A stretch of DNA of 63,286 nucleotides, the filler included. It is 4 parts of 4 records of this genome, joined end to end, with 100 filler letters (N's around TTAATTAATTAA, not from the genome) between each part and the next. Parts side by side here need not be neighbours in the genome. Positions count along the whole stretch, not along the records: positions 54,357 to 63,286 come from DRR723986_8015; 3 more parts are not named here. One strand, given 5' to 3'. Positions 1 to 63,286 of the stretch are shown here, piece by piece (within the stretch, counting starts at the first letter, position 1; the number at the start of each line of letters is the position of its first letter). A model generated the notes under the pieces. The model searched no databases. It was not told the origin of the DNA and saw nothing but the letters and a program-made list of their open reading frames with translations. The position numbers were made by a program, and so were the translations under genes.

Positions 1-87
1 CAGGCTCATAACCTGAAGGTCGTAGGTTCATAGCGAAGCTGACGAGGAAGCCTCCGGGCGACGAGACTAATCCTACTCCCGCAACCA
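1..87 (+). tRNA. initiator tRNA-Met(CAT), 5' part outside the window, with a 38-nt insertion (31-68) in the T-loop
   Basis: Anticodon arm CAGG-CTCATAA-CCTG, variable loop AGGTC, T-stem GTAGG/CCTAC and 3' end TCCCGCAACCA match alphaproteobacterial tRNA-fMet. Removing 31-68 restores the canonical T-loop TTCAAAT. Confidence 0.85.
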
Positions 88-90
88 ATA

Positions 91-130
91 AAAGGCTCGG
101 CCCCAATCAAGGGGACCGGCCCTTTAACTT
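91..130 (+). terminator. probable intrinsic terminator after the tRNA
   Basis: Imperfect hairpin AAAGG-CTCGG-CCCC/GGGG-ACCGG-CCCTTT followed by T-rich sequence. Confidence 0.55.
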
Positions 131-239
131 TACTTCTAGAGTATGATTACAACGCGCGATACAGACTTTGCAATCGACTTTGGATGGTCAAATTTGTCAC
201 GAATTTTCTATGGCTTTAGCACAATTCTTTGACATCCGT

Positions 240-254
240 ATAACCCAAGGTTAT
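240..254. promoter_or_regulatory. LysR-type operator upstream of the LysR gene
   Basis: Palindrome ATAAC-CCAAG-GTTAT (T-N11-A core); the same motif recurs at 1243-1257. Confidence 0.6.
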
Positions 255-281
255 GCGTTGAAAAAAAGGGGCACTGCATTC

Positions 282-1181
282 ATGAGGTTGCGACACATTG
301 AGGTTTTTCACGCGGTTTACACAAGTGCGTCGATTAGCAATGCTGCTAAAGTGCTTAATGTATCTCAGCCCTCTGTTAGTAAAGTGTTGAAGCATGCCGA
401 AGACCAGCTGGGCTATCAGCTTTTCGAGCGCGTTAAGGGAAAGCTGGTTCCCACCAAAGAAGCACACCGGCTGCATAGCGAAGTGGCCAAAGTTTATACG
501 CACCTGCATAGTTTAAAACGACTGTCTGAGAACTTGGGCCATGCGAGCGGCGGTGTCATTCGGGTGGCCGTAACGCCAGCGTTGGGCTTAAACATTGTGC
601 CCATGGCGGTTGCGTCTTTTTTGAAAAGCCACCCGGGCACGCGGTTTGATCTAGAAACATTACATTTGACTGAGGTCTTGGCATCGTTAAACGAAGGCAA
701 GACCGACTTGGGTATTGTTTTTGACCCTCCAACATACCCAAACATCCGAGACTATGCGCTTGGAAAAGGCGAGTTTGTTTGTTTGGCTTCAGCTGATACC
801 GATCTACCCATAGGGGAAATGATTAGTTTGGGCGACATTGAAGGGGCAGATTTTATTAAATTGAATGGGCGTGGGCCACTTGGTCAGCTGTTGACAAGGC
901 ATATTGAAGCTAGCGGTGTTGAGTTTAATACGGTTGCAAATGTTGAAACATATCACATGGCAAAGGCACTAGTAGAATTGGGGGCTGGTGTATCTATCGT
1001 TGATGAGATTACCGCGCGCTCTAGTTCAGACACATCAATCCAAATCAGGCGGATCCATCCCACAGCGCAATTTGCGATAAAAGCAATTACGTTAGAGTCA
1101 GATCCGATTTCTCTTGAATGCCAAAGCTTTATCGCGCACTCGCGTGACGTTATCTCTAAATTTGTTTCCCAATCTTTTTGA
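282..1181 (+). CDS. LysR family transcriptional regulator
   Basis: N-terminal HTH MRLRHIEVF...SISNAAKVLNVSQPSVSKVLKHAEDQLG; about 300 aa; SD-like AAGGGG before the ATG at 282. Confidence 0.95.
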   Translation: MRLRHIEVFHAVYTSASISNAAKVLNVSQPSVSKVLKHAEDQLGYQLFERVKGKLVPTKEAHRLHSEVAKVYTHLHSLKRLSENLGHASGGVIRVAVTPALGLNIVPMAVASFLKSHPGTRFDLETLHLTEVLASLNEGKTDLGIVFDPPTYPNIRDYALGKGEFVCLASADTDLPIGEMISLGDIEGADFIKLNGRGPLGQLLTRHIEASGVEFNTVANVETYHMAKALVELGAGVSIVDEITARSSSDTSIQIRRIHPTAQFAIKAITLESDPISLECQSFIAHSRDVISKFVSQSF

Positions 1182-1241
1182 AGCAAAAGTCGCTTTTCTC
1201 ATTTGAATAATCGACCTTCGACCGCTAGTCTATGGCTAGCC

Positions 1242-1258
1242 TATAACTTTTGGTTATA
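1242..1258. promoter_or_regulatory. LysR-type operator upstream of the TonB-receptor operon
   Basis: Palindrome TATAAC-TTTTG-GTTATA, matching the box at 240-254. Confidence 0.65.
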
Positions 1259-1354
1259 CCCTTGTTTGTCATAGGAATTGGTCTCGTTTCTACCACAGCG
1301 ATAGTTTTATAGCAGGCATGTATAATGCCACTAAATATCCTGGGGAGGACTACG

Positions 1355-4300
1355 ATGAAAACGACAACGGTACTAAAGGGGCTTTTATTATCCTCTGTGT
1401 TTCCAATCACAAGCGGCGCGGCGTTAGCGCAAAATGCTGAAGACACAGATGCGGAAGCACCCATTGAAGAAATTCAGGTAATCGGTTCGCAAATTAAAGG
1501 CGCAAACGTTGCTGGAACCTTACCGGTTTCTGTGCTTGGAACAGAAGATATTAACCTGACAGGCGCGATTGATGGCGATGAACTCTTCCGCTCAATCCCG
1601 CAAGCAGGTTTTGTCGCCTTTAATGAAAATAGCACAGGTGGTGGTATTAATGGTGCTCGAGGCGATGTAAGTTCCATCAACCTGCGCGCACTTGGTACCG
1701 GTAATACCCTCACGTTATTAAATGGTCGCCGGATGGTATTGCATCCTGGCTTTCAAACTGAAAACCTCGTGCCCGTCGTATCCGCTAACACCAATACAAT
1801 TCCAACATTCGGTGTAAGCCGGGTTGAGGTTCTTCGGGATGGTGCTGCGGCGATTTATGGTGCCGATGCGGTTGCCGGTGTGATTAACACTGTTCTACAG
1901 GATGACTATGAGGGCTTTGCCGTTCAAGGGCGTTTTGGGTTTGCTGATAACACCGGTCGTCAGGATATCACAATCAATGCAAAGGCAGGTTTTGAGTTTA
2001 ATGGCGGTGCCACCCGCGTTTCGCTTTTCGGCGGATACCTTAACCGAAACCGCACGGCAGCGACCGAACGCTTCTTCTCCGCGACATCTGATCGTCGCTT
2101 TTTTCCAGAATTGATTGGTACACCGTTTGAGGGTGACACTCAGTTCCGTAATACGTCTATCAGCTCGCCATTTGGTCGCTTTCGTGCAGATGTCCGTATT
2201 GACGAGATCGGCGATGATGACTTCCATGTTCAGCCAGCATCTGGCGAATTTGCAGCAAGTTGTTTAGTAGATCGCGGTGACGGCGTCTGCTTTGACAATG
2301 GCACCACGCTTGAAGACCCACTTCGCTATGACTTTGATGTGCGTCGCACGCTACACTCGCCGCGTGATCGATATAACCTTTTTGGTATGTTGACCCACGA
2401 ACTGGAAAACGGAAACGAATTCTATGTAGAAACAAGTTATTATCGTGCCGAACTAGAACAAGAAGGTTCGCACGGTTCGGTCCTCTCTTCTCAGCGGTTC
2501 GATATAGCACCTACAGCTTTCTATAACCCATTCGGCGCAACAACTTTGCCCGATGGCTCGCCGAATCCTAACCGAATTGCCGGTCTTACAAACGTACCTG
2601 ATGAAGGTAGCGCGATTGAAGTTCGTAACCTACGCCCGGTTGATGCAGGTATTCGGACGACAACAGTTACAGACGATAGTTACCGTATTTTGGGTGGTTA
2701 CCGTGGTAATTGGGGTGAGTGGGATTTTGATACGGCAATCCTTTATTCTGAAGCGAGCACGAACGATTCGACTGCAAACCGTATTTCGCTATCGCTATTT
2801 CAGCAGGCGATTAACCGCACGGATGCAACAGCTTACAATCCATTTGCAGGCGGTAGTTTGACCGACCTTGCGGGCTCTACAGCACCAGCAAACAGTGAAG
2901 CAACCATCGACTCGTTCCGTATCGATGTAACGCGGGATAATAAGTCGACCTTGTTCCTCGCGGACTTTAAGGTTTCGAATGCGAATATATTCTCATTACC
3001 TGCTGGTGATGTTGGGTTTGCAACGGGTGTTGAAGCCCGCCGAGAAGGATTCTTTGATGATCGTGATGATCGCCTTGACGGCACCATCACCTTCACCGAT
3101 GAAGTAACCGGGAATTTTGTAACAACCAGTGATGTTCTTGGTTCAAGTCCAACACCAGATACAAGCGGCAGTCGTTGGGTTTTCTCTGCCTTTGCAGAAT
3201 TTGCTGTACCGGTTGTTAGCCCGGATATGGATATTCCATTGATGCAAAGCCTAGATTTACAGATTGCAGGTCGTTATGAGGACTTTGAAATTTCAGGGTC
3301 AACTTTCAAGCCAAAAGTGGCTATGTCCTGGGTTGTAAATGATAGCATTATGATCCGCGGTGCATGGTCCGAAGGATTCCGCGCGCCCAATCTGGTGCAG
3401 ATTTTTGATACAGGTATCCGCCGTGTGAATACCCGCGATGATCTGGTTATCTGTCAGGCAGAGGTTGATGCCGGTGTTCTTGCAAGTTTAGATGACTGCA
3501 ACGGCGACGGTGTGGAAAGTGTTCGGTCCGGTACGGCAGATCTTCAAAATGAAGACACAACACAGTTCAACGTTGGTGTTGTTCTTGAACCTGAATTTAT
3601 GCCCGGATTAACCTTGACCGCTGATTATTGGCGGGTTGAGCAGCGTGGCATCGTTGGCATTTTCGGTGACAACAACCAGATTGCGCTTGACCTCCTGCTA
3701 CGTAGTCAAGGTAGTTCAAACCCGAATGTTGTGCGCGGTGCGGTTGACGCTGACCTTGCCGCACTGTTTGCGCAAAGCAGTCTAACCCCAACAGGTGAAA
3801 TTATTGAGGTACGCGATCCATACACGAACCTTGATGACCGTGTGGTTGAAGGTCTTGATTTTGGTCTTCTCTATCAGCTGGAAACCGACAATATTGGTTC
3901 TTTCAATTTCGGGTTTAACGCAGCGAAGTTGAGCACTTTCGAACAAACACCCGGTGCGCTTGGTCAGTCTCTTTTGGATGCGATAGCCACAGGTCAACTT
4001 CCTGACTCTGTTGAAGTAACCGGTGTTGGAGACCTGATTGAGCAAAATGGCCGTCCTGAATGGCGTTTTACATCTTCAGTACGCTGGCGGAATGAAAATT
4101 GGGGTGCTGGCCTGTTTGGCCGTTATGTTGGCGGGTTTGATGACACTAGTGTAACCAATAACACCACAGGTGAAGCGTTCCGTGTGGACGACTGGTTTAC
4201 TGTGAATGCCAATGTGTCATATGAGTTTGACGACGGCGCGCTTGATGGCACTCGCATCCAATTGGGTATTAACAACCTGTTTGATGTAGACCCGCCACTT

Positions 4301-4384
4301 TCAGATGAAAGTTTCGGCTTCCTCGGTGATGTTCACAGTGGTATTGGCCGCTTCTTCTTCATCGACCTTCAGAAAACGTTCTAA
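1355..4384 (+). CDS. TonB-dependent outer membrane receptor
   Basis: Signal peptide, TonB-box-like EEIQVIGS, plug motifs INLRALG..TLTLLNGRR and RVEVLRDGAAAIYGADAVAGVIN, C-terminal Phe; GGAGG SD. Confidence 0.95.
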   Translation: MKTTTVLKGLLLSSVFPITSGAALAQNAEDTDAEAPIEEIQVIGSQIKGANVAGTLPVSVLGTEDINLTGAIDGDELFRSIPQAGFVAFNENSTGGGINGARGDVSSINLRALGTGNTLTLLNGRRMVLHPGFQTENLVPVVSANTNTIPTFGVSRVEVLRDGAAAIYGADAVAGVINTVLQDDYEGFAVQGRFGFADNTGRQDITINAKAGFEFNGGATRVSLFGGYLNRNRTAATERFFSATSDRRFFPELIGTPFEGDTQFRNTSISSPFGRFRADVRIDEIGDDDFHVQPASGEFAASCLVDRGDGVCFDNGTTLEDPLRYDFDVRRTLHSPRDRYNLFGMLTHELENGNEFYVETSYYRAELEQEGSHGSVLSSQRFDIAPTAFYNPFGATTLPDGSPNPNRIAGLTNVPDEGSAIEVRNLRPVDAGIRTTTVTDDSYRILGGYRGNWGEWDFDTAILYSEASTNDSTANRISLSLFQQAINRTDATAYNPFAGGSLTDLAGSTAPANSEATIDSFRIDVTRDNKSTLFLADFKVSNANIFSLPAGDVGFATGVEARREGFFDDRDDRLDGTITFTDEVTGNFVTTSDVLGSSPTPDTSGSRWVFSAFAEFAVPVVSPDMDIPLMQSLDLQIAGRYEDFEISGSTFKPKVAMSWVVNDSIMIRGAWSEGFRAPNLVQIFDTGIRRVNTRDDLVICQAEVDAGVLASLDDCNGDGVESVRSGTADLQNEDTTQFNVGVVLEPEFMPGLTLTADYWRVEQRGIVGIFGDNNQIALDLLLRSQGSSNPNVVRGAVDADLAALFAQSSLTPTGEIIEVRDPYTNLDDRVVEGLDFGLLYQLETDNIGSFNFGFNAAKLSTFEQTPGALGQSLLDAIATGQLPDSVEVTGVGDLIEQNGRPEWRFTSSVRWRNENWGAGLFGRYVGGFDDTSVTNNTTGEAFRVDDWFTVNANVSYEFDDGALDGTRIQLGINNLFDVDPPLSDESFGFLGDVHSGIGRFFFIDLQKTF

Positions 4385-4393
4385 ATCGTATTT

Positions 4394-4418
4394 AAACGGG
4401 GGCTTTTGCCCCCGTTTT
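4394..4418 (+). terminator. intergenic hairpin (partial terminator or mRNA stabiliser)
   Basis: AAACGGGGGC-TTTT-GCCCCCGTTTT, a perfect 10-bp stem. Confidence 0.75.
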
Positions 4419-4443
4419 CCCTTTTTGCAAAGGAAATTTGGCA

Positions 4444-5685
4444 ATGCACGTTGCCGTTTTAGGGGCAGGAGTTATTGGTGTAACCACCGCTTATTCGCTT
4501 GCGAAGCGTGGCTACAAAGTAACAATTTTTGATCAAGCCGGGTCAATAGCCGCTGGGGCCACCTTTGCTAACGGCGCTCAAATTTCCTACAGTTTTGTGG
4601 ACCCCATGGCATCACCAGCCATGTTGAAAAAATTGCCAGCAATATTGCTTGGCAGAGACCCTAATATAAAACAAAAACCATCGCTTCAGCCAGACCATCT
4701 TCGCTGGGGTGCTTATTTTATGGGTAATTGTACTGAGCCAAGGGTCACCAGTAATTTGGAGAGCGCCATTTCGCTTGCGCTAGATTCGAGAGCAGCGCTC
4801 TCCAAGCTTTTGGCAGATAACAGTATTTCTTTTCGGTATAAAAAAGCAGGCAAATTGGTTGTCTCCAGAAACAAGGCAACCCTTTGCCGCATGAAGCATG
4901 CCGCCGATATTAAAACCAACCGGGGCATTGACACTCAGGCACTAAGCCCAGAGGAATGTTGGCAAATTGAGCCAAAAATAAAGCCGCATTTCCAAGATAT
5001 TGTGGGGGGCATTTATGCGCCGGGGGACCACGTTGGTGATGCCCGGCGCTTCACCAATGCGCTGGCGCAAATTTGTATTGATCAATACGGCGTGGACATC
5101 AAGCTGAAGCAAAAGGTCCTTGGTCTGGTTATAGATGGCGGCGACGTTACCGGTGTACGAACAGGTGATGGTGCTTTTTTGGCTGACAAAGTGGTGGTTT
5201 GCATGGGGACTGCTTCAGCAAAGTTTCTGAAGCCTTATAATATCCCTCTGCTTATAGAGCCGCTCAAAGGGTACAGTTTCACCATTCCGGCTGGCGATAA
5301 CGCCCCGTCTGTTAGCCTAACAGATGCGGACCACAAATTGGTGTTTGCGCGCTTGCACAGCGAAATACGCGTTGCGGGCCTTGCAGACTTTGACGGGCAT
5401 GATATGTCTTTGAAAGAAGATCGGTTGGCCACGCTTAAAAGTTTTGCCAAGCGATTGCTGCCTGATATCGGCGACTACAGCCACTCTGGCACGGGGTGGG
5501 TCGGTGCAAGGCCAATGACACCAAACGGCTTGCCAATTACCAAGGCCACAAAAATTAATAACTTATACTTGAATACGGGTCACGGCATGCTGGGCTGGAC
5601 ATTCGCTTGCGGAAGCGCAGAGCGACTGGTCGAAATTATGGCCTGTGCTGAGGGTACCAACAACCAAAAAAGGGCTGCACAATGA
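4444..5685 (+). CDS. FAD-dependent D-amino acid dehydrogenase (DadA/DguA-like)
   Basis: GAGVIG Rossmann motif, ATFANGAQIS, PLKGYSFT, GARPMTP, NTGHGMLGWT. Confidence 0.9.
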   Translation: MHVAVLGAGVIGVTTAYSLAKRGYKVTIFDQAGSIAAGATFANGAQISYSFVDPMASPAMLKKLPAILLGRDPNIKQKPSLQPDHLRWGAYFMGNCTEPRVTSNLESAISLALDSRAALSKLLADNSISFRYKKAGKLVVSRNKATLCRMKHAADIKTNRGIDTQALSPEECWQIEPKIKPHFQDIVGGIYAPGDHVGDARRFTNALAQICIDQYGVDIKLKQKVLGLVIDGGDVTGVRTGDGAFLADKVVVCMGTASAKFLKPYNIPLLIEPLKGYSFTIPAGDNAPSVSLTDADHKLVFARLHSEIRVAGLADFDGHDMSLKEDRLATLKSFAKRLLPDIGDYSHSGTGWVGARPMTPNGLPITKATKINNLYLNTGHGMLGWTFACGSAERLVEIMACAEGTNNQKRAAQ

Positions 5686-6890
5686 AAACAGCAATTCGCT
5701 TGCCAATGATGGCGTTTTTAACGGTTTGGCTATCTCTGGGGGTTTGGAATACTGCTTCAGCGTTAGTTTCAGATGGTAATCAACCCCAGAGAGTGTGCGC
5801 CTATGAAAGCCTTACCATCAGGTCTGATTTTTCGGGAGGAAGAATTAATGCATGCGAGCAAATGTCGGACACCCATTACCGGTTAACCATTATGCCCGAG
5901 GATGAACCGCCGATAAACATAAGCCCTTGGTATGCCTTTAAAATTACGTCTGAAAAAAAGCAGGCCATCACAATAGACCTAGCATACAGCTATCATAAAC
6001 ACCGGTATTGGCCAAAGGCTTCCAAGGATTTGGTTTCATGGTCCCGGCTTCAGAATGATGCCGTTACCCTTATGGAGGACGGCACCGCAAAGTTGACACT
6101 CACTGTAGGTCCTGAGCCGGTATATGTGGCCGGTCAGGAAATACTGCCCTATGAGTTTCATACCGATTGGGCGAACAAAATGGCCAAAAGGGCTGATTTG
6201 ACTATGGTTCAGATGGGTTTGTCGCGTGATCAAAGGCCGATATACAAGATTGAGACATCAGCCCCACAAGGTGGGAACCGCGACTATGTGTTTCTTGTCG
6301 GTCGTCAGCACCCGCCTGAAGTGACCGGGGCTTTGGCACTTGTGCCCTTTGCTGAGGCGTTGTTTGCAGACACTGCCTTAGCAAAGGCATTCCGCCGCGA
6401 ATTTGGTATCATCATTGTACCCGCCCTTAACCCAGACGGCGTGGAAAATGGTAATTGGCGCCACAACATGGGCGGCCAAGACCTTAACCGCGATTGGGGG
6501 CCTTTCACCCAGCCTGAGACAAAATTGGTGCAGGATGAGTTGCTGCGCTTTAAAGATAACGACAATTTGTGGCTATTACTTGATTTTCATTCAACCTCAC
6601 GGAATGTGCTATACACACAGGGAGATGAGGAGCCAACAAAGCCTGCGCATTTTGCAGCAAAGTGGACCAAGGCCGTAAAAGAGCGGGTTAAAGACTATGC
6701 ATTTGAACGCGCGCCCAGGCCTGTTACAGAGTTGCCAACATCAAAGAATTATACCTATAAAACATACGGCGCAACCGCAATTACCTACGAGGTGGGCGAT
6801 GAAACCGATAGGCAGTCAATTAAAGATGCTGCAATTGTTTTTGCTGAGGAAATGATGCGCATATTGATGGCCGAAAAAACAAACCAATAG
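5682..6890 (+). CDS. exported M14 zinc carboxypeptidase (CCP-like)
   Basis: Signal peptide; GRQHPPE, NPDGV, DLNRDW, LDFH and catalytic ITYE motifs; ATGA overlap with the upstream gene. Confidence 0.85.
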   Translation: MKTAIRLPMMAFLTVWLSLGVWNTASALVSDGNQPQRVCAYESLTIRSDFSGGRINACEQMSDTHYRLTIMPEDEPPINISPWYAFKITSEKKQAITIDLAYSYHKHRYWPKASKDLVSWSRLQNDAVTLMEDGTAKLTLTVGPEPVYVAGQEILPYEFHTDWANKMAKRADLTMVQMGLSRDQRPIYKIETSAPQGGNRDYVFLVGRQHPPEVTGALALVPFAEALFADTALAKAFRREFGIIIVPALNPDGVENGNWRHNMGGQDLNRDWGPFTQPETKLVQDELLRFKDNDNLWLLLDFHSTSRNVLYTQGDEEPTKPAHFAAKWTKAVKERVKDYAFERAPRPVTELPTSKNYTYKTYGATAITYEVGDETDRQSIKDAAIVFAEEMMRILMAEKTNQ

Positions 6891-6902
6891 GATTGATCAG
6901 CC

Positions 6903-8450
6903 ATGAAGTCTTTGAGTTTTCTTTGTTTGCTGATTTTTGGGCTGGTTTTCGGCGCAAATGCTGACGATAAATTTGATTACCTCATTACGGGAGGTATGGT
7001 ATTTGACGGCACTGGCGCAGAAGGCCAGCGGCTTGTTGTCGGTGTTAGAGGGGATGAAATTGCATATGTTGGTGAGCCCAAAGCGGGCTTTTCGGCAACC
7101 AAGCATATAAATGCATCTGGCTTAATTGTAACACCCGGCTTTATCGACCCTCATACCCACGCTTACCAGGAACGACCAGCCGAAGGCCCAGACTTTCTGC
7201 ATAGTTACGTCACGCAGGGTATTACCACGATTTTTTCAGGCAATGATGGCGGTGGCCCTGCTGACACGCGTGCGGCGCTGGCAAAAATTAGTCAGCAAGG
7301 TGTATCGGCGAATTTTGGGCTTTTCGTCGGCCACGGTGCTGTTAGACGCCGTGTAATGGGTATGGATGACCGTGCGCCAACGGACGGTGAACTCGCTGAA
7401 ATGAAACAGCTTGTTGTGGCAGCAATGGAAGCTGGCGCGTTGGGCCTTTCTAGTGGTTTATTTTATGCGCCGGGCAGTTTTGCTGACACTGAAGAAGTGA
7501 TTGCGCTTGCTAAAGTTGCGACCGAATACGGCGGCGTTTACGAAATCCACCTTCGGGATGAAAGCAATTATTCTATCGGTGTTGTTGGTGCTGTTGCTGA
7601 AGCCATTGAAATTGGCGAAAAGGCCAATATTCCTGTTCATATTGCCCATATTAAAGCGCTGGGCGTTGATGTTTGGGGGCAAAGTGCCGCAATTATCAAC
7701 CTAATTGAAGAGGCGCAGGCCAAGGGCCAAATTGTCACAGCTGACCAATATCCGTGGTTGGCATCAGGAACACGGGTTAGCAATGCTTTGGTGCCGCGGC
7801 GCGCTATGGCGGGTGGCGCAGAAGCCATGAAAGCACGTCTGCTGGATGCAGCGCAATTGCCACAGCTTAAAGCAGATATGGCGGAAAATATGAGAAGGCG
7901 TGGTGGGCCAAGCTCTATCCTGCTCACGGGCGGCAAAAATAAATGGCGCGGCCTGACGCTCAGTGAGTATGCAGAGCAAATTGGTGAAACGCCTATCGAT
8001 ACTGCTGTGGAAATTGTTTTAGACGGTGATGCAGGTATCGCATCTTTTAACATGAACCCGGTTGACGTCAGAAACTTCATGACCAAGCCGTGGGTGATGA
8101 CAAGCTCGGATGGCGGTGATGGCCACCCGAGAAAATACGCTAGCTTTCCGCAAAAATACCGGCGGTATGTGGTGGAGGAAGGCGTTCTGACATTGGCAGA
8201 CTATATTCACCGGTCGTCAGGCTTAACCGCCATGACCTTTGGAATTGAAGGCCGAGGCTTCCTCCGCGCGGGAATGAAAGCAGATATTTTAGTGTTTGAC
8301 CCGTTAATGTTTGGCCCCAAAGCCACCTATGAAAATGCCGCTGAAGTTTCTAATGGGGTGTCTTTCTTGTTGGTAAATGGAGCTCCTTTGATCTGGAATG
8401 ACAAAATCAGCTCGGAAGTTAATGGCGATATCGTAGCGTTGGATCACTAA
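6903..8450 (+). CDS. exported N-acyl-D-amino-acid deacylase (D-aminoacylase) family amidohydrolase
   Basis: Signal peptide; PGFIDPHTH, GALGLSSGLFY, HLRDE, HIAHIK and SSDG motifs. Confidence 0.88.
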   Translation: MKSLSFLCLLIFGLVFGANADDKFDYLITGGMVFDGTGAEGQRLVVGVRGDEIAYVGEPKAGFSATKHINASGLIVTPGFIDPHTHAYQERPAEGPDFLHSYVTQGITTIFSGNDGGGPADTRAALAKISQQGVSANFGLFVGHGAVRRRVMGMDDRAPTDGELAEMKQLVVAAMEAGALGLSSGLFYAPGSFADTEEVIALAKVATEYGGVYEIHLRDESNYSIGVVGAVAEAIEIGEKANIPVHIAHIKALGVDVWGQSAAIINLIEEAQAKGQIVTADQYPWLASGTRVSNALVPRRAMAGGAEAMKARLLDAAQLPQLKADMAENMRRRGGPSSILLTGGKNKWRGLTLSEYAEQIGETPIDTAVEIVLDGDAGIASFNMNPVDVRNFMTKPWVMTSSDGGDGHPRKYASFPQKYRRYVVEEGVLTLADYIHRSSGLTAMTFGIEGRGFLRAGMKADILVFDPLMFGPKATYENAAEVSNGVSFLLVNGAPLIWNDKISSEVNGDIVALDH

Positions 8451-8748
8451 CTTAGTTTTTATAAACCATGTGTTTTTGGCCCTGCTAATCAGGTTCATGT
8501 TCTCTCGTTCCGATCAAGTGATCTTCGCAAAGCACAAGTATATATAAACTTAAGCAGCTTGTTGTTGACCCTCTGAATAAATTAGGCATTTTTAGGCGAG
8601 TTCCGCGAAGAGAAACATGTATGTATATGAATGCATTGTATCTTTCGTTTTAAATTGATGAGCGAGTAAAACCTTAAAACAGTTGTTTAGGTACAGCCAA
8701 CATACTACCTTAATGGAAACTAAAAAGTTCAACTATATAGTGGCGGGT

Positions 8749-9411
8749 ATGCAGCCTATCCAGATTGCCGTTTTAGATGATCACCGCATGTTTCTTGACG
8801 GCCTGGCGCTTATGGTGCAGGGCGCACGAAAGAACTATGAAATCAGCGGTTTTTCTGAGCCGTTGGAATTACTCAAGAAAATCGAATTTGGTGACCGCTG
8901 GGACCTGATAATTTGTGATTTGATTATGAATCAAATGAACGGATTGGCGTTTGTAGCTGCCGTTTGTTCGCACGTTAAAAACATGCCAATTTTGATGTTG
9001 TCAGGTATTAATACAGCGCCGCCGATGGATGAAATACGGCGGCTGGGAGCAAAAGGTTTTGTTCATAAATCTTCTGACAATACAGTTTTGCTAGAAGCAA
9101 TTGAAACCATCTTGTCGGGCAAGAGTTTTTTCCTTGCAGACAATAGTGGGCCCCTCCAATCAAGCCCGATAGAAGTGGATGTTCATGCTGGCTTGCGACT
9201 GTCAGATGATCAAGTACTGCCATCTCTTGGCGCGCGGCAACTTGAAGTGCTGAGGATGATTGCAAAAGGCGCATCGAACAAAGAAATTTCAAGCTTGTTA
9301 TCAATCAGCGAGAATACGGTTAAAACCCACTTGCGGCAGATTTTCACGGAACTGGGTGTTAACAAACGCACAGCGTGTGTTCAGCGCGCCCAAACTTTGG
9401 GTATGATTTAG
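8749..9411 (+). CDS. NarL/LuxR-family response regulator
   Basis: Receiver domain (LDDH, CDL, LSG, K) plus C-terminal LuxR HTH (GASNKEIS..LSISENTVKTHL); start uncertain. Confidence 0.92.
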   Translation: MQPIQIAVLDDHRMFLDGLALMVQGARKNYEISGFSEPLELLKKIEFGDRWDLIICDLIMNQMNGLAFVAAVCSHVKNMPILMLSGINTAPPMDEIRRLGAKGFVHKSSDNTVLLEAIETILSGKSFFLADNSGPLQSSPIEVDVHAGLRLSDDQVLPSLGARQLEVLRMIAKGASNKEISSLLSISENTVKTHLRQIFTELGVNKRTACVQRAQTLGMI

Positions 9412-9421
9412 CTGCCTTCGC

Positions 9422-11167
9422 TCATTCAATGGCGTTGCGCATATGTTGTTGAATGGCATCTGGCGCAACGGGCTTTCTTAAAAAAGTGGCATTTGACGGC
9501 ATCTCATCGCCGCGTGGCTCGTGCGGTTCACCGCTCATTAAAATGGCGGGAATATCTTCATTAACTTCGTCGCGGAGGGCTTCAATAAGCGCTGCGCCGT
9601 CGTGCCCTGGCCCGAGACAACGATCAATGATAAAAAGTGACGGCATTTCATTGGTGACGCTCAGGAGCGAGATCGCTTCATCAGGACCAGATGCAGAAAT
9701 AAGCTGACAGCCCCAGTTTGTAAGCAAAGACGCCATACCCTCCCGAATGCCAGCATCATCATCAACCAACACAACTAAGGGCGTGCTATCAAAAGAGGTT
9801 GCTGCTTCTTTGCCACGGTCATCCTTAATAATAGATGGTTCTGCGCTGATGTTTGCGTGCGGCAGGGTTAAGGTAAAGCATGTGCCCTCACCAACTGTAG
9901 AATCCAGCTCTAACTGAAAGCCTAAAAGGTCGGTGAGCCGCTGAACAATAGAAAGGCCAAGTCCAACCCCGCGTTTCTGGCTGTGGGTTTGCTCGGCCAA
10001 TTGGGCATACTCTTTAAAAATTCGACTTTGTTCATTTTGGGGAATGCCAGGGCCATTGTCTTTCACAATCACCTGAATATCTGTTTCTGTTTTAGTTATG
10101 CTTAAGTCAACGGTACCGCCCGCTTGCGTATAACGCAGCGCATTAGACAATAAGTTACGGATAATGCGATTCAAAAGCACAGGGTCTGTGCTGGCGCGTG
10201 CCTGTTGCAAATGCGTTGTTAGATAAACCTTATTCACTGCCGCGATTGGCAAAAATTCGTCAACAAGCGCTATCATATCAGCTTCAATGTCAACCAATAC
10301 TGCTCGTGGCTTAATGGCACCGCTATCCAGTCGGTTAATATCAATCAGGCCGCGCAAAAAGTCGCCTTGTCGCTGCCAGGTTTGTTCAATTTTGCTCAGC
10401 AAATCCAATTGTGCGGTGTCAGTAACTTTTTCTTTTAGGGCCTGTATGAAATAGCCTTGCGCGTGCAGGGGTTGGGAAAGATCATGGCTGGTTGCTGCCA
10501 AAAATCGTGTTTTTTCTTCATTAACACGGCTAATTATCGTATTTTCAGCCTCTAATTTTGCCATTTCTTCGCGTTTGTGCCGGGCAGCAATAGACTCGTG
10601 CATATCTATTTCACCGCGTTTGCTGGTAATAATACCAAAAGCAAAATATACCAAAATTGCAACACCCATTAGCCACAAAGGCCAAGGTGCCGCTATGAAT
10701 GAATAGACGGAAAACGGTGTAAGCGCGAAGGTCGCCAAGGCCAAATATCCTGGGCGATACGCTGAGCCCGGTAATAACCCGCCAATGGTAATGCCGCACA
10801 CCAAAAATACGGCGATTAGAAGCGTGGATAATTCTTGCCATTGCACCATTATTATTGCAAAGGCACCCCAGATAATGCCTGTTATGCAGCAAATGAAAAC
10901 ATGCCCGCGCAGGTAGCTTTCAACATTTTTACGCGTAACGCCCTCAGGGCTTTTAAGCTTGGCATAAAGGTAGGTCACAACAACCATCATCGTGGACAAG
11001 GTAAACCATATACCCACACCGGTATCAGCGTTAATTGCCAGCAAAATGATCGAATAGTTGCAGATTAAAAACTGCACAAACAAACAGGAGGCAACCACCC
11101 TGTTTTTGAGCATTTGTGCTTGCTCAACGCGAACATCGGTTAGATCATATGGCGCTTGGTTTTCCAT
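9422..11167 (-). CDS. hybrid sensor histidine kinase with a multi-TM N-terminus and C-terminal receiver
   Basis: Several TM helices; H-box ATSHDLSQPL; NLLSNALRY, DNGPGI, GVGLGL; receiver VDDD...D...KP. Confidence 0.93.
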   Translation of the reverse strand: MENQAPYDLTDVRVEQAQMLKNRVVASCLFVQFLICNYSIILLAINADTGVGIWFTLSTMMVVVTYLYAKLKSPEGVTRKNVESYLRGHVFICCITGIIWGAFAIIMVQWQELSTLLIAVFLVCGITIGGLLPGSAYRPGYLALATFALTPFSVYSFIAAPWPLWLMGVAILVYFAFGIITSKRGEIDMHESIAARHKREEMAKLEAENTIISRVNEEKTRFLAATSHDLSQPLHAQGYFIQALKEKVTDTAQLDLLSKIEQTWQRQGDFLRGLIDINRLDSGAIKPRAVLVDIEADMIALVDEFLPIAAVNKVYLTTHLQQARASTDPVLLNRIIRNLLSNALRYTQAGGTVDLSITKTETDIQVIVKDNGPGIPQNEQSRIFKEYAQLAEQTHSQKRGVGLGLSIVQRLTDLLGFQLELDSTVGEGTCFTLTLPHANISAEPSIIKDDRGKEAATSFDSTPLVVLVDDDAGIREGMASLLTNWGCQLISASGPDEAISLLSVTNEMPSLFIIDRCLGPGHDGAALIEALRDEVNEDIPAILMSGEPHEPRGDEMPSNATFLRKPVAPDAIQQHMRNAIE

Positions 11168-11174
11168 TTCAGTC

Positions 11175-12494
11175 CTAGTGTATCACGCTTTTGGAGGGCC
11201 AAGGGCGCCGCAAAATATAAAGGGCAACCAAGCGTAACATAATGGGCAGTCCGGCATAGAAAAACACTAACGTCAAAGTTTGATTGCGAGAGTTTTCGCC
11301 GACTTCGGCAAAGTCCACCAAATCAAGCACAGGAAACGCCAGCCCCATCGGCACAATAAACGCCAGCTTAGAAACAGAATTCTTAATCGCCAGATAAAGC
11401 CCGGCAAACCGATTTTCTCCAATCTCCTCATCTGCATAAACAATGTCCGCCAACATGGAAGTTGGCATAATAGCATCACACCCGAAGGCTGCTCCAATAA
11501 TCGCCGATAATATCAGCATGGCTGCTACATTGCCTTCGCCCAAAAACGGTGTGCTCGTCAGCAATAGGCAACAGGCTATAATGCCCGCTTGCCAAGCTAT
11601 TAGTTTGCTATAACGCTTTGATATAATCACCCATACTGGCAAAAAGACCGCGCCTGACGCTAGGAGAACCCCCATGAAAGCGCCGGTTAAGTCCGGCCTT
11701 TTAATAACATGCATAATGAATAAAACCGAAAGCCCTGCGGTTAGCGCGTTGGCGGATTGAACGATGAGAAAAGAGCCAACCAGCCGTTTGTAAGCGGCGT
11801 TAGAGGCAATGAATTTAACAGCCTGCCCAAAGCCAATTTTGGGCGCTTTCACAACCCGGTGGGCGTTTGGCACAAAGGCCAAAAAGGCAAAAAGCCCGAG
11901 CACAGATAGGGCTGCAATAATGCGTGCTGTCAGCGACAGGGCATCAGCGGTGCCTATGGTATGGGCGACCGGAATGGCGGCGACAGTTAGCGCGCCAACC
12001 ACCTGAAAAATACCTTTTGAACTTGCCAGTAATGACCGCTCATGCACATGCGGGGAAATCTCCAGACCAATAGAAGAATAGGGCACATCAAGCGCTGTAT
12101 AGCATAAAAAATACAAGCCACTTGCTAAGGCTAAATACCATAGGCCGACGCTTTCTGGCGGCGAAAGCAGCATCCAAGCAGCAAGACTAAAGGCTGGCAC
12201 ACCGGCCACAATCCATGGCTTACGTGGCCCCCAACGGCTTTGGGTTTCATCGCTCAAATGGCCAATCACTGGATCGGTCACCACATCAAACAAGCGCCCC
12301 GCTACGATAACCGCGCCAACCGCACCAAGGCCAAGACCCAAATCAACCGCGTAATATGTGGGTATAAATACCGCGAAGGCAAACCCACCCATCGCCAGCG
12401 GCGTGGTCAGCAGGCCAAAGCACAATAGCTGCCAGAGCGTAAATGTGCGCTCCGGATTTGCACCCTGCCGATACTGTTGATTGTCATCAACCAT
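11175..12494 (-). CDS. MFS transporter, GPH/MelB-like (MFS_2)
   Basis: About 12 hydrophobic segments; RLFDVVTDPVIGHLSD..SRWGPRKPW motif. Confidence 0.85.
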   Translation of the reverse strand: MVDDNQQYRQGANPERTFTLWQLLCFGLLTTPLAMGGFAFAVFIPTYYAVDLGLGLGAVGAVIVAGRLFDVVTDPVIGHLSDETQSRWGPRKPWIVAGVPAFSLAAWMLLSPPESVGLWYLALASGLYFLCYTALDVPYSSIGLEISPHVHERSLLASSKGIFQVVGALTVAAIPVAHTIGTADALSLTARIIAALSVLGLFAFLAFVPNAHRVVKAPKIGFGQAVKFIASNAAYKRLVGSFLIVQSANALTAGLSVLFIMHVIKRPDLTGAFMGVLLASGAVFLPVWVIISKRYSKLIAWQAGIIACCLLLTSTPFLGEGNVAAMLILSAIIGAAFGCDAIMPTSMLADIVYADEEIGENRFAGLYLAIKNSVSKLAFIVPMGLAFPVLDLVDFAEVGENSRNQTLTLVFFYAGLPIMLRLVALYILRRPWPSKSVIH

Positions 12495-12552
12495 CTAATA
12501 GCATTCCAAATGCCCCCAACTTTCCATTCTGGGCGCTCAAAAAAATGCCGTC

Positions 12553-12572
12553 AATCACCCTTTTGGGCGATT
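12553..12572. promoter_or_regulatory. inverted repeat, candidate response-regulator site
   Basis: AATCACCC-TTTT-GGGCGATT (one mismatch) in the divergent MFS/RTX intergenic region. Confidence 0.45.
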
Positions 12573-12578
12573 GTTTTT

Positions 12579-12597
12579 GGTTAAGGGTTCATTAACC
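12579..12597. promoter_or_regulatory. CtrA-type box
   Basis: GG-TTAA-GGGTTCA-TTAA-CC, an exact TTAA-N7-TTAAC match about 70 bp upstream of the RTX ATG. Confidence 0.55.
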
Positions 12598-12666
12598 TCT
12601 CGATCAGTGATGGGGGTCACTGTTTTCACGCGCACCCGCGCGGACTTTGCCTGAAGGGACATCACT

Positions 12667-15600
12667 ATGGCCACACTTCTCGTAACAACTAACGCCGACA
12701 CTGGTGATGATGCAACTCTAGGCGCTGATTTGGCCGCAGACATGGCAGATGGCGGCGGGCTTTCCCTTCGCGAGGCGATTGGCCGTGCGGCGGCGGGTGA
12801 CACCATCACCTTTGACCTGGACGGCAACACTGTCGGCAATCAGGGCGGCACCATCACGCTGGGTGGTACAGAGCTGGAAGTAACTCAAGGTGTCATCATT
12901 GACGGCGATCTGGATGGTGATAACAGGCCGGACGTTACCATTGATGGCAACGCGGGCAGCCGTGTATTCAACCTTACCGGCGGCACTACCACGCTGGACG
13001 GGCTGACCATAACAAATGGGGCATCAGAAACCGGCGGCAATGGCAGCGGCGGCGGCGTGCGTGTTGGTGCGGACGTAACAGCAACCATACAAAATAGTAT
13101 TATCACCGGCAATTTAGCTGATTTCGGCGGCGGTGTATTTCACCGGGGAACATCGTTAACCATCGACAACACACAAGTATCTAATAACTCTCTTAGGGCT
13201 GGTGGCACATCGGGCACGGGCGGTGGCATTTTCGCCAATGCTGAAACAACCATTACAAACAGCAGTATCGTTGGCAACACCGGCATAAATACAGGCAGTG
13301 CTGTAATATCTTCTGCGGCACTTACCATCACGAATACAACGATTGCCCAAAATACAGGCGGTTCAACAGCCATCAACGTGGGTGGAAACAACACTGTAAA
13401 TATCACGAATTCAACGCTGACAGGCAACAGCGGCGAAGCATTTGGCATCAACCAGTCTACAGATACGACAACCGTCAATATATCAGGCAGCGTTGTCGAC
13501 AATACGGGTGCCAGTTCTGGCTTGCTTGTTTCAACTAACTTCTTAGGCAATGCGAATTTCACCTTCAGCGGCGATAACATTGTCATTGCTACACCGACAG
13601 CGACGGCCGCTTCAGGGCTTTCAACCGTAACATTCTCCGGCTCGCCAACCGTTCAACCAGACCTTAGTCAGATTTTTGCCTCAACCGCAGTGGTTAGCAG
13701 CATCACAGGTGGGGCCCTGTCAACGGTTGGCAATGTTCAGGTTGTACCCTTGGCAAGCGGTGTAACAACAGGTGCTGCGTCCACTAATACCGCACCAACC
13801 ATAACCCTGCCCGCAGCGCCCACCGTGGCAGAGGATGCAACCAATGTGGCTATTGCAGACACCATTGCTATTGCGGACACAAATTCTGACACTCAAAAAG
13901 TTACGCTCACAATCACGGGCGGTACAGCAACTATTGATACATCAGGTGTAAGTGTCACCACAGGGGACGGTACGGATGACACGTCCATCGTTTTCAATGG
14001 TACGCTTGCAAACGTGAATACTGCGTTGGATAGCCTAACATTCACACCAACCGCAAACCTGAACGGTACCAATGCGGGCAGCATCCGCATACAAACAGAT
14101 GACGGCGCTGGCGGTACCGACGACGAGACAGTGACTTTCGATATTTCTGCCGTTGCTGACACGCTCACCGTCACAACCAACAGCGACAGCGGCGCAGATG
14201 CTACATTGGATACAGACCTTGCCACCGACATGGCAGACGGCGGTGGTCTTTCCTTGCGAGAAGCCATTGGCCGCGCCGAGGCGGGTGACACCATCACTTT
14301 TGATTTGGACGGCACCACAAGCGGTAATCAAGGCGGCACCATCACGCTGGGCGGTACTGAGCTGACCATTAGCCAAGGCATCACCATTGATGGTGACCTG
14401 GACAATGATAATGCCCCTGACGTGACAATCAGCGGAAACAATACCAGCCGTGTTTTTAATATCTCTAGCGGCACCAACACCTTGGATGGCCTGACCATTA
14501 CCAATGGCAACGTAACCGGCTCAGGTGGGGGCATTACTAACAGCGGTACGCTGACCATTACAAACAGCGTAATAACCGACAATACTGCAAGCGAAAATGG
14601 TGGCGGCATCAGATCAAGCGGTGACCTGACAATTACAGGCAGTAGTATCGCAAATAATACAGCTACTTCAAGGGTTGGCGGTGGCATCAGCTTTATAAGT
14701 AGCGATACCACCATTACAAACAGTAGTATCACAGGTAACAGCAGTGGCCAGATCGGTGCTGCTATTGCGCAAAGTGGGTATGCATCCAATACACTTACAC
14801 TTACCAATGTGACAACAGGCGGAAACACCGGCCCTACGTACGGTATTTCAACAGCCTTGAATATTGTGAATATCACTAACTCAACGATTAACGACCGTAT
14901 TTATTTATATGGCGGTCCGACCGTCACCGTTGAAAATAGTATTTTGATCAGTGGCACAACTGGATTTGGATTTAGTACAAGTTTCAACACCACGTTTGTG
15001 GGCACAAACATTCTGACGAGCAATCGGGGGGTGTCAGGCGCATCTGGCACCACGCCAACCATCCAGACTGATCTAAGCCAAATTTTTACCAACACGGCAT
15101 CTGTTTCAACTGGCAGCGGATCTCTAACGCAAAGCTCATTGACGACACAAGGCAATATTCAGGTTGCGCCTATTCTGGATGGCGGCGATGCAGACGATGC
15201 TGGTACAGGCGGCATAAATGTTGGTGCCCAATCCGCGCCTGAAACAACAAATAATATCCTGCCGGTCATTGCCATTGATAACAGCAATTTGAGTTACACC
15301 GAAGATCAAAGTTTTGCTCCGCAGATTGATAGACTAGGGACGCTCTCGGACGCAGACGGCGACGCCGACTGGGACGGCGGCACATTGGCGGTGCAATTAA
15401 CCGGTAATGCGGAAGCGGCAGATAGGCTTTTGCTTGCTCGTAATGAAGGCCTATCCATTTCAGGAACGGATGTTTCTGTCGGCAACACAGTGGTTGGCAC
15501 TGTATCTGTCGCGGCAACAGGCGATGATAGTATTGTCACTGGCGGCACAACGTTGACAGTTACTTTTAATGCCAGTGCCACGAATGCGGCTGTTCAAACT

Positions 15601-17967
15601 GTGCTGCGCAGTTTCCGGTATGATAATACATCAGATGACCCTGGCACATCTGACCGAACCATTACCATTACTGCAACTGACACAAACGGTGGATCAGCCA
15701 CCGACACCCGTACCGTGTCTGTGACCGCGGAAGAAGACAACCCAACCGTGTCAGCTACGGCGGCGAACCCCACATTCACCGAAGACGGCGCGGCGGTTGC
15801 GCCTTTCACCGGCGCTAGCATTAGCACAGTGGAGGGCGGTCAAACCATCACAGCCTTCAATGTGATTCTTGTTGATTCAGCGGATGGGGCATCAGAAGTT
15901 CTCAACATTGATGGTACGGATGTTTCGGTTGTCGCTGGCGGCAGCGGCACAACGTCGGGCAATTCACTCTCTTATTCGGTTGTATCATCGGGCGGCAATC
16001 TTGAGGTGCGCCTGACCGGTGGTACCTTGACCGGTGCACAGGCCAATACCATCATCAATGGCATTACCTACAGCAACACCAGTGATAACCCGACGACCAC
16101 AAATGCTCGAACCATAGCGATTGATGTGTTTCAGGACAGCGGTAGCGGCGTGTCTGACGGCGCAGTGACATCCGATGTTACTGTTGTTGCGGCCAATGAT
16201 GCGCCCACCTCCACGAACGGGTCACCGCTTATTAATGACAACGCGGCACGCACATTCACGGCCGCTGACTTTAACTTCAGTGATGCTGATACTGGCGATA
16301 CGCTCCAGTCTGTGCGCATTGACAGCATCACGCTGACAAGCGGCACCTTCCAGCTATCCGGCACCGACGTTACTGTAGGGCAAGTGATCACGATCGCGGA
16401 CATCAACGCAGGCAATCTGGTCTATACCCCACAAAATAATATTACAGATGTGACTTCTGACTCCGTGAGGCTTGAATTCACGCACAGCGTTAGCGATGGC
16501 ACAGCCTTCGCGGCAACACCAACCCGCATTCAGGTTGATGTATCACCGGTTATTGATGCACCAACCGCAACGAGCGCGCCGTCTGATATTCGTGTGGGGG
16601 TGGAGACGGCATCGAATGTCGACTTATCCAGCATAAACTTCGCAGATGTAGACAGTAGCAGTATTAACATCAGAATCAGTGTGAACAACGGTACCTTATC
16701 CGTTGGCACTTTGCCCGGCACTCTGGCAATGCTGAGTTTCCAAACCAGTCTATCCATGGTGGGTGGTGGCAATTCAGTTAGCATCAGCGGTACATTGTCG
16801 GACGTTAATGCCTTTTTCGATGACCCAACCCTGCTGCAATATACCAGCGCATCCGGTGTTACGGGTGAAAATGCAGCGACGTTGACTATCACTAACACCG
16901 CAACAAAAAGTGGCTCTGCGCTCGCAACCGTCAGCATCAATATTGGTGCTGCTCCTGCTACTGCACCCACAACACCGACCGTAACCTCGGTGGACGACTC
17001 TAATCCCAATGGCAGCCAACAAAACGGCACCAGTCTGAATGATAGCCTTGGCGGCAGCGGCGGCAATGATACGCTTTCTGGCGGGAATGGCCGTGATACG
17101 CTGATTGGTGGAAACGGCAATGACTTTATCGCTGGCGGCAACGGCAATGATGTTTCATTTGCTGGTGAAAATGATGATGGCAACGACACACTGCAGGGTA
17201 ATGGCGGCAATGACGTGCTTGCAGGAGGGCGCGGCGATGACACCATTGTTGGGGGTGACTATAGCTCTAGCGCCACTGGGTCTAACACCGGCAATTCGGG
17301 TAATGACACTCTCTTTGGCGGGGACGGCAATGACCTGATTGTGGGCGGGTCGTACAATTCTGCAACTAATACCGTGATCAACACCGGCCAAGGCACCAAC
17401 ACAATTTGGGCCGGTACAGGTGATGATACTGTTTTTGGTGATGATAACCGGGACACACTGGGTGGCGGCGTTGGCGGCGACAGCCTTAATGGCGGTGCCG
17501 GCAATGATACAATCTTTGGTGGCACGGGCAATGACACTGTTGATGCGGGGGATGATAACGACCGTATATTCACCGGCTCTGGTGATGATACGATTGACGG
17601 CGGTAACGGTAATGACACCCTGTTTGGTGGCGCAGGCGATGATACGGTCTCCGGCGGGGCTGGCAATGACCAGATATGGGCTGGCGCGGGTGATGATGAC
17701 CTCTCTGGAGGTGCGGGGTCTGACACCTTTGTCTTTGGGCAAACCAGCGGCAACGATACGGTGACCGACTTTGATGCCTCGGAGGACACATTGAACTTGG
17801 AGTTTGCCAGTACTGACTTTACCAGCCTGGCCGAGGTGCAGGCCGCGGCCAGTGCCACTACGCAGGGTGGCCAGTCGGGTGTGTTGATTGACTTGGGCAA
17901 CGGCGACAGCGCGTTTATCGTCGGTATAACCGTTTCTGAATTGTCAGCGAGCAATGTGAGCTTTTAA
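12667..17967 (+). CDS. large RTX-family surface protein/adhesin (two LSLREA + beta-helix modules, cadherin-like repeats, C-terminal GGxGxD repeats)
   Basis: No Sec signal; CSLREA-like LSLREAI twice; GGGI/ITNS beta-helix repeats; NDAP-type cadherin-like domains; many GGxGNDT nonapeptides; T1SS-type C-terminus. Confidence 0.88.
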   Translation: MATLLVTTNADTGDDATLGADLAADMADGGGLSLREAIGRAAAGDTITFDLDGNTVGNQGGTITLGGTELEVTQGVIIDGDLDGDNRPDVTIDGNAGSRVFNLTGGTTTLDGLTITNGASETGGNGSGGGVRVGADVTATIQNSIITGNLADFGGGVFHRGTSLTIDNTQVSNNSLRAGGTSGTGGGIFANAETTITNSSIVGNTGINTGSAVISSAALTITNTTIAQNTGGSTAINVGGNNTVNITNSTLTGNSGEAFGINQSTDTTTVNISGSVVDNTGASSGLLVSTNFLGNANFTFSGDNIVIATPTATAASGLSTVTFSGSPTVQPDLSQIFASTAVVSSITGGALSTVGNVQVVPLASGVTTGAASTNTAPTITLPAAPTVAEDATNVAIADTIAIADTNSDTQKVTLTITGGTATIDTSGVSVTTGDGTDDTSIVFNGTLANVNTALDSLTFTPTANLNGTNAGSIRIQTDDGAGGTDDETVTFDISAVADTLTVTTNSDSGADATLDTDLATDMADGGGLSLREAIGRAEAGDTITFDLDGTTSGNQGGTITLGGTELTISQGITIDGDLDNDNAPDVTISGNNTSRVFNISSGTNTLDGLTITNGNVTGSGGGITNSGTLTITNSVITDNTASENGGGIRSSGDLTITGSSIANNTATSRVGGGISFISSDTTITNSSITGNSSGQIGAAIAQSGYASNTLTLTNVTTGGNTGPTYGISTALNIVNITNSTINDRIYLYGGPTVTVENSILISGTTGFGFSTSFNTTFVGTNILTSNRGVSGASGTTPTIQTDLSQIFTNTASVSTGSGSLTQSSLTTQGNIQVAPILDGGDADDAGTGGINVGAQSAPETTNNILPVIAIDNSNLSYTEDQSFAPQIDRLGTLSDADGDADWDGGTLAVQLTGNAEAADRLLLARNEGLSISGTDVSVGNTVVGTVSVAATGDDSIVTGGTTLTVTFNASATNAAVQTVLRSFRYDNTSDDPGTSDRTITITATDTNGGSATDTRTVSVTAEEDNPTVSATAANPTFTEDGAAVAPFTGASISTVEGGQTITAFNVILVDSADGASEVLNIDGTDVSVVAGGSGTTSGNSLSYSVVSSGGNLEVRLTGGTLTGAQANTIINGITYSNTSDNPTTTNARTIAIDVFQDSGSGVSDGAVTSDVTVVAANDAPTSTNGSPLINDNAARTFTAADFNFSDADTGDTLQSVRIDSITLTSGTFQLSGTDVTVGQVITIADINAGNLVYTPQNNITDVTSDSVRLEFTHSVSDGTAFAATPTRIQVDVSPVIDAPTATSAPSDIRVGVETASNVDLSSINFADVDSSSINIRISVNNGTLSVGTLPGTLAMLSFQTSLSMVGGGNSVSISGTLSDVNAFFDDPTLLQYTSASGVTGENAATLTITNTATKSGSALATVSINIGAAPATAPTTPTVTSVDDSNPNGSQQNGTSLNDSLGGSGGNDTLSGGNGRDTLIGGNGNDFIAGGNGNDVSFAGENDDGNDTLQGNGGNDVLAGGRGDDTIVGGDYSSSATGSNTGNSGNDTLFGGDGNDLIVGGSYNSATNTVINTGQGTNTIWAGTGDDTVFGDDNRDTLGGGVGGDSLNGGAGNDTIFGGTGNDTVDAGDDNDRIFTGSGDDTIDGGNGNDTLFGGAGDDTVSGGAGNDQIWAGAGDDDLSGGAGSDTFVFGQTSGNDTVTDFDASEDTLNLEFASTDFTSLAEVQAAASATTQGGQSGVLIDLGNGDSAFIVGITVSELSASNVSF
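14158..15240 (+). repeat. second copy of an internally duplicated ~370-aa module (first copy ~12670-13790)
   Basis: DMADGGGLSLREAIGRA..GDTITFDLDG...GNQGGTITLGGTEL, PTxQxDLSQIF and GNxQVxP occur in both copies; boundaries approximate. Confidence 0.8.
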
Positions 17968-18082
17968 GACAGTTTGAAAGGCTCTATGAAGCAAAGCTGG
18001 ATGACTATTTAACGCGCTTATTTGCCATCGACCAATTGGCTTGTTACGCTTCTGTCCTTGGTAGGGCTTTTGGGGGCGAATA

Positions 18083-19843
18083 ATGCGAATAAATAATGCG
18101 GTATCTGTAATTTTTGCGTCACTATGTATGGTGGCGTGTGGTGAAACAGAGAATTCGGGGGCTATAGAGACTCCAGCTGAAAAGCTAATTGTAATTGCAG
18201 ATGCTTTGCAGGCCCAAGTGATCAGGCAATCGCCAATCGAAGCCTATTATGGCAATCTGGACATTCAGGACCATAGCCACTTTAGCACTAATCTACCCAA
18301 CGGGATCGAAGCTCATGAAAAGGCTGAAGATGCCTTACTGCTGCGATTGAAGACTATTAATGCAGATTCTTTACCCGATGCTGCGCATCAAGTGCTGCAT
18401 GCGCAACTTCTTGAGCGATTGGAGGCCAATCAGGGTAAACGAGTGTGCAAACTGCACCTGTGGGACGTTAACCATATGTTTGGCTCCCACAGCATCTTGA
18501 ATAGCCTTGCTGGTTTTCAACCAGTTGATACCGCCTTGAAGCGAGAGCAGGCTTTAAAACGTTGGGGTAAAGTTTCAGGGTACTATAGGCAAGAGATTGA
18601 AAACCTGAAAGCAGGGCTTGAAGCTGGCTATACAATGCCGGTCGCAGTGGTTAACCGGGTCATTGGTACGGTTAAGGCGCTGGTTGAAATTCCAGCAAAT
18701 GCTTCGCCGTTAATGGGACCTGCTAATCGCAGCAATGACGCTGAGTTTCAGAAAGCGTTTAGCGCCTTGGTATCAGACGATATTCTGCCTGCTATGTCTG
18801 CGTGGGTAGATTTTCTTGAAAATGACTATTTACCTGCGACGAGGACGGATCGTGCAATAACAACTATCCCAAATGGCCGAGCGTGTTATGAGGCCATGTA
18901 CAGGTCATATACATCGCTAAATTGGTCGCCTGAGCGCGTGCATGAAACGGGTAACGCTGTTGTAGAAAGGCAAACTCAGGATGTCATTAAATTTGGCGAA
19001 GCCTTATATGAGCTAGAGACTTTTGAAGCTATTATTGAGCAGGCGAAAGCAACAGCCGAAGGCTTCACATCGGCAGAGCAAATGGTTGCTTTTTATGAGG
19101 CGGTGAATGCCCGGGCGCTTGATGCCATGGGGCAAGCGTTTTCGTCGTTGCCAGAGTCACAGCTTGCTATTATGCCCATTGAGAAACACGAGCAAGGCCA
19201 AGGGTTAAGCGCACATTATAACCCCGGTGATACGGAAAGGCCCGGCGAGTTCCGGTTTGACCCAACAACATTTAATACGGAAACCAAAGCTGGCGCTGAA
19301 ATTGTCACTGTTCATGAGGGTTACCCTGGCCATCACCTGCAAATATCGCTCGCAAACGAGCAGGCATCAAGCATTCATCCGGTTCAGCGAATACTGGGAA
19401 TAAGCGCATTTGCCGAAGGATGGGCGCGGTATTCCGAAAACCTTGCAGAAGAACTAGGCGTATACACGGTCGATAATACGCGGATCAGCCGGCGCGCTTG
19501 GCCTGCCAGAGGCATGGTGAGCGATACTGGCATGCATGCCTTGAACTGGGGCGTTGATAAAACGTTACAGTATTTGAAAGAATCTGGGCAGTATGACGAT
19601 GATTTAGAGGGTATGGCGATGATTGACCGGATGGCGGCTATTCCTGCTCAATTAACGTCATATGATAGTGGCGCACAGGAAATTTTTGCTCTTCGTGCTT
19701 TAGCAGAGCAAGAACTCGGAGATCAGTTTGATCTAAAAACATTTCACTACCACTTGTTAAAATACGGCAATGTTCCGCTTTGGCTTTTACGAGAACAGAT
19801 TGAAGACTGGCTTATGGTAGAGCAGCCTGTAGCGGACGAGTGA
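18083..19843 (+). CDS. DUF885 family lipoprotein (probable metallopeptidase)
   Basis: Lipobox MVAC; HEGYPGHHLQ, FAEGWARYSE and DTGMH motifs. Confidence 0.85.
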   Translation: MRINNAVSVIFASLCMVACGETENSGAIETPAEKLIVIADALQAQVIRQSPIEAYYGNLDIQDHSHFSTNLPNGIEAHEKAEDALLLRLKTINADSLPDAAHQVLHAQLLERLEANQGKRVCKLHLWDVNHMFGSHSILNSLAGFQPVDTALKREQALKRWGKVSGYYRQEIENLKAGLEAGYTMPVAVVNRVIGTVKALVEIPANASPLMGPANRSNDAEFQKAFSALVSDDILPAMSAWVDFLENDYLPATRTDRAITTIPNGRACYEAMYRSYTSLNWSPERVHETGNAVVERQTQDVIKFGEALYELETFEAIIEQAKATAEGFTSAEQMVAFYEAVNARALDAMGQAFSSLPESQLAIMPIEKHEQGQGLSAHYNPGDTERPGEFRFDPTTFNTETKAGAEIVTVHEGYPGHHLQISLANEQASSIHPVQRILGISAFAEGWARYSENLAEELGVYTVDNTRISRRAWPARGMVSDTGMHALNWGVDKTLQYLKESGQYDDDLEGMAMIDRMAAIPAQLTSYDSGAQEIFALRALAEQELGDQFDLKTFHYHLLKYGNVPLWLLREQIEDWLMVEQPVADE

Positions 19844-19974
19844 CAGGTGAGTTTTATATTGGAAAGATGGACGCTGCGCCTGTGAGACCATGGGCAAATG
19901 TTACGATTGATAGTGTTCTTATGCGCCTGCACTCATGCAGTATTTTGCCAAAGACAAATTAGGATAAAATATCT

Positions 19975-20595
19975 ATGTCAAAAATTACGTCCTTATTTGT
20001 GACCCGTCTTTACCGGGGAAATTTATCTATGTCTGATGCTGCGCCTGACATAGAAGCGCTTGAAGCAGCTTGTTTATCTATAGCAGAGGATGACGCAGCA
20101 GGGCAGCAATGGTGTGAGGAAAATAATTATCCAGGGTATACAAGTTATGCCTCTCTGGATGATTTGAAGTGGCGGTCTCCGATTTTTGAGGAATTGGTGA
20201 AAAAGCTTGATAAGCATGTGGCTAAGTTTGCCAAAGACCTTGAATTTAATACGGACGGCAAAAGTATTAAGCTGGATTCTATCTGGATTAATATTCTGCC
20301 GCAGGGCGGTGTTCATACATCACATATACACCCTCACAGCGTCATCAGCGGCACAACCTATGTTGCGGTGCCTGAAGGAGCCGGTGCCATCAAGTTTGAA
20401 GACCCGCGCCTTGCTATGATGATGGCTGCACCTGCGCGTATACCTGAGGCTAGGGCTGAATTGCGTAATTTCATATATGTTAAACCTGAAGTAGGGGATG
20501 TTTTACTTTGGGAAAGTTGGCTGCGGCATGAAGTGCCAATGAATATGGCAGATGAAGAACGGATTAGTGTTAGCTTTAACTATGGTTGGACGTGA
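19975..20595 (+). CDS. TIGR02466-like 2OG-Fe(II) oxygenase family protein
   Basis: WINIL, HxH (HIHPHS), ISGTTY, ESWLRHEV and RISVSFN motifs. Confidence 0.85.
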   Translation: MSKITSLFVTRLYRGNLSMSDAAPDIEALEAACLSIAEDDAAGQQWCEENNYPGYTSYASLDDLKWRSPIFEELVKKLDKHVAKFAKDLEFNTDGKSIKLDSIWINILPQGGVHTSHIHPHSVISGTTYVAVPEGAGAIKFEDPRLAMMMAAPARIPEARAELRNFIYVKPEVGDVLLWESWLRHEVPMNMADEERISVSFNYGWT

Positions 20596-20600
20596 AAGTT

Positions 20601-22985
20601 TTAACTCTTAACAGCTAATGCCGGTTCATCGCCTTCAGGCTTGTCGTCCTCTGGCTTGTCGTCTTGAGGCTTTTCTTCTTCAGTTTCACCTTCCTCAGGT
20701 TTACCCTCTTTTTGCTTTGCTTCTTCTTGTTCTTTTTTTCGCGCCTTTTCACGCGCTTCCAGTAAGGCTTCCACTTCGGCTTTTTGGCGTAAGCGTTCTT
20801 CCTCTTGTTTGCGGGCGCGCTCTTTTTCTTCCTCAGCGACTTTTTCTCGTAGCAAGCGAAACTTTTCTGCTTCGGCTTGTTGCCGCAGCAACTCTTCTTT
20901 ATTTTGTAATTCGCGTTCTCTGCCTTCCTGCAAAAGTCTCTCGCGTTCTTTATTCTGCACGGCTTCTTGTTCTCTTTTCAGGGCATTTTCTTGCGCAATT
21001 CTTTCAGAGGCCTCTTGGTTTGCAATGTTTTCCTTCTGCACGGTCTCTTGATATTCGGCCAGTAATGTTCCTAGGTATTCGGCGGTGTCGCCTTCATTCT
21101 GGGCACTCAGCTCCATAGCGAACTCTATTTTTTCTATTGCCTCTATGTGCCTGCCCGCCCCGGCAAGGGCTCTGCTATGTTGAGCATGCACAGTTGCTGA
21201 TTGAGGAAAAACCCTCTCAATACCCGGAAAATAGGTGAGCGCCTCAGTTGCTTCGCCTGTTTCAATTAACGAGCGCGCATACATTAATTGTGCTCTAACA
21301 TCGTTTGGAGTAGCGGCTAAAACAGCATCCATGTCCTCTGCAGCAGCGGAGAAATTCTCTAGCACCAAATGTAATGCACCCCGGTTTTTTAAGGCGGAAA
21401 TATAATCGCTGTTAATGCTGACGGCTTTGTCGTAAGCGATTAATGCCTCATCATAATTTCCTTGTCGGTGCAATGTAGCGCCGCGTGCGTTGTACCCCAC
21501 GGCTGACTCAGGCGCTAATTCAATAATCTGGTCGGCTGTTTTTAACGCTGCATCAAAGTCGCTACTTTGCATCTGCATATTGGACAAAAGCAGAAAACTT
21601 GTGATGTCTTCCTTATCTTCCTGCGTTAGCTTTTCTAATATTTCTATGGCCTGCGCTGGTTTGTTGCTTTGAAAATGATAGGTGGCAAGGCGCCGGTTGA
21701 GTATTTTTATCGATGAACCATCAATACTTCTGGCAATGGTATCATTATCGAGGATGGTGTCAGGGTTTTCCGCGAGCTCAAGCGACCGAGCGGTATATTG
21801 AGCCGCTTGCGATATATCTTGTGTTTGCGCCGCCGCTAAGCCGGCCATGGAAAAGGCAGCGAGGTCAGTGCTTTCTGGCTGAACTTGTGGTGCCAGAACA
21901 ATCAATGCTTCCTCAGGCATGCCTTGCAAGATGTATATTTCGCCTAAAACAAGGCGTGTTACGCGGTCAAATGGGGCGCTCTCAAGTGCGAATTCAAGTT
22001 TGTCCAAGGCAATGTCATACTCTTGCAGTCGGTAAGCAACATGCCCCAACAGTCTTGCAACTTGTGGGTTTGTACTACCGCTGAATGAAATGAGTGTGAG
22101 TTGCTCACTGGCCGATGCATCGTCACCGCGAATGGCTAGGAGCATTGCAGAAAAGAACTTGGCCGTCTCGTTGTCAGGCGAAAGCTCATAGACACTGTCT
22201 AGATATTCCTCTGCGGCATCCAGTTTGCCTTCTAAAATATTGATGCCTGATAGCTCCAGCATTGCGGGCACATTGGCATCGGAATATTCCAACGCCTTAA
22301 TGAATTGCTGCTTTGCCTGGTCTTGCCTACCCCACTGGTTATAGACTGTGCCAAGGGTATAATAAGCTAACGTGTTTTCCGCCGCCAAACCTATGGCTCG
22401 GATAGCATCAGCCTCTGCGAGGCGAGGGTTGCTGAGTTTCAGGAAAGTTTGAGCCCTTGCAATATAGGCTGGGTATAGATTTGGATTGCTTTCTATCGCG
22501 GCGCTATAATGAACTATTGCGGTTTTATATTCATCGCTCAGGTGATCGAGGTCGCCTAAGATTAATTGAGCGTCATAAAAGCCTGCATCTGAGAAGCTGT
22601 GTGTCTCGAGAAATTTTGCAGCACGCCTTAACTGGCCGTCCAGCATGTATGTGCGAGCCCTAAGGAGCACATATTCATCATTGTTTTGCTCGTCTTTTGG
22701 TATTTTATCCAGGAATACTGATGCCCTGATACCATCTAGGCCTGATAGGTGCGCACGTGCGGCAAGTATAAAATCTGGGGACTCTGCCAAATCCTTTGAT
22801 TCTTTATGCTTCACCACGGCTATCAGGCGGTTATAGTTGCCTGCATTGAATAAAGCATCCAACTCTTCGGTTGACAGAATTGGTAAGTCGGTTGCTGTTG
22901 ATTGATCAGCGTTATCATTGTTGCTGCAGCTGACCACAAGAAGATAACATGCAAGTATGTAAATGAACTTCATTCGTATACGCAT
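20601..22985 (-). CDS. TPR-repeat lipoprotein (PrsT-like) with a charged coiled-coil C-terminal tail
   Basis: Lipobox LVVSC; many TPR units; E/K/R-rich tail; divergent from a PEP-CTERM gene. Confidence 0.75.
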   Translation of the reverse strand: MRIRMKFIYILACYLLVVSCSNNDNADQSTATDLPILSTEELDALFNAGNYNRLIAVVKHKESKDLAESPDFILAARAHLSGLDGIRASVFLDKIPKDEQNNDEYVLLRARTYMLDGQLRRAAKFLETHSFSDAGFYDAQLILGDLDHLSDEYKTAIVHYSAAIESNPNLYPAYIARAQTFLKLSNPRLAEADAIRAIGLAAENTLAYYTLGTVYNQWGRQDQAKQQFIKALEYSDANVPAMLELSGINILEGKLDAAEEYLDSVYELSPDNETAKFFSAMLLAIRGDDASASEQLTLISFSGSTNPQVARLLGHVAYRLQEYDIALDKLEFALESAPFDRVTRLVLGEIYILQGMPEEALIVLAPQVQPESTDLAAFSMAGLAAAQTQDISQAAQYTARSLELAENPDTILDNDTIARSIDGSSIKILNRRLATYHFQSNKPAQAIEILEKLTQEDKEDITSFLLLSNMQMQSSDFDAALKTADQIIELAPESAVGYNARGATLHRQGNYDEALIAYDKAVSINSDYISALKNRGALHLVLENFSAAAEDMDAVLAATPNDVRAQLMYARSLIETGEATEALTYFPGIERVFPQSATVHAQHSRALAGAGRHIEAIEKIEFAMELSAQNEGDTAEYLGTLLAEYQETVQKENIANQEASERIAQENALKREQEAVQNKERERLLQEGRERELQNKEELLRQQAEAEKFRLLREKVAEEEKERARKQEEERLRQKAEVEALLEAREKARKKEQEEAKQKEGKPEEGETEEEKPQDDKPEDDKPEGDEPALAVKS

Positions 22986-23140
22986 GAATGTCTCTCTTTG
23001 TTTTCCCCCAAGTAATTTTGACCATACTTTTAAGAAAAAATCAAAAACTGAGAAAATTATATACAATAATTGCCTTATTCACTATCATAAGTGCCATGGG
23101 GAGTTGAGTGCGAGATAAATTATAAGGACTGGCACGGCTC

Positions 23141-23929
23141 ATGTTTTTACGACTTTTAAGCTATACTGCAACGCTGGTGGCTGGCTTTTTTATGGCCAAC
23201 AGCTCTGCATATGCACAGAATGTAGGAATTGATGTAGCGTCTGATATCAGCGCATTTCAACCTGTGGCTCTGGGCGAAAATGTGAGCCTGTCACCGTGCG
23301 GCGGCAGCGTTGTGAAGGGAAGCGGTGCTTTTATAAGCAGCATTTGTGACACTAGCCGTCCGGACTTGTTCAGCATTAATTACCTTATTTCATTTGGCGG
23401 CACCACGTCTGCGCTGATGTTTGGGAACGGCGATAACAATGTTGGCTCCAGCATTTCAACGCTCGCGACATCATCTGGCGGAACGGCCCAAAACTTGGGT
23501 ACGACGGCCTCATCTTTTTCGGGTCTGTCTCTGGCAACGGGTGCAGGGACCTTGTTTTCTACTGCGGGCACATACGTTATTAGCCTGATTACATCTGTCA
23601 AAAATGGTCAAACTTTTGCTGTGCCAACCGGTGGCAATCAGAAGTCATTTAATGATGGCGGATTGGAGATCGCAGGCAGCGGCGTTACTGTTGGCGGCAG
23701 TTCAGTCGGTAACTTTAATGGTGCAGTCATTGGTACGATTACGGGGAACTCCAGCACAGCTGCAACGGCAAACGGCTTTCGCAATGTAGCCTTCGCGCAG
23801 ACGACGCTTATTATTAATGAAGCCGTTAGTGTGCCAGAGCCATCTGCATGGTTGATGTTACTTGTGTCGCTTTTTCTTGTTGGTCGCTACCAAAGCCGGC
23901 GTGTGCGTAGCGGTACAGCAAATATATAA
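23141..23929 (+). CDS. PEP-CTERM sorting-domain protein
   Basis: Signal peptide (AYA-Q); G/S/T-rich body; C-terminal VPEP + TM + RR. Confidence 0.88.
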   Translation: MFLRLLSYTATLVAGFFMANSSAYAQNVGIDVASDISAFQPVALGENVSLSPCGGSVVKGSGAFISSICDTSRPDLFSINYLISFGGTTSALMFGNGDNNVGSSISTLATSSGGTAQNLGTTASSFSGLSLATGAGTLFSTAGTYVISLITSVKNGQTFAVPTGGNQKSFNDGGLEIAGSGVTVGGSSVGNFNGAVIGTITGNSSTAATANGFRNVAFAQTTLIINEAVSVPEPSAWLMLLVSLFLVGRYQSRRVRSGTANI

Positions 23930-23970
23930 TTGAGCAATTGAATTTGCCTGAAGCACCTAACACTTTTTCA

Positions 23971-24546
23971 TCACCGCTTTAGTCGGATTAACTCGCAGAG
24001 GCAAACTGCTATTGCAATGCCAATAGCAGTCATCGGATTTATGCTTGTTAAAACCCAGTGGCCAAAGGCAAGAGCAGTGGCAAAATAAACTGACCGATGA
24101 AGTTTTTTCCAGTTTTTGCCGAGTTTTCGAACCGAGGTGTTATTGCTGGTTATGGCTAACACTACAAATATTAAAAAAGCGAACCACCCTGTTAAAAGGG
24201 AGGGGTCTTGTCCTTCTTTCAAAACTAAGCCTGCCACCCATTTTTTGTCTAAATATATCGCAGTATGCACCAAACCGTAGCCAAAACTCGCCACACCGAT
24301 TGCACGACGATGCTGTATCAGAAGCCGTGATATCTTGTGTTTAGGAAAAAGCTGATTGAGCGGCGTTGTTAGCAAGGCTGTGCATAATAAGCCAATACTC
24401 CATTGCCCCGATAGGTTTATGACTTCGCCGTAAGACAATGCATCAAGCGCGCGCGCCCAAACAATATATGTAGCTGGCAGAGCAAGAAGGAACCATATAA
24501 CGCCTTGTCGCGCTATAAATACCCTAAGGCCTGACCGATGTGTCAT
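23971..24546 (-). CDS. MsrQ/YedZ-like heme-b membrane protein (ferric reductase-like TM domain)
   Basis: RRAIGV..YGLVH, LAITS, LGKNWKKLHRSVY..LAFGH; start uncertain. Confidence 0.85.
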   Translation of the reverse strand: MTHRSGLRVFIARQGVIWFLLALPATYIVWARALDALSYGEVINLSGQWSIGLLCTALLTTPLNQLFPKHKISRLLIQHRRAIGVASFGYGLVHTAIYLDKKWVAGLVLKEGQDPSLLTGWFAFLIFVVLAITSNNTSVRKLGKNWKKLHRSVYFATALAFGHWVLTSINPMTAIGIAIAVCLCELIRLKR

Positions 24547-24659
24547 GATATAAACTGTAGCTGCATCACGATATTCGTGAGCTGTTAAGAGTAAGTTTGC
24601 GTTTCGCCAGCATTCCATGTTTATAAGCATCAAACACTGGCGAAAGACCCTTTTGAATA

Positions 24660-25154
24660 TTAATCGAGTGTCACGTAGCGCTTAAGGTTCTCAACCTCGG
24701 CAGCACTGACATATTTTTTCATCTCGCGCGCGAAATCATCCATTGATGTATAAGGGCGGTATTCATCAAACTCATGCGCCAAATGACGCGGGCTCAATGT
24801 AGAAGGGATGAGTTTATAGTCGTCTTCCGAACCACTATTCAGGCCCACCTTGATGAACAGGACATTATACATGCCTCGCATAACTCGAGGCTCTTTACCG
24901 TCGCTGATGGCAGCATGAAAATCGGACATTGTAGCGAATGGGCGTTCACTAATAATTTTGGCAACATCGGCTTCTGTTAGTCCCCTAATCGCTGACAATT
25001 GCTCTTCGGTAGCATTGTTGGGGTCGATCAGAGGCGTTGATAAATATGGTTGCGCTGCGCCTTCTTCGTTTGCAGTTTCATTGTCGCTGCAGGCAGACAA
25101 TGCAAATGCGCCGAGGATCATAATGCTGGTCAACAGTTTTTTGGTGAATGGCAT
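24660..25154 (-). CDS. lipoprotein with two helix-hairpin-helix-like (ComEA/PsbU-like) repeats
   Basis: Lipobox ALSAC; IDPNNATEEQL..RPF and VGLNSGSEDDY..RPY repeats. Confidence 0.7.
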   Translation of the reverse strand: MPFTKKLLTSIMILGAFALSACSDNETANEEGAAQPYLSTPLIDPNNATEEQLSAIRGLTEADVAKIISERPFATMSDFHAAISDGKEPRVMRGMYNVLFIKVGLNSGSEDDYKLIPSTLSPRHLAHEFDEYRPYTSMDDFAREMKKYVSAAEVENLKRYVTLD

Positions 25155-25240
25155 GGGTAATTCTATCCTATTCGTCAAAGTTTATGCTTAAGAAAAAAGG
25201 TTGTATAGGCCATATCATTCCAACCCATGGTTTTTCAAAC

Positions 25241-26113
25241 TTAATTTGCAGGGTCTATTTTGTCTTGTGTCTTCAAATCGAAATCGCTTGCATCATGACG
25301 ATTGCGTAGTTGCCCAGATGGGTCGCCCCATGCTCGGTTTACCATTTTGCCGCGTTTAACAGCGGGGCGGGCTGAAATTTCTGCAGTCCATCGCTGAACA
25401 TTTTTGTAGGAAGCAACGTCTAAAAATTCTGCTGAATCATACAGCAGCCCTTGTGCTAATGCGCCGTACCACGCGTATACCGCTATATCGGCAATGCTAT
25501 ACTCGTTGCCCGCCAAATATTTGTTGTCTGCCAAGTGGCGATCGAGCACATCCATTTGGCGCTTAACTTCCATAGCGAAACGATCAATACAATATTCGAT
25601 TTTTGTAGGTGCATAGGCATAAAAATGGCCAAACCCGCCACCCAAATAGGGCGCGCTACCCATCTGCCAAAATAGCCAATTCATACACTGGGCCTTGGCA
25701 TTTGGGTCAGATGGAATAAGAGCGTCAAACTTTTCAGCCAAATACAGCAAAATTGAACCAGACTCGAACAATCGGGTGGGTGTGTTTGTGCTGTGGTCCA
25801 ACAAAGCCGGTATTTTCGAGTTTGGATTTATGTCAACAAATCCAGAGCCAAATTGCTCACCTTCGCTTATGTCAATAATCCAAGCGTCGTATTCCGCACC
25901 TTTATGGCCCATAGCCAGCAACTCTTCCAGCATCACCGTAACCTTCACACCATTTGGTGTAGCGAGCGAGTATAGCTGCAATGGGTGCTTGCCAACTGGC
26001 AATTCCTTGTCTTTTGTAGCGCCTGCAATAGGGCGGTTTATGCTGGCAAACCGGCCACCACTTTCGGTGTTCCATTTCCAAACTTTTGGCGGTGTATAGT
26101 CTTTAGTGGTCAT
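25241..26113 (-). CDS. yghU: glutathione-dependent disulfide-bond oxidoreductase (Nu-class GST)
   Basis: YTPPKVWKW N-terminal extension, LYSLATPNGVKV, INPNSKIPAL, FESGSIL. Confidence 0.9.
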   Translation of the reverse strand: MTTKDYTPPKVWKWNTESGGRFASINRPIAGATKDKELPVGKHPLQLYSLATPNGVKVTVMLEELLAMGHKGAEYDAWIIDISEGEQFGSGFVDINPNSKIPALLDHSTNTPTRLFESGSILLYLAEKFDALIPSDPNAKAQCMNWLFWQMGSAPYLGGGFGHFYAYAPTKIEYCIDRFAMEVKRQMDVLDRHLADNKYLAGNEYSIADIAVYAWYGALAQGLLYDSAEFLDVASYKNVQRWTAEISARPAVKRGKMVNRAWGDPSGQLRNRHDASDFDLKTQDKIDPAN

Positions 26114-26292
26114 ATCAAATCCCTATTTTCTGGCGTTCCTTTTGCAGATCTATGATTAAGTAGTGCGTTAAAGAGAATGTAAAAGTGTTGATAGGCTTCA
26201 CAACCGCTAATATGATAAACTATATTCTAATTCGAAAATTAGCTAAACTAACCTTGTTTGCAGATGCGTTGCTTTATTTTTCGGTGGAGGGA

Positions 26293-27543
26293 ATGGCGAT
26301 GTTCAATAATCGGAAGGTGTTATTTAAGGTATTTGTGAGTTGTTTTGTGGCGGTTGCCTTGAGCTGGACAGCCAATGCACAGGACGCACAGAATGAGACG
26401 GCAAGCGAATTAATTCGCAATGTTTGTACGTCGTGCCATCGCATGAATATGATTGAGCGCAGTTCTGGCTACAGTCGAGAAGATTGGGTTGAGCTTACGA
26501 GTACAATGATTGATCTGAACGATACGCCTGACATGCGCGACAAAATCATTGATTATCTTGCACAGCATTATCCGCCAAACGATAACCGTAAGTCGAAACT
26601 TATTCCTGGCCCCGTTGAGCTAACATTCAAAGAGTGGCAAGTGCCCACCTTGGGGCAGCGTTCTCGTGATCCGGTTGAAGCACCAGACGGCACCATTTGG
26701 TGGGCTGGCCAATCTGGGAACTTAATTGGTCGCATCGACCCGGCAACGGGGGAGATGAAAGAATATCCTTTGCCAGCGAACGCTATGCCTCATTCGGTTA
26801 CAATTGGTCCAGACGGAGATGTTTGGTACACGGGAAACAAAAATGGCACCATCGGCAGGCTAAATCCTGAAACCGAGGAGCTTACGGTTTACCCCATGCC
26901 AGACCCGGCAGCAAGGGACCCTCACACGGCGGTCTTTGATAAAAAGGGTATTCTCTGGTTTACTTTACAGCACAGCAACATGATAGGTCGCCTGGATCCA
27001 GATATCGGGGCCATTCAGCTGGTAACCATGAAAACCAAACGCTCAAGGCCTTATGGTATTAAGCTGGCAGCAGATGGATCATTGTGGGTTGCTTGTAATG
27101 GCAGCAACTGTTTGGTTAATGTTGATCCTGAAACGATGCAGCTTACGGAAGTTAAACTACCAGGTCAGGCTACCACCGTAAGGCGGCTGGATATAGATGA
27201 TGACGGCGTTATATGGTACGTGAATTCGTCTCAAGGGCGCCTGGGTCGCTACAACCCTGTAGACGGTAGAATTAAAGAATGGCCATCGCCAAGCGGCCCA
27301 CTATCTCACCCTTATGCAATTGTCGTTGTTGATGGCATCGTTTGGTACAACGAGTCTGGTAAAAGACCAGATGCGTTGGTTCGCTTTGATCCGAAAACTC
27401 AACAATTTCAAAGTTGGCCGGTGCCATCAGGTGGTGTATATGCAGGCATCATTCGCCACATGCGCCCAACGAAAGACGGCAACCTGCTTATCCATCAAAG
27501 CAGCACGAACCGAATTATACTTGTTACCCCGAGCGCTGACTGA
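26293..27543 (+). CDS. periplasmic c-type cytochrome domain fused to a Vgb-like beta-propeller
   Basis: Signal peptide (ANA-Q), CTSCH heme motif, repeated DGxxW..IGRLDP blades; GGAGG SD. Confidence 0.8.
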   Translation: MAMFNNRKVLFKVFVSCFVAVALSWTANAQDAQNETASELIRNVCTSCHRMNMIERSSGYSREDWVELTSTMIDLNDTPDMRDKIIDYLAQHYPPNDNRKSKLIPGPVELTFKEWQVPTLGQRSRDPVEAPDGTIWWAGQSGNLIGRIDPATGEMKEYPLPANAMPHSVTIGPDGDVWYTGNKNGTIGRLNPETEELTVYPMPDPAARDPHTAVFDKKGILWFTLQHSNMIGRLDPDIGAIQLVTMKTKRSRPYGIKLAADGSLWVACNGSNCLVNVDPETMQLTEVKLPGQATTVRRLDIDDDGVIWYVNSSQGRLGRYNPVDGRIKEWPSPSGPLSHPYAIVVVDGIVWYNESGKRPDALVRFDPKTQQFQSWPVPSGGVYAGIIRHMRPTKDGNLLIHQSSTNRIILVTPSAD

Positions 27544-27658
27544 GTTTACTCATTGGACGATAGTTGTGTTGTTATAATTTTCGTTAGGTTATAGTATATC
27601 TAATGAAAAGGTAAACGGTTGCGAAAATGCGACCAATATCGTTGGCAAAGAGGGTGAA

Positions 27659-28720
27659 ATGAGCAAATTAGTAACGGCAAAATTACGACTTTCAACCAAG
27701 TTACATGCAGTAATCTTGTTTTTGTTATTGGGCCATCTTGTTAACGCCCAAGACGCTTCTGAGACGATCGCGCCCGACATAATCGTGAGTGAAGTTGAAG
27801 CGTTTAAAGTTGAAGTTATCGCTAAAGATTTCGATGTGCCATGGTCTATGGAGTTTTTGCCTAATGGTACTGCTTTAGTAGGCGAGCGAGAGCCCGGAAA
27901 ATTATACCTTCTTGATGTAAACACCGGAATTCGAACCGAGGTATCTGGTTTGCCTGATATGTCGCGGGACAGGCAAATTAGCTCTGGCCTGTTTGATGTT
28001 CGTTTACATCCAGATTTTGCCAATAATAACTGGTTGTACATGGCTTACGGCGTTGGAAGTGTGGAAGGGAATGGTTTGGCGGTGGATCGTTTCAAACTGT
28101 CTGGAAGCAAACTGTCTGACGGTGAAAGATTGTTTGAGGCTAAGCCTAAAATTTCCGGGAAATGGCACTTTGGTGGTCGCATGGCTTTATCTAATGGCTA
28201 TTTGTTCTTGTCTACGGGCGATGGCTATGACCATTCGGCGTTGGCACAGCAGTTAAATGCACACGCAGGAAAAATACTGCGATTGCATGACGATGGCCGC
28301 GTGCCTGATGACAATCCATTTGTTGGGATTGAGGGCGCTTTACCAGAAATTTGGTCATACGGTGTGCGTAATCCTCAAGGTATGGACGTGCATCCATCAA
28401 CCGGCGAAGTGTGGACTAATGAACATGGGCCGCAAGGCGGTGATGAAGTGAATATTATGCGGGCTGGCAAAAACTATGGTTGGCCAGTTATCACATACGG
28501 GGAAGAATATGGCGGTGGCCCCATCGGCGATGGCATTACCCATAAAGAGGGTATGGAACAACCTTTGTATTATTGGTTACCCTCAATTGCGCCGAGCGGC
28601 ATGGAGTTTTACAGCAGCGATGCCTTTCCAAAATGGCGAACTAGCCTGTTCGTTGGCGCGCTTGCAAAAACGCATATTAATAGGCTTGTTGTTGAAGGTG
28701 AGCGCATCATTCATGAGGAA
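27659..28720 (+). CDS. PQQ-dependent soluble sugar dehydrogenase (YliI/sGDH family), 3' truncated
   Basis: PWSMEFLP, HFGGR, GKILRL, YGVRNPQG, EHGPQGGDEVN, NYGWP, SIAPSG motifs. Confidence 0.9.
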
Positions 28721-28820
28721 NNNNNNNNNNNNNNNNNNNNNNNNNNNNNNNNNNNNNNNNNNNNTTAATTAATTAANNNNNNNNNNNNNNNNNNNNNNNN
28801 NNNNNNNNNNNNNNNNNNNN
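28721..28820. other. artificial contig linker
   Basis: 44 N + TTAATTAATTAA (stops in all six frames) + 44 N; composition changes across it. Confidence 0.97.
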
Positions 28821-28821
28821 C

Positions 28822-30465
28822 TGCCGCGACTGGTTCCAGCTCTGCCTGAAAGAAGGCCTGACGGTCTTCCGTGACCAGAACTTCTCCGCCGACATGCGCT
28901 CGCGCCCGGTGCAGCGCATCAAGGATGTGATCCGCCTGCGTGCGCGCCAGTTCGCGGAAGACGCAGGTCCGCTGGCGCATTCAGTGCGTCCGGACCACTA
29001 CGGCTCTATCGACAATCTCTACACCGCGACCGTCTATGAGAAGGGCGCCGAACTGATCGGCATGCTGCGCCGGATGATCGGCGAAGAGCTCTATCGCAAT
29101 GGCATGGATCTCTATTTCGAGCGCCATGACGGACAGGCCGTGACGATCGAGGATTTCTACAAATGCTTCGAAGATGTCACTGGCGAGGATTTCGCCCAGT
29201 TTCGACTCTGGTACGCCCAGGCCGGGACGCCGGAAGTGACCGTCAAGGAAAACTGGAATCCCGAGACGCATGAAATCGAGATAACGCTGACGCAGAAGAC
29301 GCCGCCGACGCCCGGCCAGCCGGAGAAACAGCCGGTACCGATCCCGCTGGAAATGGCGCTGCTGGATGAGGAAGGCAATCTCGCCGAATGGACGACCATC
29401 CTTGAAGACGAGGATGTGACCCTGACGCTTGAAATGCCGGACACGGTGACCGAGCCGCCGCTCGTCTCGGTAAACCGCGATTTCACGGCGCCTGTGCGCC
29501 TGAACCGCAAACTGTCGCGTGACCAGCGCCTCGCCATGGTCCGTATGGAGACAGACCCGTTCAATCAGTGGGACGCGGTCCAGACGCTGGTGAAGGAAGA
29601 GATCCTTGCCCTTTCCGAAGGCAGTCAGGCTGAGCCGGACGATGCACTCGTCGCGGCACTCGCCGGCGCGGTGGAAAATGCCGTGGACGACCCGGCCTTT
29701 GCCGCGCTGCTGACGCGCCTTCCGGAAGTGGGGGAGATGTTCCTGGAGCGCCAGCCAGCCGATGCGGTTGCGCTGAATGCGGCCCGGAAAAAGCTCCAGT
29801 CTGCACTCGCGGCCAAACTGTCCGGCTTCATTGCCGACACGCTCGGCAAGCCAACACCTGCGCCGTTCGATCCGGGTGCTGAACAGGCCGGGATCCGTGC
29901 CCTGCGTACGGCGATGATCGTGTTGCTCGGTGTCTCGCCGGATACGGGCGCCGCCGATACGCTCCGCAAGCTCTATGATGGCGCGACCAACATGACCGAA
30001 CGCCTCGCAGCGCTGCGCGCCTACACTGTGCAGAAAGGCGGCAAGTCGAACGATGCCCTCGCCGATTTCGAAGAGACCTGGAAAGACAATCCGCTGGTCA
30101 TGGACAAATGGTTCGCCCTGCAGGCCACCACGGGCGATGCGGAAACCGTGAAGGCGCTTGCAGCCCATCCGGCCTTCGATCTGCGCAATCCGAACCGTGT
30201 CCGGTCGGTCGTGGCAGCCTTCACGATGCAGAACCTCGCCGCCTTCCATGCGCCGCACGGGTCCGGCTATCAGGCGGTCGAGGAGGTCATCCTCAAGGCC
30301 GATAAAGCGAACCCGGCGCTGGGCGCGCGATTGCTCACGGCGTTTGAGCAGTGGCGCATCCTGGAGCCGCAGGCGAAGGCAGCAGCAGAAACGACGCTGA
30401 AACGCCTTCAGGCGGCAGGCCTTTCCTCCAACGCAGCAGACATTGTGGCCCGCGCACTCGGCTAA
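28822..30465 (+). CDS. pepN: aminopeptidase N, 5' truncated
   Basis: CRDWFQLCLKEGLTVFRDQ, QFAEDAGPLAH, TATVYEKGAE, VMDKWF, NPNRVRS. Confidence 0.95.
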   Translation, partial: CRDWFQLCLKEGLTVFRDQNFSADMRSRPVQRIKDVIRLRARQFAEDAGPLAHSVRPDHYGSIDNLYTATVYEKGAELIGMLRRMIGEELYRNGMDLYFERHDGQAVTIEDFYKCFEDVTGEDFAQFRLWYAQAGTPEVTVKENWNPETHEIEITLTQKTPPTPGQPEKQPVPIPLEMALLDEEGNLAEWTTILEDEDVTLTLEMPDTVTEPPLVSVNRDFTAPVRLNRKLSRDQRLAMVRMETDPFNQWDAVQTLVKEEILALSEGSQAEPDDALVAALAGAVENAVDDPAFAALLTRLPEVGEMFLERQPADAVALNAARKKLQSALAAKLSGFIADTLGKPTPAPFDPGAEQAGIRALRTAMIVLLGVSPDTGAADTLRKLYDGATNMTERLAALRAYTVQKGGKSNDALADFEETWKDNPLVMDKWFALQATTGDAETVKALAAHPAFDLRNPNRVRSVVAAFTMQNLAAFHAPHGSGYQAVEEVILKADKANPALGARLLTAFEQWRILEPQAKAAAETTLKRLQAAGLSSNAADIVARALG

Positions 30466-30534
30466 GGCGGTGCGTTAACGAAACTTTGAGATTTGTTAAC
30501 GCTCGGGCAATGATTCCGGCGGACAAGGTAATTT

Positions 30535-32964
30535 GTGCGAATGTCGCCCGCTTTGCGGGCATGGGATCATCCATTGGTAGACGCGGATAGAAAATCCCAA
30601 TCAAATCAAGCTTCAGACCCCGTGTCTGAAGTGATTTCAGCGCGCCTGAAATGGACGATCGCCGGCACGATCTTCCTGCTCGCAGCGGCCATGGGCCTGA
30701 AAGCCTGGGACGAGCACCAGCGCGCTGACGCGAACCTGTTGCTGACACTGCAGGCAGAGGCCGAAGCGCTCGCCGGGCGGGTCGCAGGCCGGGCTGACAC
30801 GGTCGAGACCGCAATCCGGCTTGTGGCAGACAGCCATGCGTCCCGGTCCGCCGTTGCTGGTGCCACGCCGGGCGTTGATGCGGTCATTTCCTTGTCCGAT
30901 GCGAAACAGGCGCCAGATGGCAGCCGGCTCGACGCCGCAGCCATGTTGGCCGAGCAGCTGATCCAGAAAGGCCAGCGCGCCGGCCTGTCCGAGCTTGGCG
31001 ATGTCGTGCTGGTCACGGGCAGCGAACGGAAAGCCATCATCGCGCTCGCCCCGGCGGGCACGTGGTTGCCGGCAACCATGCCGGGACGCGAGATTTCGCT
31101 CGTCTCAGGCGGACTTCAGATCGTGGCGGGGGACCCGGTACCGCGTCCGGCAAATGGGCTTCGTCCGATCCGTCAGGCCGGATTTGAAAAGGGCGAGGGC
31201 CTGCAGCGGTCCGCGCTGGCATGCAGCGATCTCGCCGGTGGCGGACTCGCCGTGTGCAACACTACCCGCGCGGATGTGTTCACGCGGGACGATCTGGTCA
31301 GCCTGCTGATTTTCGCGCTTCTGCTTGCTGCACCTGTCCTGGCTATCACGGGTCTACTGGGCCGCCTGTCGAAACAGCAGGCCAATACGATTGTCGAAGC
31401 TGCTCGGGACGAACAGGCCGACCGGATCATGGCGACCGTCATGCGCAGCGCCCGCGCCGGCTATTGGGAATGGACACCGGACCAGACGTCTGTCTTCCTG
31501 TCGGAAGCCTCCAGTGACCTACTGGGCCTTGAAGGCATGCGCACCGTGTCGCTCGGCAATCTGCTGAAACAGGTTCATCCCGAACATCAGGCACGCGTGC
31601 GCGAGGCGATCGAGAAGTCCCGCGACATCGGATGGCTGCAGGTCTCCTTCGCTGCGGCCCAGCCGCCGCTGCGCTGGATCGAGATGCGCGGTTCGGGCAC
31701 AGAGACGGATGATGGCGCGCTGTTCGGCGGCATCATGCTGGACATAACAGACCGGAAGCAGGCGGAAGATCGCGTGAAGGCTGCCGAGCGGCGCCTGCGC
31801 ATCGCGCTGGAAGGTTTCAGTGGTCCATTCGCGCTCTGGGATCACCGCAAGCGCCTGCTTTACTGGAACCGCGCCTTTGCCACGGATTTCGGCCTGACCA
31901 ACACATTACGGCCCGGCATGACCCATGAGACGGTCGCCATCGCAAGGGCGGGGGCGATACGGGCAGAGCGCGCTTCAGAAGATGACACACAAGCCAACCT
32001 GATCGGCCTGCAAGGCGGACGCTGGCTGAAGCTGGTCGAGCGGCCGTCTCCGGACGGCGGCCTGATCACGATTGGCATCGATGTCACCGAGAATATCGGC
32101 AAGGAAGAAGAACTGCGCCGCCAGAAGGAGCGCATGCGCAAGACGGTTCTGGATCTCGAACGCTCGGAAGGCCGTGCGGGCGAACTTGCGCGCAAACTGA
32201 CGGAAGAGAAATCTCGCGCCGAAAACGCTGCAAACTCAAAGTCCGCCTTCCTGGCAAATATGAGCCACGAGCTGCGCACGCCGCTGAACGCCATCAATGG
32301 CTTCTCGGAGATCCTTGCGAACGAGTTGTACGGATCGCTGGGAGACCCGCGCTATAAAGGCTATGCGCAGGACATCCTGGCATCCGGCCAGCACCTGCTG
32401 GACATGATCAACGACATTCTCGATATGGCGAAGATCGAGGCCGGCAAGATGACGATCAATCCGCAACCGATCGATCCGGTCGACCCGGTCGATGCGGCGG
32501 TGCGGATGATCCGCCGCAAGGCGTCCGACAAGGATATCGAGGTCGTGCTGGATGTTCAGCCCGGCCTGCCGGAGATCGACGCCGACCATCGTGCCATCCG
32601 CCAGATGGTGCTGAACCTTGTCTCCAACGCCATCAAGTTCACCAATGCGGGCGGCAGGATCACGGTGGCCATTCAGCAATATGGCCCGGACATCAAAGTG
32701 TCCGTCACCGATACGGGTATCGGCATTCCGGCGGCGGATCTTCCGCGCCTGTCACAGCCTTTCGAACAGGCTGCTGGCGCACATGACCGTAATTATGAAG
32801 GCACGGGGCTCGGCCTCGCGCTGACCAAATCCTTCGCGGAAATGCATGGCGGAATGCTCAGCATTTCGTCCATCGAGGGGGAGGGCACGACCGTCGCCTT
32901 CACCCTGCCGATTGCCGGGCCCGGTGAGATGGAAGACGAAACCGGCGACCGCGACGCGGCCTGA
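30535..32964 (+). CDS. pleC: PleC-like PAS sensor histidine kinase
   Basis: Two TMs, PAS-like domains, KSAFLANMSHELRTPLNAINGFSE; follows pepN as in Caulobacter; true start probably further downstream (30574 or 30622). Confidence 0.75.
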   Translation: MRMSPALRAWDHPLVDADRKSQSNQASDPVSEVISARLKWTIAGTIFLLAAAMGLKAWDEHQRADANLLLTLQAEAEALAGRVAGRADTVETAIRLVADSHASRSAVAGATPGVDAVISLSDAKQAPDGSRLDAAAMLAEQLIQKGQRAGLSELGDVVLVTGSERKAIIALAPAGTWLPATMPGREISLVSGGLQIVAGDPVPRPANGLRPIRQAGFEKGEGLQRSALACSDLAGGGLAVCNTTRADVFTRDDLVSLLIFALLLAAPVLAITGLLGRLSKQQANTIVEAARDEQADRIMATVMRSARAGYWEWTPDQTSVFLSEASSDLLGLEGMRTVSLGNLLKQVHPEHQARVREAIEKSRDIGWLQVSFAAAQPPLRWIEMRGSGTETDDGALFGGIMLDITDRKQAEDRVKAAERRLRIALEGFSGPFALWDHRKRLLYWNRAFATDFGLTNTLRPGMTHETVAIARAGAIRAERASEDDTQANLIGLQGGRWLKLVERPSPDGGLITIGIDVTENIGKEEELRRQKERMRKTVLDLERSEGRAGELARKLTEEKSRAENAANSKSAFLANMSHELRTPLNAINGFSEILANELYGSLGDPRYKGYAQDILASGQHLLDMINDILDMAKIEAGKMTINPQPIDPVDPVDAAVRMIRRKASDKDIEVVLDVQPGLPEIDADHRAIRQMVLNLVSNAIKFTNAGGRITVAIQQYGPDIKVSVTDTGIGIPAADLPRLSQPFEQAAGAHDRNYEGTGLGLALTKSFAEMHGGMLSISSIEGEGTTVAFTLPIAGPGEMEDETGDRDAA

Positions 32965-32977
32965 TCAGGTCGTCTGA

Positions 32978-33583
32978 TCAGGCAGGCGGGCGCTCGTTCC
33001 ACGCCAAAATACGTGTACCGGCATTGCACGCGACGACGCCCCAGGCACCCGTCCTGAGCTTCGGCTGCAGGCCGACCGGTACCGCATCCACTACATCTGG
33101 CAGGAACCGGGCGATGCCATTGCTGGTGACCACGAGAATAGTCTCTTCCTTCGGCAGGCGGGACGCTTCTGCGAGCAGGGATTTCCAGCCGGCATGAATG
33201 GCGGCCTTGTCCACGGTCCAGCCGTCCGGCACGCGGCTGTCTTCCTCCCAGGCCCGCATGGCGTCTTCGCCGATACGGGCGACCACCTTGTCCTCGGCCA
33301 CATTTTCGTCCGGGCCATAATCGATTTCCGTCAGGAAAGGCAGGACAGTGAGGTCGGGGCCATCCGCGCGGGCGCCGAGGATGGTGGCGGCGGTTTCCCG
33401 CGTGCGCTGAAGGGAGGAGCAATAGGCCACGCGGAGGGCTGTGTCAGCAAAGTGGCGGGAAAGCGCTTCGGCCTGTTCTGTGCCGGATCTGGAAAGCGGC
33501 AGGTCCGTTCGGCCGCCGACACGCGTGACCACATCACCTTTGTCAAACGTATTGCCATGGCGGCAGACAATGATCCGTCCCAT
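32978..33583 (-). CDS. histidine phosphatase (phosphoglycerate mutase-like) family protein
   Basis: MGRIIVCRHGNT, SSLQRTRETA, EIDYG motifs. Confidence 0.88.
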   Translation of the reverse strand: MGRIIVCRHGNTFDKGDVVTRVGGRTDLPLSRSGTEQAEALSRHFADTALRVAYCSSLQRTRETAATILGARADGPDLTVLPFLTEIDYGPDENVAEDKVVARIGEDAMRAWEEDSRVPDGWTVDKAAIHAGWKSLLAEASRLPKEETILVVTSNGIARFLPDVVDAVPVGLQPKLRTGAWGVVACNAGTRILAWNERPPA

Positions 33584-33588
33584 GAGGG

Positions 33589-34398
33589 TCAGGCCTCCAG
33601 CGGGTCGCCATGCTCGGCGACGAGGCGTTCTGCAAGGGCGACATCTTCCGCCGTGTCGATGCCGGGAATGGCGATCCGGTCCGGGGCCACCTCGACGCAC
33701 TGGATGCTCATGCCGTTCTCGAGCAGGCGCAGCTGCTCCAGGCCTTCGAGCTGTTCGTAACGTCCCTCCGGCAGGCTGACATAACGGCGCAGCGCTTCCA
33801 GCCGGTAGGCATAGAGACCGATGTGGCGGCACACGGGCGACGGGTCGCCCTTCGTCCGCAAGGCTGCTTCCTTGCGCATGGCGGGGATCAGGTTCTTGGA
33901 GAACCACAAGGCTCGACCGGCTTCATCATGGACCAGCGTGGTGCCGGAAAACGGCGTTTCCTGCTTGTGAAGGCGGAAGGCGTCGAGTGCGTCCCAGCTG
34001 AGGCGGACATAGGGGGTTGCCGCATCCGCGCCAGACTCCCTTGCGGCTTCTGCGACGGCAATGACATGGGCCGGCGGGGTGAAGGGAGAGTCGCCCTGCA
34101 GATTGACCACAACGTCTGGCGCGGCGCCCATCGCGTCTGCGGCTGCCAGCGCGCGGTCCGTGCCGGAAGGCAGGTCCGGATCCGTCATCACGACCGGGAT
34201 GCCAAGCTCCCGGCAATGGGTTTCGATCCGCGCGTCGTCCGTTGCCACCACATGCTGCGCTTCGCCAAGTGCGTCCGCCGCCTTCGCAGCCATCGCCGCG
34301 ACACGCGACACCATGGTGCGCCCTGCAATCTTCACCAGAGGTTTGCCAGGCAGGCGGGTGGAGGCATAGCGTGCCGGGACGACGATCAGTGTACGCAT
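33589..34398 (-). CDS. kdsB: 3-deoxy-manno-octulosonate cytidylyltransferase
   Basis: VPARYASTRLPGKPL, SGTDR, VNLQGD, HIGLYAY, LEQLRLLENG. Confidence 0.9.
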   Translation of the reverse strand: MRTLIVVPARYASTRLPGKPLVKIAGRTMVSRVAAMAAKAADALGEAQHVVATDDARIETHCRELGIPVVMTDPDLPSGTDRALAAADAMGAAPDVVVNLQGDSPFTPPAHVIAVAEAARESGADAATPYVRLSWDALDAFRLHKQETPFSGTTLVHDEAGRALWFSKNLIPAMRKEAALRTKGDPSPVCRHIGLYAYRLEALRRYVSLPEGRYEQLEGLEQLRLLENGMSIQCVEVAPDRIAIPGIDTAEDVALAERLVAEHGDPLEA

Positions 34399-34403
34399 GT
34401 GTT

Positions 34404-34856
34404 TCAGTCCTGGTGATGCCCGTCGAGATCGAACGTGCCGTCGCGCATTTCGGTCATTACGCCCACGAAGGGGATGATCCAGCTGATGGCTTCATCGCTG
34501 ACGCCCTCGTCCTGAAGGAAGGCGGTCAGGGCGGGAACGAATTCCTCATGGCGGCCGCACTGGTCGACGGCGGCTTCCAGCTCCGGCAGGACAGTGCGGT
34601 TGAACGAGTCGGCGAAGGTCTGGATCCGGTTGGATTTACGGGCGAGAGCGATGGCAACAAACGGGTCCACCTCGCCGTCTTCACGGGCCAGCCGGCGGAA
34701 GTCGTTGATGAGGCCACGGTTTTCAGATGCGAACTTCCGCAGGATCTTGTCCGTCTTGTAGTCGATCCACTCGGCAGAGCAGGGCTCGGGTTCGACGGTC
34801 GCACAGGCTGCCAGCGGCAGCAGGAGCAGGGTCAGGGCAATCAGGCGCGGGGTCAT
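34404..34856 (-). CDS. hypothetical lipoprotein
   Basis: Lipobox LAAC; 5 nt upstream of kdsB. Confidence 0.75.
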   Translation of the reverse strand: MTPRLIALTLLLLPLAACATVEPEPCSAEWIDYKTDKILRKFASENRGLINDFRRLAREDGEVDPFVAIALARKSNRIQTFADSFNRTVLPELEAAVDQCGRHEEFVPALTAFLQDEGVSDEAISWIIPFVGVMTEMRDGTFDLDGHHQD

Positions 34857-34940
34857 CCGGTAGCTCCGGCAAGTGTGTCAGAAATCGAGCGTACCCTAGA
34901 GGGGCTCGGCGGGCCTGCAAAGCCTTCGCGTTCAGACGGA

Positions 34941-34970
34941 AAAAGCCCCGGCAGGGCAGTGCCGGGGCTT
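34941..34970 (-). terminator. intrinsic terminator after the blaR1-like gene
   Basis: AAGCCCCGGCA/TGCCGGGGCTT stem, with a T run on the minus strand. Confidence 0.75.
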
Positions 34971-35005
34971 GATTCTGGGATTTGGACGCGAACGCTTTCT
35001 GGAGC

Positions 35006-36955
35006 TTATTGTTCAGCGCCGTCGAGTTCGCCTTCCGGGAAGACCTGGTCGCGGAACGACTTCTTTTCGACATCGCACAGCTTCTTGCTGGAATTGATGA
35101 CCGCCAAAGTGGTGGGGGACCGCAGCGCTTCGCCATCACCCTTCACGCAGGCGATCTTGACCGTGTTCTTGCCATTCCCGAGGTCGACGGTGCGGCTCAT
35201 CACTTTCGTCTGACCATCCGCAAGGTCGGCGTCGCGGCATTCTTCCACGAGGGCATCAAGGGCGTCGGAGGTTGCGTCGATACGGAATTCGAAGTCGTCG
35301 CCGAATTTCTCCTCGATGAGCGCTTCGAGCTTCACGGATTTCTCTTCCAGACGGCTTTCCAGCTCCTCGGTCATGCGTTCGAGTTCCGGTTCGAGCTTCT
35401 GGTGCATCTCTTCCGCGCGGGTTTCGTAGACGACGGTCCATTGTTCCGCGCGTTTCTCGAACTGTTCTCCCCATTCTTCCCATTTCCTGCCCCAGGCTTC
35501 CCAGTCCTCGTCGGACATTTCGCCATCAAACCGGACGTCGAAATCTTCGTTGAAGTCCATGACGATGGGTAGGTCGTTCAGCTCGGCCATGAGGGCCTGG
35601 AACTCTGCGTCGTCTTCCATGGAGAAAGTCATTTCGGGAAGGTTCGAAGTGATCTTGGCCGTGAGCTTGGTGATCAGTCTGCCTTCCTCAGCCATTTCCT
35701 GGGACAGCCGGTTGATCTCCGCAGTAAATTCGGGACCAGGCTCGATGCCTTCAAAAGGCTCGCCGAGGACAATGATCTGGCGGTCAGGGACCATCTTGCC
35801 ATTCACGTAGACGGTGCCGTTCTCGATCCGCAGTTCACGGTGATCGCGTTCGCCTGCATTGGCCGGGACCGAGGAGGTCGCGATCAGGGCGGCTACACCG
35901 ATGACAGCGGTTGCGGCGCCACCGGCAAGGCGGCGGGTGCGGGTCGGAACCGGATGAGTCATGCGGCTGAGGCGCTCCTTCAGGGCGTGCGTCAAAGGCA
36001 GGCCCGCACCAACAGGCAGCCGCTCCTGCGAGGCCGACTTCACGGCCTTGATCAGCGTGGCGCCATAGGCGTGCGGCGAGGCGGTGCCCGTCTTCAGCAC
36101 GTCTGCATCGCAGGCGGCTTCCTGATCCGTGCGGAATGCGCGGTGGGCGTAGTAGGCCAGCGGATTGAACCACATGCAGGCAATGAAGAACTCTGCCAGC
36201 TGCAGGGCCCAGAGATCGCCGCGGCGCACGTGGGTCAGCTCGTGGGCGAGGGCGGCGCGCTGCTGGGTGTCGTCATAATCCGTCTCGAACCATGCCGGCA
36301 GCAAGACGACCGGGCGGAACAGGCCGGTCACAAGCGGGCCGGATGAAATGAAGCTGGAGGCGATCACCGGCAGGCGCTTCAGGCCGACCTGCATGGCAAC
36401 CTGTTGTGAAATGCGCTGCAGGCGGGGCGACACGTTCACGGCTTCCCGCTTTACGGTCTGCATGAATACGTGCTGGCGCCAAAGGCTGAGACCGAAGGCA
36501 ATCAAAGCTCCGCCTGCCCAGACAAGGAACAGGCCGGGCACCAGCAAGACAGACAATGTGTCGATCAAGGTAGGGGAAGGTGCCAGACCGCTCGCGATCA
36601 CACTTTCCGCCAGAGGAGGGGCAGGCATGACGGTCGGGGCAGACGGAGAAGTGACGAGTACCGGAAGGATTGCTTCTGGAGCTGAGGCAGCTGTGAACAT
36701 GCTTGCTGGTTCCGCAGCGGCTTCAGGTGACGCGGACTTGTGCAAGCCCAGCAAGGGCATCAGGGAAACCGGGACCTGTAGCGGCGGCAGGACCAGACGG
36801 GCCAGCGGCAGGGCCCAAAGGGCATAGGCAACACCCGCGCCGAAATGCTTGGCAACCGGCCGACGGACAACAAGGATCAGGCCGATCAGCACGGACACAG
36901 CCAGAACGGTCTGCAAGGCCGATGTCATGTCAGGAAGGAAAGTTGCGCCATTCAT
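35006..36955 (-). CDS. BlaR1/MecR1-like M56 metallopeptidase with an atypical C-terminal domain
   Basis: YALWALPLARL, GPLVTGLFRPVVLLP, HELTH zinc motif, WFNPL, DQEAACDA. Confidence 0.9.
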   Translation of the reverse strand: MNGATFLPDMTSALQTVLAVSVLIGLILVVRRPVAKHFGAGVAYALWALPLARLVLPPLQVPVSLMPLLGLHKSASPEAAAEPASMFTAASAPEAILPVLVTSPSAPTVMPAPPLAESVIASGLAPSPTLIDTLSVLLVPGLFLVWAGGALIAFGLSLWRQHVFMQTVKREAVNVSPRLQRISQQVAMQVGLKRLPVIASSFISSGPLVTGLFRPVVLLPAWFETDYDDTQQRAALAHELTHVRRGDLWALQLAEFFIACMWFNPLAYYAHRAFRTDQEAACDADVLKTGTASPHAYGATLIKAVKSASQERLPVGAGLPLTHALKERLSRMTHPVPTRTRRLAGGAATAVIGVAALIATSSVPANAGERDHRELRIENGTVYVNGKMVPDRQIIVLGEPFEGIEPGPEFTAEINRLSQEMAEEGRLITKLTAKITSNLPEMTFSMEDDAEFQALMAELNDLPIVMDFNEDFDVRFDGEMSDEDWEAWGRKWEEWGEQFEKRAEQWTVVYETRAEEMHQKLEPELERMTEELESRLEEKSVKLEALIEEKFGDDFEFRIDATSDALDALVEECRDADLADGQTKVMSRTVDLGNGKNTVKIACVKGDGEALRSPTTLAVINSSKKLCDVEKKSFRDQVFPEGELDGAEQ

Positions 36956-37317
36956 TTCTTCAGATCCCCCAGCAGGCGTTCCAGTTCTTCAATGTCTTCC
37001 GGTGTCAGGCCGCGCGTATCCGCCAGGTGTGCGACCAGTGGTGCCGCCCGGCCGGAGAAAACGCGGTCCACGAACTGGCCGGCAGCTTTCGCCTTGTAGG
37101 CGCCCTCTTCAATGATGGGGTGATAGAGATAGCGGCGGCCATCTTCCTCCGTGCGAAGGGCGCCTTTCTCGACCAGGCGCGCCAGCAGGGTTTTCACGGT
37201 GCGGCTGGTCCAGTCTTTCTCATCGCCCAATGCCTCATGAACGTCGGATGCGGCGAGGCCTGGCGTCTGCCAGAGCACGCTCATTACATCGAGTTCGGCG
37301 GCGGAAATTTTCATCAC
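36952..37317 (-). CDS. BlaI/MecI/CopY family repressor
   Basis: ISAAELDVMSVLW, W..RTVKTLLARLVEKG, GRRYLY; ATGA overlap with the M56 gene. Confidence 0.92.
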   Translation of the reverse strand: MMKISAAELDVMSVLWQTPGLAASDVHEALGDEKDWTSRTVKTLLARLVEKGALRTEEDGRRYLYHPIIEEGAYKAKAAGQFVDRVFSGRAAPLVAHLADTRGLTPEDIEELERLLGDLKK

Positions 37318-37333
37318 TGGGACTCCCCGGTAA

Positions 37334-37374
37334 GACTACGAGTGTGGTCATAAGACATGACTACAAGCGTGGTC
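37334..37374. promoter_or_regulatory. tandem BlaI/CopY-type operators
   Basis: GACTACGAGTGTGGTC (37334-37349) and GACTACAAGCGTGGTC (37359-37374), both near GACTACAnnTGTAGTC. Confidence 0.7.
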
Positions 37375-37522
37375 AATGGGTTTCTTTGCAGAGTTGCGTG
37401 ACAAGTTCGTAAGGTCAGGCTTTGATACACCGCGCCTGCGTGAGTGGCTTCAATTCAGGGAAGCGCTCCTGTAGGAGAAGAGGGAGTGTCCCGGGGCCGG
37501 GGCCAGAGTGAGGGTAAGGTAG

Positions 37523-38269
37523 ATGAACCGAAGGATGCTGGGAGCGCTGAGCCTGGCGCTTCTCACGGCAGGCTGTGCTGAAACCGGGACAAGTGGCGAG
37601 TTTGGCCGCGTACTGGGAGAGGTCCTTGGTTCCGCCACCACACCAGGATCTCAGGGCGCTCTGAGCATTGCAGAGATCGATGCGGGCCTGCGCGAAGCGC
37701 TGACGGTTGGCACGAATCTGGTCGCCAGCCAGTTGGGCCAGACGAACGGCTATTACGGCGACCCGAAAATCCGCATTCCGCTTCCCAAGACCTATCGGAC
37801 CATCCAGTCAAACCTCGCCAAGGTCGGCGCCAGCGGACCGCTCGACGATCTTGAGCTGCGCATGAACCGCGCGGCGGAGGATTCGGTGCCGGAGGCGCAG
37901 GCCCTGATTCTCGGCGCCATCCGCAACATGACGATCAGCGACGCGCTGAACATCCTGAATGGCGGGGACACGGCAGCGACGGATTACCTGCGCTCCAGGA
38001 CGGAAACCCAATTGCGCGCCGCCTTCACCCCCTATGCCCGGGATGCGCTGTCGAAGTCCGGTGCGTTCACGGCGATGGAAGGCGTTGCTGCGCAGTATGG
38101 CGCTGGCGGAATCACCTCCAGCCTTCAGGCGGATTTGACCGCCCACGCGGTGGACTACGGCCTCGATGGCATTTTCCTTTATGTTGCCCAGGAAGAGAAA
38201 AAGATCCGGGAGAACCCGGTGGCGCGAACGACAGAGCTGCTGCGGCGCGTGTTCGGGAAACGCGGCTGA
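37523..38269 (+). CDS. DUF4197 family lipoprotein
   Basis: Lipobox TAGC; GLREAL, MNRAAE, EEKKIRENPVARTTELLRRVFG. Confidence 0.85.
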   Translation: MNRRMLGALSLALLTAGCAETGTSGEFGRVLGEVLGSATTPGSQGALSIAEIDAGLREALTVGTNLVASQLGQTNGYYGDPKIRIPLPKTYRTIQSNLAKVGASGPLDDLELRMNRAAEDSVPEAQALILGAIRNMTISDALNILNGGDTAATDYLRSRTETQLRAAFTPYARDALSKSGAFTAMEGVAAQYGAGGITSSLQADLTAHAVDYGLDGIFLYVAQEEKKIRENPVARTTELLRRVFGKRG

Positions 38270-39246
38270 TGCGTCGTTTTGCAACTGAGATGAAAGCCGG
38301 CGGCAAACTGGCCGGGATCGAATTCGGCGATCCGATCAAGCCCTTCGCGGCGGTCTGGATCCACGCCACCGGCTTCAATGCCATGACATACCAGTCCCTG
38401 CTGGCACCGCTTGGCCTGCGCCAGCGTGTGGCCGCGCTGGACATGCGCGGGCATGGCCGTTCGACCATGCCGACAAAACCGGGCCGCATGAAATCCTGGC
38501 ACCGCTACCGCGATGACGTGATCGAATGGCTTGAGAGGGAGGCGCCGCATGGCGTCGTGCTGAGCGGCCATTCCATGGGGGCGACCGTGGCGCTGCTGGT
38601 TGCCGGAAAGCGGCCTGACCTCGTCAAAGGCCTTGTGCTGGCCGACCCGGTGATCATGCCGCGCGTCTATTATTTCTGGAAACATGTCTTCCCGCCGGTC
38701 ACCTGGATCGCCAACCGGAACATGCTGGCGCGCGGCGCGAAGAAACGGCGGGCGGAGTTTCCGGCGTTCCGTGAGGCGCTGGAATCTTATAGCGGGCGCG
38801 GGGCGTTCACGACCTGGCGCGAGCCTTTCCTGGCAGACTATCTGCTCGACGGGATCGACCGGGTCGATCACAATGGCGCCCAGAGTGAGGATCAGGTCTG
38901 GCGTCTTACCTGTGAGCCGAAATGGGAAGCGGCAACATTCGCCGCCCAGCGGAACCAGCCCTGGCGGGCCCTCAGGAAAGTGCGCAAGCACAAGATCCCG
39001 ATCATCGTGTTGCGGCCCAACCGGTCTTCGGTGATCTCCCCGAAGGTGCGGGCACAGATCATCCTGATGAACCAGGCGCTGATGATGAAGGGCGTGCGCG
39101 GGACATCCCACTTCCTGCCGATGGAAGCGCCCTATGAAGTGCGCGATGCGCTGTCCGCCTTCATCGCGAGGCTGGTCGAGCGGTTTACGCTGGAAGAGGA
39201 TTCGGACGTGTCCCGCTCCCTCAGCGTCCGCCGCCGCAGGGCGTAG
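38269..39246 (+). CDS. alpha/beta hydrolase
   Basis: HATGF, DMRGHG, GHSMG nucleophile elbow, SHFLPME. Confidence 0.85.
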   Translation: MRRFATEMKAGGKLAGIEFGDPIKPFAAVWIHATGFNAMTYQSLLAPLGLRQRVAALDMRGHGRSTMPTKPGRMKSWHRYRDDVIEWLEREAPHGVVLSGHSMGATVALLVAGKRPDLVKGLVLADPVIMPRVYYFWKHVFPPVTWIANRNMLARGAKKRRAEFPAFREALESYSGRGAFTTWREPFLADYLLDGIDRVDHNGAQSEDQVWRLTCEPKWEAATFAAQRNQPWRALRKVRKHKIPIIVLRPNRSSVISPKVRAQIILMNQALMMKGVRGTSHFLPMEAPYEVRDALSAFIARLVERFTLEEDSDVSRSLSVRRRRA

Positions 39247-39255
39247 ATGCCGCCT

Positions 39256-39738
39256 TTACCAGAGCGGCCGGTCGGGGGAGGCCGACTTTGCCAGTTTCTC
39301 CATCAGGCGGGTCAGTTCCCGGCACTCCTCGGGCGTCAGCACGGATTCCAGCGCCTGTTCTTCTGAAATCGCCATCGGCACGATGTCGTCGTATACGGAT
39401 TTTCCGGCGGGTGTGAGAAACAGCATCGAGCGCCGCGCGTCCTCTTCAGAGGATTTCCGTTCCAGATAGCCAACCTCGATCAGCCCGGCGACGGCGCGGC
39501 TGACGGCGACCTTGTCCATTGCTGTGCGCTGGCCGATTTCTGTGGCGCTGATGCCCGGCGTATCTCCCGTCACTGCCATGACGCGCCACTGCCAGATCGA
39601 GAGGCCGAATTCGCGGTCGTAAAGCTCTGCGATTCGCCGCGAGATCGTGTTGGACAGTACGGACAGGCGATAGGGCAGGAACTCGCGAAGGCGCAGCTGA
39701 GGTGTCCGGGAGGGATCGGGCATGGTGGGTCCATTCAT
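39256..39738 (-). CDS. MarR family regulator divergent from hppD
   Basis: FLPYRLSVL, WRVM, MDKVAVSRAV, DARR..LT. Confidence 0.9.
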   Translation of the reverse strand: MNGPTMPDPSRTPQLRLREFLPYRLSVLSNTISRRIAELYDREFGLSIWQWRVMAVTGDTPGISATEIGQRTAMDKVAVSRAVAGLIEVGYLERKSSEEDARRSMLFLTPAGKSVYDDIVPMAISEEQALESVLTPEECRELTRLMEKLAKSASPDRPLW

Positions 39739-39759
39739 GCTTGCCTTGATGGCAATAAA

Positions 39760-39777
39760 TAGTTACATATGAAACTA
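39760..39777. promoter_or_regulatory. MarR operator between marR and hppD
   Basis: TAGTTACAT-ATGAAACTA, an 18-bp palindrome with one mismatch. Confidence 0.65.
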
Positions 39778-39807
39778 AATCTGATTATCGCAAGAGGGAG
39801 AGAACCC

Positions 39808-40795
39808 ATGGCCGACCTGTTTGACAACCCTGCAGGCCTCGACGGTTTCGAATTCATTGAGTTTTCAGCCCCGGAAAAAGGCGTGCTGGAGCCGGTGTTT
39901 GAGACCATGGGCTTCACCAAAGTCGCCCGTCACCGCTCGAAAGATGTCGAGCTCTGGCGCCAGGGCGGCATCAATCTGATTACCAATTACGAGCCGAAAT
40001 CGGCGGCCTGGTATTTCTCGCGCGAGCACGGGCCCTCTGCCTGCGGCATGGGCTTTCGCGTGCGCGATGCCCGCAAGGCCTACAAGCATTTGCTGGAGCA
40101 GGGCGCCGAGCCGGTGCACGTCCAGACAGGCCCGATGGAGCTGCACATACCCGGCATCCGCGGCATCGGCAATTCGATCATCTACCTCATCGACCGTTAT
40201 GGCGACGGGCTCGACATTTACGACATCGACTTCGAATACCTGCCGGAGGTGGAGAAGCACCCGGTCGGAGCTGGCTTCAAGCTGATCGATCACCTGACGC
40301 ACAATGTGTACGGCGGCCGCATGAAGTACTGGGCGGACTTCTATGAGAAGCTCTTCAACTTCCAGGAAATCCGCTATTTCGACATCAAGGGCGAATACAC
40401 CGGTCTGACCTCCAAGGCGCTGACGGCGCCGGACGGCAAGATCCGCATCCCGCTCAACGAAGAAGGTAAGAGCGGCGGCGGCCAGATCGAGGAGTTCCTG
40501 AGGGAGTTCAACGGCGAGGGCATCCAGCACATCGCCCTGATCTGCGACGATCTCTATGCCTGCTATGACAGCCTGAAGCAGAAGGGTGTGCCCTTCATGA
40601 CGGCGCCGCCGGCAGCCTATTACGAGATGCTCGACGAGCGCCTGCCGGGCCATGGCGAGGATGTCGAGGGGCTGAAATCCCGCGGCCTGCTGCTGGACGG
40701 CACCACTGAGGGCGGCCAGCCGCGCCTGCTGCTGCAGATCTTCGCCCAGGCCCAGATCGGCCCGGTCTTCTTCGAGTTCATCCAGCGCAAGGGCG
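39808..40795 (+). CDS. hppD: 4-hydroxyphenylpyruvate dioxygenase, 3' truncated
   Basis: [39 protein letters not shown]. Confidence 0.96.
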
Positions 40796-40895
40796 NNNNN
40801 NNNNNNNNNNNNNNNNNNNNNNNNNNNNNNNNNNNNNNNTTAATTAATTAANNNNNNNNNNNNNNNNNNNNNNNNNNNNNNNNNNNNNNNNNNNN
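40796..40895. other. artificial contig linker
   Basis: 44 N + TTAATTAATTAA + 44 N. Confidence 0.97.
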
Positions 40896-40937
40896 AATGA
40901 CCTCGCGCAGCGGGGGAAGGGTATCTATGGCGCTCAT
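40896..40937 (-). CDS. rsmA: 16S rRNA dimethyltransferase, N-terminal fragment
   Basis: Minus strand reads MSAIDTLPPLREVI up to the gap; conserved position after pdxA. Confidence 0.75.
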
Positions 40938-40985
40938 GGCTGTTCCATCACCGAATTTGCGGGCTTTGGCAAGCGCAGATGGCGC

Positions 40986-41975
40986 CTAGGGGTGATTGTG
41001 GGGGGCGCTCTGGCGGGCTTTGGCCATGTCAGCCGCCATGCGCAGCGCCGCAATCAGGCTGCTGGGGTTGGCCTGCCCACGCCCCGCGATATCGAATGCG
41101 GTGCCATGATCGGGCGATGTGCGCACAAAGGGCAACCCCAGGCTGACATTGACGCCATGATCGAAATCGATGGTTTTGATGGGGATCAGCGCTTGGTCGT
41201 GATACATGCAAATGGCCGCGTCATAATCGGCCCGCGCGCGGGCATGAAACATCGTATCGGCGGGCAGTGGGCCCAAGATATCGATGCCTTGCGCGCGCAT
41301 CTGCGCCAAAAGGGGTGCAATCCAGCGCAGCTCTTCCTGGCCCATGGCGCCGCCTTCGCCGGCATGGGGGTTTAGGCCTGCCACGGCGATGCGCGGCGCC
41401 TTTAGCCCAAAATCGCGGAGCAATGCCGCATGGGTGATGGTGATGGTCTGGCGCAGCAGATCAGGGGTAAGGGCCTGCGCCACCGCGCTGAGGGGAATGT
41501 GTATGGTGGCCGGCACCACCCGCAGGGCAGAACAGGCCAGCATCATCACAACCTCGCGCTGCCCCGCCAGATGCGCCAAAAATTCGGTATGCCCGGGAAA
41601 GGCAAAGCCCGCCCCATCTTGCAGGGCTTTTTTGTGAATGGGCGCGGTGCAAAGCGCGCTGGCCTGAGCGGTTTGCACAAACCCAACTGCCTGTTCGATA
41701 ACGGAAATCACATGGGCGGCATGGGCTGGGTTGGCGCGCCCGGGCGTGGCCGGCGGGCCGAAATCATGGGCCAGAACCGGCAGGCCTTGGGCCATGGCGG
41801 CGGCCGCTTGGGCGGGGGTGTCAATCAGCACAACGGGCGCATCTTGGGGCAGGTGGCGCGGATCGCCCAGCCAGAAAAACGCCAATTCATCCTTCAGGGC
41901 CTGCCATGCCAAGGGCGCCAATTCCGGGCCAATACCTGCAGGTTCGCCACAGGTTAACACCACGGGCTGGGTCAT
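40986..41975 (-). CDS. pdxA: 4-hydroxythreonine-4-phosphate dehydrogenase
   Basis: GEPAGIGPE, TAPIHK, GHTE, GLNPHAGE, MYHDQ, RTSPDHGTAFDIAG. Confidence 0.96.
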   Translation of the reverse strand: MTQPVVLTCGEPAGIGPELAPLAWQALKDELAFFWLGDPRHLPQDAPVVLIDTPAQAAAAMAQGLPVLAHDFGPPATPGRANPAHAAHVISVIEQAVGFVQTAQASALCTAPIHKKALQDGAGFAFPGHTEFLAHLAGQREVVMMLACSALRVVPATIHIPLSAVAQALTPDLLRQTITITHAALLRDFGLKAPRIAVAGLNPHAGEGGAMGQEELRWIAPLLAQMRAQGIDILGPLPADTMFHARARADYDAAICMYHDQALIPIKTIDFDHGVNVSLGLPFVRTSPDHGTAFDIAGRGQANPSSLIAALRMAADMAKARQSAPHNHP

Positions 41976-43210
41976 TGCGACACGATCACCGCATCCGCCC
42001 GCATTTGCGCCAGCGCGCTTTTTGCGTAGCTGGCCAAGCGCTGGTTGCGCAGCGACGACAGCACCGCCTGCCTGTCGGTTTCGACATCGACCGCAGGGGT
42101 GCGCCCGCACAGCATGACCAACAGCAGATCTTGGCCAGCGTTGCGCGTCAGGCTATACGACAGCTCGCCCGCGTCCAGCTTGGCCAATTCCAGCGCGATG
42201 TCATTTGCAATCTCGCCCGGTGCCGCGCTTTGGCGGGTCAGCCGATCGGCCGGGCTGGCGCGGCCCACGGCAAACAGATCGTCGCATGTGGCCACCTGGG
42301 CTGCAATTTCGGCGGCCTGGGCCAGGGTTTCGGGGCTGCGCCCGCCGGTCAGGCGGTAGGTGGCGTAATCGATCGCGGCATAGCTGGGCTGGGTGACGCC
42401 GGTTTCTTGGATATCGCGCAGCTGAAACAGGGCGATGGCCCCGTTCAGCGGCAGCGGCTCGCTAACCTCGCCCGGGGCCAGGGCCAAAAGAACCGGGCGC
42501 AGCTGCGGCGGCAATTGGGTAAGCGGCGTCCAATCCAACCGCCCGCCATTTTGCGCGCTGGGGGCGGCCGAAACCTGTGCTGCGGCCTGTGAAAAGGCCT
42601 GCACCGAGGTGAGTTTGCTGATTTGATCGGCAATTTCCGTAGCGGCCTGGGCATTTTCAGGGGTCAGCGGAATGATGATCTCCGAGACCAACACCCGCAC
42701 ATCGCTGCCTGCGGTAATGGCGCTGATGGCGCGGTCAATTTCAGCTTCGGTGATTTTCACGCGCGGGCCAAAGGCCTGCGACACATAGCGCCGCCACAAA
42801 AGCCCCGCCTGCACGAAATCACGAAATGTCTGCTCGGCCACGCCAGCGCTGGCAAGCACATCGATAAAATCCTGTGCCGCCATGCCCGAGCGCCCGGCAA
42901 ATTCCTCCATTCCGGTTTCGATCTCGACCTGCTCTAGCTCGAACCCTGCCGCGGTGGCGGCCTGGGTTTGCAGCCGCTCATCGATCAATTGCTCGCGCGC
43001 CAGGTTGCGCACATCGCCCGGGGCGCGCAGCAGTTGCAGCATCAGGCTGCGTTGATCCAGCTCGAATTTGGTGATGACCTTGTCATTGACCTTGATTGCA
43101 GGCGCAAACAGGCCCTGCGCCTGCGCGGGCAGGGGGGCCAAAATGGCGGACGCGCCGGCAAACAACGCCATGGCTGCGGCAAGGGCAAAGCGGCGAAGTG
43201 GGTAGGTCAT
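41972..43210 (-). CDS. surA: SurA-like periplasmic chaperone/PPIase
   Basis: Signal peptide, VNDKVIT, LIDERL, parvulin-like GGRLDW; lies between lptD and pdxA. Confidence 0.85.
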   Translation of the reverse strand: MTYPLRRFALAAAMALFAGASAILAPLPAQAQGLFAPAIKVNDKVITKFELDQRSLMLQLLRAPGDVRNLAREQLIDERLQTQAATAAGFELEQVEIETGMEEFAGRSGMAAQDFIDVLASAGVAEQTFRDFVQAGLLWRRYVSQAFGPRVKITEAEIDRAISAITAGSDVRVLVSEIIIPLTPENAQAATEIADQISKLTSVQAFSQAAAQVSAAPSAQNGGRLDWTPLTQLPPQLRPVLLALAPGEVSEPLPLNGAIALFQLRDIQETGVTQPSYAAIDYATYRLTGGRSPETLAQAAEIAAQVATCDDLFAVGRASPADRLTRQSAAPGEIANDIALELAKLDAGELSYSLTRNAGQDLLLVMLCGRTPAVDVETDRQAVLSSLRNQRLASYAKSALAQMRADAVIVSQ

Positions 43211-43215
43211 ATCGG

Positions 43216-45402
43216 TCAGTTCCTGCAAGTTCTGGCAAAGTTTTCGGTTTCTGTGCGGGCTGAAAAGCCCTCGATCCCGATTGTAAGGCCAATCTCGGTG
43301 GATGGTTCAATGATAGAAGACGAGGTATAACGCCGCGACAGGGAAAGGTTCAAGCGCAAGCATTCGTTACGGTATTCCAGCCCAACGCCTGCCTCGGCTG
43401 TGCGATCGTCGAATAAATCATAGCGCCAATTTGCATCGGTTTTCCAGTGGCGTGCCACCTGGTAGCTGCTGGCCAGCAACACCTCGGAAATGGCTTTGCT
43501 TCGGGCCTCGGCCGGGTCTTCCATCAGCCAAAGATAGCTGGCGCCCAATTCCAGCTTGGGCGTGGCCCAGGCCAGGCGCGCCTCGGCTTTGGTTAAATCG
43601 ACCCCATCCCACAGGGTGCGCCCGGTAAAGCTGATCTTGTCTTTGCGCAGCTGCCAGGCCGCCAATAGATCCGACCATTGGCCCTGCAGGCCCGAGCTGT
43701 TGGAAAAATCGGTGTTGTCTTGGCGCCGCACCACCTGGCCCAGGGTTAGCGCCGTGTCCCAACCGCCCGATGCCACACGCCGCCATGCCACGCCATAGGC
43801 CAGGGTTGCCCCCCGCTCGACCCGGTCGCGGGCGGGAAAGCGCGACAGCGACAGCAGATTGCCCTCGTCAAATTCCACAAGCGTGCTTTCCTCGTTGGGC
43901 ACATTGGGCGTGCTGCCGCCCACCCAGCCCAGCGCCGCCACGGGCTCTAGCGTTTGCAAGCTGCCATCCGCGGCCGTTTTCAAAAGCGGCCAGCGCAGCG
44001 CCAGCGCAGCCTTTGGGCTGATCACGCTGTCGCGGCTGATTGATGTGCTGTCTTGATCTACCAGATAGCTGTCGAAATCGACGCCCAAAGACAGGCTGCC
44101 GCGCAGGCCCGCCCACAGCGTTTTGCTGTTGTGCCAATCCAGCCCGATATTGGCGCGGCGGATGTCGCGGCCATCGATATCGGCATCAGAATAGCGGTGA
44201 TGGCCCACCATCGAAAGGCGCGTGCGCAGCTCGCCGCCCAGGGCCGTGGGGAAATGCCGCCGCTCTAGCGTGATATCGCCCTGCAGCGTGGGGGTGTTTG
44301 TGGTGGTTTCATCATCGCGCAAACTTTGGAACGACAGCAGCTCGGCCTGAAAAAACTGATCACGCTTGGTGCGTGACAGCGAAATTTCCGATGGCAGGCG
44401 GTCTTCGTTGCCATAGGCATAATCGACCATATAGGTGCGATCGCTGGTGGTTTTCAGCTTGAACGCCAGTTGAAAATCATGGGGCAGGGCAAACTGGCCC
44501 TCGCCAAAGACATAGCCGCGCGCATCGGGTTTCAGCGTATCATCAGAAAACGCGCCATTGAACGTGATCTGGCCATTGCTGAATGCCTGCCGGTAGCGCC
44601 ATTCCAGGGTGCGGGTTTGTGGCGTAAGATAGGGTGTCAGCGTCAGGTCGCGATGCGGGGTGAGGGCAAAGAAATAGGGTATTTTCACGCCCGCGCCCAA
44701 CCGCGAGCTTTGCCGCGTTGAGGGAAACAAAAAGCCGCTTGCGCGTTTCAACGAGGGGTCGGGCAGGCGCAAACGCGGCAGCCAGAAAATGGGCGTGCCT
44801 TTCAGGCGCACCTGCGCGTCTTCGAAATAGATCTGTTTTTCGACACTGTCATGAATGACGCGGCGCGCGCGGATCTGCCATAGGGGCGTGCTGCCATCGG
44901 TGCAAATACGGCACGATGTGACCGAGGCTTTGTATAGTTGCGTATAGCGGCCATCGACGCGATCGATACGATTGGCCGCCATTTGCACCTGTTGATCCAA
45001 AATCATCCGCGCGCCGCGCAACAGGCCATTGGCAAATTGTTCGTCTAATTGCGCGCTGTCAGCCATCAGAACGCTATTGGTGCCTTGGGTCAGCACCACA
45101 GGCCCCTCGAGCACCAGCTGGCCTTGGCGGCGATCATAGGTGATTTTGGTGGCCGACAGGCGCTGGGTGCCAAAAAATGCCTCGACATTGCCTTGGGCCA
45201 CCAGCATGTCGCGCCCCTCGACGCTAACGCGATCGGCCACCAAAATGGCATCTTGGGCGGCGGCATCCATAGCATCGGTTGGGGCAGTTTGGGGCAAGCT
45301 GGTCTGTGCCAAAGCCCCCCGTTGCGCGGGTATCAGGGCGCAGAAAAGCGCCAGCATCAGGGCCAGGGCTGGGGGCAAGAAAAGGGGCCGAAACTGTGGC
45401 AT
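43216..45402 (-). CDS. lptD: LPS assembly protein LptD
   Basis: TSCRIC..PLWQIRA, PDPSLKRASGFL, YRNEC and a C-terminal Cys; synteny. Confidence 0.92.
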   Translation of the reverse strand: MPQFRPLFLPPALALMLALFCALIPAQRGALAQTSLPQTAPTDAMDAAAQDAILVADRVSVEGRDMLVAQGNVEAFFGTQRLSATKITYDRRQGQLVLEGPVVLTQGTNSVLMADSAQLDEQFANGLLRGARMILDQQVQMAANRIDRVDGRYTQLYKASVTSCRICTDGSTPLWQIRARRVIHDSVEKQIYFEDAQVRLKGTPIFWLPRLRLPDPSLKRASGFLFPSTRQSSRLGAGVKIPYFFALTPHRDLTLTPYLTPQTRTLEWRYRQAFSNGQITFNGAFSDDTLKPDARGYVFGEGQFALPHDFQLAFKLKTTSDRTYMVDYAYGNEDRLPSEISLSRTKRDQFFQAELLSFQSLRDDETTTNTPTLQGDITLERRHFPTALGGELRTRLSMVGHHRYSDADIDGRDIRRANIGLDWHNSKTLWAGLRGSLSLGVDFDSYLVDQDSTSISRDSVISPKAALALRWPLLKTAADGSLQTLEPVAALGWVGGSTPNVPNEESTLVEFDEGNLLSLSRFPARDRVERGATLAYGVAWRRVASGGWDTALTLGQVVRRQDNTDFSNSSGLQGQWSDLLAAWQLRKDKISFTGRTLWDGVDLTKAEARLAWATPKLELGASYLWLMEDPAEARSKAISEVLLASSYQVARHWKTDANWRYDLFDDRTAEAGVGLEYRNECLRLNLSLSRRYTSSSIIEPSTEIGLTIGIEGFSARTETENFARTCRN

Positions 45403-46499
45403 TACGCCTCCTCTTGATGCAAAACGATGCCAAGGCCCAGCAACAATGCCGCGATACTGGGGGCCCAGCCTGCCAAGACCACCGGAACCTGGCCATTTTC
45501 GCCCAAGATTTGCGCGAAATTGCGAATATAATACAGGCCAAAGCCCAGCAAAACCGCGCTGAGCACGGCAATGCCTGTGCGCCCCGACCGGGCATGGCGC
45601 ATGGTAAAGGCGGCCGCCACCAGCAAAAGCGCCAGGAAAAACACCGGCCGCGCCAATTCCATATGCAGCCACACAGCATGGCGGCGCGCCGAAAACCCGG
45701 CCTGTTCCAGCTGGGTGATAAAGGCGGGCAGCTCCCATATGGGTATCATCGATGGGTCGCCGAAACTGTCGCGAATGCCATCTTGGGTTAATTCCGAGGT
45801 CACGGTGTATTCGGGCAAAACCTGCGCCAGCGCTTCGGGGTTTTGTCCCGCAGCCAAAGGCCATAATTTCACCTGTTGCAGATGCCAGGCGCCCGGTTCC
45901 AGCCGGGCGGTTGCGGCCTCGATCCGGCGTTCGGGGCTGCCATCGGCGCCAAAGGACAAAAACGTGACATCATAAAGCGCCGCCCCATCCACGCCTGCAC
46001 GTTGCGCGCGGATCACGGTTTGGCCATTGGCATCGGCCTGGCGCAGCCACAGCCCCTGTGACGAGATCGAAAACACCGCCTCGCGCCCGGTTAAATACCG
46101 CTCGTCCAATGTGTTGAACCGTTTTGAGGTGGCAGCCACGATGGGGTTAAACACCGCAATCGTGAACACACCCGCCAGCACCGCCACCAGCGCAGGCGCG
46201 ATCAACGCCACCAGCCCCGACCGCCCCGCCGCGCGCGTCACCACCAGCTCGCTTGATCGTGACAGGCCCAAAAACAGCGTGACGGTGGATAAGATCATCA
46301 CCAACGGCAGCATTTGATAAAGGCCCGCGGGCGCGTTTAGCAATGTCAGGCCGAAAACCTCGCCAAAGCTGGTGCCGCTCGAGGCATGGCGGCGGGTTTG
46401 CTCGACCAGATCAATCAAGGTGATCAGCAGGAAAAACAGCCCCAAAAGCCCCATAAAAATCAGGGCAAAACGGCGGGCAAAGTAAAAATGCAGCGTCAT
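45402..46499 (-). CDS. lptG: LPS export permease LptG
   Basis: MTLHFYFARRF, SSELVVTRAAGRS, GLWLRQ. Confidence 0.9.
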   Translation of the reverse strand: MTLHFYFARRFALIFMGLLGLFFLLITLIDLVEQTRRHASSGTSFGEVFGLTLLNAPAGLYQMLPLVMILSTVTLFLGLSRSSELVVTRAAGRSGLVALIAPALVAVLAGVFTIAVFNPIVAATSKRFNTLDERYLTGREAVFSISSQGLWLRQADANGQTVIRAQRAGVDGAALYDVTFLSFGADGSPERRIEAATARLEPGAWHLQQVKLWPLAAGQNPEALAQVLPEYTVTSELTQDGIRDSFGDPSMIPIWELPAFITQLEQAGFSARRHAVWLHMELARPVFFLALLLVAAAFTMRHARSGRTGIAVLSAVLLGFGLYYIRNFAQILGENGQVPVVLAGWAPSIAALLLGLGIVLHQEEA

Positions 46500-47641
46500 G
46501 TGGCCCCCATTTCCGCGGGGGGCTCGGGCCGGGCGCGCAGGGGTTTGCGGCGGGGGCGCGCCACGATGGCCAGCAAGGCCGCGCTGATCGCCAGCCCCAC
46601 GATGGTTGGCAGATAGATCAGCGGCCAAAACGCAGGGTCTGCGCGCACGGGCGCTGCCACCACGCCCTCGATCATCTTCACAATCACCAGCAGCACCAGC
46701 GCCGCCACGATCTGCCGCCACACCCCAAAGCGCGAGAAATTGCCCAAAAGCAGCGTAGAGAAGCCGATCAAGGCCGCCACGATGCACAGCAGGGGCTGCT
46801 GAAACCGCGCATGCAGCAATTCCGCAGCGCGGCCCGGGCTTTGCTGGGTGGCGGTGACGGTGGCGGCATAATTGGCCAGGATCTGGTGGGTTGAAAGGTG
46901 CTGAAATTGCGGCGATTCTGCCTGCATTCCGGTGAATAATGCGCTGATATCATGGGCAAATTCGCTGAAATGCGTGGTAAACAGCCGGGTTGTTTTGGCG
47001 CTATATGATTGTGATAGCCCCTCAACCATCAACAGCGTGACGCGCCCGTCGTCTTTCACCAGATAGGCGCGCGCGGCGGAATAGGTAATAGGCTCGGCCG
47101 GTTTTCGTGCATCGTGCAAAAACACATCGCGCAGCTCGCCCTCGGGGGTGATGGCGCGGATATAAAAGGTAACACCCGTCGCCGGGTGCAAAAACGTGCC
47201 CTCGCTGAGCAGCCGCGCGGTGACGTCTTGGGCGATGTCACGCTCGCGCGATTTTAGCTGCGCCAGGCTGGCGGGCACCAAAACATGGCTCAACAGCGAC
47301 ATAAACAGCGCCACCAGCACCCCGTAATAGGCCACAGGCCGCGCCAGTCGCCAGGGGCTAAAGCCGGTGGCCTGCATCACCACCAGCTCGCTATCGCTGC
47401 TGAGGCGGTTTGTGACGTACACGGCGCCCGCAAACACCGACATGGGCAAGACCAGCTGCATCACATTTGGCAATGTCAGCGCGGTCAGCTCTAGAAAGAC
47501 CAGCGCTGATTGGCCATCGCCAATCAGACGGTCAAACAGCCGCACCGCTTGGTTGATCCAGTATATGGATACCAATACGAGGGCGAAAAACCCAAACAGC
47601 ATCATGAGCTGCGACAGCATATACCTGTCGAATCTTGACAA
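46496..47641 (-). CDS. lptF: LPS export permease LptF
   Basis: SRFDRYMLSQL, RLSSDSELVVMQATG. Confidence 0.9.
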   Translation of the reverse strand: MSRFDRYMLSQLMMLFGFFALVLVSIYWINQAVRLFDRLIGDGQSALVFLELTALTLPNVMQLVLPMSVFAGAVYVTNRLSSDSELVVMQATGFSPWRLARPVAYYGVLVALFMSLLSHVLVPASLAQLKSRERDIAQDVTARLLSEGTFLHPATGVTFYIRAITPEGELRDVFLHDARKPAEPITYSAARAYLVKDDGRVTLLMVEGLSQSYSAKTTRLFTTHFSEFAHDISALFTGMQAESPQFQHLSTHQILANYAATVTATQQSPGRAAELLHARFQQPLLCIVAALIGFSTLLLGNFSRFGVWRQIVAALVLLVIVKMIEGVVAAPVRADPAFWPLIYLPTIVGLAISAALLAIVARPRRKPLRARPEPPAEMGAT

Positions 47642-47761
47642 CCTATCCCCCGTGGCAGCGGTTAACCTGTTGTTACAGGATCAGGCGGGCAGGGCAAACT
47701 ACTATCTGGCCAAGCTGGGCCATGCGCGCTAGGTATCGCCTGAAACAGGGAGAAAACAGCC

Positions 47762-49231
47762 ATGACGCAACCGCAAGATATCGCCTTTGTCGAGACCCAG
47801 CTGGATGAGCTGGCGCAGGTGGCCGGGCGTATCGCCGCCATTGCCCCGCCTGATGGCAAGATGGATGCGGGGCTGCGCCGGCTGAACCGGCTGTGCAAAG
47901 GCGCTGTTGCGCGGGTGTTGGCGGGCAGCACTTGGGCCGAGGCCAAGCCCGGCGATATCACCACGCTGGAAATGCCCGTGGGCCTCGAGGCGGTGGCGCT
48001 GGATCTGGTGTGTTTGCCGCGCAGGCCCACCCAGGCCCAGGCGCGGCGTGCGGGCGCGCAACTGGCCAAGCGGCAGGGCGCCCAGCCGCTGTTGGTGCTG
48101 GCCGGTGCAACCATGCGCATATCAGAATTGGCACTGGGCCTGGCGCTGCGCGGCTATACCTTTGATACCCATCGCAAAACACCCGCCAAACGCGGGCAGG
48201 GCGCGCGCATCATGTGCACCCGCCCCGATCTGGCACAGGCCAATGCCGCGCCGCTGATGGCCATGGCCGAGGGGGTGTTTTTCACCCGCGATCTAACCAA
48301 CGAGCCCGCCAATGTGCTGACCACCACGGAATTTGCCGCGCGTCTGCAGGCGATGGCCGATCTGGGCCTGAAAATCGAGGTGCTGGACGAGCCGGATTTG
48401 GAGCAGCTGGGCATGGGCAGCTTTTTGTCTGTCGGCCAAGGCAGCGCCAGCCCCACAAAGCTGGTCGTGATGCAATGGCAGGGCGGCCCGAAAGACCAGG
48501 CACCACTGGCGCTGGTGGGCAAGGGCGTGGTGTTTGATACGGGCGGCATCAGCCTAAAGCCCGCCGCCGGCATGGAAGATATGACCATGGATATGGGCGG
48601 CGCGGGCGTGGTGGCCGGCGTGATGCGCAGCTTGGCGCTGCGCGGGGCCAAGGCCAATGTGGTGGGTTTGGTTGGGCTGGTGGAAAACATGCCTTCGGGC
48701 ACCGCCACACGCCCCGGCGATGTGGTGCGCAGCATGAAGGGTGACACGATCGAGGTGATCAACACCGATGCCGAGGGGCGTTTGGTGCTGGCCGATGTGC
48801 TGTGGTATGCGCAAGAGCGGTTTTCCCCCTGCGCCATGGTCGATCTGGCCACGCTGACGGGGGCCTGCATTATTGCGCTTGGTCATGAAAACGCCGCCGT
48901 CTTTGGCAATGATGATGCCTTTGCCAACCGGTTTCTAAAGGCCGCCCAGGCCGAGGGCGAAGGCGCCTGGCGGCTGCCTTTGGGCCAGGCCTATGACGAT
49001 CTGATCAAAAGCCGGATTGCCGATATGAAAAACACCGGCGGCCGGGCGGCGGGCTCGATCACGGCGGCGCAATTTCTGCAGCGCTTTGTCAAGCCTGACA
49101 TGCCCTGGATCCATTTGGATATTGCCGGCGTGGCCAGCGTAAAATCGGAAACCGCACTGGCACCGCAGGGCGCCACGGGCTGGGGCGTTTTGGCGCTGAA
49201 CCGGCTGGTGCAGGAGATGCTAGAGGCATAA
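47762..49231 (+). CDS. pepA: leucyl aminopeptidase (M17)
   Basis: GKGVVFDTGG, DMGG, NTDAEGRL, DLATLTGA, HLDIAG. Confidence 0.95.
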   Translation: MTQPQDIAFVETQLDELAQVAGRIAAIAPPDGKMDAGLRRLNRLCKGAVARVLAGSTWAEAKPGDITTLEMPVGLEAVALDLVCLPRRPTQAQARRAGAQLAKRQGAQPLLVLAGATMRISELALGLALRGYTFDTHRKTPAKRGQGARIMCTRPDLAQANAAPLMAMAEGVFFTRDLTNEPANVLTTTEFAARLQAMADLGLKIEVLDEPDLEQLGMGSFLSVGQGSASPTKLVVMQWQGGPKDQAPLALVGKGVVFDTGGISLKPAAGMEDMTMDMGGAGVVAGVMRSLALRGAKANVVGLVGLVENMPSGTATRPGDVVRSMKGDTIEVINTDAEGRLVLADVLWYAQERFSPCAMVDLATLTGACIIALGHENAAVFGNDDAFANRFLKAAQAEGEGAWRLPLGQAYDDLIKSRIADMKNTGGRAAGSITAAQFLQRFVKPDMPWIHLDIAGVASVKSETALAPQGATGWGVLALNRLVQEMLEA

Positions 49232-49233
49232 CC

Positions 49234-49713
49234 ATGGGCAAGGCCATGTTCTATCATCTCACCCAACGCCCGCTCGAGGTGACTTTGGCGATGCTGCTGG
49301 AAAAGTCGCTGCAAGCGGGCTGGCGGGTATGTGTGCGGGGCTGCGATGGCGCGCGGATGGAATGGCTGGATCAAAAGCTGTGGCAGATGTCGCCGCCCGA
49401 GGGGTTTTTGCCCCATGGGCTGGCAGGTGGCGCGCATGATGCGCTACAGCCCGTCTTATTGTGCACTGGGCACGAGGCCGCCAATACCCCGGCCTGCCTG
49501 ATGGCGGTTGATGGCGCGCAGGTGGCGCCCGCCGAGGTGCACGCGATGGAGCGGGTATGCATCTTGTTTGATGGCACAGATGAACAGGCCGTCAGCGCCG
49601 CGCGGGACCAATGGAAAGCCCTGACCGAGGCGGGATGCGCGGCGCAATATTGGTCGGAAGATAGCGGGCGCTGGCAGATGAAAGCCGAAAAAGCCGCGCC
49701 CGATGCGGTGTAA
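49234..49713 (+). CDS. holC: DNA polymerase III subunit chi
   Basis: FYHLT, LDQKLW, FLPHG, ARDQWK. Confidence 0.92.
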   Translation: MGKAMFYHLTQRPLEVTLAMLLEKSLQAGWRVCVRGCDGARMEWLDQKLWQMSPPEGFLPHGLAGGAHDALQPVLLCTGHEAANTPACLMAVDGAQVAPAEVHAMERVCILFDGTDEQAVSAARDQWKALTEAGCAAQYWSEDSGRWQMKAEKAAPDAV

Positions 49714-49730
49714 AAAACGTTGGCCCCTAA

Positions 49731-50312
49731 TCAGCGGTGCAACACCAAGGCGCCGCCGGCAATCTCGATGCGGCTGAACCGCTCGAGATAGGTCATACCC
49801 AAAAGCGATGTGCCCATCTGCCCCTCATTCACCGAGGCGCGGATATTGCGCATTTCCACGCCATCCACATCGATACTATCCAGCCGCACAGGCGCAATAC
49901 GCACGCGGCCATTGGCGGTGTTTGCGCGGCCCGAATAGACCAGATCGGCCAGCGCAATTCCGGCGTTTTCCGCGTCTTTCTGCGTCAGCACCACCTGGCT
50001 GGCGCCGGTATCGACCACAAAGCGCACGGGCGTGCCATTGACCAAAGCTGTTAGGTAATAATGCCCGTCAGGCGCGCGCGGCAGGGTGATCTGGCTGCCA
50101 TCTTGCGCCACATCATGGTGCAGCAATACCGTGCGGCGGATATCGCCCCAAAGGCCGATGGCGGCGATCACACCCACAAAGATCAGCACCCAAGCGCTGG
50201 CTTGTTTCAACGTGCGCCCCATGTTCTTGCGCGCCTCAACCAGCAGCCATAGCACCAAAGCGCCGCCCAAAAGTGCCAGATAGGCCAGATTTCCAAGCTC
50301 GATATCGCCCAT
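49731..50312 (-). CDS. TIGR02281 clan AA aspartic protease
   Basis: Two TMs, DGHY, FVVDTGAS, SLLGMTYL. Confidence 0.9.
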   Translation of the reverse strand: MGDIELGNLAYLALLGGALVLWLLVEARKNMGRTLKQASAWVLIFVGVIAAIGLWGDIRRTVLLHHDVAQDGSQITLPRAPDGHYYLTALVNGTPVRFVVDTGASQVVLTQKDAENAGIALADLVYSGRANTANGRVRIAPVRLDSIDVDGVEMRNIRASVNEGQMGTSLLGMTYLERFSRIEIAGGALVLHR

Positions 50313-50374
50313 GCGGCCCCTTCGAATGCTGATCTTGGCGATATAGGCACTGCGGCCTGGCGCGGCAATGGCCG

Positions 50375-50986
50375 CTATCCGCCCAAGCCAAAGGCGCGCA
50401 GCCCATCCAGCACGAATTGCACCGCAAGTGCGGCCAGCAACATGCCCAAAAGCCGCGTCACCACGTTGATGCCCGTGCGCCCCAAGGCCCGTTCCAAAAG
50501 CCCTGCGACCATAAACAGGGCAAAGACGATCGCCAGCACCGCCAGCATCACCACCACGGTGGTGGCAAAGCCGTGCAGCCCACCCATTTCGCCTGTCAGC
50601 AAGATCACGCTGGCAATGGCGCCTGGCCCGGCAATCAGCGGGATGGCAAGGGGAAAGACCGATGGGTCGGGGCGTTCATCTGCCTGATCTTCGCGGCGCT
50701 TGCTGCGGCGTTCAAACAGCATGTCAAGCGCTGTCAGAAACAGCAAAATGCCCCCCGCAATGCGAAAGGCGGGCATCGATATGCCAACAAAGCCCAGCAC
50801 AGCCTCGCCCAAAGCGGCAAAAAGCACCAACAGCAGCGCTGCAATCACGCAGGCGCGAATGGCAATGCCGCGGCGCGTGCGCGCATCCATCCCATGGGTC
50901 AGCGCCACGAAAAGCGGTGCCAGACCGATTGGGTCGATAATCACGAATAAGGTGACAAAAGCAGTGATCAAAAAAGCGCTGTCCAT
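50375..50986 (-). CDS. MarC family membrane protein
   Basis: IIDPIG, FRIAGGILL, PLAIPLIAGPGAI. Confidence 0.92.
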   Translation of the reverse strand: MDSAFLITAFVTLFVIIDPIGLAPLFVALTHGMDARTRRGIAIRACVIAALLLVLFAALGEAVLGFVGISMPAFRIAGGILLFLTALDMLFERRSKRREDQADERPDPSVFPLAIPLIAGPGAIASVILLTGEMGGLHGFATTVVVMLAVLAIVFALFMVAGLLERALGRTGINVVTRLLGMLLAALAVQFVLDGLRAFGLGG

Positions 50987-51037
50987 AGCGCCTGTCTACT
51001 GGCTGCGCGGGCATTTGGCCAGCGTTGTGATCGGTGC

Positions 51038-51631
51038 TTAATCGCGGGGCATATTACGCGCAAACCACGCGCGTATTTGCGGCGCGATCCAGGCCCATAA
51101 TTCGGGCACGCTGCGTGCGATAGGGGCGCCCACGCGCGCCTCGACCTGGGCCAGTTTGGGCGCATGCGCGCGCCAGCTGGCGCCATCGCTGGCCAGGTTT
51201 TGGTTGGGCGGCTGAAACCGATCAAGCGCCTTGGCAAATTGCGCATCCACGGTTTCGGCGGCCTCGAACTCGTCCCAAAGGGCGCGCAATTCGGCGCCCT
51301 GGTCTGGGGGCAGCAGGCCAAAGATGCGCGTGGCGGCCGCGGCTTCGGCCTGGGCGGTGGCGGCGGGGTCGCTATTGGCGTAGATCGGCACATCGCCTGC
51401 ATCGATTTCCACCAGATCATGCACCAACAGCATGGCGATCACGCGGTTGATATCCACCCCTTGGGGCGCGTGCCCGCCCAACACCAGCGCATAAAGCGCC
51501 AGATGCCAGCTGTGCTCGGCCGAGTTTTCGGCGCGGCTGCCATCGCCCAAGGTTGTGGCGCGGGTGATCTGCTTTAGCTTGTCGGCCTCGGCCAGAAAGG
51601 CCATGCGCGCATCCAGATCACCCTGTGCCAT
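51038..51631 (-). CDS. HD-domain hydrolase (YfbR/HDDC2-like)
   Basis: ENSAEHSWH, VHDLVEIDAGD, LWDEFE, ALDR. Confidence 0.9.
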   Translation of the reverse strand: MAQGDLDARMAFLAEADKLKQITRATTLGDGSRAENSAEHSWHLALYALVLGGHAPQGVDINRVIAMLLVHDLVEIDAGDVPIYANSDPAATAQAEAAAATRIFGLLPPDQGAELRALWDEFEAAETVDAQFAKALDRFQPPNQNLASDGASWRAHAPKLAQVEARVGAPIARSVPELWAWIAPQIRAWFARNMPRD

Positions 51632-51633
51632 GT

Positions 51634-52290
51634 TTAGCGGGTGGTTTCCGTCAGCCGGCGTTTGACATAGCCGGTGACGTTGCCAATCATCTGATCCATA
51701 TGCGCCTCGTCACGGAAAAAGTGATCGGCGCCCTCGATTTGGTCATGGGTGATGGTGATGCCCTTTTGCTCGTGCAGTTTCGACACCAGCGCCTGTGTAT
51801 CGGCGGGCGGGGCCACGCGATCTGCCGCGCCATTGATCACCAGCCCAGACGAGGGGCAGGGCGCAAGGAACGAGAAATCATACATATTCGCCGGCGGGCT
51901 GACCGAAACAAAGCCGGTGATTTCGGGGCGGCGCATCAGCAATTGCATACCAATCCACGCACCAAAGGAAAACCCGGCCACCCAGCAATGTTTGGAATTC
52001 GAATTCATCGACTGCAGGTAATCCAGCGCCGATGCGGCATCGGACAATTCGCCAATGCCCTGGTCGTATTCGCCCTGGCTGCGGCCAACACCGCGAAAGT
52101 TAAACCGCAAAACGGTGAAACCCATGTTATAAAATGCATAGTGCAGATTATACACAACCTTGTGGTTCATCGTGCCGCCAAATTGGGGATGGGCATGCAA
52201 GACAATGGCAATCGGCGCATCGCGGTCTTTTTGCGGATGGTAGCGACCTTCTAGACGACCCTCTGGGCCGGGAAAAATGACCTCGGGCAT
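51634..52290 (-). CDS. alpha/beta hydrolase conserved divergent from iscR
   Basis: MPEVIFPGPEGRLEGRY, HPQFGGTM, GFSFG, ADHFF. Confidence 0.9.
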   Translation of the reverse strand: MPEVIFPGPEGRLEGRYHPQKDRDAPIAIVLHAHPQFGGTMNHKVVYNLHYAFYNMGFTVLRFNFRGVGRSQGEYDQGIGELSDAASALDYLQSMNSNSKHCWVAGFSFGAWIGMQLLMRRPEITGFVSVSPPANMYDFSFLAPCPSSGLVINGAADRVAPPADTQALVSKLHEQKGITITHDQIEGADHFFRDEAHMDQMIGNVTGYVKRRLTETTR

Positions 52291-52320
52291 GGTATTCCCT
52301 GTCTCCTGCTGGCGCCGAGA

Positions 52321-52345
52321 ATTCTTGACAGAATTAATCGGGCAC
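52321..52345. promoter_or_regulatory. candidate IscR (Iron-Rhodo-like) operator and -35 element
   Basis: ATTCTTGACAGAATTAATCGGGCAC resembles a type-1 IscR site and contains TTGACA. Confidence 0.5.
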
Positions 52346-52442
52346 TTTAGAACGGTTCTAAACCTGCTGGCAGAACCAGTAGGGCTGGCGCCGAGATAAG
52401 GCCTAAGCTGTTCAAGGTCAATGAGTTGACGAGGCTGTTGCG

Positions 52443-52904
52443 ATGAAACTAAGCACCAAGGGGCGCTATGCGATGGTGGCGCTGACAGATCTGGCGCTGC
52501 GGCCGGGGGACGAGCTGGTGACATTGGGCGATATCGCCCGGCGTCAAGATATCTCGCTGCCGTATCTGGAACAGCTTTTCGTCAAGCTGCGGCGCGGGGG
52601 GCTGGTGGAATCGGTGCGCGGCCCGGGGGGCGGGTATCGCCTGGCCCGCGCCCCCAGCGAGATACGCGTGGTGGATGTGCTTAGCGCAGTGGATGAAACC
52701 GTGGATGCCATGCATAAGGGCGCGGGCGTGTCGGGCGGGCTGTCGGGCAGCCGGGCGCAATCGCTCAGCAACCGTTTGTGGGAATCGCTCAGCGCACATG
52801 TCTATGTGTTTTTGCACCAAACCCGGTTGTCGGATGTTGTGGCCAATGAATTGGCGCCATGCCCGGCGGTGCCATCGCTTTTTGCCGTGGTCGACGAGGC
52901 GTGA
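52443..52904 (+). CDS. iscR: Rrf2 family Fe-S regulator
   Basis: MKLSTKGRYA, YLEQLF, SVRGPGGGY; single Cys as in Rhodobacteraceae IscR; upstream of suf genes. Confidence 0.88.
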   Translation: MKLSTKGRYAMVALTDLALRPGDELVTLGDIARRQDISLPYLEQLFVKLRRGGLVESVRGPGGGYRLARAPSEIRVVDVLSAVDETVDAMHKGAGVSGGLSGSRAQSLSNRLWESLSAHVYVFLHQTRLSDVVANELAPCPAVPSLFAVVDEA

Positions 52905-52906
52905 CG

Positions 52907-53944
52907 ATGGTGCGCACCTATCTGGATTATAACGCCACAGCCCCCCTGCGCCCCGAGGCGCGGCAGGCGATGGTGGCGGCGTTTGATCTGGTGGGCAACC
53001 CATCCAGCGTGCACGCCGAGGGGCGCGCGGCTAAGGCGCTGGTGGAAAAGGCGCGTGCGCAGGTGGCCCAGGCCTTTGGGGCTGATGGGGCCGATATCAT
53101 CTTTACCTCTGGCGCGACCGAGGCAGCGGCCCTGGCCTGTGCGGGCCAAGGGCTGCAGGGCGCGCTGATTGAACACGAGGCCGTGGGCGCATGGGTGGCG
53201 CCCAGCCTGGCGGTGGGGGCCGATGGCCGTGTGGCGGTGGCAGAGCCCGCACAATCGGTGCTGCAACTGGCCAATTCCGAAACCGGCATTATCCAGGATT
53301 TGCCCCAGGGGCTGGCGCTAAGCGATATGACCCAGGGCTTTGGCAAACTGCCTGTGGCCTTTAACTGGTCGGGCGCAAAGATGGCGCTGATCTCGGCGCA
53401 TAAGCTGGGTGGGCCAAAGGGCATTGGCGCCTTGGTGGTGCAGCGGGGCACCGATATTGCCGCGCAATTGCGCGGAGGTGGGCAGGAAATGGGCCGGCGC
53501 GCAGGCACTGAAAACGTGGCCGCGATCGCAGGCTTTGGGGCCGCAGCGCAAGCGGCAGCGCGCGATCTGGCCAATGGCTGCTGGGAGCCGGTTGAACAAT
53601 TTAGAAATATTCTAGAAAAAGCCATTGAGGCCGGTTCGAAAGAGACTATTTTAGTCGGGAAAGGCAGCCCAAGGCTGCCAAACACCTTGTGCATGATCAC
53701 CCCGGGTTGGAAGGGCGAAACCCAGGTGATGGCGATGGATCTGGCGGGGTTTGCGGTAAGCGCCGGCAGCGCCTGTTCCAGCGGCAAGGTGCGCGCCAGC
53801 AAGGTGTTGCTGGCAATGGGGCTGACAGCCGATGAGGCGCAATGCGCGCTGCGGGTGTCTTTGGGCTCTGACACTACAGAGCAAGACATTTTGCGCTTTG
53901 CGGATGTCTGGCTAGAGAAATGGAAACGCCACCGCGCGCGGTAG
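52907..53944 (+). CDS. cysteine desulfurase (NifS/IscS-like)
   Basis: YLDYNAT, GNPSSVH, FTSGATE, SAHKLGGPKG, GSACSSG. Confidence 0.92.
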   Translation: MVRTYLDYNATAPLRPEARQAMVAAFDLVGNPSSVHAEGRAAKALVEKARAQVAQAFGADGADIIFTSGATEAAALACAGQGLQGALIEHEAVGAWVAPSLAVGADGRVAVAEPAQSVLQLANSETGIIQDLPQGLALSDMTQGFGKLPVAFNWSGAKMALISAHKLGGPKGIGALVVQRGTDIAAQLRGGGQEMGRRAGTENVAAIAGFGAAAQAAARDLANGCWEPVEQFRNILEKAIEAGSKETILVGKGSPRLPNTLCMITPGWKGETQVMAMDLAGFAVSAGSACSSGKVRASKVLLAMGLTADEAQCALRVSLGSDTTEQDILRFADVWLEKWKRHRAR

Positions 53945-53973
53945 CTGCGTGAGGGCATGAAAAGGGGGTTGCC

Positions 53974-54256
53974 ATGACGGCACTGGACAAGCTTGAGGTC
54001 AAGGAAGGCGTCGATCAGGAAACGGTTGATGCGGTTAAATCCCTTGGCAAATACAAGTATGGCTGGGAAACCGAAATCGAGATGGAATATGCCCCAAAGG
54101 GCGTAAACCCCGATATCGTGCGCCTGATCAGCGAAAAGAACGGCGAGCCGGAATGGATGACCGATTGGCGCCTGGCCGCCTTTGAGCGCTGGACGCAAAT
54201 GACCGAGCCGAAATGGGCCATGGTGAATTACCCTGAAATCGATTTTCAGGATCAAT
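53974..54256 (+). CDS. sufB: Fe-S cluster assembly protein SufB, 3' truncated
   Basis: KYKYGW, APKG, ISEKNGEPEWM, YPEIDFQD. Confidence 0.9.
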
Positions 54257-54356
54257 NNNNNNNNNNNNNNNNNNNNNNNNNNNNNNNNNNNNNNNNNNNN
54301 TTAATTAATTAANNNNNNNNNNNNNNNNNNNNNNNNNNNNNNNNNNNNNNNNNNNN
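54257..54356. other. artificial contig linker
   Basis: 44 N + TTAATTAATTAA + 44 N. Confidence 0.97.
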
Positions 54357-54371
54357 TCACGCAGATGCGCT

Positions 54372-54420
54372 GGATTCCGGATCTGCACGCAGCTTATGCT
54401 GCGCTTGTCCGGAATGACGG
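54372..54420 (-). repeat. REP-like palindromic element
   Basis: Minus strand CCGTCATTCCGGA-CAAGCGCAGC-ATAA-GCTGCGTGCAGA-TCCGGAATCC, nested hairpins at the contig edge. Confidence 0.7.
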
Positions 54421-54784
54421 TGGACAGCCGTAGATGGTGACGTTCCCGAGGGGCTGGCAACCGGATTGCACAGGGAGCTGAGAACGCCTTTCCACTTATA
54501 CCGGGACGCAGGGCATCTGGTCCGCGGGCCGCTTGCATTGCATTCGTCTGGTGGGCGGGTCTGTTTTTTTTGACGATTTTGGCGGCTCTCCTGTCAGGGC
54601 CGATCTTTTCCCTCTGTCATCATAATCCTTCAGACAGCCATTATCACATTACCTAAAGGCATTGCGTTGCCGCTCTTGGTGCTGTGTCTTTGCAGGAACG
54701 GGTTGCATTCATCTGTCATGAGCTCGTGTTACGCTAACTGACGACCCGCCCGGAAAGGCGGCCACTTCGAACGCGCATCTTGCC

Positions 54785-54817
54785 TTGACATGAATACTGA
54801 TTCATGTGTCATATATT
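54785..54817 (+). promoter_or_regulatory. sigma70-like promoter overlapped by a perfect inverted repeat
   Basis: TTGACA at 54785; ACATGAAT-ACTG-ATTCATGT at 54788-54807. Confidence 0.6.
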
Positions 54818-54906
54818 CCAGCGTCAGGCGATGATGTTACCCTGTCGAAGGCCGTGGGAGCGGCTTTGCAGGTTTGCCGGCCTTTCGCGCAACGGGAGGA
54901 GAATTC

Positions 54907-56106
54907 ATGACGAAAAGCGTTTTCCGCTGGGCCGTGCCGCTTTTGGCTGGCATCAGCGTGGCGGCTGCCGGGATTGCCGGTGCCCAGGCCGACGATATCA
55001 AGATCGCCCATGTCTACGGCAAGACCGGTGCCCTGGAGGCCTATGCGAAACAGTCGCATACCGGCCTGATGATGGGCCTCGAATATGCCACCGACGGCAC
55101 CATGGAAATCGACGGCCGCAAGATCGTGGTCATCGAGAAGGACACCCAGCTGAAGCCGGATATCGGCAAGGCCGCGCTGGCGGAAGCCTATGGTGACGAT
55201 GAAGTCGATATCGCGGTCGGCCCCGTCTCCTCCGGCGTTGCGCTGGCCATGCTGCCGGTCGCCGAAGAATACGAGAAGGTGCTTCTGGTGGAGCCGGCGG
55301 TTGCCGACAGCATCACCGGCGAGAACTGGAACCGCTACATCTTCCGCACCGCGCGGAACTCGTCCCAGGACGCGATCGCCAACGCCGTCGCACTGGGGCA
55401 GGAAGGCGTCTCCATCGCGACGCTTGCACAGGACTATGCCTTCGGCCGTGACGGCGTCGCCGCCTTCAAGGAAGCGCTGGAAGGCACGGGTGCCAAATTG
55501 GTGTTTGAGGAATATGCGCCAACCGATACCAAGGATTTCACAGCCAACGCGCAGCGCGTCTTTGATGCCCTGAAGGATGAGCCGGGCCGCAAGTTCCTGT
55601 TCGTGATCTGGGCCGGTGGCGGCAATCCGATCAGCAAGATCAAGGCAATGGAGCCGGAGCGCTTTGGCGTCGAGATTGCCACGGGCGGCAATATCCTGGC
55701 GGCCATGGCGGCCTACAAGGAACTGCCGGGCATGGAAGGCGCGACCTACTACTATTACGAAATCCCGAAGAATCCGGTGAACGACTGGCTGGTCGCCGAA
55801 CACCAGAAGCGCTTCAATGCGCCGCCTGACTTCTTCACCGCGGGTGGCATGTCTTCCGGCATTGCCATTGTCGAGGCGATCCGCAAGGCCGGGTCCACGG
55901 AGACCGAAGACCTGATCACTGCCATGGAAGGCATGGAGTTCGAAACGCCAAAGGGCAAGATGATGTTCCGGGCGGAAGATCACCAGGCTCTGCAGTCGAT
56001 GTATCACTTCAAGATCAAGGTCGATCCGGATGTCGAATGGGGCATCCCGGAGCTGGTGCGCGAGTTGACAATCGAGGACATGAACATCCCGGTGCGCAAC
56101 CAGTAA
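54907..56106 (+). CDS. Liv/HAAT-family ABC substrate-binding protein
   Basis: Signal peptide (AQA-D), GPVSSGVALA, NRYIFRT, TPKG; GGAGG SD. Confidence 0.92.
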   Translation: MTKSVFRWAVPLLAGISVAAAGIAGAQADDIKIAHVYGKTGALEAYAKQSHTGLMMGLEYATDGTMEIDGRKIVVIEKDTQLKPDIGKAALAEAYGDDEVDIAVGPVSSGVALAMLPVAEEYEKVLLVEPAVADSITGENWNRYIFRTARNSSQDAIANAVALGQEGVSIATLAQDYAFGRDGVAAFKEALEGTGAKLVFEEYAPTDTKDFTANAQRVFDALKDEPGRKFLFVIWAGGGNPISKIKAMEPERFGVEIATGGNILAAMAAYKELPGMEGATYYYYEIPKNPVNDWLVAEHQKRFNAPPDFFTAGGMSSGIAIVEAIRKAGSTETEDLITAMEGMEFETPKGKMMFRAEDHQALQSMYHFKIKVDPDVEWGIPELVRELTIEDMNIPVRNQ

Positions 56107-56247
56107 GCCGAATGAAGACGCGGCGGAGCTTTCAGCTTCGCCTGCGTGGCCCCAAGACCAAAGATTGCACGGCTGGTGTGAAACCCGCCCGGCCGGGCAC
56201 TCATCCGATACAGTTTTCGCGACAATTCAAGCCTGGGAACGCGCATC

Positions 56248-57030
56248 GTGGCCAAGGAACACCCGATTCTGGAAACGAGGGACCTGACCATTCGCTTCGG
56301 CGGTCATGTGGCGGTCGATCACGTTTCCTGCGCCTTCGAGCGAGGCACTCTGACGGCGATCGTTGGGCCGAACGGCGCGGGCAAGACCACCTATTTCAAC
56401 CTGATCTCCGGTCAGCTGGCAGCGACCTCCGGGGCTGTGCTGCTCAACGGCGAGACCATCACCAAACTGTCGGTGCCTGAACGCACCGACAGGGGGATTG
56501 GCCGGGCGTTCCAGCTAACCAATCTCTTTCCGACCCTGAGCGTGCGCGAAAACGTGCGGCTTGTAGCGCAGGCGAAGGCACGCAAGGGGTTCGATCTCTT
56601 CACCGTTGCAGAAAGTCATGTGGAACTTCTGGAGCGGGCAGACCACGTGCTGGCGGAGGTCCGGCTGATCGATCAGGCCGACCAGACCGTTTCCGCCTTG
56701 CCCCATGGCGACCAGCGCAAGCTGGAAGTGGCGCTGCTGATCGCGCTTGGGCCCCAGGTGCTCATGTTCGACGAGCCGACCGCCGGAATGAGCGTCGACG
56801 AAGTGCCGGTGATCCTGGAGCTGATCCAGAAACTGAAGAGCGACATGGACCGGACGATCCTGCTGGTGGAGCACAAGATGGATGTCATTCGCACCCTGGC
56901 CGACCGCATCATCGTTCTGCACAACGGGGCGCTGGTGGCCGATGGAGAACCCTCGGAAGTGATTGCCCTGCCGATCGTGCAGGAGGCTTATCTCGGCAAG
57001 GCACCGGCTCCCTCCGGGGAGGCTGCGTGA
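56248..57030 (+). CDS. ABC ATPase, LivG-like
   Basis: GPNGAGKTT, GIGRAFQ, DEPTAG, VEH. Confidence 0.93.
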   Translation: MAKEHPILETRDLTIRFGGHVAVDHVSCAFERGTLTAIVGPNGAGKTTYFNLISGQLAATSGAVLLNGETITKLSVPERTDRGIGRAFQLTNLFPTLSVRENVRLVAQAKARKGFDLFTVAESHVELLERADHVLAEVRLIDQADQTVSALPHGDQRKLEVALLIALGPQVLMFDEPTAGMSVDEVPVILELIQKLKSDMDRTILLVEHKMDVIRTLADRIIVLHNGALVADGEPSEVIALPIVQEAYLGKAPAPSGEAA

Positions 57031-57755
57031 TGGCGGAAAATCTGCTCACCCTTTCCGGAGTGCACACCCACATTGGCCCTTATCACATCCTGCAGGGCGT
57101 GGACCTCGCAGTGCCTGAAGGCGGGGTGACCGTTCTGCTCGGCCGTAACGGCGCAGGCAAGACCACAACGTTACGCACCATCATGGGGCTCTGGACGGCC
57201 AGCCAGGGCGATATCCGGTTTGACGATCATGTCATCACCAAACTGTCGACTCCCGAAATTTCCCGCAGGGGAATTGCCTTCGTGCCGGAAGACATGGGCA
57301 TCTTCACCGATCTGACAGTTGCCGAAAACATGATCCTGGCCGCTGCCAACGGGCCGATGGACCAGAAGCGCCTTGTCTGGATCAAGGAGCTGTTTCCGCC
57401 GATCGGGAGCTTCTGGAATTCCTCCGCGGGAACGCTGTCCGGCGGTCAGAAGCAGATGCTGTCCGTGGCGCGGGCGATCATCGAGCCGCGCCGGCTGATC
57501 CTGATCGACGAGCCGACGAAAGGCCTCGCACCGGCGATCATCAAGGCGATGACCGATGCGCTGAAGGAACTGAAGGAAACCGATACCACCATCCTGCTGG
57601 TGGAGCAGAATTTCGCCATGGCGTCCGGCATCGGCGACACGGTCGCGGTGATGGATGATGGTCACATCATTCATTCAGGCCGCATGGACGAACTGGTGGC
57701 GGATGTCGCCTTGCAGGAAAAACTCATGGGGCTGAGCCTGGAGGCGCATCAATGA
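57030..57755 (+). CDS. ABC ATPase, LivF-like
   Basis: GRNGAGKTT, LSGGQKQ, DEPTKGLAP, VEQN. Confidence 0.93.
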   Translation: MAENLLTLSGVHTHIGPYHILQGVDLAVPEGGVTVLLGRNGAGKTTTLRTIMGLWTASQGDIRFDDHVITKLSTPEISRRGIAFVPEDMGIFTDLTVAENMILAAANGPMDQKRLVWIKELFPPIGSFWNSSAGTLSGGQKQMLSVARAIIEPRRLILIDEPTKGLAPAIIKAMTDALKELKETDTTILLVEQNFAMASGIGDTVAVMDDGHIIHSGRMDELVADVALQEKLMGLSLEAHQ

Positions 57756-58780
57756 GCGAGACGGCGATCAAACCGCGGATCGAGAAAATCCCGCTGAAGG
57801 AACAGCTTGCCCAGAAGCTGCCGGTGCTGCTGGTGCCGGTGCTGGCTGCCGTCGGGCTCATTGCCATCGGCAATCCGGCGAGCTGGCTGACACTGACGGT
57901 GGCCGGGCTGGCCATGGGCATGATGATCTTCATCATGGCGTCGGGATTGACCGTGGTTTTCGGGCTGATGGACGTGATCAACTTCGGCCATGGCGCCTTT
58001 GTTGCCGTCGGCGCCTTCGTCGGCTTCACGGTTCTGGCCTGGCTGGCCGGCTGGACGGCTTCGCCAAGCGTCTTCATGAATCTCTCCGCCGTGCTGATTG
58101 CCATCCTTGCGGCCATGCTCGTCACCGGCCTTCTCGGTCTTGCCTTCGAGCGGGTGATCGTGATGCCGGTCTACGGCGAACATCTGAAGCAGATCCTTGT
58201 CACCATGGGCGGGCTGATCGTGGCTCAGCAGATGATCTACGTGGTCTGGGGGCCGGACGAGCTGCATATGTCCCGCCCGGAAGCCTTGCAGGGATCGCTC
58301 GTGATCGGCGAAGCAGCCATCGAAAAATATCGCCTGGTGGCGGTCGGTATTGGTCTCGCGCTGTTCATCGGCATGCGCCATATCCTGAAGAACACCAAGA
58401 TCGGTCTGCTGGTGCGCGCCGGGGTGGAGAACGGCGAGATGGTGGAAGCACTCGGCTACCGTATCCGCCGGCTGTTCCTGATCGTGTTCATGACCGGATC
58501 GGCGCTGGCCGGGCTCGGGGGCGTCATGTGGGGCCTCTATCAGGAAACGATTACCGCACACATGGGCTCGGAGATCATGGTGCTGGTGTTCATCGTGGTG
58601 ATCATCGGCGGCCTTGGCTCGGTCGAGGGCTGCTTCATCGGCGCCATGTTGGTGGGACTGCTTGCAAACTACACGGCCTTCCTGGCGCCGAAAGTAGCGC
58701 TGATCTCGACCATCGCGCTGATGGTCGTGGTGCTGATGTGGCGGCCGCAGGGCCTTTATCCGGTGGTCAAGGCGAAGTAG
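57752..58780 (+). CDS. ABC permease, LivH-like
   Basis: GLTVVFGLMDVINFGHG, VVIIGGLGS, RPQGL. Confidence 0.92.
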   Translation: MSETAIKPRIEKIPLKEQLAQKLPVLLVPVLAAVGLIAIGNPASWLTLTVAGLAMGMMIFIMASGLTVVFGLMDVINFGHGAFVAVGAFVGFTVLAWLAGWTASPSVFMNLSAVLIAILAAMLVTGLLGLAFERVIVMPVYGEHLKQILVTMGGLIVAQQMIYVVWGPDELHMSRPEALQGSLVIGEAAIEKYRLVAVGIGLALFIGMRHILKNTKIGLLVRAGVENGEMVEALGYRIRRLFLIVFMTGSALAGLGGVMWGLYQETITAHMGSEIMVLVFIVVIIGGLGSVEGCFIGAMLVGLLANYTAFLAPKVALISTIALMVVVLMWRPQGLYPVVKAK

Positions 58781-58795
58781 GGACGGAACAAGATC

Positions 58796-59857
58796 ATGCT
58801 GACCAGACTTCTTTCCGGCGACACGCCGCGCAGCGGCCTTCTGACGGCGCTGCTGCTGATCGTGTTGATCTCGCTCGCCTTTGCACCGTTTCTCTTTCCC
58901 GGTACCAAGTCACTGGAGACGGCCGCGCGGATCTGCATCTTCATCGTGCTGGTGGCAAGTTACGACCTGCTGCTGGGCTATGCCGGTATCGTTTCCTTCG
59001 CCCACACCATGTTCTTCGGTATCGGCGCTTATGGGACCGCGCTTGCCTTGTCGACCACCGGGCCGAACTACGGTTCGCTGATCTGGGGCGCGGCGGCGGG
59101 TGCCGGGGTTGCGGCCCTGTTCGCGCTGGCCATCGGGCTGTTCTCGCTTCGGGTGAAGGCGATCTTCTTCGCCATGGTGACGCTGGCGGTCGCAAGCGCC
59201 TTTGCCGTGCTGGTGTCGCAGATGTCCTGGCTGACAGGCGGTGAGGACGGGCTCAACTACAAGATCCCGCGCGAACTCACGCCTGCCTTCAAGCTTATCA
59301 AGGCGAAGGTGTTCGACGTCAGCATCAATGGCAAGGTCCTGGCCTATTACCTGGTGTTCTTCGCCGCCGCGATCCTGTTCCTGATCATGCTGCGCATCGT
59401 CAATTCGCCGTTCGGCCGCACGCTGAAGGCGGTTCGCGACAATGCCTTCCGGGCGGAGGCGATCGGTTACCGCGTGGTCTGGTATCGCACCACGGCCACC
59501 GTTCTGTCGGCCGTCATGGCAGCGCTTGCCGGCTCTCTCCTGGCGATCTGGCTGCGCTACACCGGCCCGGCAACAACGCTGTCCATGGAGATCATGATCG
59601 ACATTCTGCTGATGGTCGTGATAGGGGGCATGGGCACGCTTTACGGGGCCGTGCTCGGGGCAACCCTGTTCATTCTGGCGCAGACCTATCTGCAGAACCT
59701 GATGGGCGTAGCTGCAGAAGCAACCAGCGCGGTACCGGTGTTCTCGACGCTGGTGGCGCCGGAACGCTGGCTGTTGTGGCTGGGTGTTCTCTTCATTCTG
59801 TCGGTCTATTTTTTCCCGACGGGCATTGTCGGACGACTACGGGCGGGGCGTGCGTGA
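58796..59857 (+). CDS. ABC permease, LivM-like
   Basis: LLLGYAGIVSFAH, TGGEDG, SPFGRTLKAVRDN, GGMGTLYG. Confidence 0.92.
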   Translation: MLTRLLSGDTPRSGLLTALLLIVLISLAFAPFLFPGTKSLETAARICIFIVLVASYDLLLGYAGIVSFAHTMFFGIGAYGTALALSTTGPNYGSLIWGAAAGAGVAALFALAIGLFSLRVKAIFFAMVTLAVASAFAVLVSQMSWLTGGEDGLNYKIPRELTPAFKLIKAKVFDVSINGKVLAYYLVFFAAAILFLIMLRIVNSPFGRTLKAVRDNAFRAEAIGYRVVWYRTTATVLSAVMAALAGSLLAIWLRYTGPATTLSMEIMIDILLMVVIGGMGTLYGAVLGATLFILAQTYLQNLMGVAAEATSAVPVFSTLVAPERWLLWLGVLFILSVYFFPTGIVGRLRAGRA

Positions 59858-60648
59858 GCGGGAATATGCTGCATATCCGCGACGAGGGAACGGGCAGACC
59901 GCTGGTGCTGATCCACGGCTGGTCCTGTCCGGGCCGGTTCTTCGAAGGCCCGATCGGGGCTCTGAAAACTGACGCCCGTTGCATCGTTCCGGATCTGCCG
60001 GGCCACGGTAAAACAGCGGGCCGGTTGCCATTGACCATCGAGGGAGCAGCCGATGCGGTTCATGCAGCTTTGGCCGAGCGCGAACTAACTGAAGTAATCC
60101 TCTGCGGTTGGTCGATGGGAGCGTTGGTTTCCTATGCAATGATCGAGCGGCACGGCGCCGACAGGATCTCGCAGTTCGTTGCCATTGACATGACGCCGAA
60201 GGTTCTGAACGACCCCGACTGGCAGAACGGAACGCTGAACGGCCTCAATGCCGAACTCAACGACCATTTCCTGAATGCCATTGTGGCGGATTGGGCCAAA
60301 CTGCCGGCCCGGATCGCGAGACGACTGTTCGCCGAAGGCCTGCCCGTGCCGGAGTGCGTTGCGGAGCTAGCCCGCAAAGAGATTGCTGCAGCCGATCCTG
60401 TGCTCTTGAAGCCGATGTGGTCGTCACTGACCGCGCAGGATTTCCGCCCTCTTTTGAAATCCTTTCCCGTGCCGTTTCATCTGGTGGCGGGTCTGCGCAG
60501 CCAGCTTTACGGCCCGGGTGTCCATCGCTGGCACGCGGACAATGTTCCGGATTTCCATTTCCATGGCTTTGAAGCGTCGGGCCACGCGCCGCACATGGAA
60601 GAGCCGGACAAGTTCAACAGCCTGCTGCGGAACCTGGTGAAGGGCTGA
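59854..60648 (+). CDS. alpha/beta hydrolase (BioH/perhydrolase-like)
   Basis: LVLIHGWS, DLPGHG, GWSMG, SGHAPHMEEP; GTGA overlap with the LivM-like gene. Confidence 0.88.
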   Translation: MSGNMLHIRDEGTGRPLVLIHGWSCPGRFFEGPIGALKTDARCIVPDLPGHGKTAGRLPLTIEGAADAVHAALAERELTEVILCGWSMGALVSYAMIERHGADRISQFVAIDMTPKVLNDPDWQNGTLNGLNAELNDHFLNAIVADWAKLPARIARRLFAEGLPVPECVAELARKEIAAADPVLLKPMWSSLTAQDFRPLLKSFPVPFHLVAGLRSQLYGPGVHRWHADNVPDFHFHGFEASGHAPHMEEPDKFNSLLRNLVKG

Positions 60649-60693
60649 GGTGCACAAACTTGGCTTTTTGGGACGGCCATCCTGACCGTTTCC

Positions 60694-60939
60694 TCAGTGT
60701 CCGCCGCCCAGCTTCGCCTTCACGAATTCAATGATCCGGTCCAGGATGCTCAAAACCAGGAACACGGCGAGCAGGCCGACGAAGAAGCGGAGGTCGCGCA
60801 GCAACGTGCCGGGGGCAAAATCCTGGACGCTGCTGTTGGAGTAGGTCCACACAGCCCAGGCGATCCCGGCGAGGAGTGCTGTCATTACCAGCGAGATCAG
60901 GATGGTCTGCCAGAGAGGCTTTTGCGGCTGGTCGCTCAT
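60694..60939 (-). CDS. small two-TM membrane protein (81 aa)
   Basis: MSDQPQKPLWQTIL...; two hydrophobic helices; ATGA overlap with the upstream gene. Confidence 0.7.
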   Translation of the reverse strand: MSDQPQKPLWQTILISLVMTALLAGIAWAVWTYSNSSVQDFAPGTLLRDLRFFVGLLAVFLVLSILDRIIEFVKAKLGGGH

Positions 60940-61697
60940 TTCAGCACCCTGGCGGTCAGAAGGTCTGCCTTGAATACCATCAGATCGTCCAGCTGTTCGA
61001 CCTCGCCTTCGACCTCGATGTAAAGCGCCAGCAGCGGATCGATGGCCTCGCCGAGAAGCTGGCCGTCCTTGCCGGCCATGAGAAAGAAGGTGTGTCCCTC
61101 GACAGGTCCGGACGAGACAAAGACCGGCGGAATGCCTCCGGTCAGGCAGAGGTCCGCGCAGGCCTTGTGCGCAAGGCCCCGGCCCGGGCGCATGGCGCCC
61201 GCATAGCACTTGCCGTCGCAGATCTCGCCGGTCAGCTTCCAGCGGCCGAGCGAGACGGGTTCGGATGGGGTGAAGCTGGGTGCATCGTCCGTTGCAGGAG
61301 CTACCTGTCCCACCTGGATCATTGTCAGATCGCCCCGGTTCACCGGCACTCCGCGCAAGGTCACCGGCATCTCGCGATTGGCTTCGGCCTGTTCAAAGAC
61401 ACCGCGTTTGCCCTGGCCTGCCAGCATGTAGGTGCGGGCAGGGGTGTCGCCATCAGCCGGAATGCGGAACACCGGATAGGGCCGGAGTTCGAGCAGGCCT
61501 GTTTGCTCGAACCTGTTGCCCCACTGAAACGTGCCACTGCCCGGATCGTTCTGGGTGGTGGACAGGGCGAAGGCTGCAAGGCCCAGTCCCGCGACAAAAC
61601 ACAGGGAGAAGACCCCGAGAAAGGCCACCAGTGGCTTCGGCACCTTGTTGAGATAGCCGACGAAAAACGGCGCCGCCTTGGTTTGTTTCCAGCTCAT
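60936..61697 (-). CDS. membrane-anchored protein with a Cys/His cluster (253 aa)
   Basis: N-terminal TM; GEICDGKC...HKACADLC..GGIP; GGAGG SD; ATGA overlap. Confidence 0.8.
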   Translation of the reverse strand: MSWKQTKAAPFFVGYLNKVPKPLVAFLGVFSLCFVAGLGLAAFALSTTQNDPGSGTFQWGNRFEQTGLLELRPYPVFRIPADGDTPARTYMLAGQGKRGVFEQAEANREMPVTLRGVPVNRGDLTMIQVGQVAPATDDAPSFTPSEPVSLGRWKLTGEICDGKCYAGAMRPGRGLAHKACADLCLTGGIPPVFVSSGPVEGHTFFLMAGKDGQLLGEAIDPLLALYIEVEGEVEQLDDLMVFKADLLTARVLK

Positions 61698-62761
61698 GGC
61701 GCACCTCCGATCACCACCGGCTCGACATAGGTGCCGGGTGGCAGAGCGTTGGGATCGAGAAGAACGGTGGAGCCGACCAGCTTCAGCTTGTAGGTGGCGA
61801 TCTTCTCGGTGAAGGGCGCGGGTGCTCGACCGTCGGCCAGATTGTATTGATACCCGTGCCAGGGGCAGGTGATGCAGCCCCACAGCACCTTGCCCTCGCC
61901 AAGCGGACCGTTCTGGTGAGCGCAGACATTGGTGACCGCCGACAGCTTGCCGTCATACTTGAAGATTGCGACACGCTCCTCTTCGCTCAGTGTCACGACC
62001 TTGGCGCATTTGTCGTCGATTTCGTCCACCTCTCCGGCGACGACCCAGCCGGCTTCTTCCAGAGAAGCCTTTGCCGTGGCATCGCCCTTTTCCCGATTGG
62101 CCTCCAGGCGCCCGCTTGCAAAGTGAAGACCGCAGACCATGACAACGCTTGCCGCAACCATGCCGGTGAAGATGGGATCGGACGGGCCTTGCAGAGCGCC
62201 GAGCGCGACATGCAACACCACGAAGGCATAGGCGGCATAGATGAACATGTGCAGCGCCTTCCAGATCGGCGCTCCCAGAAAGCTGAGCCAGAAATCATGG
62301 CTGGTGGCAGCCAGTACGAACAGGATCAGGAGAGCAGCGATACCGAAAGCCTCGAAGGGAAAGCCGATCACCTGCCCGTAGCTTGTGTTGGACGACAGTA
62401 ACGCGACATAGCTGTCTGTCGGTGAGAAGTTGAAATACCAGCCAAGCACATAGTTGGCGTGAACGGCGGCAATACCGGCGGTCATCACGCCGAAATGGCG
62501 GCGGTTATAAAGCAGCGGCAGAAAGCGCCGGTCGAGCCGTGCCAGTGGCCCGATGCACAGGATCACCGTCAGCATCAGGAAGGCACAACTGCCGAAGGCA
62601 CGCATCCTCAGGATGGCACCGTCAATTGGCCGGGTGACATCCTCATGGAACGGCCCGACACGAATGAAGATGTAAAGATAAAGCGCAACGGCAATCAGCA
62701 GGATGGCATCATAGACCATCTTGTTGCGGTTCCAGATCACCGGTGTGTATTGCACGCTCAT
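61694..62761 (-). CDS. MsrQ/ferric-reductase-like heme-b TM domain fused to a Rieske [2Fe-2S] domain
   Basis: NRRHFGV..AAVH, LAATS, WKALH..Y..VVLH; C-terminal CAH-x16-CPWH. Confidence 0.9.
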   Translation of the reverse strand: MSVQYTPVIWNRNKMVYDAILLIAVALYLYIFIRVGPFHEDVTRPIDGAILRMRAFGSCAFLMLTVILCIGPLARLDRRFLPLLYNRRHFGVMTAGIAAVHANYVLGWYFNFSPTDSYVALLSSNTSYGQVIGFPFEAFGIAALLILFVLAATSHDFWLSFLGAPIWKALHMFIYAAYAFVVLHVALGALQGPSDPIFTGMVAASVVMVCGLHFASGRLEANREKGDATAKASLEEAGWVVAGEVDEIDDKCAKVVTLSEEERVAIFKYDGKLSAVTNVCAHQNGPLGEGKVLWGCITCPWHGYQYNLADGRAPAPFTEKIATYKLKLVGSTVLLDPNALPPGTYVEPVVIGGAP

Positions 62762-62925
62762 TGGCTTGCCTCCCCGGAGCTTTCCACCGGGGCTTCAATC
62801 AGCACAGCCGGTCTGTCTGCGGGGGGCGACTGGCGCATCGCCAGGATGGTGAAGAAGACCAGCGGCAGGAGCAGGCCGAGGACAGTCCAGATACGGGCAT
62901 GGGCTTTGCGGTGTGCACGTTTCAC
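62758..62925 (-). CDS. small single-TM protein (55 aa), absent from the ORF track
   Basis: GTG start after GGGGAGG; MKRAHRKAHARIWTVLGLLLPLVFFTILAMRQSPP...; GTGA and ATGA overlaps with both neighbours. Confidence 0.8.
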   Translation of the reverse strand: MKRAHRKAHARIWTVLGLLLPLVFFTILAMRQSPPADRPAVLIEAPVESSGEASQ

Positions 62926-63143
62926 CGGCCAGCCTCCCCATGCTTTTCAAGCACGTACCAGCGATAGAGCACCAGCGGCCAGATCAGGCAGATGCCGGGA
63001 ATGAGCAAGGGCCGGAAGACATGAGACCCGCGTGCGGATGGCTCCACCCGGTCGATGCCGATGACAAGAAAGAGTGCCGCGACCAGCCCGCCGGCCATGA
63101 GATAGTATTTGCCGATGTCGATCAGAATGGCTGCTGTTTGCAA
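62922..63143 (-). CDS. small membrane protein (73 aa)
   Basis: TTG start after GGGGA; TM-GIDRVEPSARGS..FRPLLIPG..LIWP..RW. Confidence 0.75.
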   Translation of the reverse strand: MQTAAILIDIGKYYLMAGGLVAALFLVIGIDRVEPSARGSHVFRPLLIPGICLIWPLVLYRWYVLEKHGEAGR

Positions 63144-63256
63144 GTGGATCCCCGCCAGGTCTGGATGTGATTGGTGTCAGCTTAGCTCATTACGAAGCAT
63201 TGCCAACGGTCTCTTCATTTCTTCCGGTCCGAGTTGGCCTCTCTTCTCTTCTCACC

Positions 63257-63286
63257 CCGTCATTGCAGGGCTCGACCCTGCAATCC
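63257..63286 (+). repeat. REP-like palindromic element at the window end
   Basis: CCGTC-ATTGCAGGG-CTCGA-CCCTGCAAT-CC; same CCGTCATT...AATCC frame as 54372-54420. Confidence 0.7.

Follow-up and report, generated by a model that had tools for sequence, protein, structure and literature searches.

A widespread but unstudied membrane complex, encoded around an FRD–Rieske fusion protein, that probably passes electrons

Introduction

What is the function of five overlapping minus-strand genes, here called A to E, of which the middle one, C, joins a heme-b-type membrane domain to a Rieske domain in a single protein? The genes are located in a window (the whole stretch of DNA that was analyzed, 63,286 nt, filler included), of which positions 54,357 to 63,286 correspond to record DRR723986_8015. 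A preliminary description made from the sequence did not recognize them as a characterized system, and our results bear this out: no characterized system matches in Pfam, NCBIfam and further searches, and no published function for the A–E system was found. Judged from their domains and neighborhoods, the products of these genes form a membrane complex that is common in bacteria, has not been studied before and probably serves in electron transfer. The available part of the survey by Zhang et al. (2013, PMC3591440) assigns two hemes to four-His FRDs, names a Rieske domain as one of the electron-transfer extensions of bacterial FRDs, lists the FRD-Rieske architecture as model M4 without an assigned function, and gives MsrQ/YedZ as the sole family of bacterial FRD proteins that was characterized at the time.

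Gene organization of the locus

The genes are coupled by 4-nt overlaps at every junction, GTGA between A and B and ATGA at B/C, C/D and D/E (Table 1), as previously described; open reading frames and junction sequences agree on this point. Longer open reading frames for D and E exist from upstream GTG codons (60936-61883 and 60694-61209, respectively); however, the homologs of both proteins start at the ATGs. The five are real genes and not chance open reading frames, since tblastn matches to them recur in the related loci with gene order and strand unchanged. Contigs from RNA libraries span the A–E operon, although these may derive from DNA. A GGGGA ribosome-binding site lies 5' of the start codon of A, which aligns with an ATG in loci L001 and L008. 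The region upstream of A contains a perfect palindrome at 63263-63283, and no sigma-70-like promoter was seen in its 143 nt.

Table 1. Positions of genes and features of the A–E locus, counted along the window
Feature	Position	Strand	Details
Gene A	62922-63143	minus	73 aa, TTG start
Gene B	62758-62925	minus	55 aa, GTG start
Gene C	61694-62761	minus	355 aa, ATG start; ATGA overlap at both ends
Gene D	60936-61697	minus	253 aa from ATG overlapping the stop of C
Gene E	60694-60939	minus	81 aa from ATG overlapping the stop of D
C ferric-reductase transmembrane domain (residues 57-181)	62219-62593	minus	Pfam
C Rieske domain (residues 239-324)	61790-62047	minus	Pfam
D membrane-anchor helix (residues 21-48)	61554-61637	minus	hydropathy, structure model
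D Cys/Met/His motif (residues 160-184)	61146-61220	minus	inserted in second OB-like domain
Upstream intergenic region	63144-63286	minus	143 nt between A and window end

Conservation of the gene neighborhood

Relatives of C are abundant, a scan of genome_contigs having confirmed at least 597 within its first 600 stretches, and the neighborhoods of 80 C-related loci from at least six phyla were compared. By tblastn, gene D follows C in 79 and gene A precedes it in 75 of these 80 loci, while gene B was detected in 50 and gene E, by sequence, in 16. Conservation thus centers on a core of A-(B)-C-D, to which certain lineages add gene E with its small two-TM product. The anticipated co-occurrence of all five genes holds across phyla for A-(B)-C-D but not for E. 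Sequence relatives of E are found mainly in Roseibium/Stappia, and other Alphaproteobacteria have a small two-TM open reading frame in its slot; a small open reading frame occupies this slot in 36 of 76 loci, about four of which look unrelated, leaving about 32 of 76. In six of the 80 loci, from Acidobacteriota and Bacteroidota, C and D are fused into a single polypeptide, and such fusions also account for six of the 150 D-family representatives listed. These fusions indicate that C and D act together, and that the Rieske domain of C and the globular part of D lie on opposite sides of the membrane.

A, B and D have no family in Pfam or NCBIfam at E<=1, and E has below-threshold matches only. 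By Kyte-Doolittle hydropathy, A and E each contain two hydrophobic segments, and B and D each contain one. Protein A has conserved residues G18, F25, R44, P49, G50, W55 and P56, and no conserved Cys or His. Protein B passes the membrane once and begins with a basic stretch (5 K/R in 11 residues), and its H9 and W13 are kept in 50 and 49 of 51 sequences, respectively; in cyanobacterial and acidobacterial loci its slot holds longer proteins of 150-180 aa. A, B and E would be small membrane subunits, with no conserved cofactor ligands save H9 of B.

The heme–Rieske fusion protein C

The fusion of a heme-b-type domain with a Rieske domain was confirmed by Pfam, in which both parts score above their cut-offs: 42.4 bits for Ferric_reduct (PF01794; cut-off 28) and 58.5 bits for Rieske (PF00355; cut-off 20.3). 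The PGAP name of C is only "Rieske 2Fe-2S domain-containing protein". The C sequences have the arrangement that marks four-His FRDs, namely one His pair in each of TM3 and TM5, spaced by about 12-14 residues. The pairs H89/H101 (12 residues apart) and H171/H184 (13 apart; H184 falls just past the end of the Pfam match) are invariant in all 34 aligned sequences, and two bis-His hemes are therefore predicted. H155 and H213 are also invariant in this alignment. The Kyte-Doolittle scan of C gives five hydrophobic segments, and the sixth membrane helix is assigned because of homology to FRDs. The positive-inside rule is obeyed only in part, the predicted periplasmic loop 34-54 carrying four K/R.

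The Rieske ligands, C280-x-H282 and C299-x2-H302, are invariant in the same 34 sequences. Among solved structures this domain comes closest to the soluble Rieske-type ferredoxins that serve dioxygenase systems (best 2e4p_A, E 1e-10), and the NCBIfam models AndAb and HcaC match it as well. A high-potential Rieske protein of the bc1/b6f type was considered for this domain and rejected: the disulfide Cys pair of that type is absent (C296 is variable), no twin-arginine motif is visible in the sequence before TM6, and the best matches are the soluble ferredoxins. There is no FAD_binding or NAD_binding match to C in Pfam, its C-terminal domain being the Rieske domain, and no PepSY_TM match to any of A–E in Pfam at E<=1.

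The membrane-anchored protein D

In its structure model (pLDDT 86.8), protein D has a TM helix near the N-terminus, and behind it lie two beta domains that are OB-like. A conserved FFVGY and a basic N-terminus (4 K/R in 22 residues) precede the anchor helix. Residues 56-134 give the best OB superposition with 3koj_B (Z 7.6, rmsd 3.2, 76 residues), and the C-terminal domain modeled alone gives 8ehb_A (Z 6.8, rmsd 2.9, 79 aligned), both values being within the background range of the tool. Foldseek returned no match to D at E<=1e-3, and no sequence relative was found in Pfam, NCBIfam or PDB. The family itself is large (1601 representatives of 50%-identity clusters at E<=1e-3), and among the 120 D matches listed every name given is "hypothetical protein".

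The second OB-like domain carries the motif C160-x3-C164...H177-x2-C180-x3-C184, which had been put forward as a periplasmic metal or thiol site. Its Cys and His residues are conserved, with the exception of the first Cys: only 59 of 151 D-family sequences have C160, whereas C164, M169 and C180 are kept in all 151, and H177 and C184 in 150. D161, just before C164, is kept in 150 of 151. The site is therefore better written as C...M...H..C...C plus an Asp, and the pattern C-x4-M-x7-H-x2-C-x3-C is present in 148 of the 150 D-family representatives listed. The alphaproteobacterial D proteins have a twin C-x3-C arrangement. Confidence in the D models is lowest at the motif loop (pLDDT 60-74); H177, C180 and C184 share one helix face, so that all three cannot bind one ion, and some of the motif Cys may form a structural disulfide instead of serving as metal ligands.

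Secreted paralogs of the D domain encoded with Sco

The motif domain of D is homologous to a secreted family of about 142 aa (hhalign probability 98.2%, E 3.7e-14), and plain tblastn also gives matches that link the two in 51 of the 80 loci. The secreted D-type domain populates over 1600 90%-identity clusters. Next to the gene for the ~142-aa protein, all 17 genomes have a downstream gene for a Cys-rich 173-aa protein, and in 14 of these 17 the operon ends, two genes downstream of the ~142-aa gene, with SCO1/SenC (PF02630). These Sco-linked proteins are paralogs and not orthologs of D. They keep the same residue set as the D motif, with no heme protein gene adjoining, and have the additional conserved residues H53, W38 and W58. 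The tie of D to copper is an indirect one, and no Sco gene was found in any of the 80 A–D loci.

Signal-peptide-like N-termini are present in all 15 members of this family that could be examined (of 17), which would put the D domain on the periplasmic side and leave the Rieske domain of C in the cytoplasm. Both these paralogs and the C-D fusions thus agree with the proposed topology of a cytoplasmic Rieske center and a periplasmic Cys/His site. The link between the D domain and the Sco-associated family is a concrete, testable lead. A gene for a YHS-domain secreted protein is found within 5 kb in six of the 80 loci.

Upstream genes and candidate electron donors

The absence of a flavin domain noted earlier is correct for genes A–E; however, in the closest relative (95%-identical, L001) two flavoenzyme genes lie just beyond the point corresponding to the end of the window. 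These encode a Rieske-tagged pyruvate-oxidase-like enzyme and a Rieske-tagged glutamate-synthase-like enzyme, immediately upstream of the operon. The Rieske-TPP enzyme gene occurs in 19 and the Rieske-GltS enzyme gene in 21 of the 80 loci, and in L009 the gap between the TPP gene and A is only about 14 nt. The Rieske-TPP enzyme has its best scores against models of pyruvate oxidase and ubiquinone-dependent pyruvate dehydrogenase (E 5e-95 for the latter, below the cut-offs of those models). Genes for Rieske-tagged enzymes are absent from 59 of the 80 loci, and in 24 of the 80 a gene for an SDR, not an obvious one-electron donor, is found upstream of A instead. Three different Rieske-tagged proteins in one neighborhood suggest modular Rieske-to-Rieske docking, a scheme that would connect soluble dehydrogenases with the membrane conduit.

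Proposed function and comparison with known systems

We consider it somewhat probable that A–E form one inner-membrane electron-exporting complex, in which the periplasmic site of D is the acceptor and which possibly handles copper. In such a complex C would span the membrane with six helices and have its two termini in the cytoplasm, where its low-potential-type Rieske [2Fe-2S] domain would accept single electrons, in this lineage most likely from the Rieske-tagged pyruvate-oxidase-like TPP and glutamate-synthase-like FMN enzymes. The electrons would cross the membrane via two heme b groups, held by H89/H171 on the inner and H101/H184 on the outer side, and would pass to D, which is presumably tethered by its single helix and carries the Asp/Cys/Met/His/Cys/Cys site in its second, periplasmic OB-like domain. 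Most likely a redox-active metal is bound here, copper being the leading candidate; a metal/thiol hybrid resembling the CxxxC + His site of Sco is a possible alternative. If the D site is redox-active, the complex would be a periplasmic reductase or a reducing chaperone. After MsrQ/YedZ, the A–E system would be the second case of bacteria putting the FRD conduit to use, one in which both the iron-sulfur entry and the protein exit are new.

A more specific proposal, possible though on balance unlikely, is that the complex is a new periplasmic reductase for cupric or other metal ions, in which oxidation of keto or amino acids feeds the Rieske-diheme conduit and then the copper domain of D, while the free paralogs aid Sco. 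If this were true, the D-type domain would be an unrecognized and widespread player in bacterial copper handling, and its free-standing paralogs would work with Sco in the maturation of copper enzymes. The means by which bacteria hold periplasmic copper in the reduced state, ready for delivery to cytochrome oxidases and other cuproenzymes, are a subject of ongoing work, according to the available part of a report on CrpH (PMC13038864).

Several known systems share parts of this scheme. Like C, the NOX, FRE and STEAP proteins have a four-His, presumably di-heme FRD core that sends electrons outward, with Fe(III) and Cu(II) as substrates in the case of FRE and STEAP, according to the available part of the FRD survey (PMC3591440). 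However, C has a Rieske [2Fe-2S] domain in place of the FAD/NADPH dehydrogenase domain of the long NOX/FRE form, and the system described here has a dedicated periplasmic protein acceptor, as proposed, and extra small subunits. The Rieske-type ferredoxins of dioxygenases (BphF, NDO ferredoxin, CarAc) are the best matches to residues ~232-335 of C (E 1e-10 to 1e-9) and share the CxH...CxxH ligands and the lack of a conserved disulfide Cys pair; in contrast to them, the domain in C is tethered to a membrane cytochrome and does not shuttle to an oxygenase, and no oxygenase gene was found among A–E in Pfam or NCBIfam. Sco is a periplasmic, membrane-associated protein with a CxxxC + His site. The relation of D to Sco1/SenC is through the operon of its paralogs, whereas the model of D is OB-like and not a thioredoxin fold, D has no match to PF02630 in Pfam at E<=1, and its site adds an invariant Met, an Asp and a third Cys. 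The nearest functional analogs may be the PepSY_TM heme reductases, such as the FoxB-type ferrisiderophore reductases and CrpH of Bordetella pertussis, membrane heme proteins that are likewise thought to reduce periplasmic metal; in the available part of its description, heme-copper oxidases are said to depend for their function on support by CrpH, whose role overlaps with that of a putative cupric reductase, CcoG (PMC13038864). They nevertheless belong to an unrelated family and have neither a Rieske entry domain nor an OB-fold partner.

Alternative explanations

It is distinctly unlikely that D is not the acceptor and that the outer heme instead reduces a soluble periplasmic substrate, such as chelated Fe(III) or Cu(II), or else O2, the substrate of NOX. 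D would then be a substrate-binding, assembly or regulatory subunit, with its Cys residues in structural disulfides or a Zn site. FRE and STEAP do reduce metals at the outer heme with no protein partner (PMC3591440, available part), OB folds commonly bind ligands, periplasmic Cys residues often pair as disulfides, and the alphaproteobacterial D proteins have the twin C-x3-C noted above. However, M169, H177 and D161 are as invariant as the Cys residues, which points to more than disulfides, and the Sco-linked paralogs retain the whole set with no heme protein beside them.

A little less probable again is reverse flow, in which a periplasmic donor captured by D, or quinol, would feed electrons through the hemes and the Rieske domain to the Rieske-tagged enzymes, for instance the glutamate-synthase-like one. 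The hemes of FRDs can in principle conduct both ways, and the FMN domains of glutamate synthases, whose Rieske-tagged form is encoded upstream in the 21 loci mentioned above, normally run reductively. On the other hand, pyruvate oxidase and the PoxB-type dehydrogenases, to which the co-encoded TPP enzyme has its greatest likeness, release electrons; the characterized FRD proteins named in the survey (YedZ, FRE, NOX and STEAP) all move electrons outward (PMC3591440, available part); and transfer from a periplasmic donor to a low-potential, ferredoxin-type Rieske center would be uphill.

We give still less credence to C as an entry point to the quinone pool, with electrons running from Rieske-tagged dehydrogenases via the hemes to quinone, and with D, A, B and E as accessory proteins. 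PoxB reduces quinone directly, the upstream TPP enzyme has its below-cut-off match to ubiquinone-dependent pyruvate dehydrogenases, and the di-heme membrane anchors of succinate:quinone reductases also reduce quinone. FRD proteins, however, are not known to possess a quinone site. Moreover, the dehydrogenase genes are missing from most loci, and the fusion of a periplasmic Cys/Met/His protein to C in six of 80 loci would be left unexplained.

The electron-exporting complex favored here resembles MsrQ-MsrP (YedZ-YedY), in which an FRD heme-b protein moves cytoplasmic electrons to an adjacently encoded periplasmic partner, and C has distant sequence similarity to MsrQ in TM3-TM5. The heme domain had accordingly been called MsrQ-like, a label that the comparison does not sustain. 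The electron entry of C is a fused Rieske domain, and its partner is a membrane-anchored OB-fold Cys/Met/His protein, whereas MsrP is a Tat-exported molybdoenzyme. According to the available part of the FRD survey (Zhang et al., 2013, PMC3591440), replacement of the first canonical TM3 heme His is a signature of YedZ/STEAP. MsrQ lacks this residue, whereas C has all four. It is consequently very improbable that C is a divergent MsrQ serving an MsrP-like molybdoenzyme encoded elsewhere: its similarity is weak (NCBIfam E 6.6e-9; 30% identity over 152 residues to the MsrQ of the relative) and its score against the MsrQ equivalog NF003831 is 35.6 bits against a cut-off of 130; H89 faces a Met of bona fide MsrQ in a pairwise alignment; no molybdoenzyme family matches among A–E or the recurrent flanking clusters scanned; and in the genome of the 95%-identical relative, in which the C ortholog scores 34 bits, a separate MsrQ gene at another locus scores 135.6 bits. 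Together, the score, the intact heme His residues and the separate true MsrQ of the relative largely refute the assignment of C to MsrQ.

Gene Organization and Conservation of the Locus

The preliminary description of five consecutive minus-strand genes, here named A to E, was borne out in its open reading frames, overlapping junctions, C domains and hydrophobic segments (table below). Every junction is a stop/start overlap of the form GTGA or ATGA. For D and E, a mechanical list of open reading frames offers longer forms beginning at upstream GTG codons; the homologues start at the overlapping ATGs. The TTG start of A corresponds to ATG in two relatives and is preceded by the ribosome-binding site GGGGA. 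At E<=1, Pfam and NCBIfam give no match to proteins A, B, and D and sub-threshold matches only to E; the ESM Atlas clusters nearest to A are named 'hypothetical protein'. The operon is covered in full, at about 96-97% identity, by contigs from RNA libraries of related strains (four runs), but this coverage does not in itself imply transcription; likewise, separate contigs of run X9 span the C/D and A/B/C junctions without implying a single transcript.

Table. Coordinates of the operon and adjacent features in the window, with hydrophobic segments from a hydropathy scan and tblastn counts among the best 80 C loci.
Feature	Position	Strand	Description	Hydrophobic segments	Loci (tblastn)
A	62922-63143	minus	73 aa, TTG start	two	75/80, before C
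B	62758-62925	minus	55 aa, GTG start	one	50/80, between A and C
C	61694-62761	minus	355 aa		
D	60936-61697	minus	253 aa	one	79/80, immediately after C
E	60694-60939	minus	81 aa	two	16/80, after D
Liv-type ABC transporter and alpha/beta hydrolase	54874-60648	plus	binding protein, two ATPases, two permeases, then hydrolase		
Palindrome	63263-63283		8-bp stem		

Relatives of C were collected by a scan with one genome per species, in which at least 597 of the first 600 stretches matched were confirmed. The best 80 loci belong to Alphaproteobacteria, one gammaproteobacterial MAG, Cyanobacteria, Planctomycetota, Acidobacteriota, Bacteroidota, and an actinobacterial MAG, the nearest being that of Stappia sp. 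BW2 (L001, 95% identity; hereafter the relative). When these loci were searched by tblastn with the five window proteins, gene order and strand were always the same. Five loci lack A, two of them being cut by a contig end. In the cyanobacterial and acidobacterial loci, the place of B is taken by a longer protein of 150-180 aa. Matches to E come from Roseibium and Stappia, apart from two weak ones; a small same-strand open reading frame with hydrophobic segments, starting -30 to +120 nt from the D stop, occupies the E position in 36 of 76 loci, of which about four look unrelated and the others encode alphaproteobacterial two-TM proteins. In six of the 80 loci (L045, L056, L068, L069, L071, and L074), C and D are joined in a single open frame in which the Rieske motif and the D motif are both present, and among the 150 D-family representatives listed, 6 are fusions of this kind. 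Two further apparent fusions (L019 and L050) proved to be out-of-frame shadow open reading frames, which reduced the tally from eight to six. Based on these counts, positions and fusions, A-(B)-C-D is the conserved unit and E a lineage-specific addition.

Protein C Combines a Four-Histidine Ferric Reductase Domain with a Rieske Domain

Protein C matches the Pfam families Ferric_reduct (residues 57-181) and Rieske (239-324), both over the cut-off. Its alignment with relatives (34 sequences, 47-86% identity) contains six invariant histidines, H89, H101, H155, H171, H184, and H213, and invariant Rieske ligands C280, H282, C299, and H302. The spacings between H89 and H101 (12 residues) and between H171 and H184 (13 residues) are those of the pairs used for two bis-His hemes in ferric reductase domain (FRD) proteins. 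The FRD survey by Zhang et al. (2013, PMC3591440) states that two hemes are bound by four-His forms and that the missing first canonical His is the mark of YedZ/STEAP proteins; it lists Rieske among the electron-transfer extensions of bacterial FRDs, with no function given.

The heme domain had been labeled MsrQ-like, and this label did not survive. C scores 35.6 bits against the 130-bit cut-off of the MsrQ model; in the genome of the relative, the C orthologue scores 34, whereas a separate gene at another locus reaches 135.6 bits. In a pairwise comparison with C, this separate MsrQ carries Met opposite H89 and shares the other three histidines. Given the score, the separate MsrQ gene, and the retention of H89 among the four canonical histidines, C is a four-His FRD protein outside the MsrQ/YedZ group.

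The Rieske domain of C is closest to soluble Rieske-type ferredoxins of dioxygenase systems, and no conserved extra Cys pair was found in it across the 34-sequence alignment. We take these two features to point to the low-potential class.

Protein D and Its Paralogues Beside Sco Genes

Protein D represents a large family (1601 representative clusters at E<=1e-3, of which 1319 reach E<=1e-10), in which all source-given names among the 120 matches listed are 'hypothetical protein'; the best named match is from Roseibium aggregatum (97%). The nearest ESM Atlas cluster is auto-named 'DUF5666 domain-containing protein', with no Pfam family common to its members. The AlphaFold2 model of D (34-sequence alignment, pLDDT 86.8) consists of a helix at residues 21-48 followed by two beta domains. 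Neither a Foldseek search of this model against PDB (E<=1e-3) nor a profile search of PDB (E<=1) returned a match. With VIA-align, residues ~55-142 gave generic OB-fold matches (best Z 7.6), as did the C-terminal domain modeled alone (pLDDT 88.0, best Z 6.8); since both values lie inside the stated background of the tool, the domains are termed only OB-like. Copper OB proteins of the SilF/CusF type reached Z values of only 5.8 and 4.4, which carry no evidential weight.

The conserved Cys/Met/His motif lies on a helical insert in the second domain of the model; the motif loop is the lowest-confidence part of the D models. Residue conservation was counted over 151 sequences, i.e., the window protein and 150 representatives. 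G157, C164, G167, M169, and C180 are kept in all of them, D161, H177, and C184 in 150, and K163 in 146. Of the motif C-x3-C...H-x2-C-x3-C originally proposed, C164, H177, C180, and C184 therefore stand, but its first cysteine, C160, is kept in only 59 sequences; the form C-x4-M-x7-H-x2-C-x3-C is present in 148 of the 150 representatives. H177, C180, and C184 share one helix face and cannot all bind one ion. Two D-family matches in other genomes (G070:C33:234540-235256 and G007:C1:1431362-1431730) contain one in-frame TGA each; a sequencing error, a disrupted gene or stop-codon recoding would each account for it.

A D-profile search of 301 genomes from the class of the relative yielded 13 full-length matches (E<=1e-60) and nine short ones covering the motif domain only. 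A second sample of 401 genomes added eight further genomes with a short D-like gene, 17 in total. The encoded OB-like proteins have ~142 aa and carry GEIID-x-WC...M...HH-x-CA-x-WC-x2-GG-x-P. In a profile-profile comparison, the short family matches the C-terminal domain of D over 91 columns (probability 98.2%, E 3.7e-14), with Asp, Cys, Met, His, and CxxxC in register; one short protein used as tblastn query matches D in 51 of the 80 loci. The family comprises 1651 unnamed proteins at E<=1e-5. In the genome of the relative, where D is present, the short form was not found at E<=1e-8.

These genomes are sampled Pseudomonadota (L084-L100; e.g., L089, 5923-7483). In all 17, the next gene after the short one encodes a 173-aa protein that looks secreted and has four invariant cysteines (D-x2-C-x5-C-x3-C...C), and in 14 of them SCO1/SenC (PF02630, E about 1e-41 to 1e-47) completes a conserved three-gene operon; no other conserved neighbor was found around these genes. 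The short and the 173-aa proteins have no Pfam or NCBIfam match and no PDB match below E 0.15. The 173-aa protein was rejected as a relative of D itself (profile comparison probability 4.8%).

A signal-peptide-like N-terminus (basic, hydrophobic, AxA-type) is found in all 15 of the 17 short proteins that match the motif pattern, which argues for a periplasmic location of the motif domain of D. Combined with the C-D fusions and the one anchor helix of D, this location places the Rieske domain of C in the cytoplasm, in keeping with a six-helix FRD whose two ends both face inward. Sco proteins use CxxxC and His in their chemistry. Because gene neighborhood links the motif domain to a copper chaperone of this kind, copper is the leading candidate for the D site, although the link is indirect, as none of the 80 A-D loci contains a Sco gene. 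Copper handling by the putative site is a tentative proposal, held with low confidence.

Upstream Region and Rieske-Tagged Enzymes

Only 143 nt separate A from the end of the window, and the context past this end is taken from the relatives only. In the relative, a Na+/H+ exchanger fragment is followed by a gene for a glutamate-synthase FMN-domain protein with an N-terminal Rieske domain (Rieske-GltS, 536 aa, 839-2449), a gene for a pyruvate-oxidase-like enzyme also bearing an N-terminal Rieske domain (Rieske-TPP, end at 4455), a 163-nt gap, and A. Rieske-GltS occurs in 21 and Rieske-TPP in 19 of the 80 loci, which belong to Roseibium, Pseudovibrio, and rhizobial MAGs; in L009, the TPP gene is only ~14 nt from A. 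The best scores of the TPP enzyme, all below cut-off, are to models of pyruvate oxidase and ubiquinone-dependent pyruvate dehydrogenase, which describe enzymes giving electrons to a membrane acceptor. Together with C, these genes form three Rieske fusions in a row, and the occurrence of the same small iron-sulfur domain in three clustered proteins suggests a Rieske-to-Rieske electron hand-over into C.

The intergenic region upstream of A is poorly conserved and varies from ~14 to ~250 nt among relatives. No sigma-70-like promoter was found, the terminator-like matches all lie within coding sequence, no Rfam family matched at E<0.5, and inspection of the 143-nt region by eye gave no convincing ECF- or sigma-54-like motif. 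This region, between the off-window upstream gene and A, contains the perfect palindrome TTGCAGGG-CTCGA-CCCTGCAA, present once in the window and in three copies (<=1 mismatch) in the genome of the relative, with none for the reversed control. Many different RNA-library contigs match 63253-63286 only, each over a short piece. The palindrome resembles small dispersed palindromic elements.

Proposed Electron Export and Its Alternatives

The best-supported reading of A-E, which we hold with moderate confidence, is a putative electron-export module. Cytoplasmic donors would reduce the Rieske center of C, from which the electron would cross the membrane by way of two hemes to reach the Asp/Cys/Met/His/Cys/Cys site of D. 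Weak points are the low model confidence of the D motif loop, the placement of H177, C180, and C184 on one helix face, the only partial agreement with the positive-inside rule, and the absence of the Rieske-tagged donors from most of the 80 loci. Among the alternatives, D could be a non-redox subunit, with a soluble substrate reduced directly at the outer heme of C, which appears improbable. Electron flow in the reverse direction is slightly less probable than that, and reduction of quinone ranks a little lower again. The interpretation of C as a divergent MsrQ is hardly credible in view of its score and histidine pattern.

The export module is proposed to work like MsrQ-MsrP and like the FRE/STEAP metalloreductases. 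It differs from known systems in that C falls outside both MsrQ and the long forms of NOX/FRE in membership tests, C carries a ferredoxin-type Rieske domain, and the exit protein D belongs to no described family. The PepSY_TM heme protein CrpH may be a functional analogue; a 2026 report (PMC13038864) describes its support of heme-copper oxidases and its overlap with the putative cupric reductase CcoG. In the accessible literature on FRD+Rieske and MsrQ+Rieske proteins, the three-Rieske cluster and Sco neighborhoods, only the domain catalogue of Zhang et al. (2013, PMC3591440) was relevant. A-E would be an FRD-based system that passes electrons through the membrane to a periplasmic partner of its own.

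Other Neighboring Genes

The alpha/beta hydrolase gene that follows the Liv-type transporter genes converges on the operon, ending 45 nt from the E stop, and both hydrolase and transporter are kept beside the operon in the nearest relatives only. A gene for an SDR protein is located on the strand of C in 24 of the 80 loci, in most of them directly upstream of A. The plasmid of Rhizobium leguminosarum bv. trifolii WSM1689 (L081, 9191-12385) has the order SDR-A-B-C-D-small open reading frame, for which the PGAP names are at best 'Rieske 2Fe-2S domain-containing protein' and 'hypothetical protein'. Directly downstream are genes for a TetR regulator, an ECF sigma factor, a DUF1109/NrsF-type protein, a chlorite-dismutase-family protein, and a second NrsF-family protein, which may represent an oxidant- or metal-stress regulatory context. 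A general link of the operon to a stress sigma factor was rejected as too sparse, with an ECF sigma gene at <=5 kb in only 6 of the 80 loci.

In Acidobacteriota and Planctomycetota, D is followed by genes for an unnamed 160-aa membrane protein, DinB, TANGO2, and ATP-grasp proteins, each in 7-11 of the 80 loci (L049, L052, L057, L060, L063, L064, L068, L070, L073, L075, L076, and L080); for the DinB, TANGO2, and ATP-grasp genes as a set, the count is 9-11. An OlsB-like N-acyltransferase gene is often divergent at the A-D loci of these two phyla (8/80). A secreted protein of ~156 aa with a YHS domain, a metal-associated type of domain, is encoded at <=5 kb from A-D in six of the 80 loci (L057, 6962-7429; L049, L060, L076, L042, and L065).
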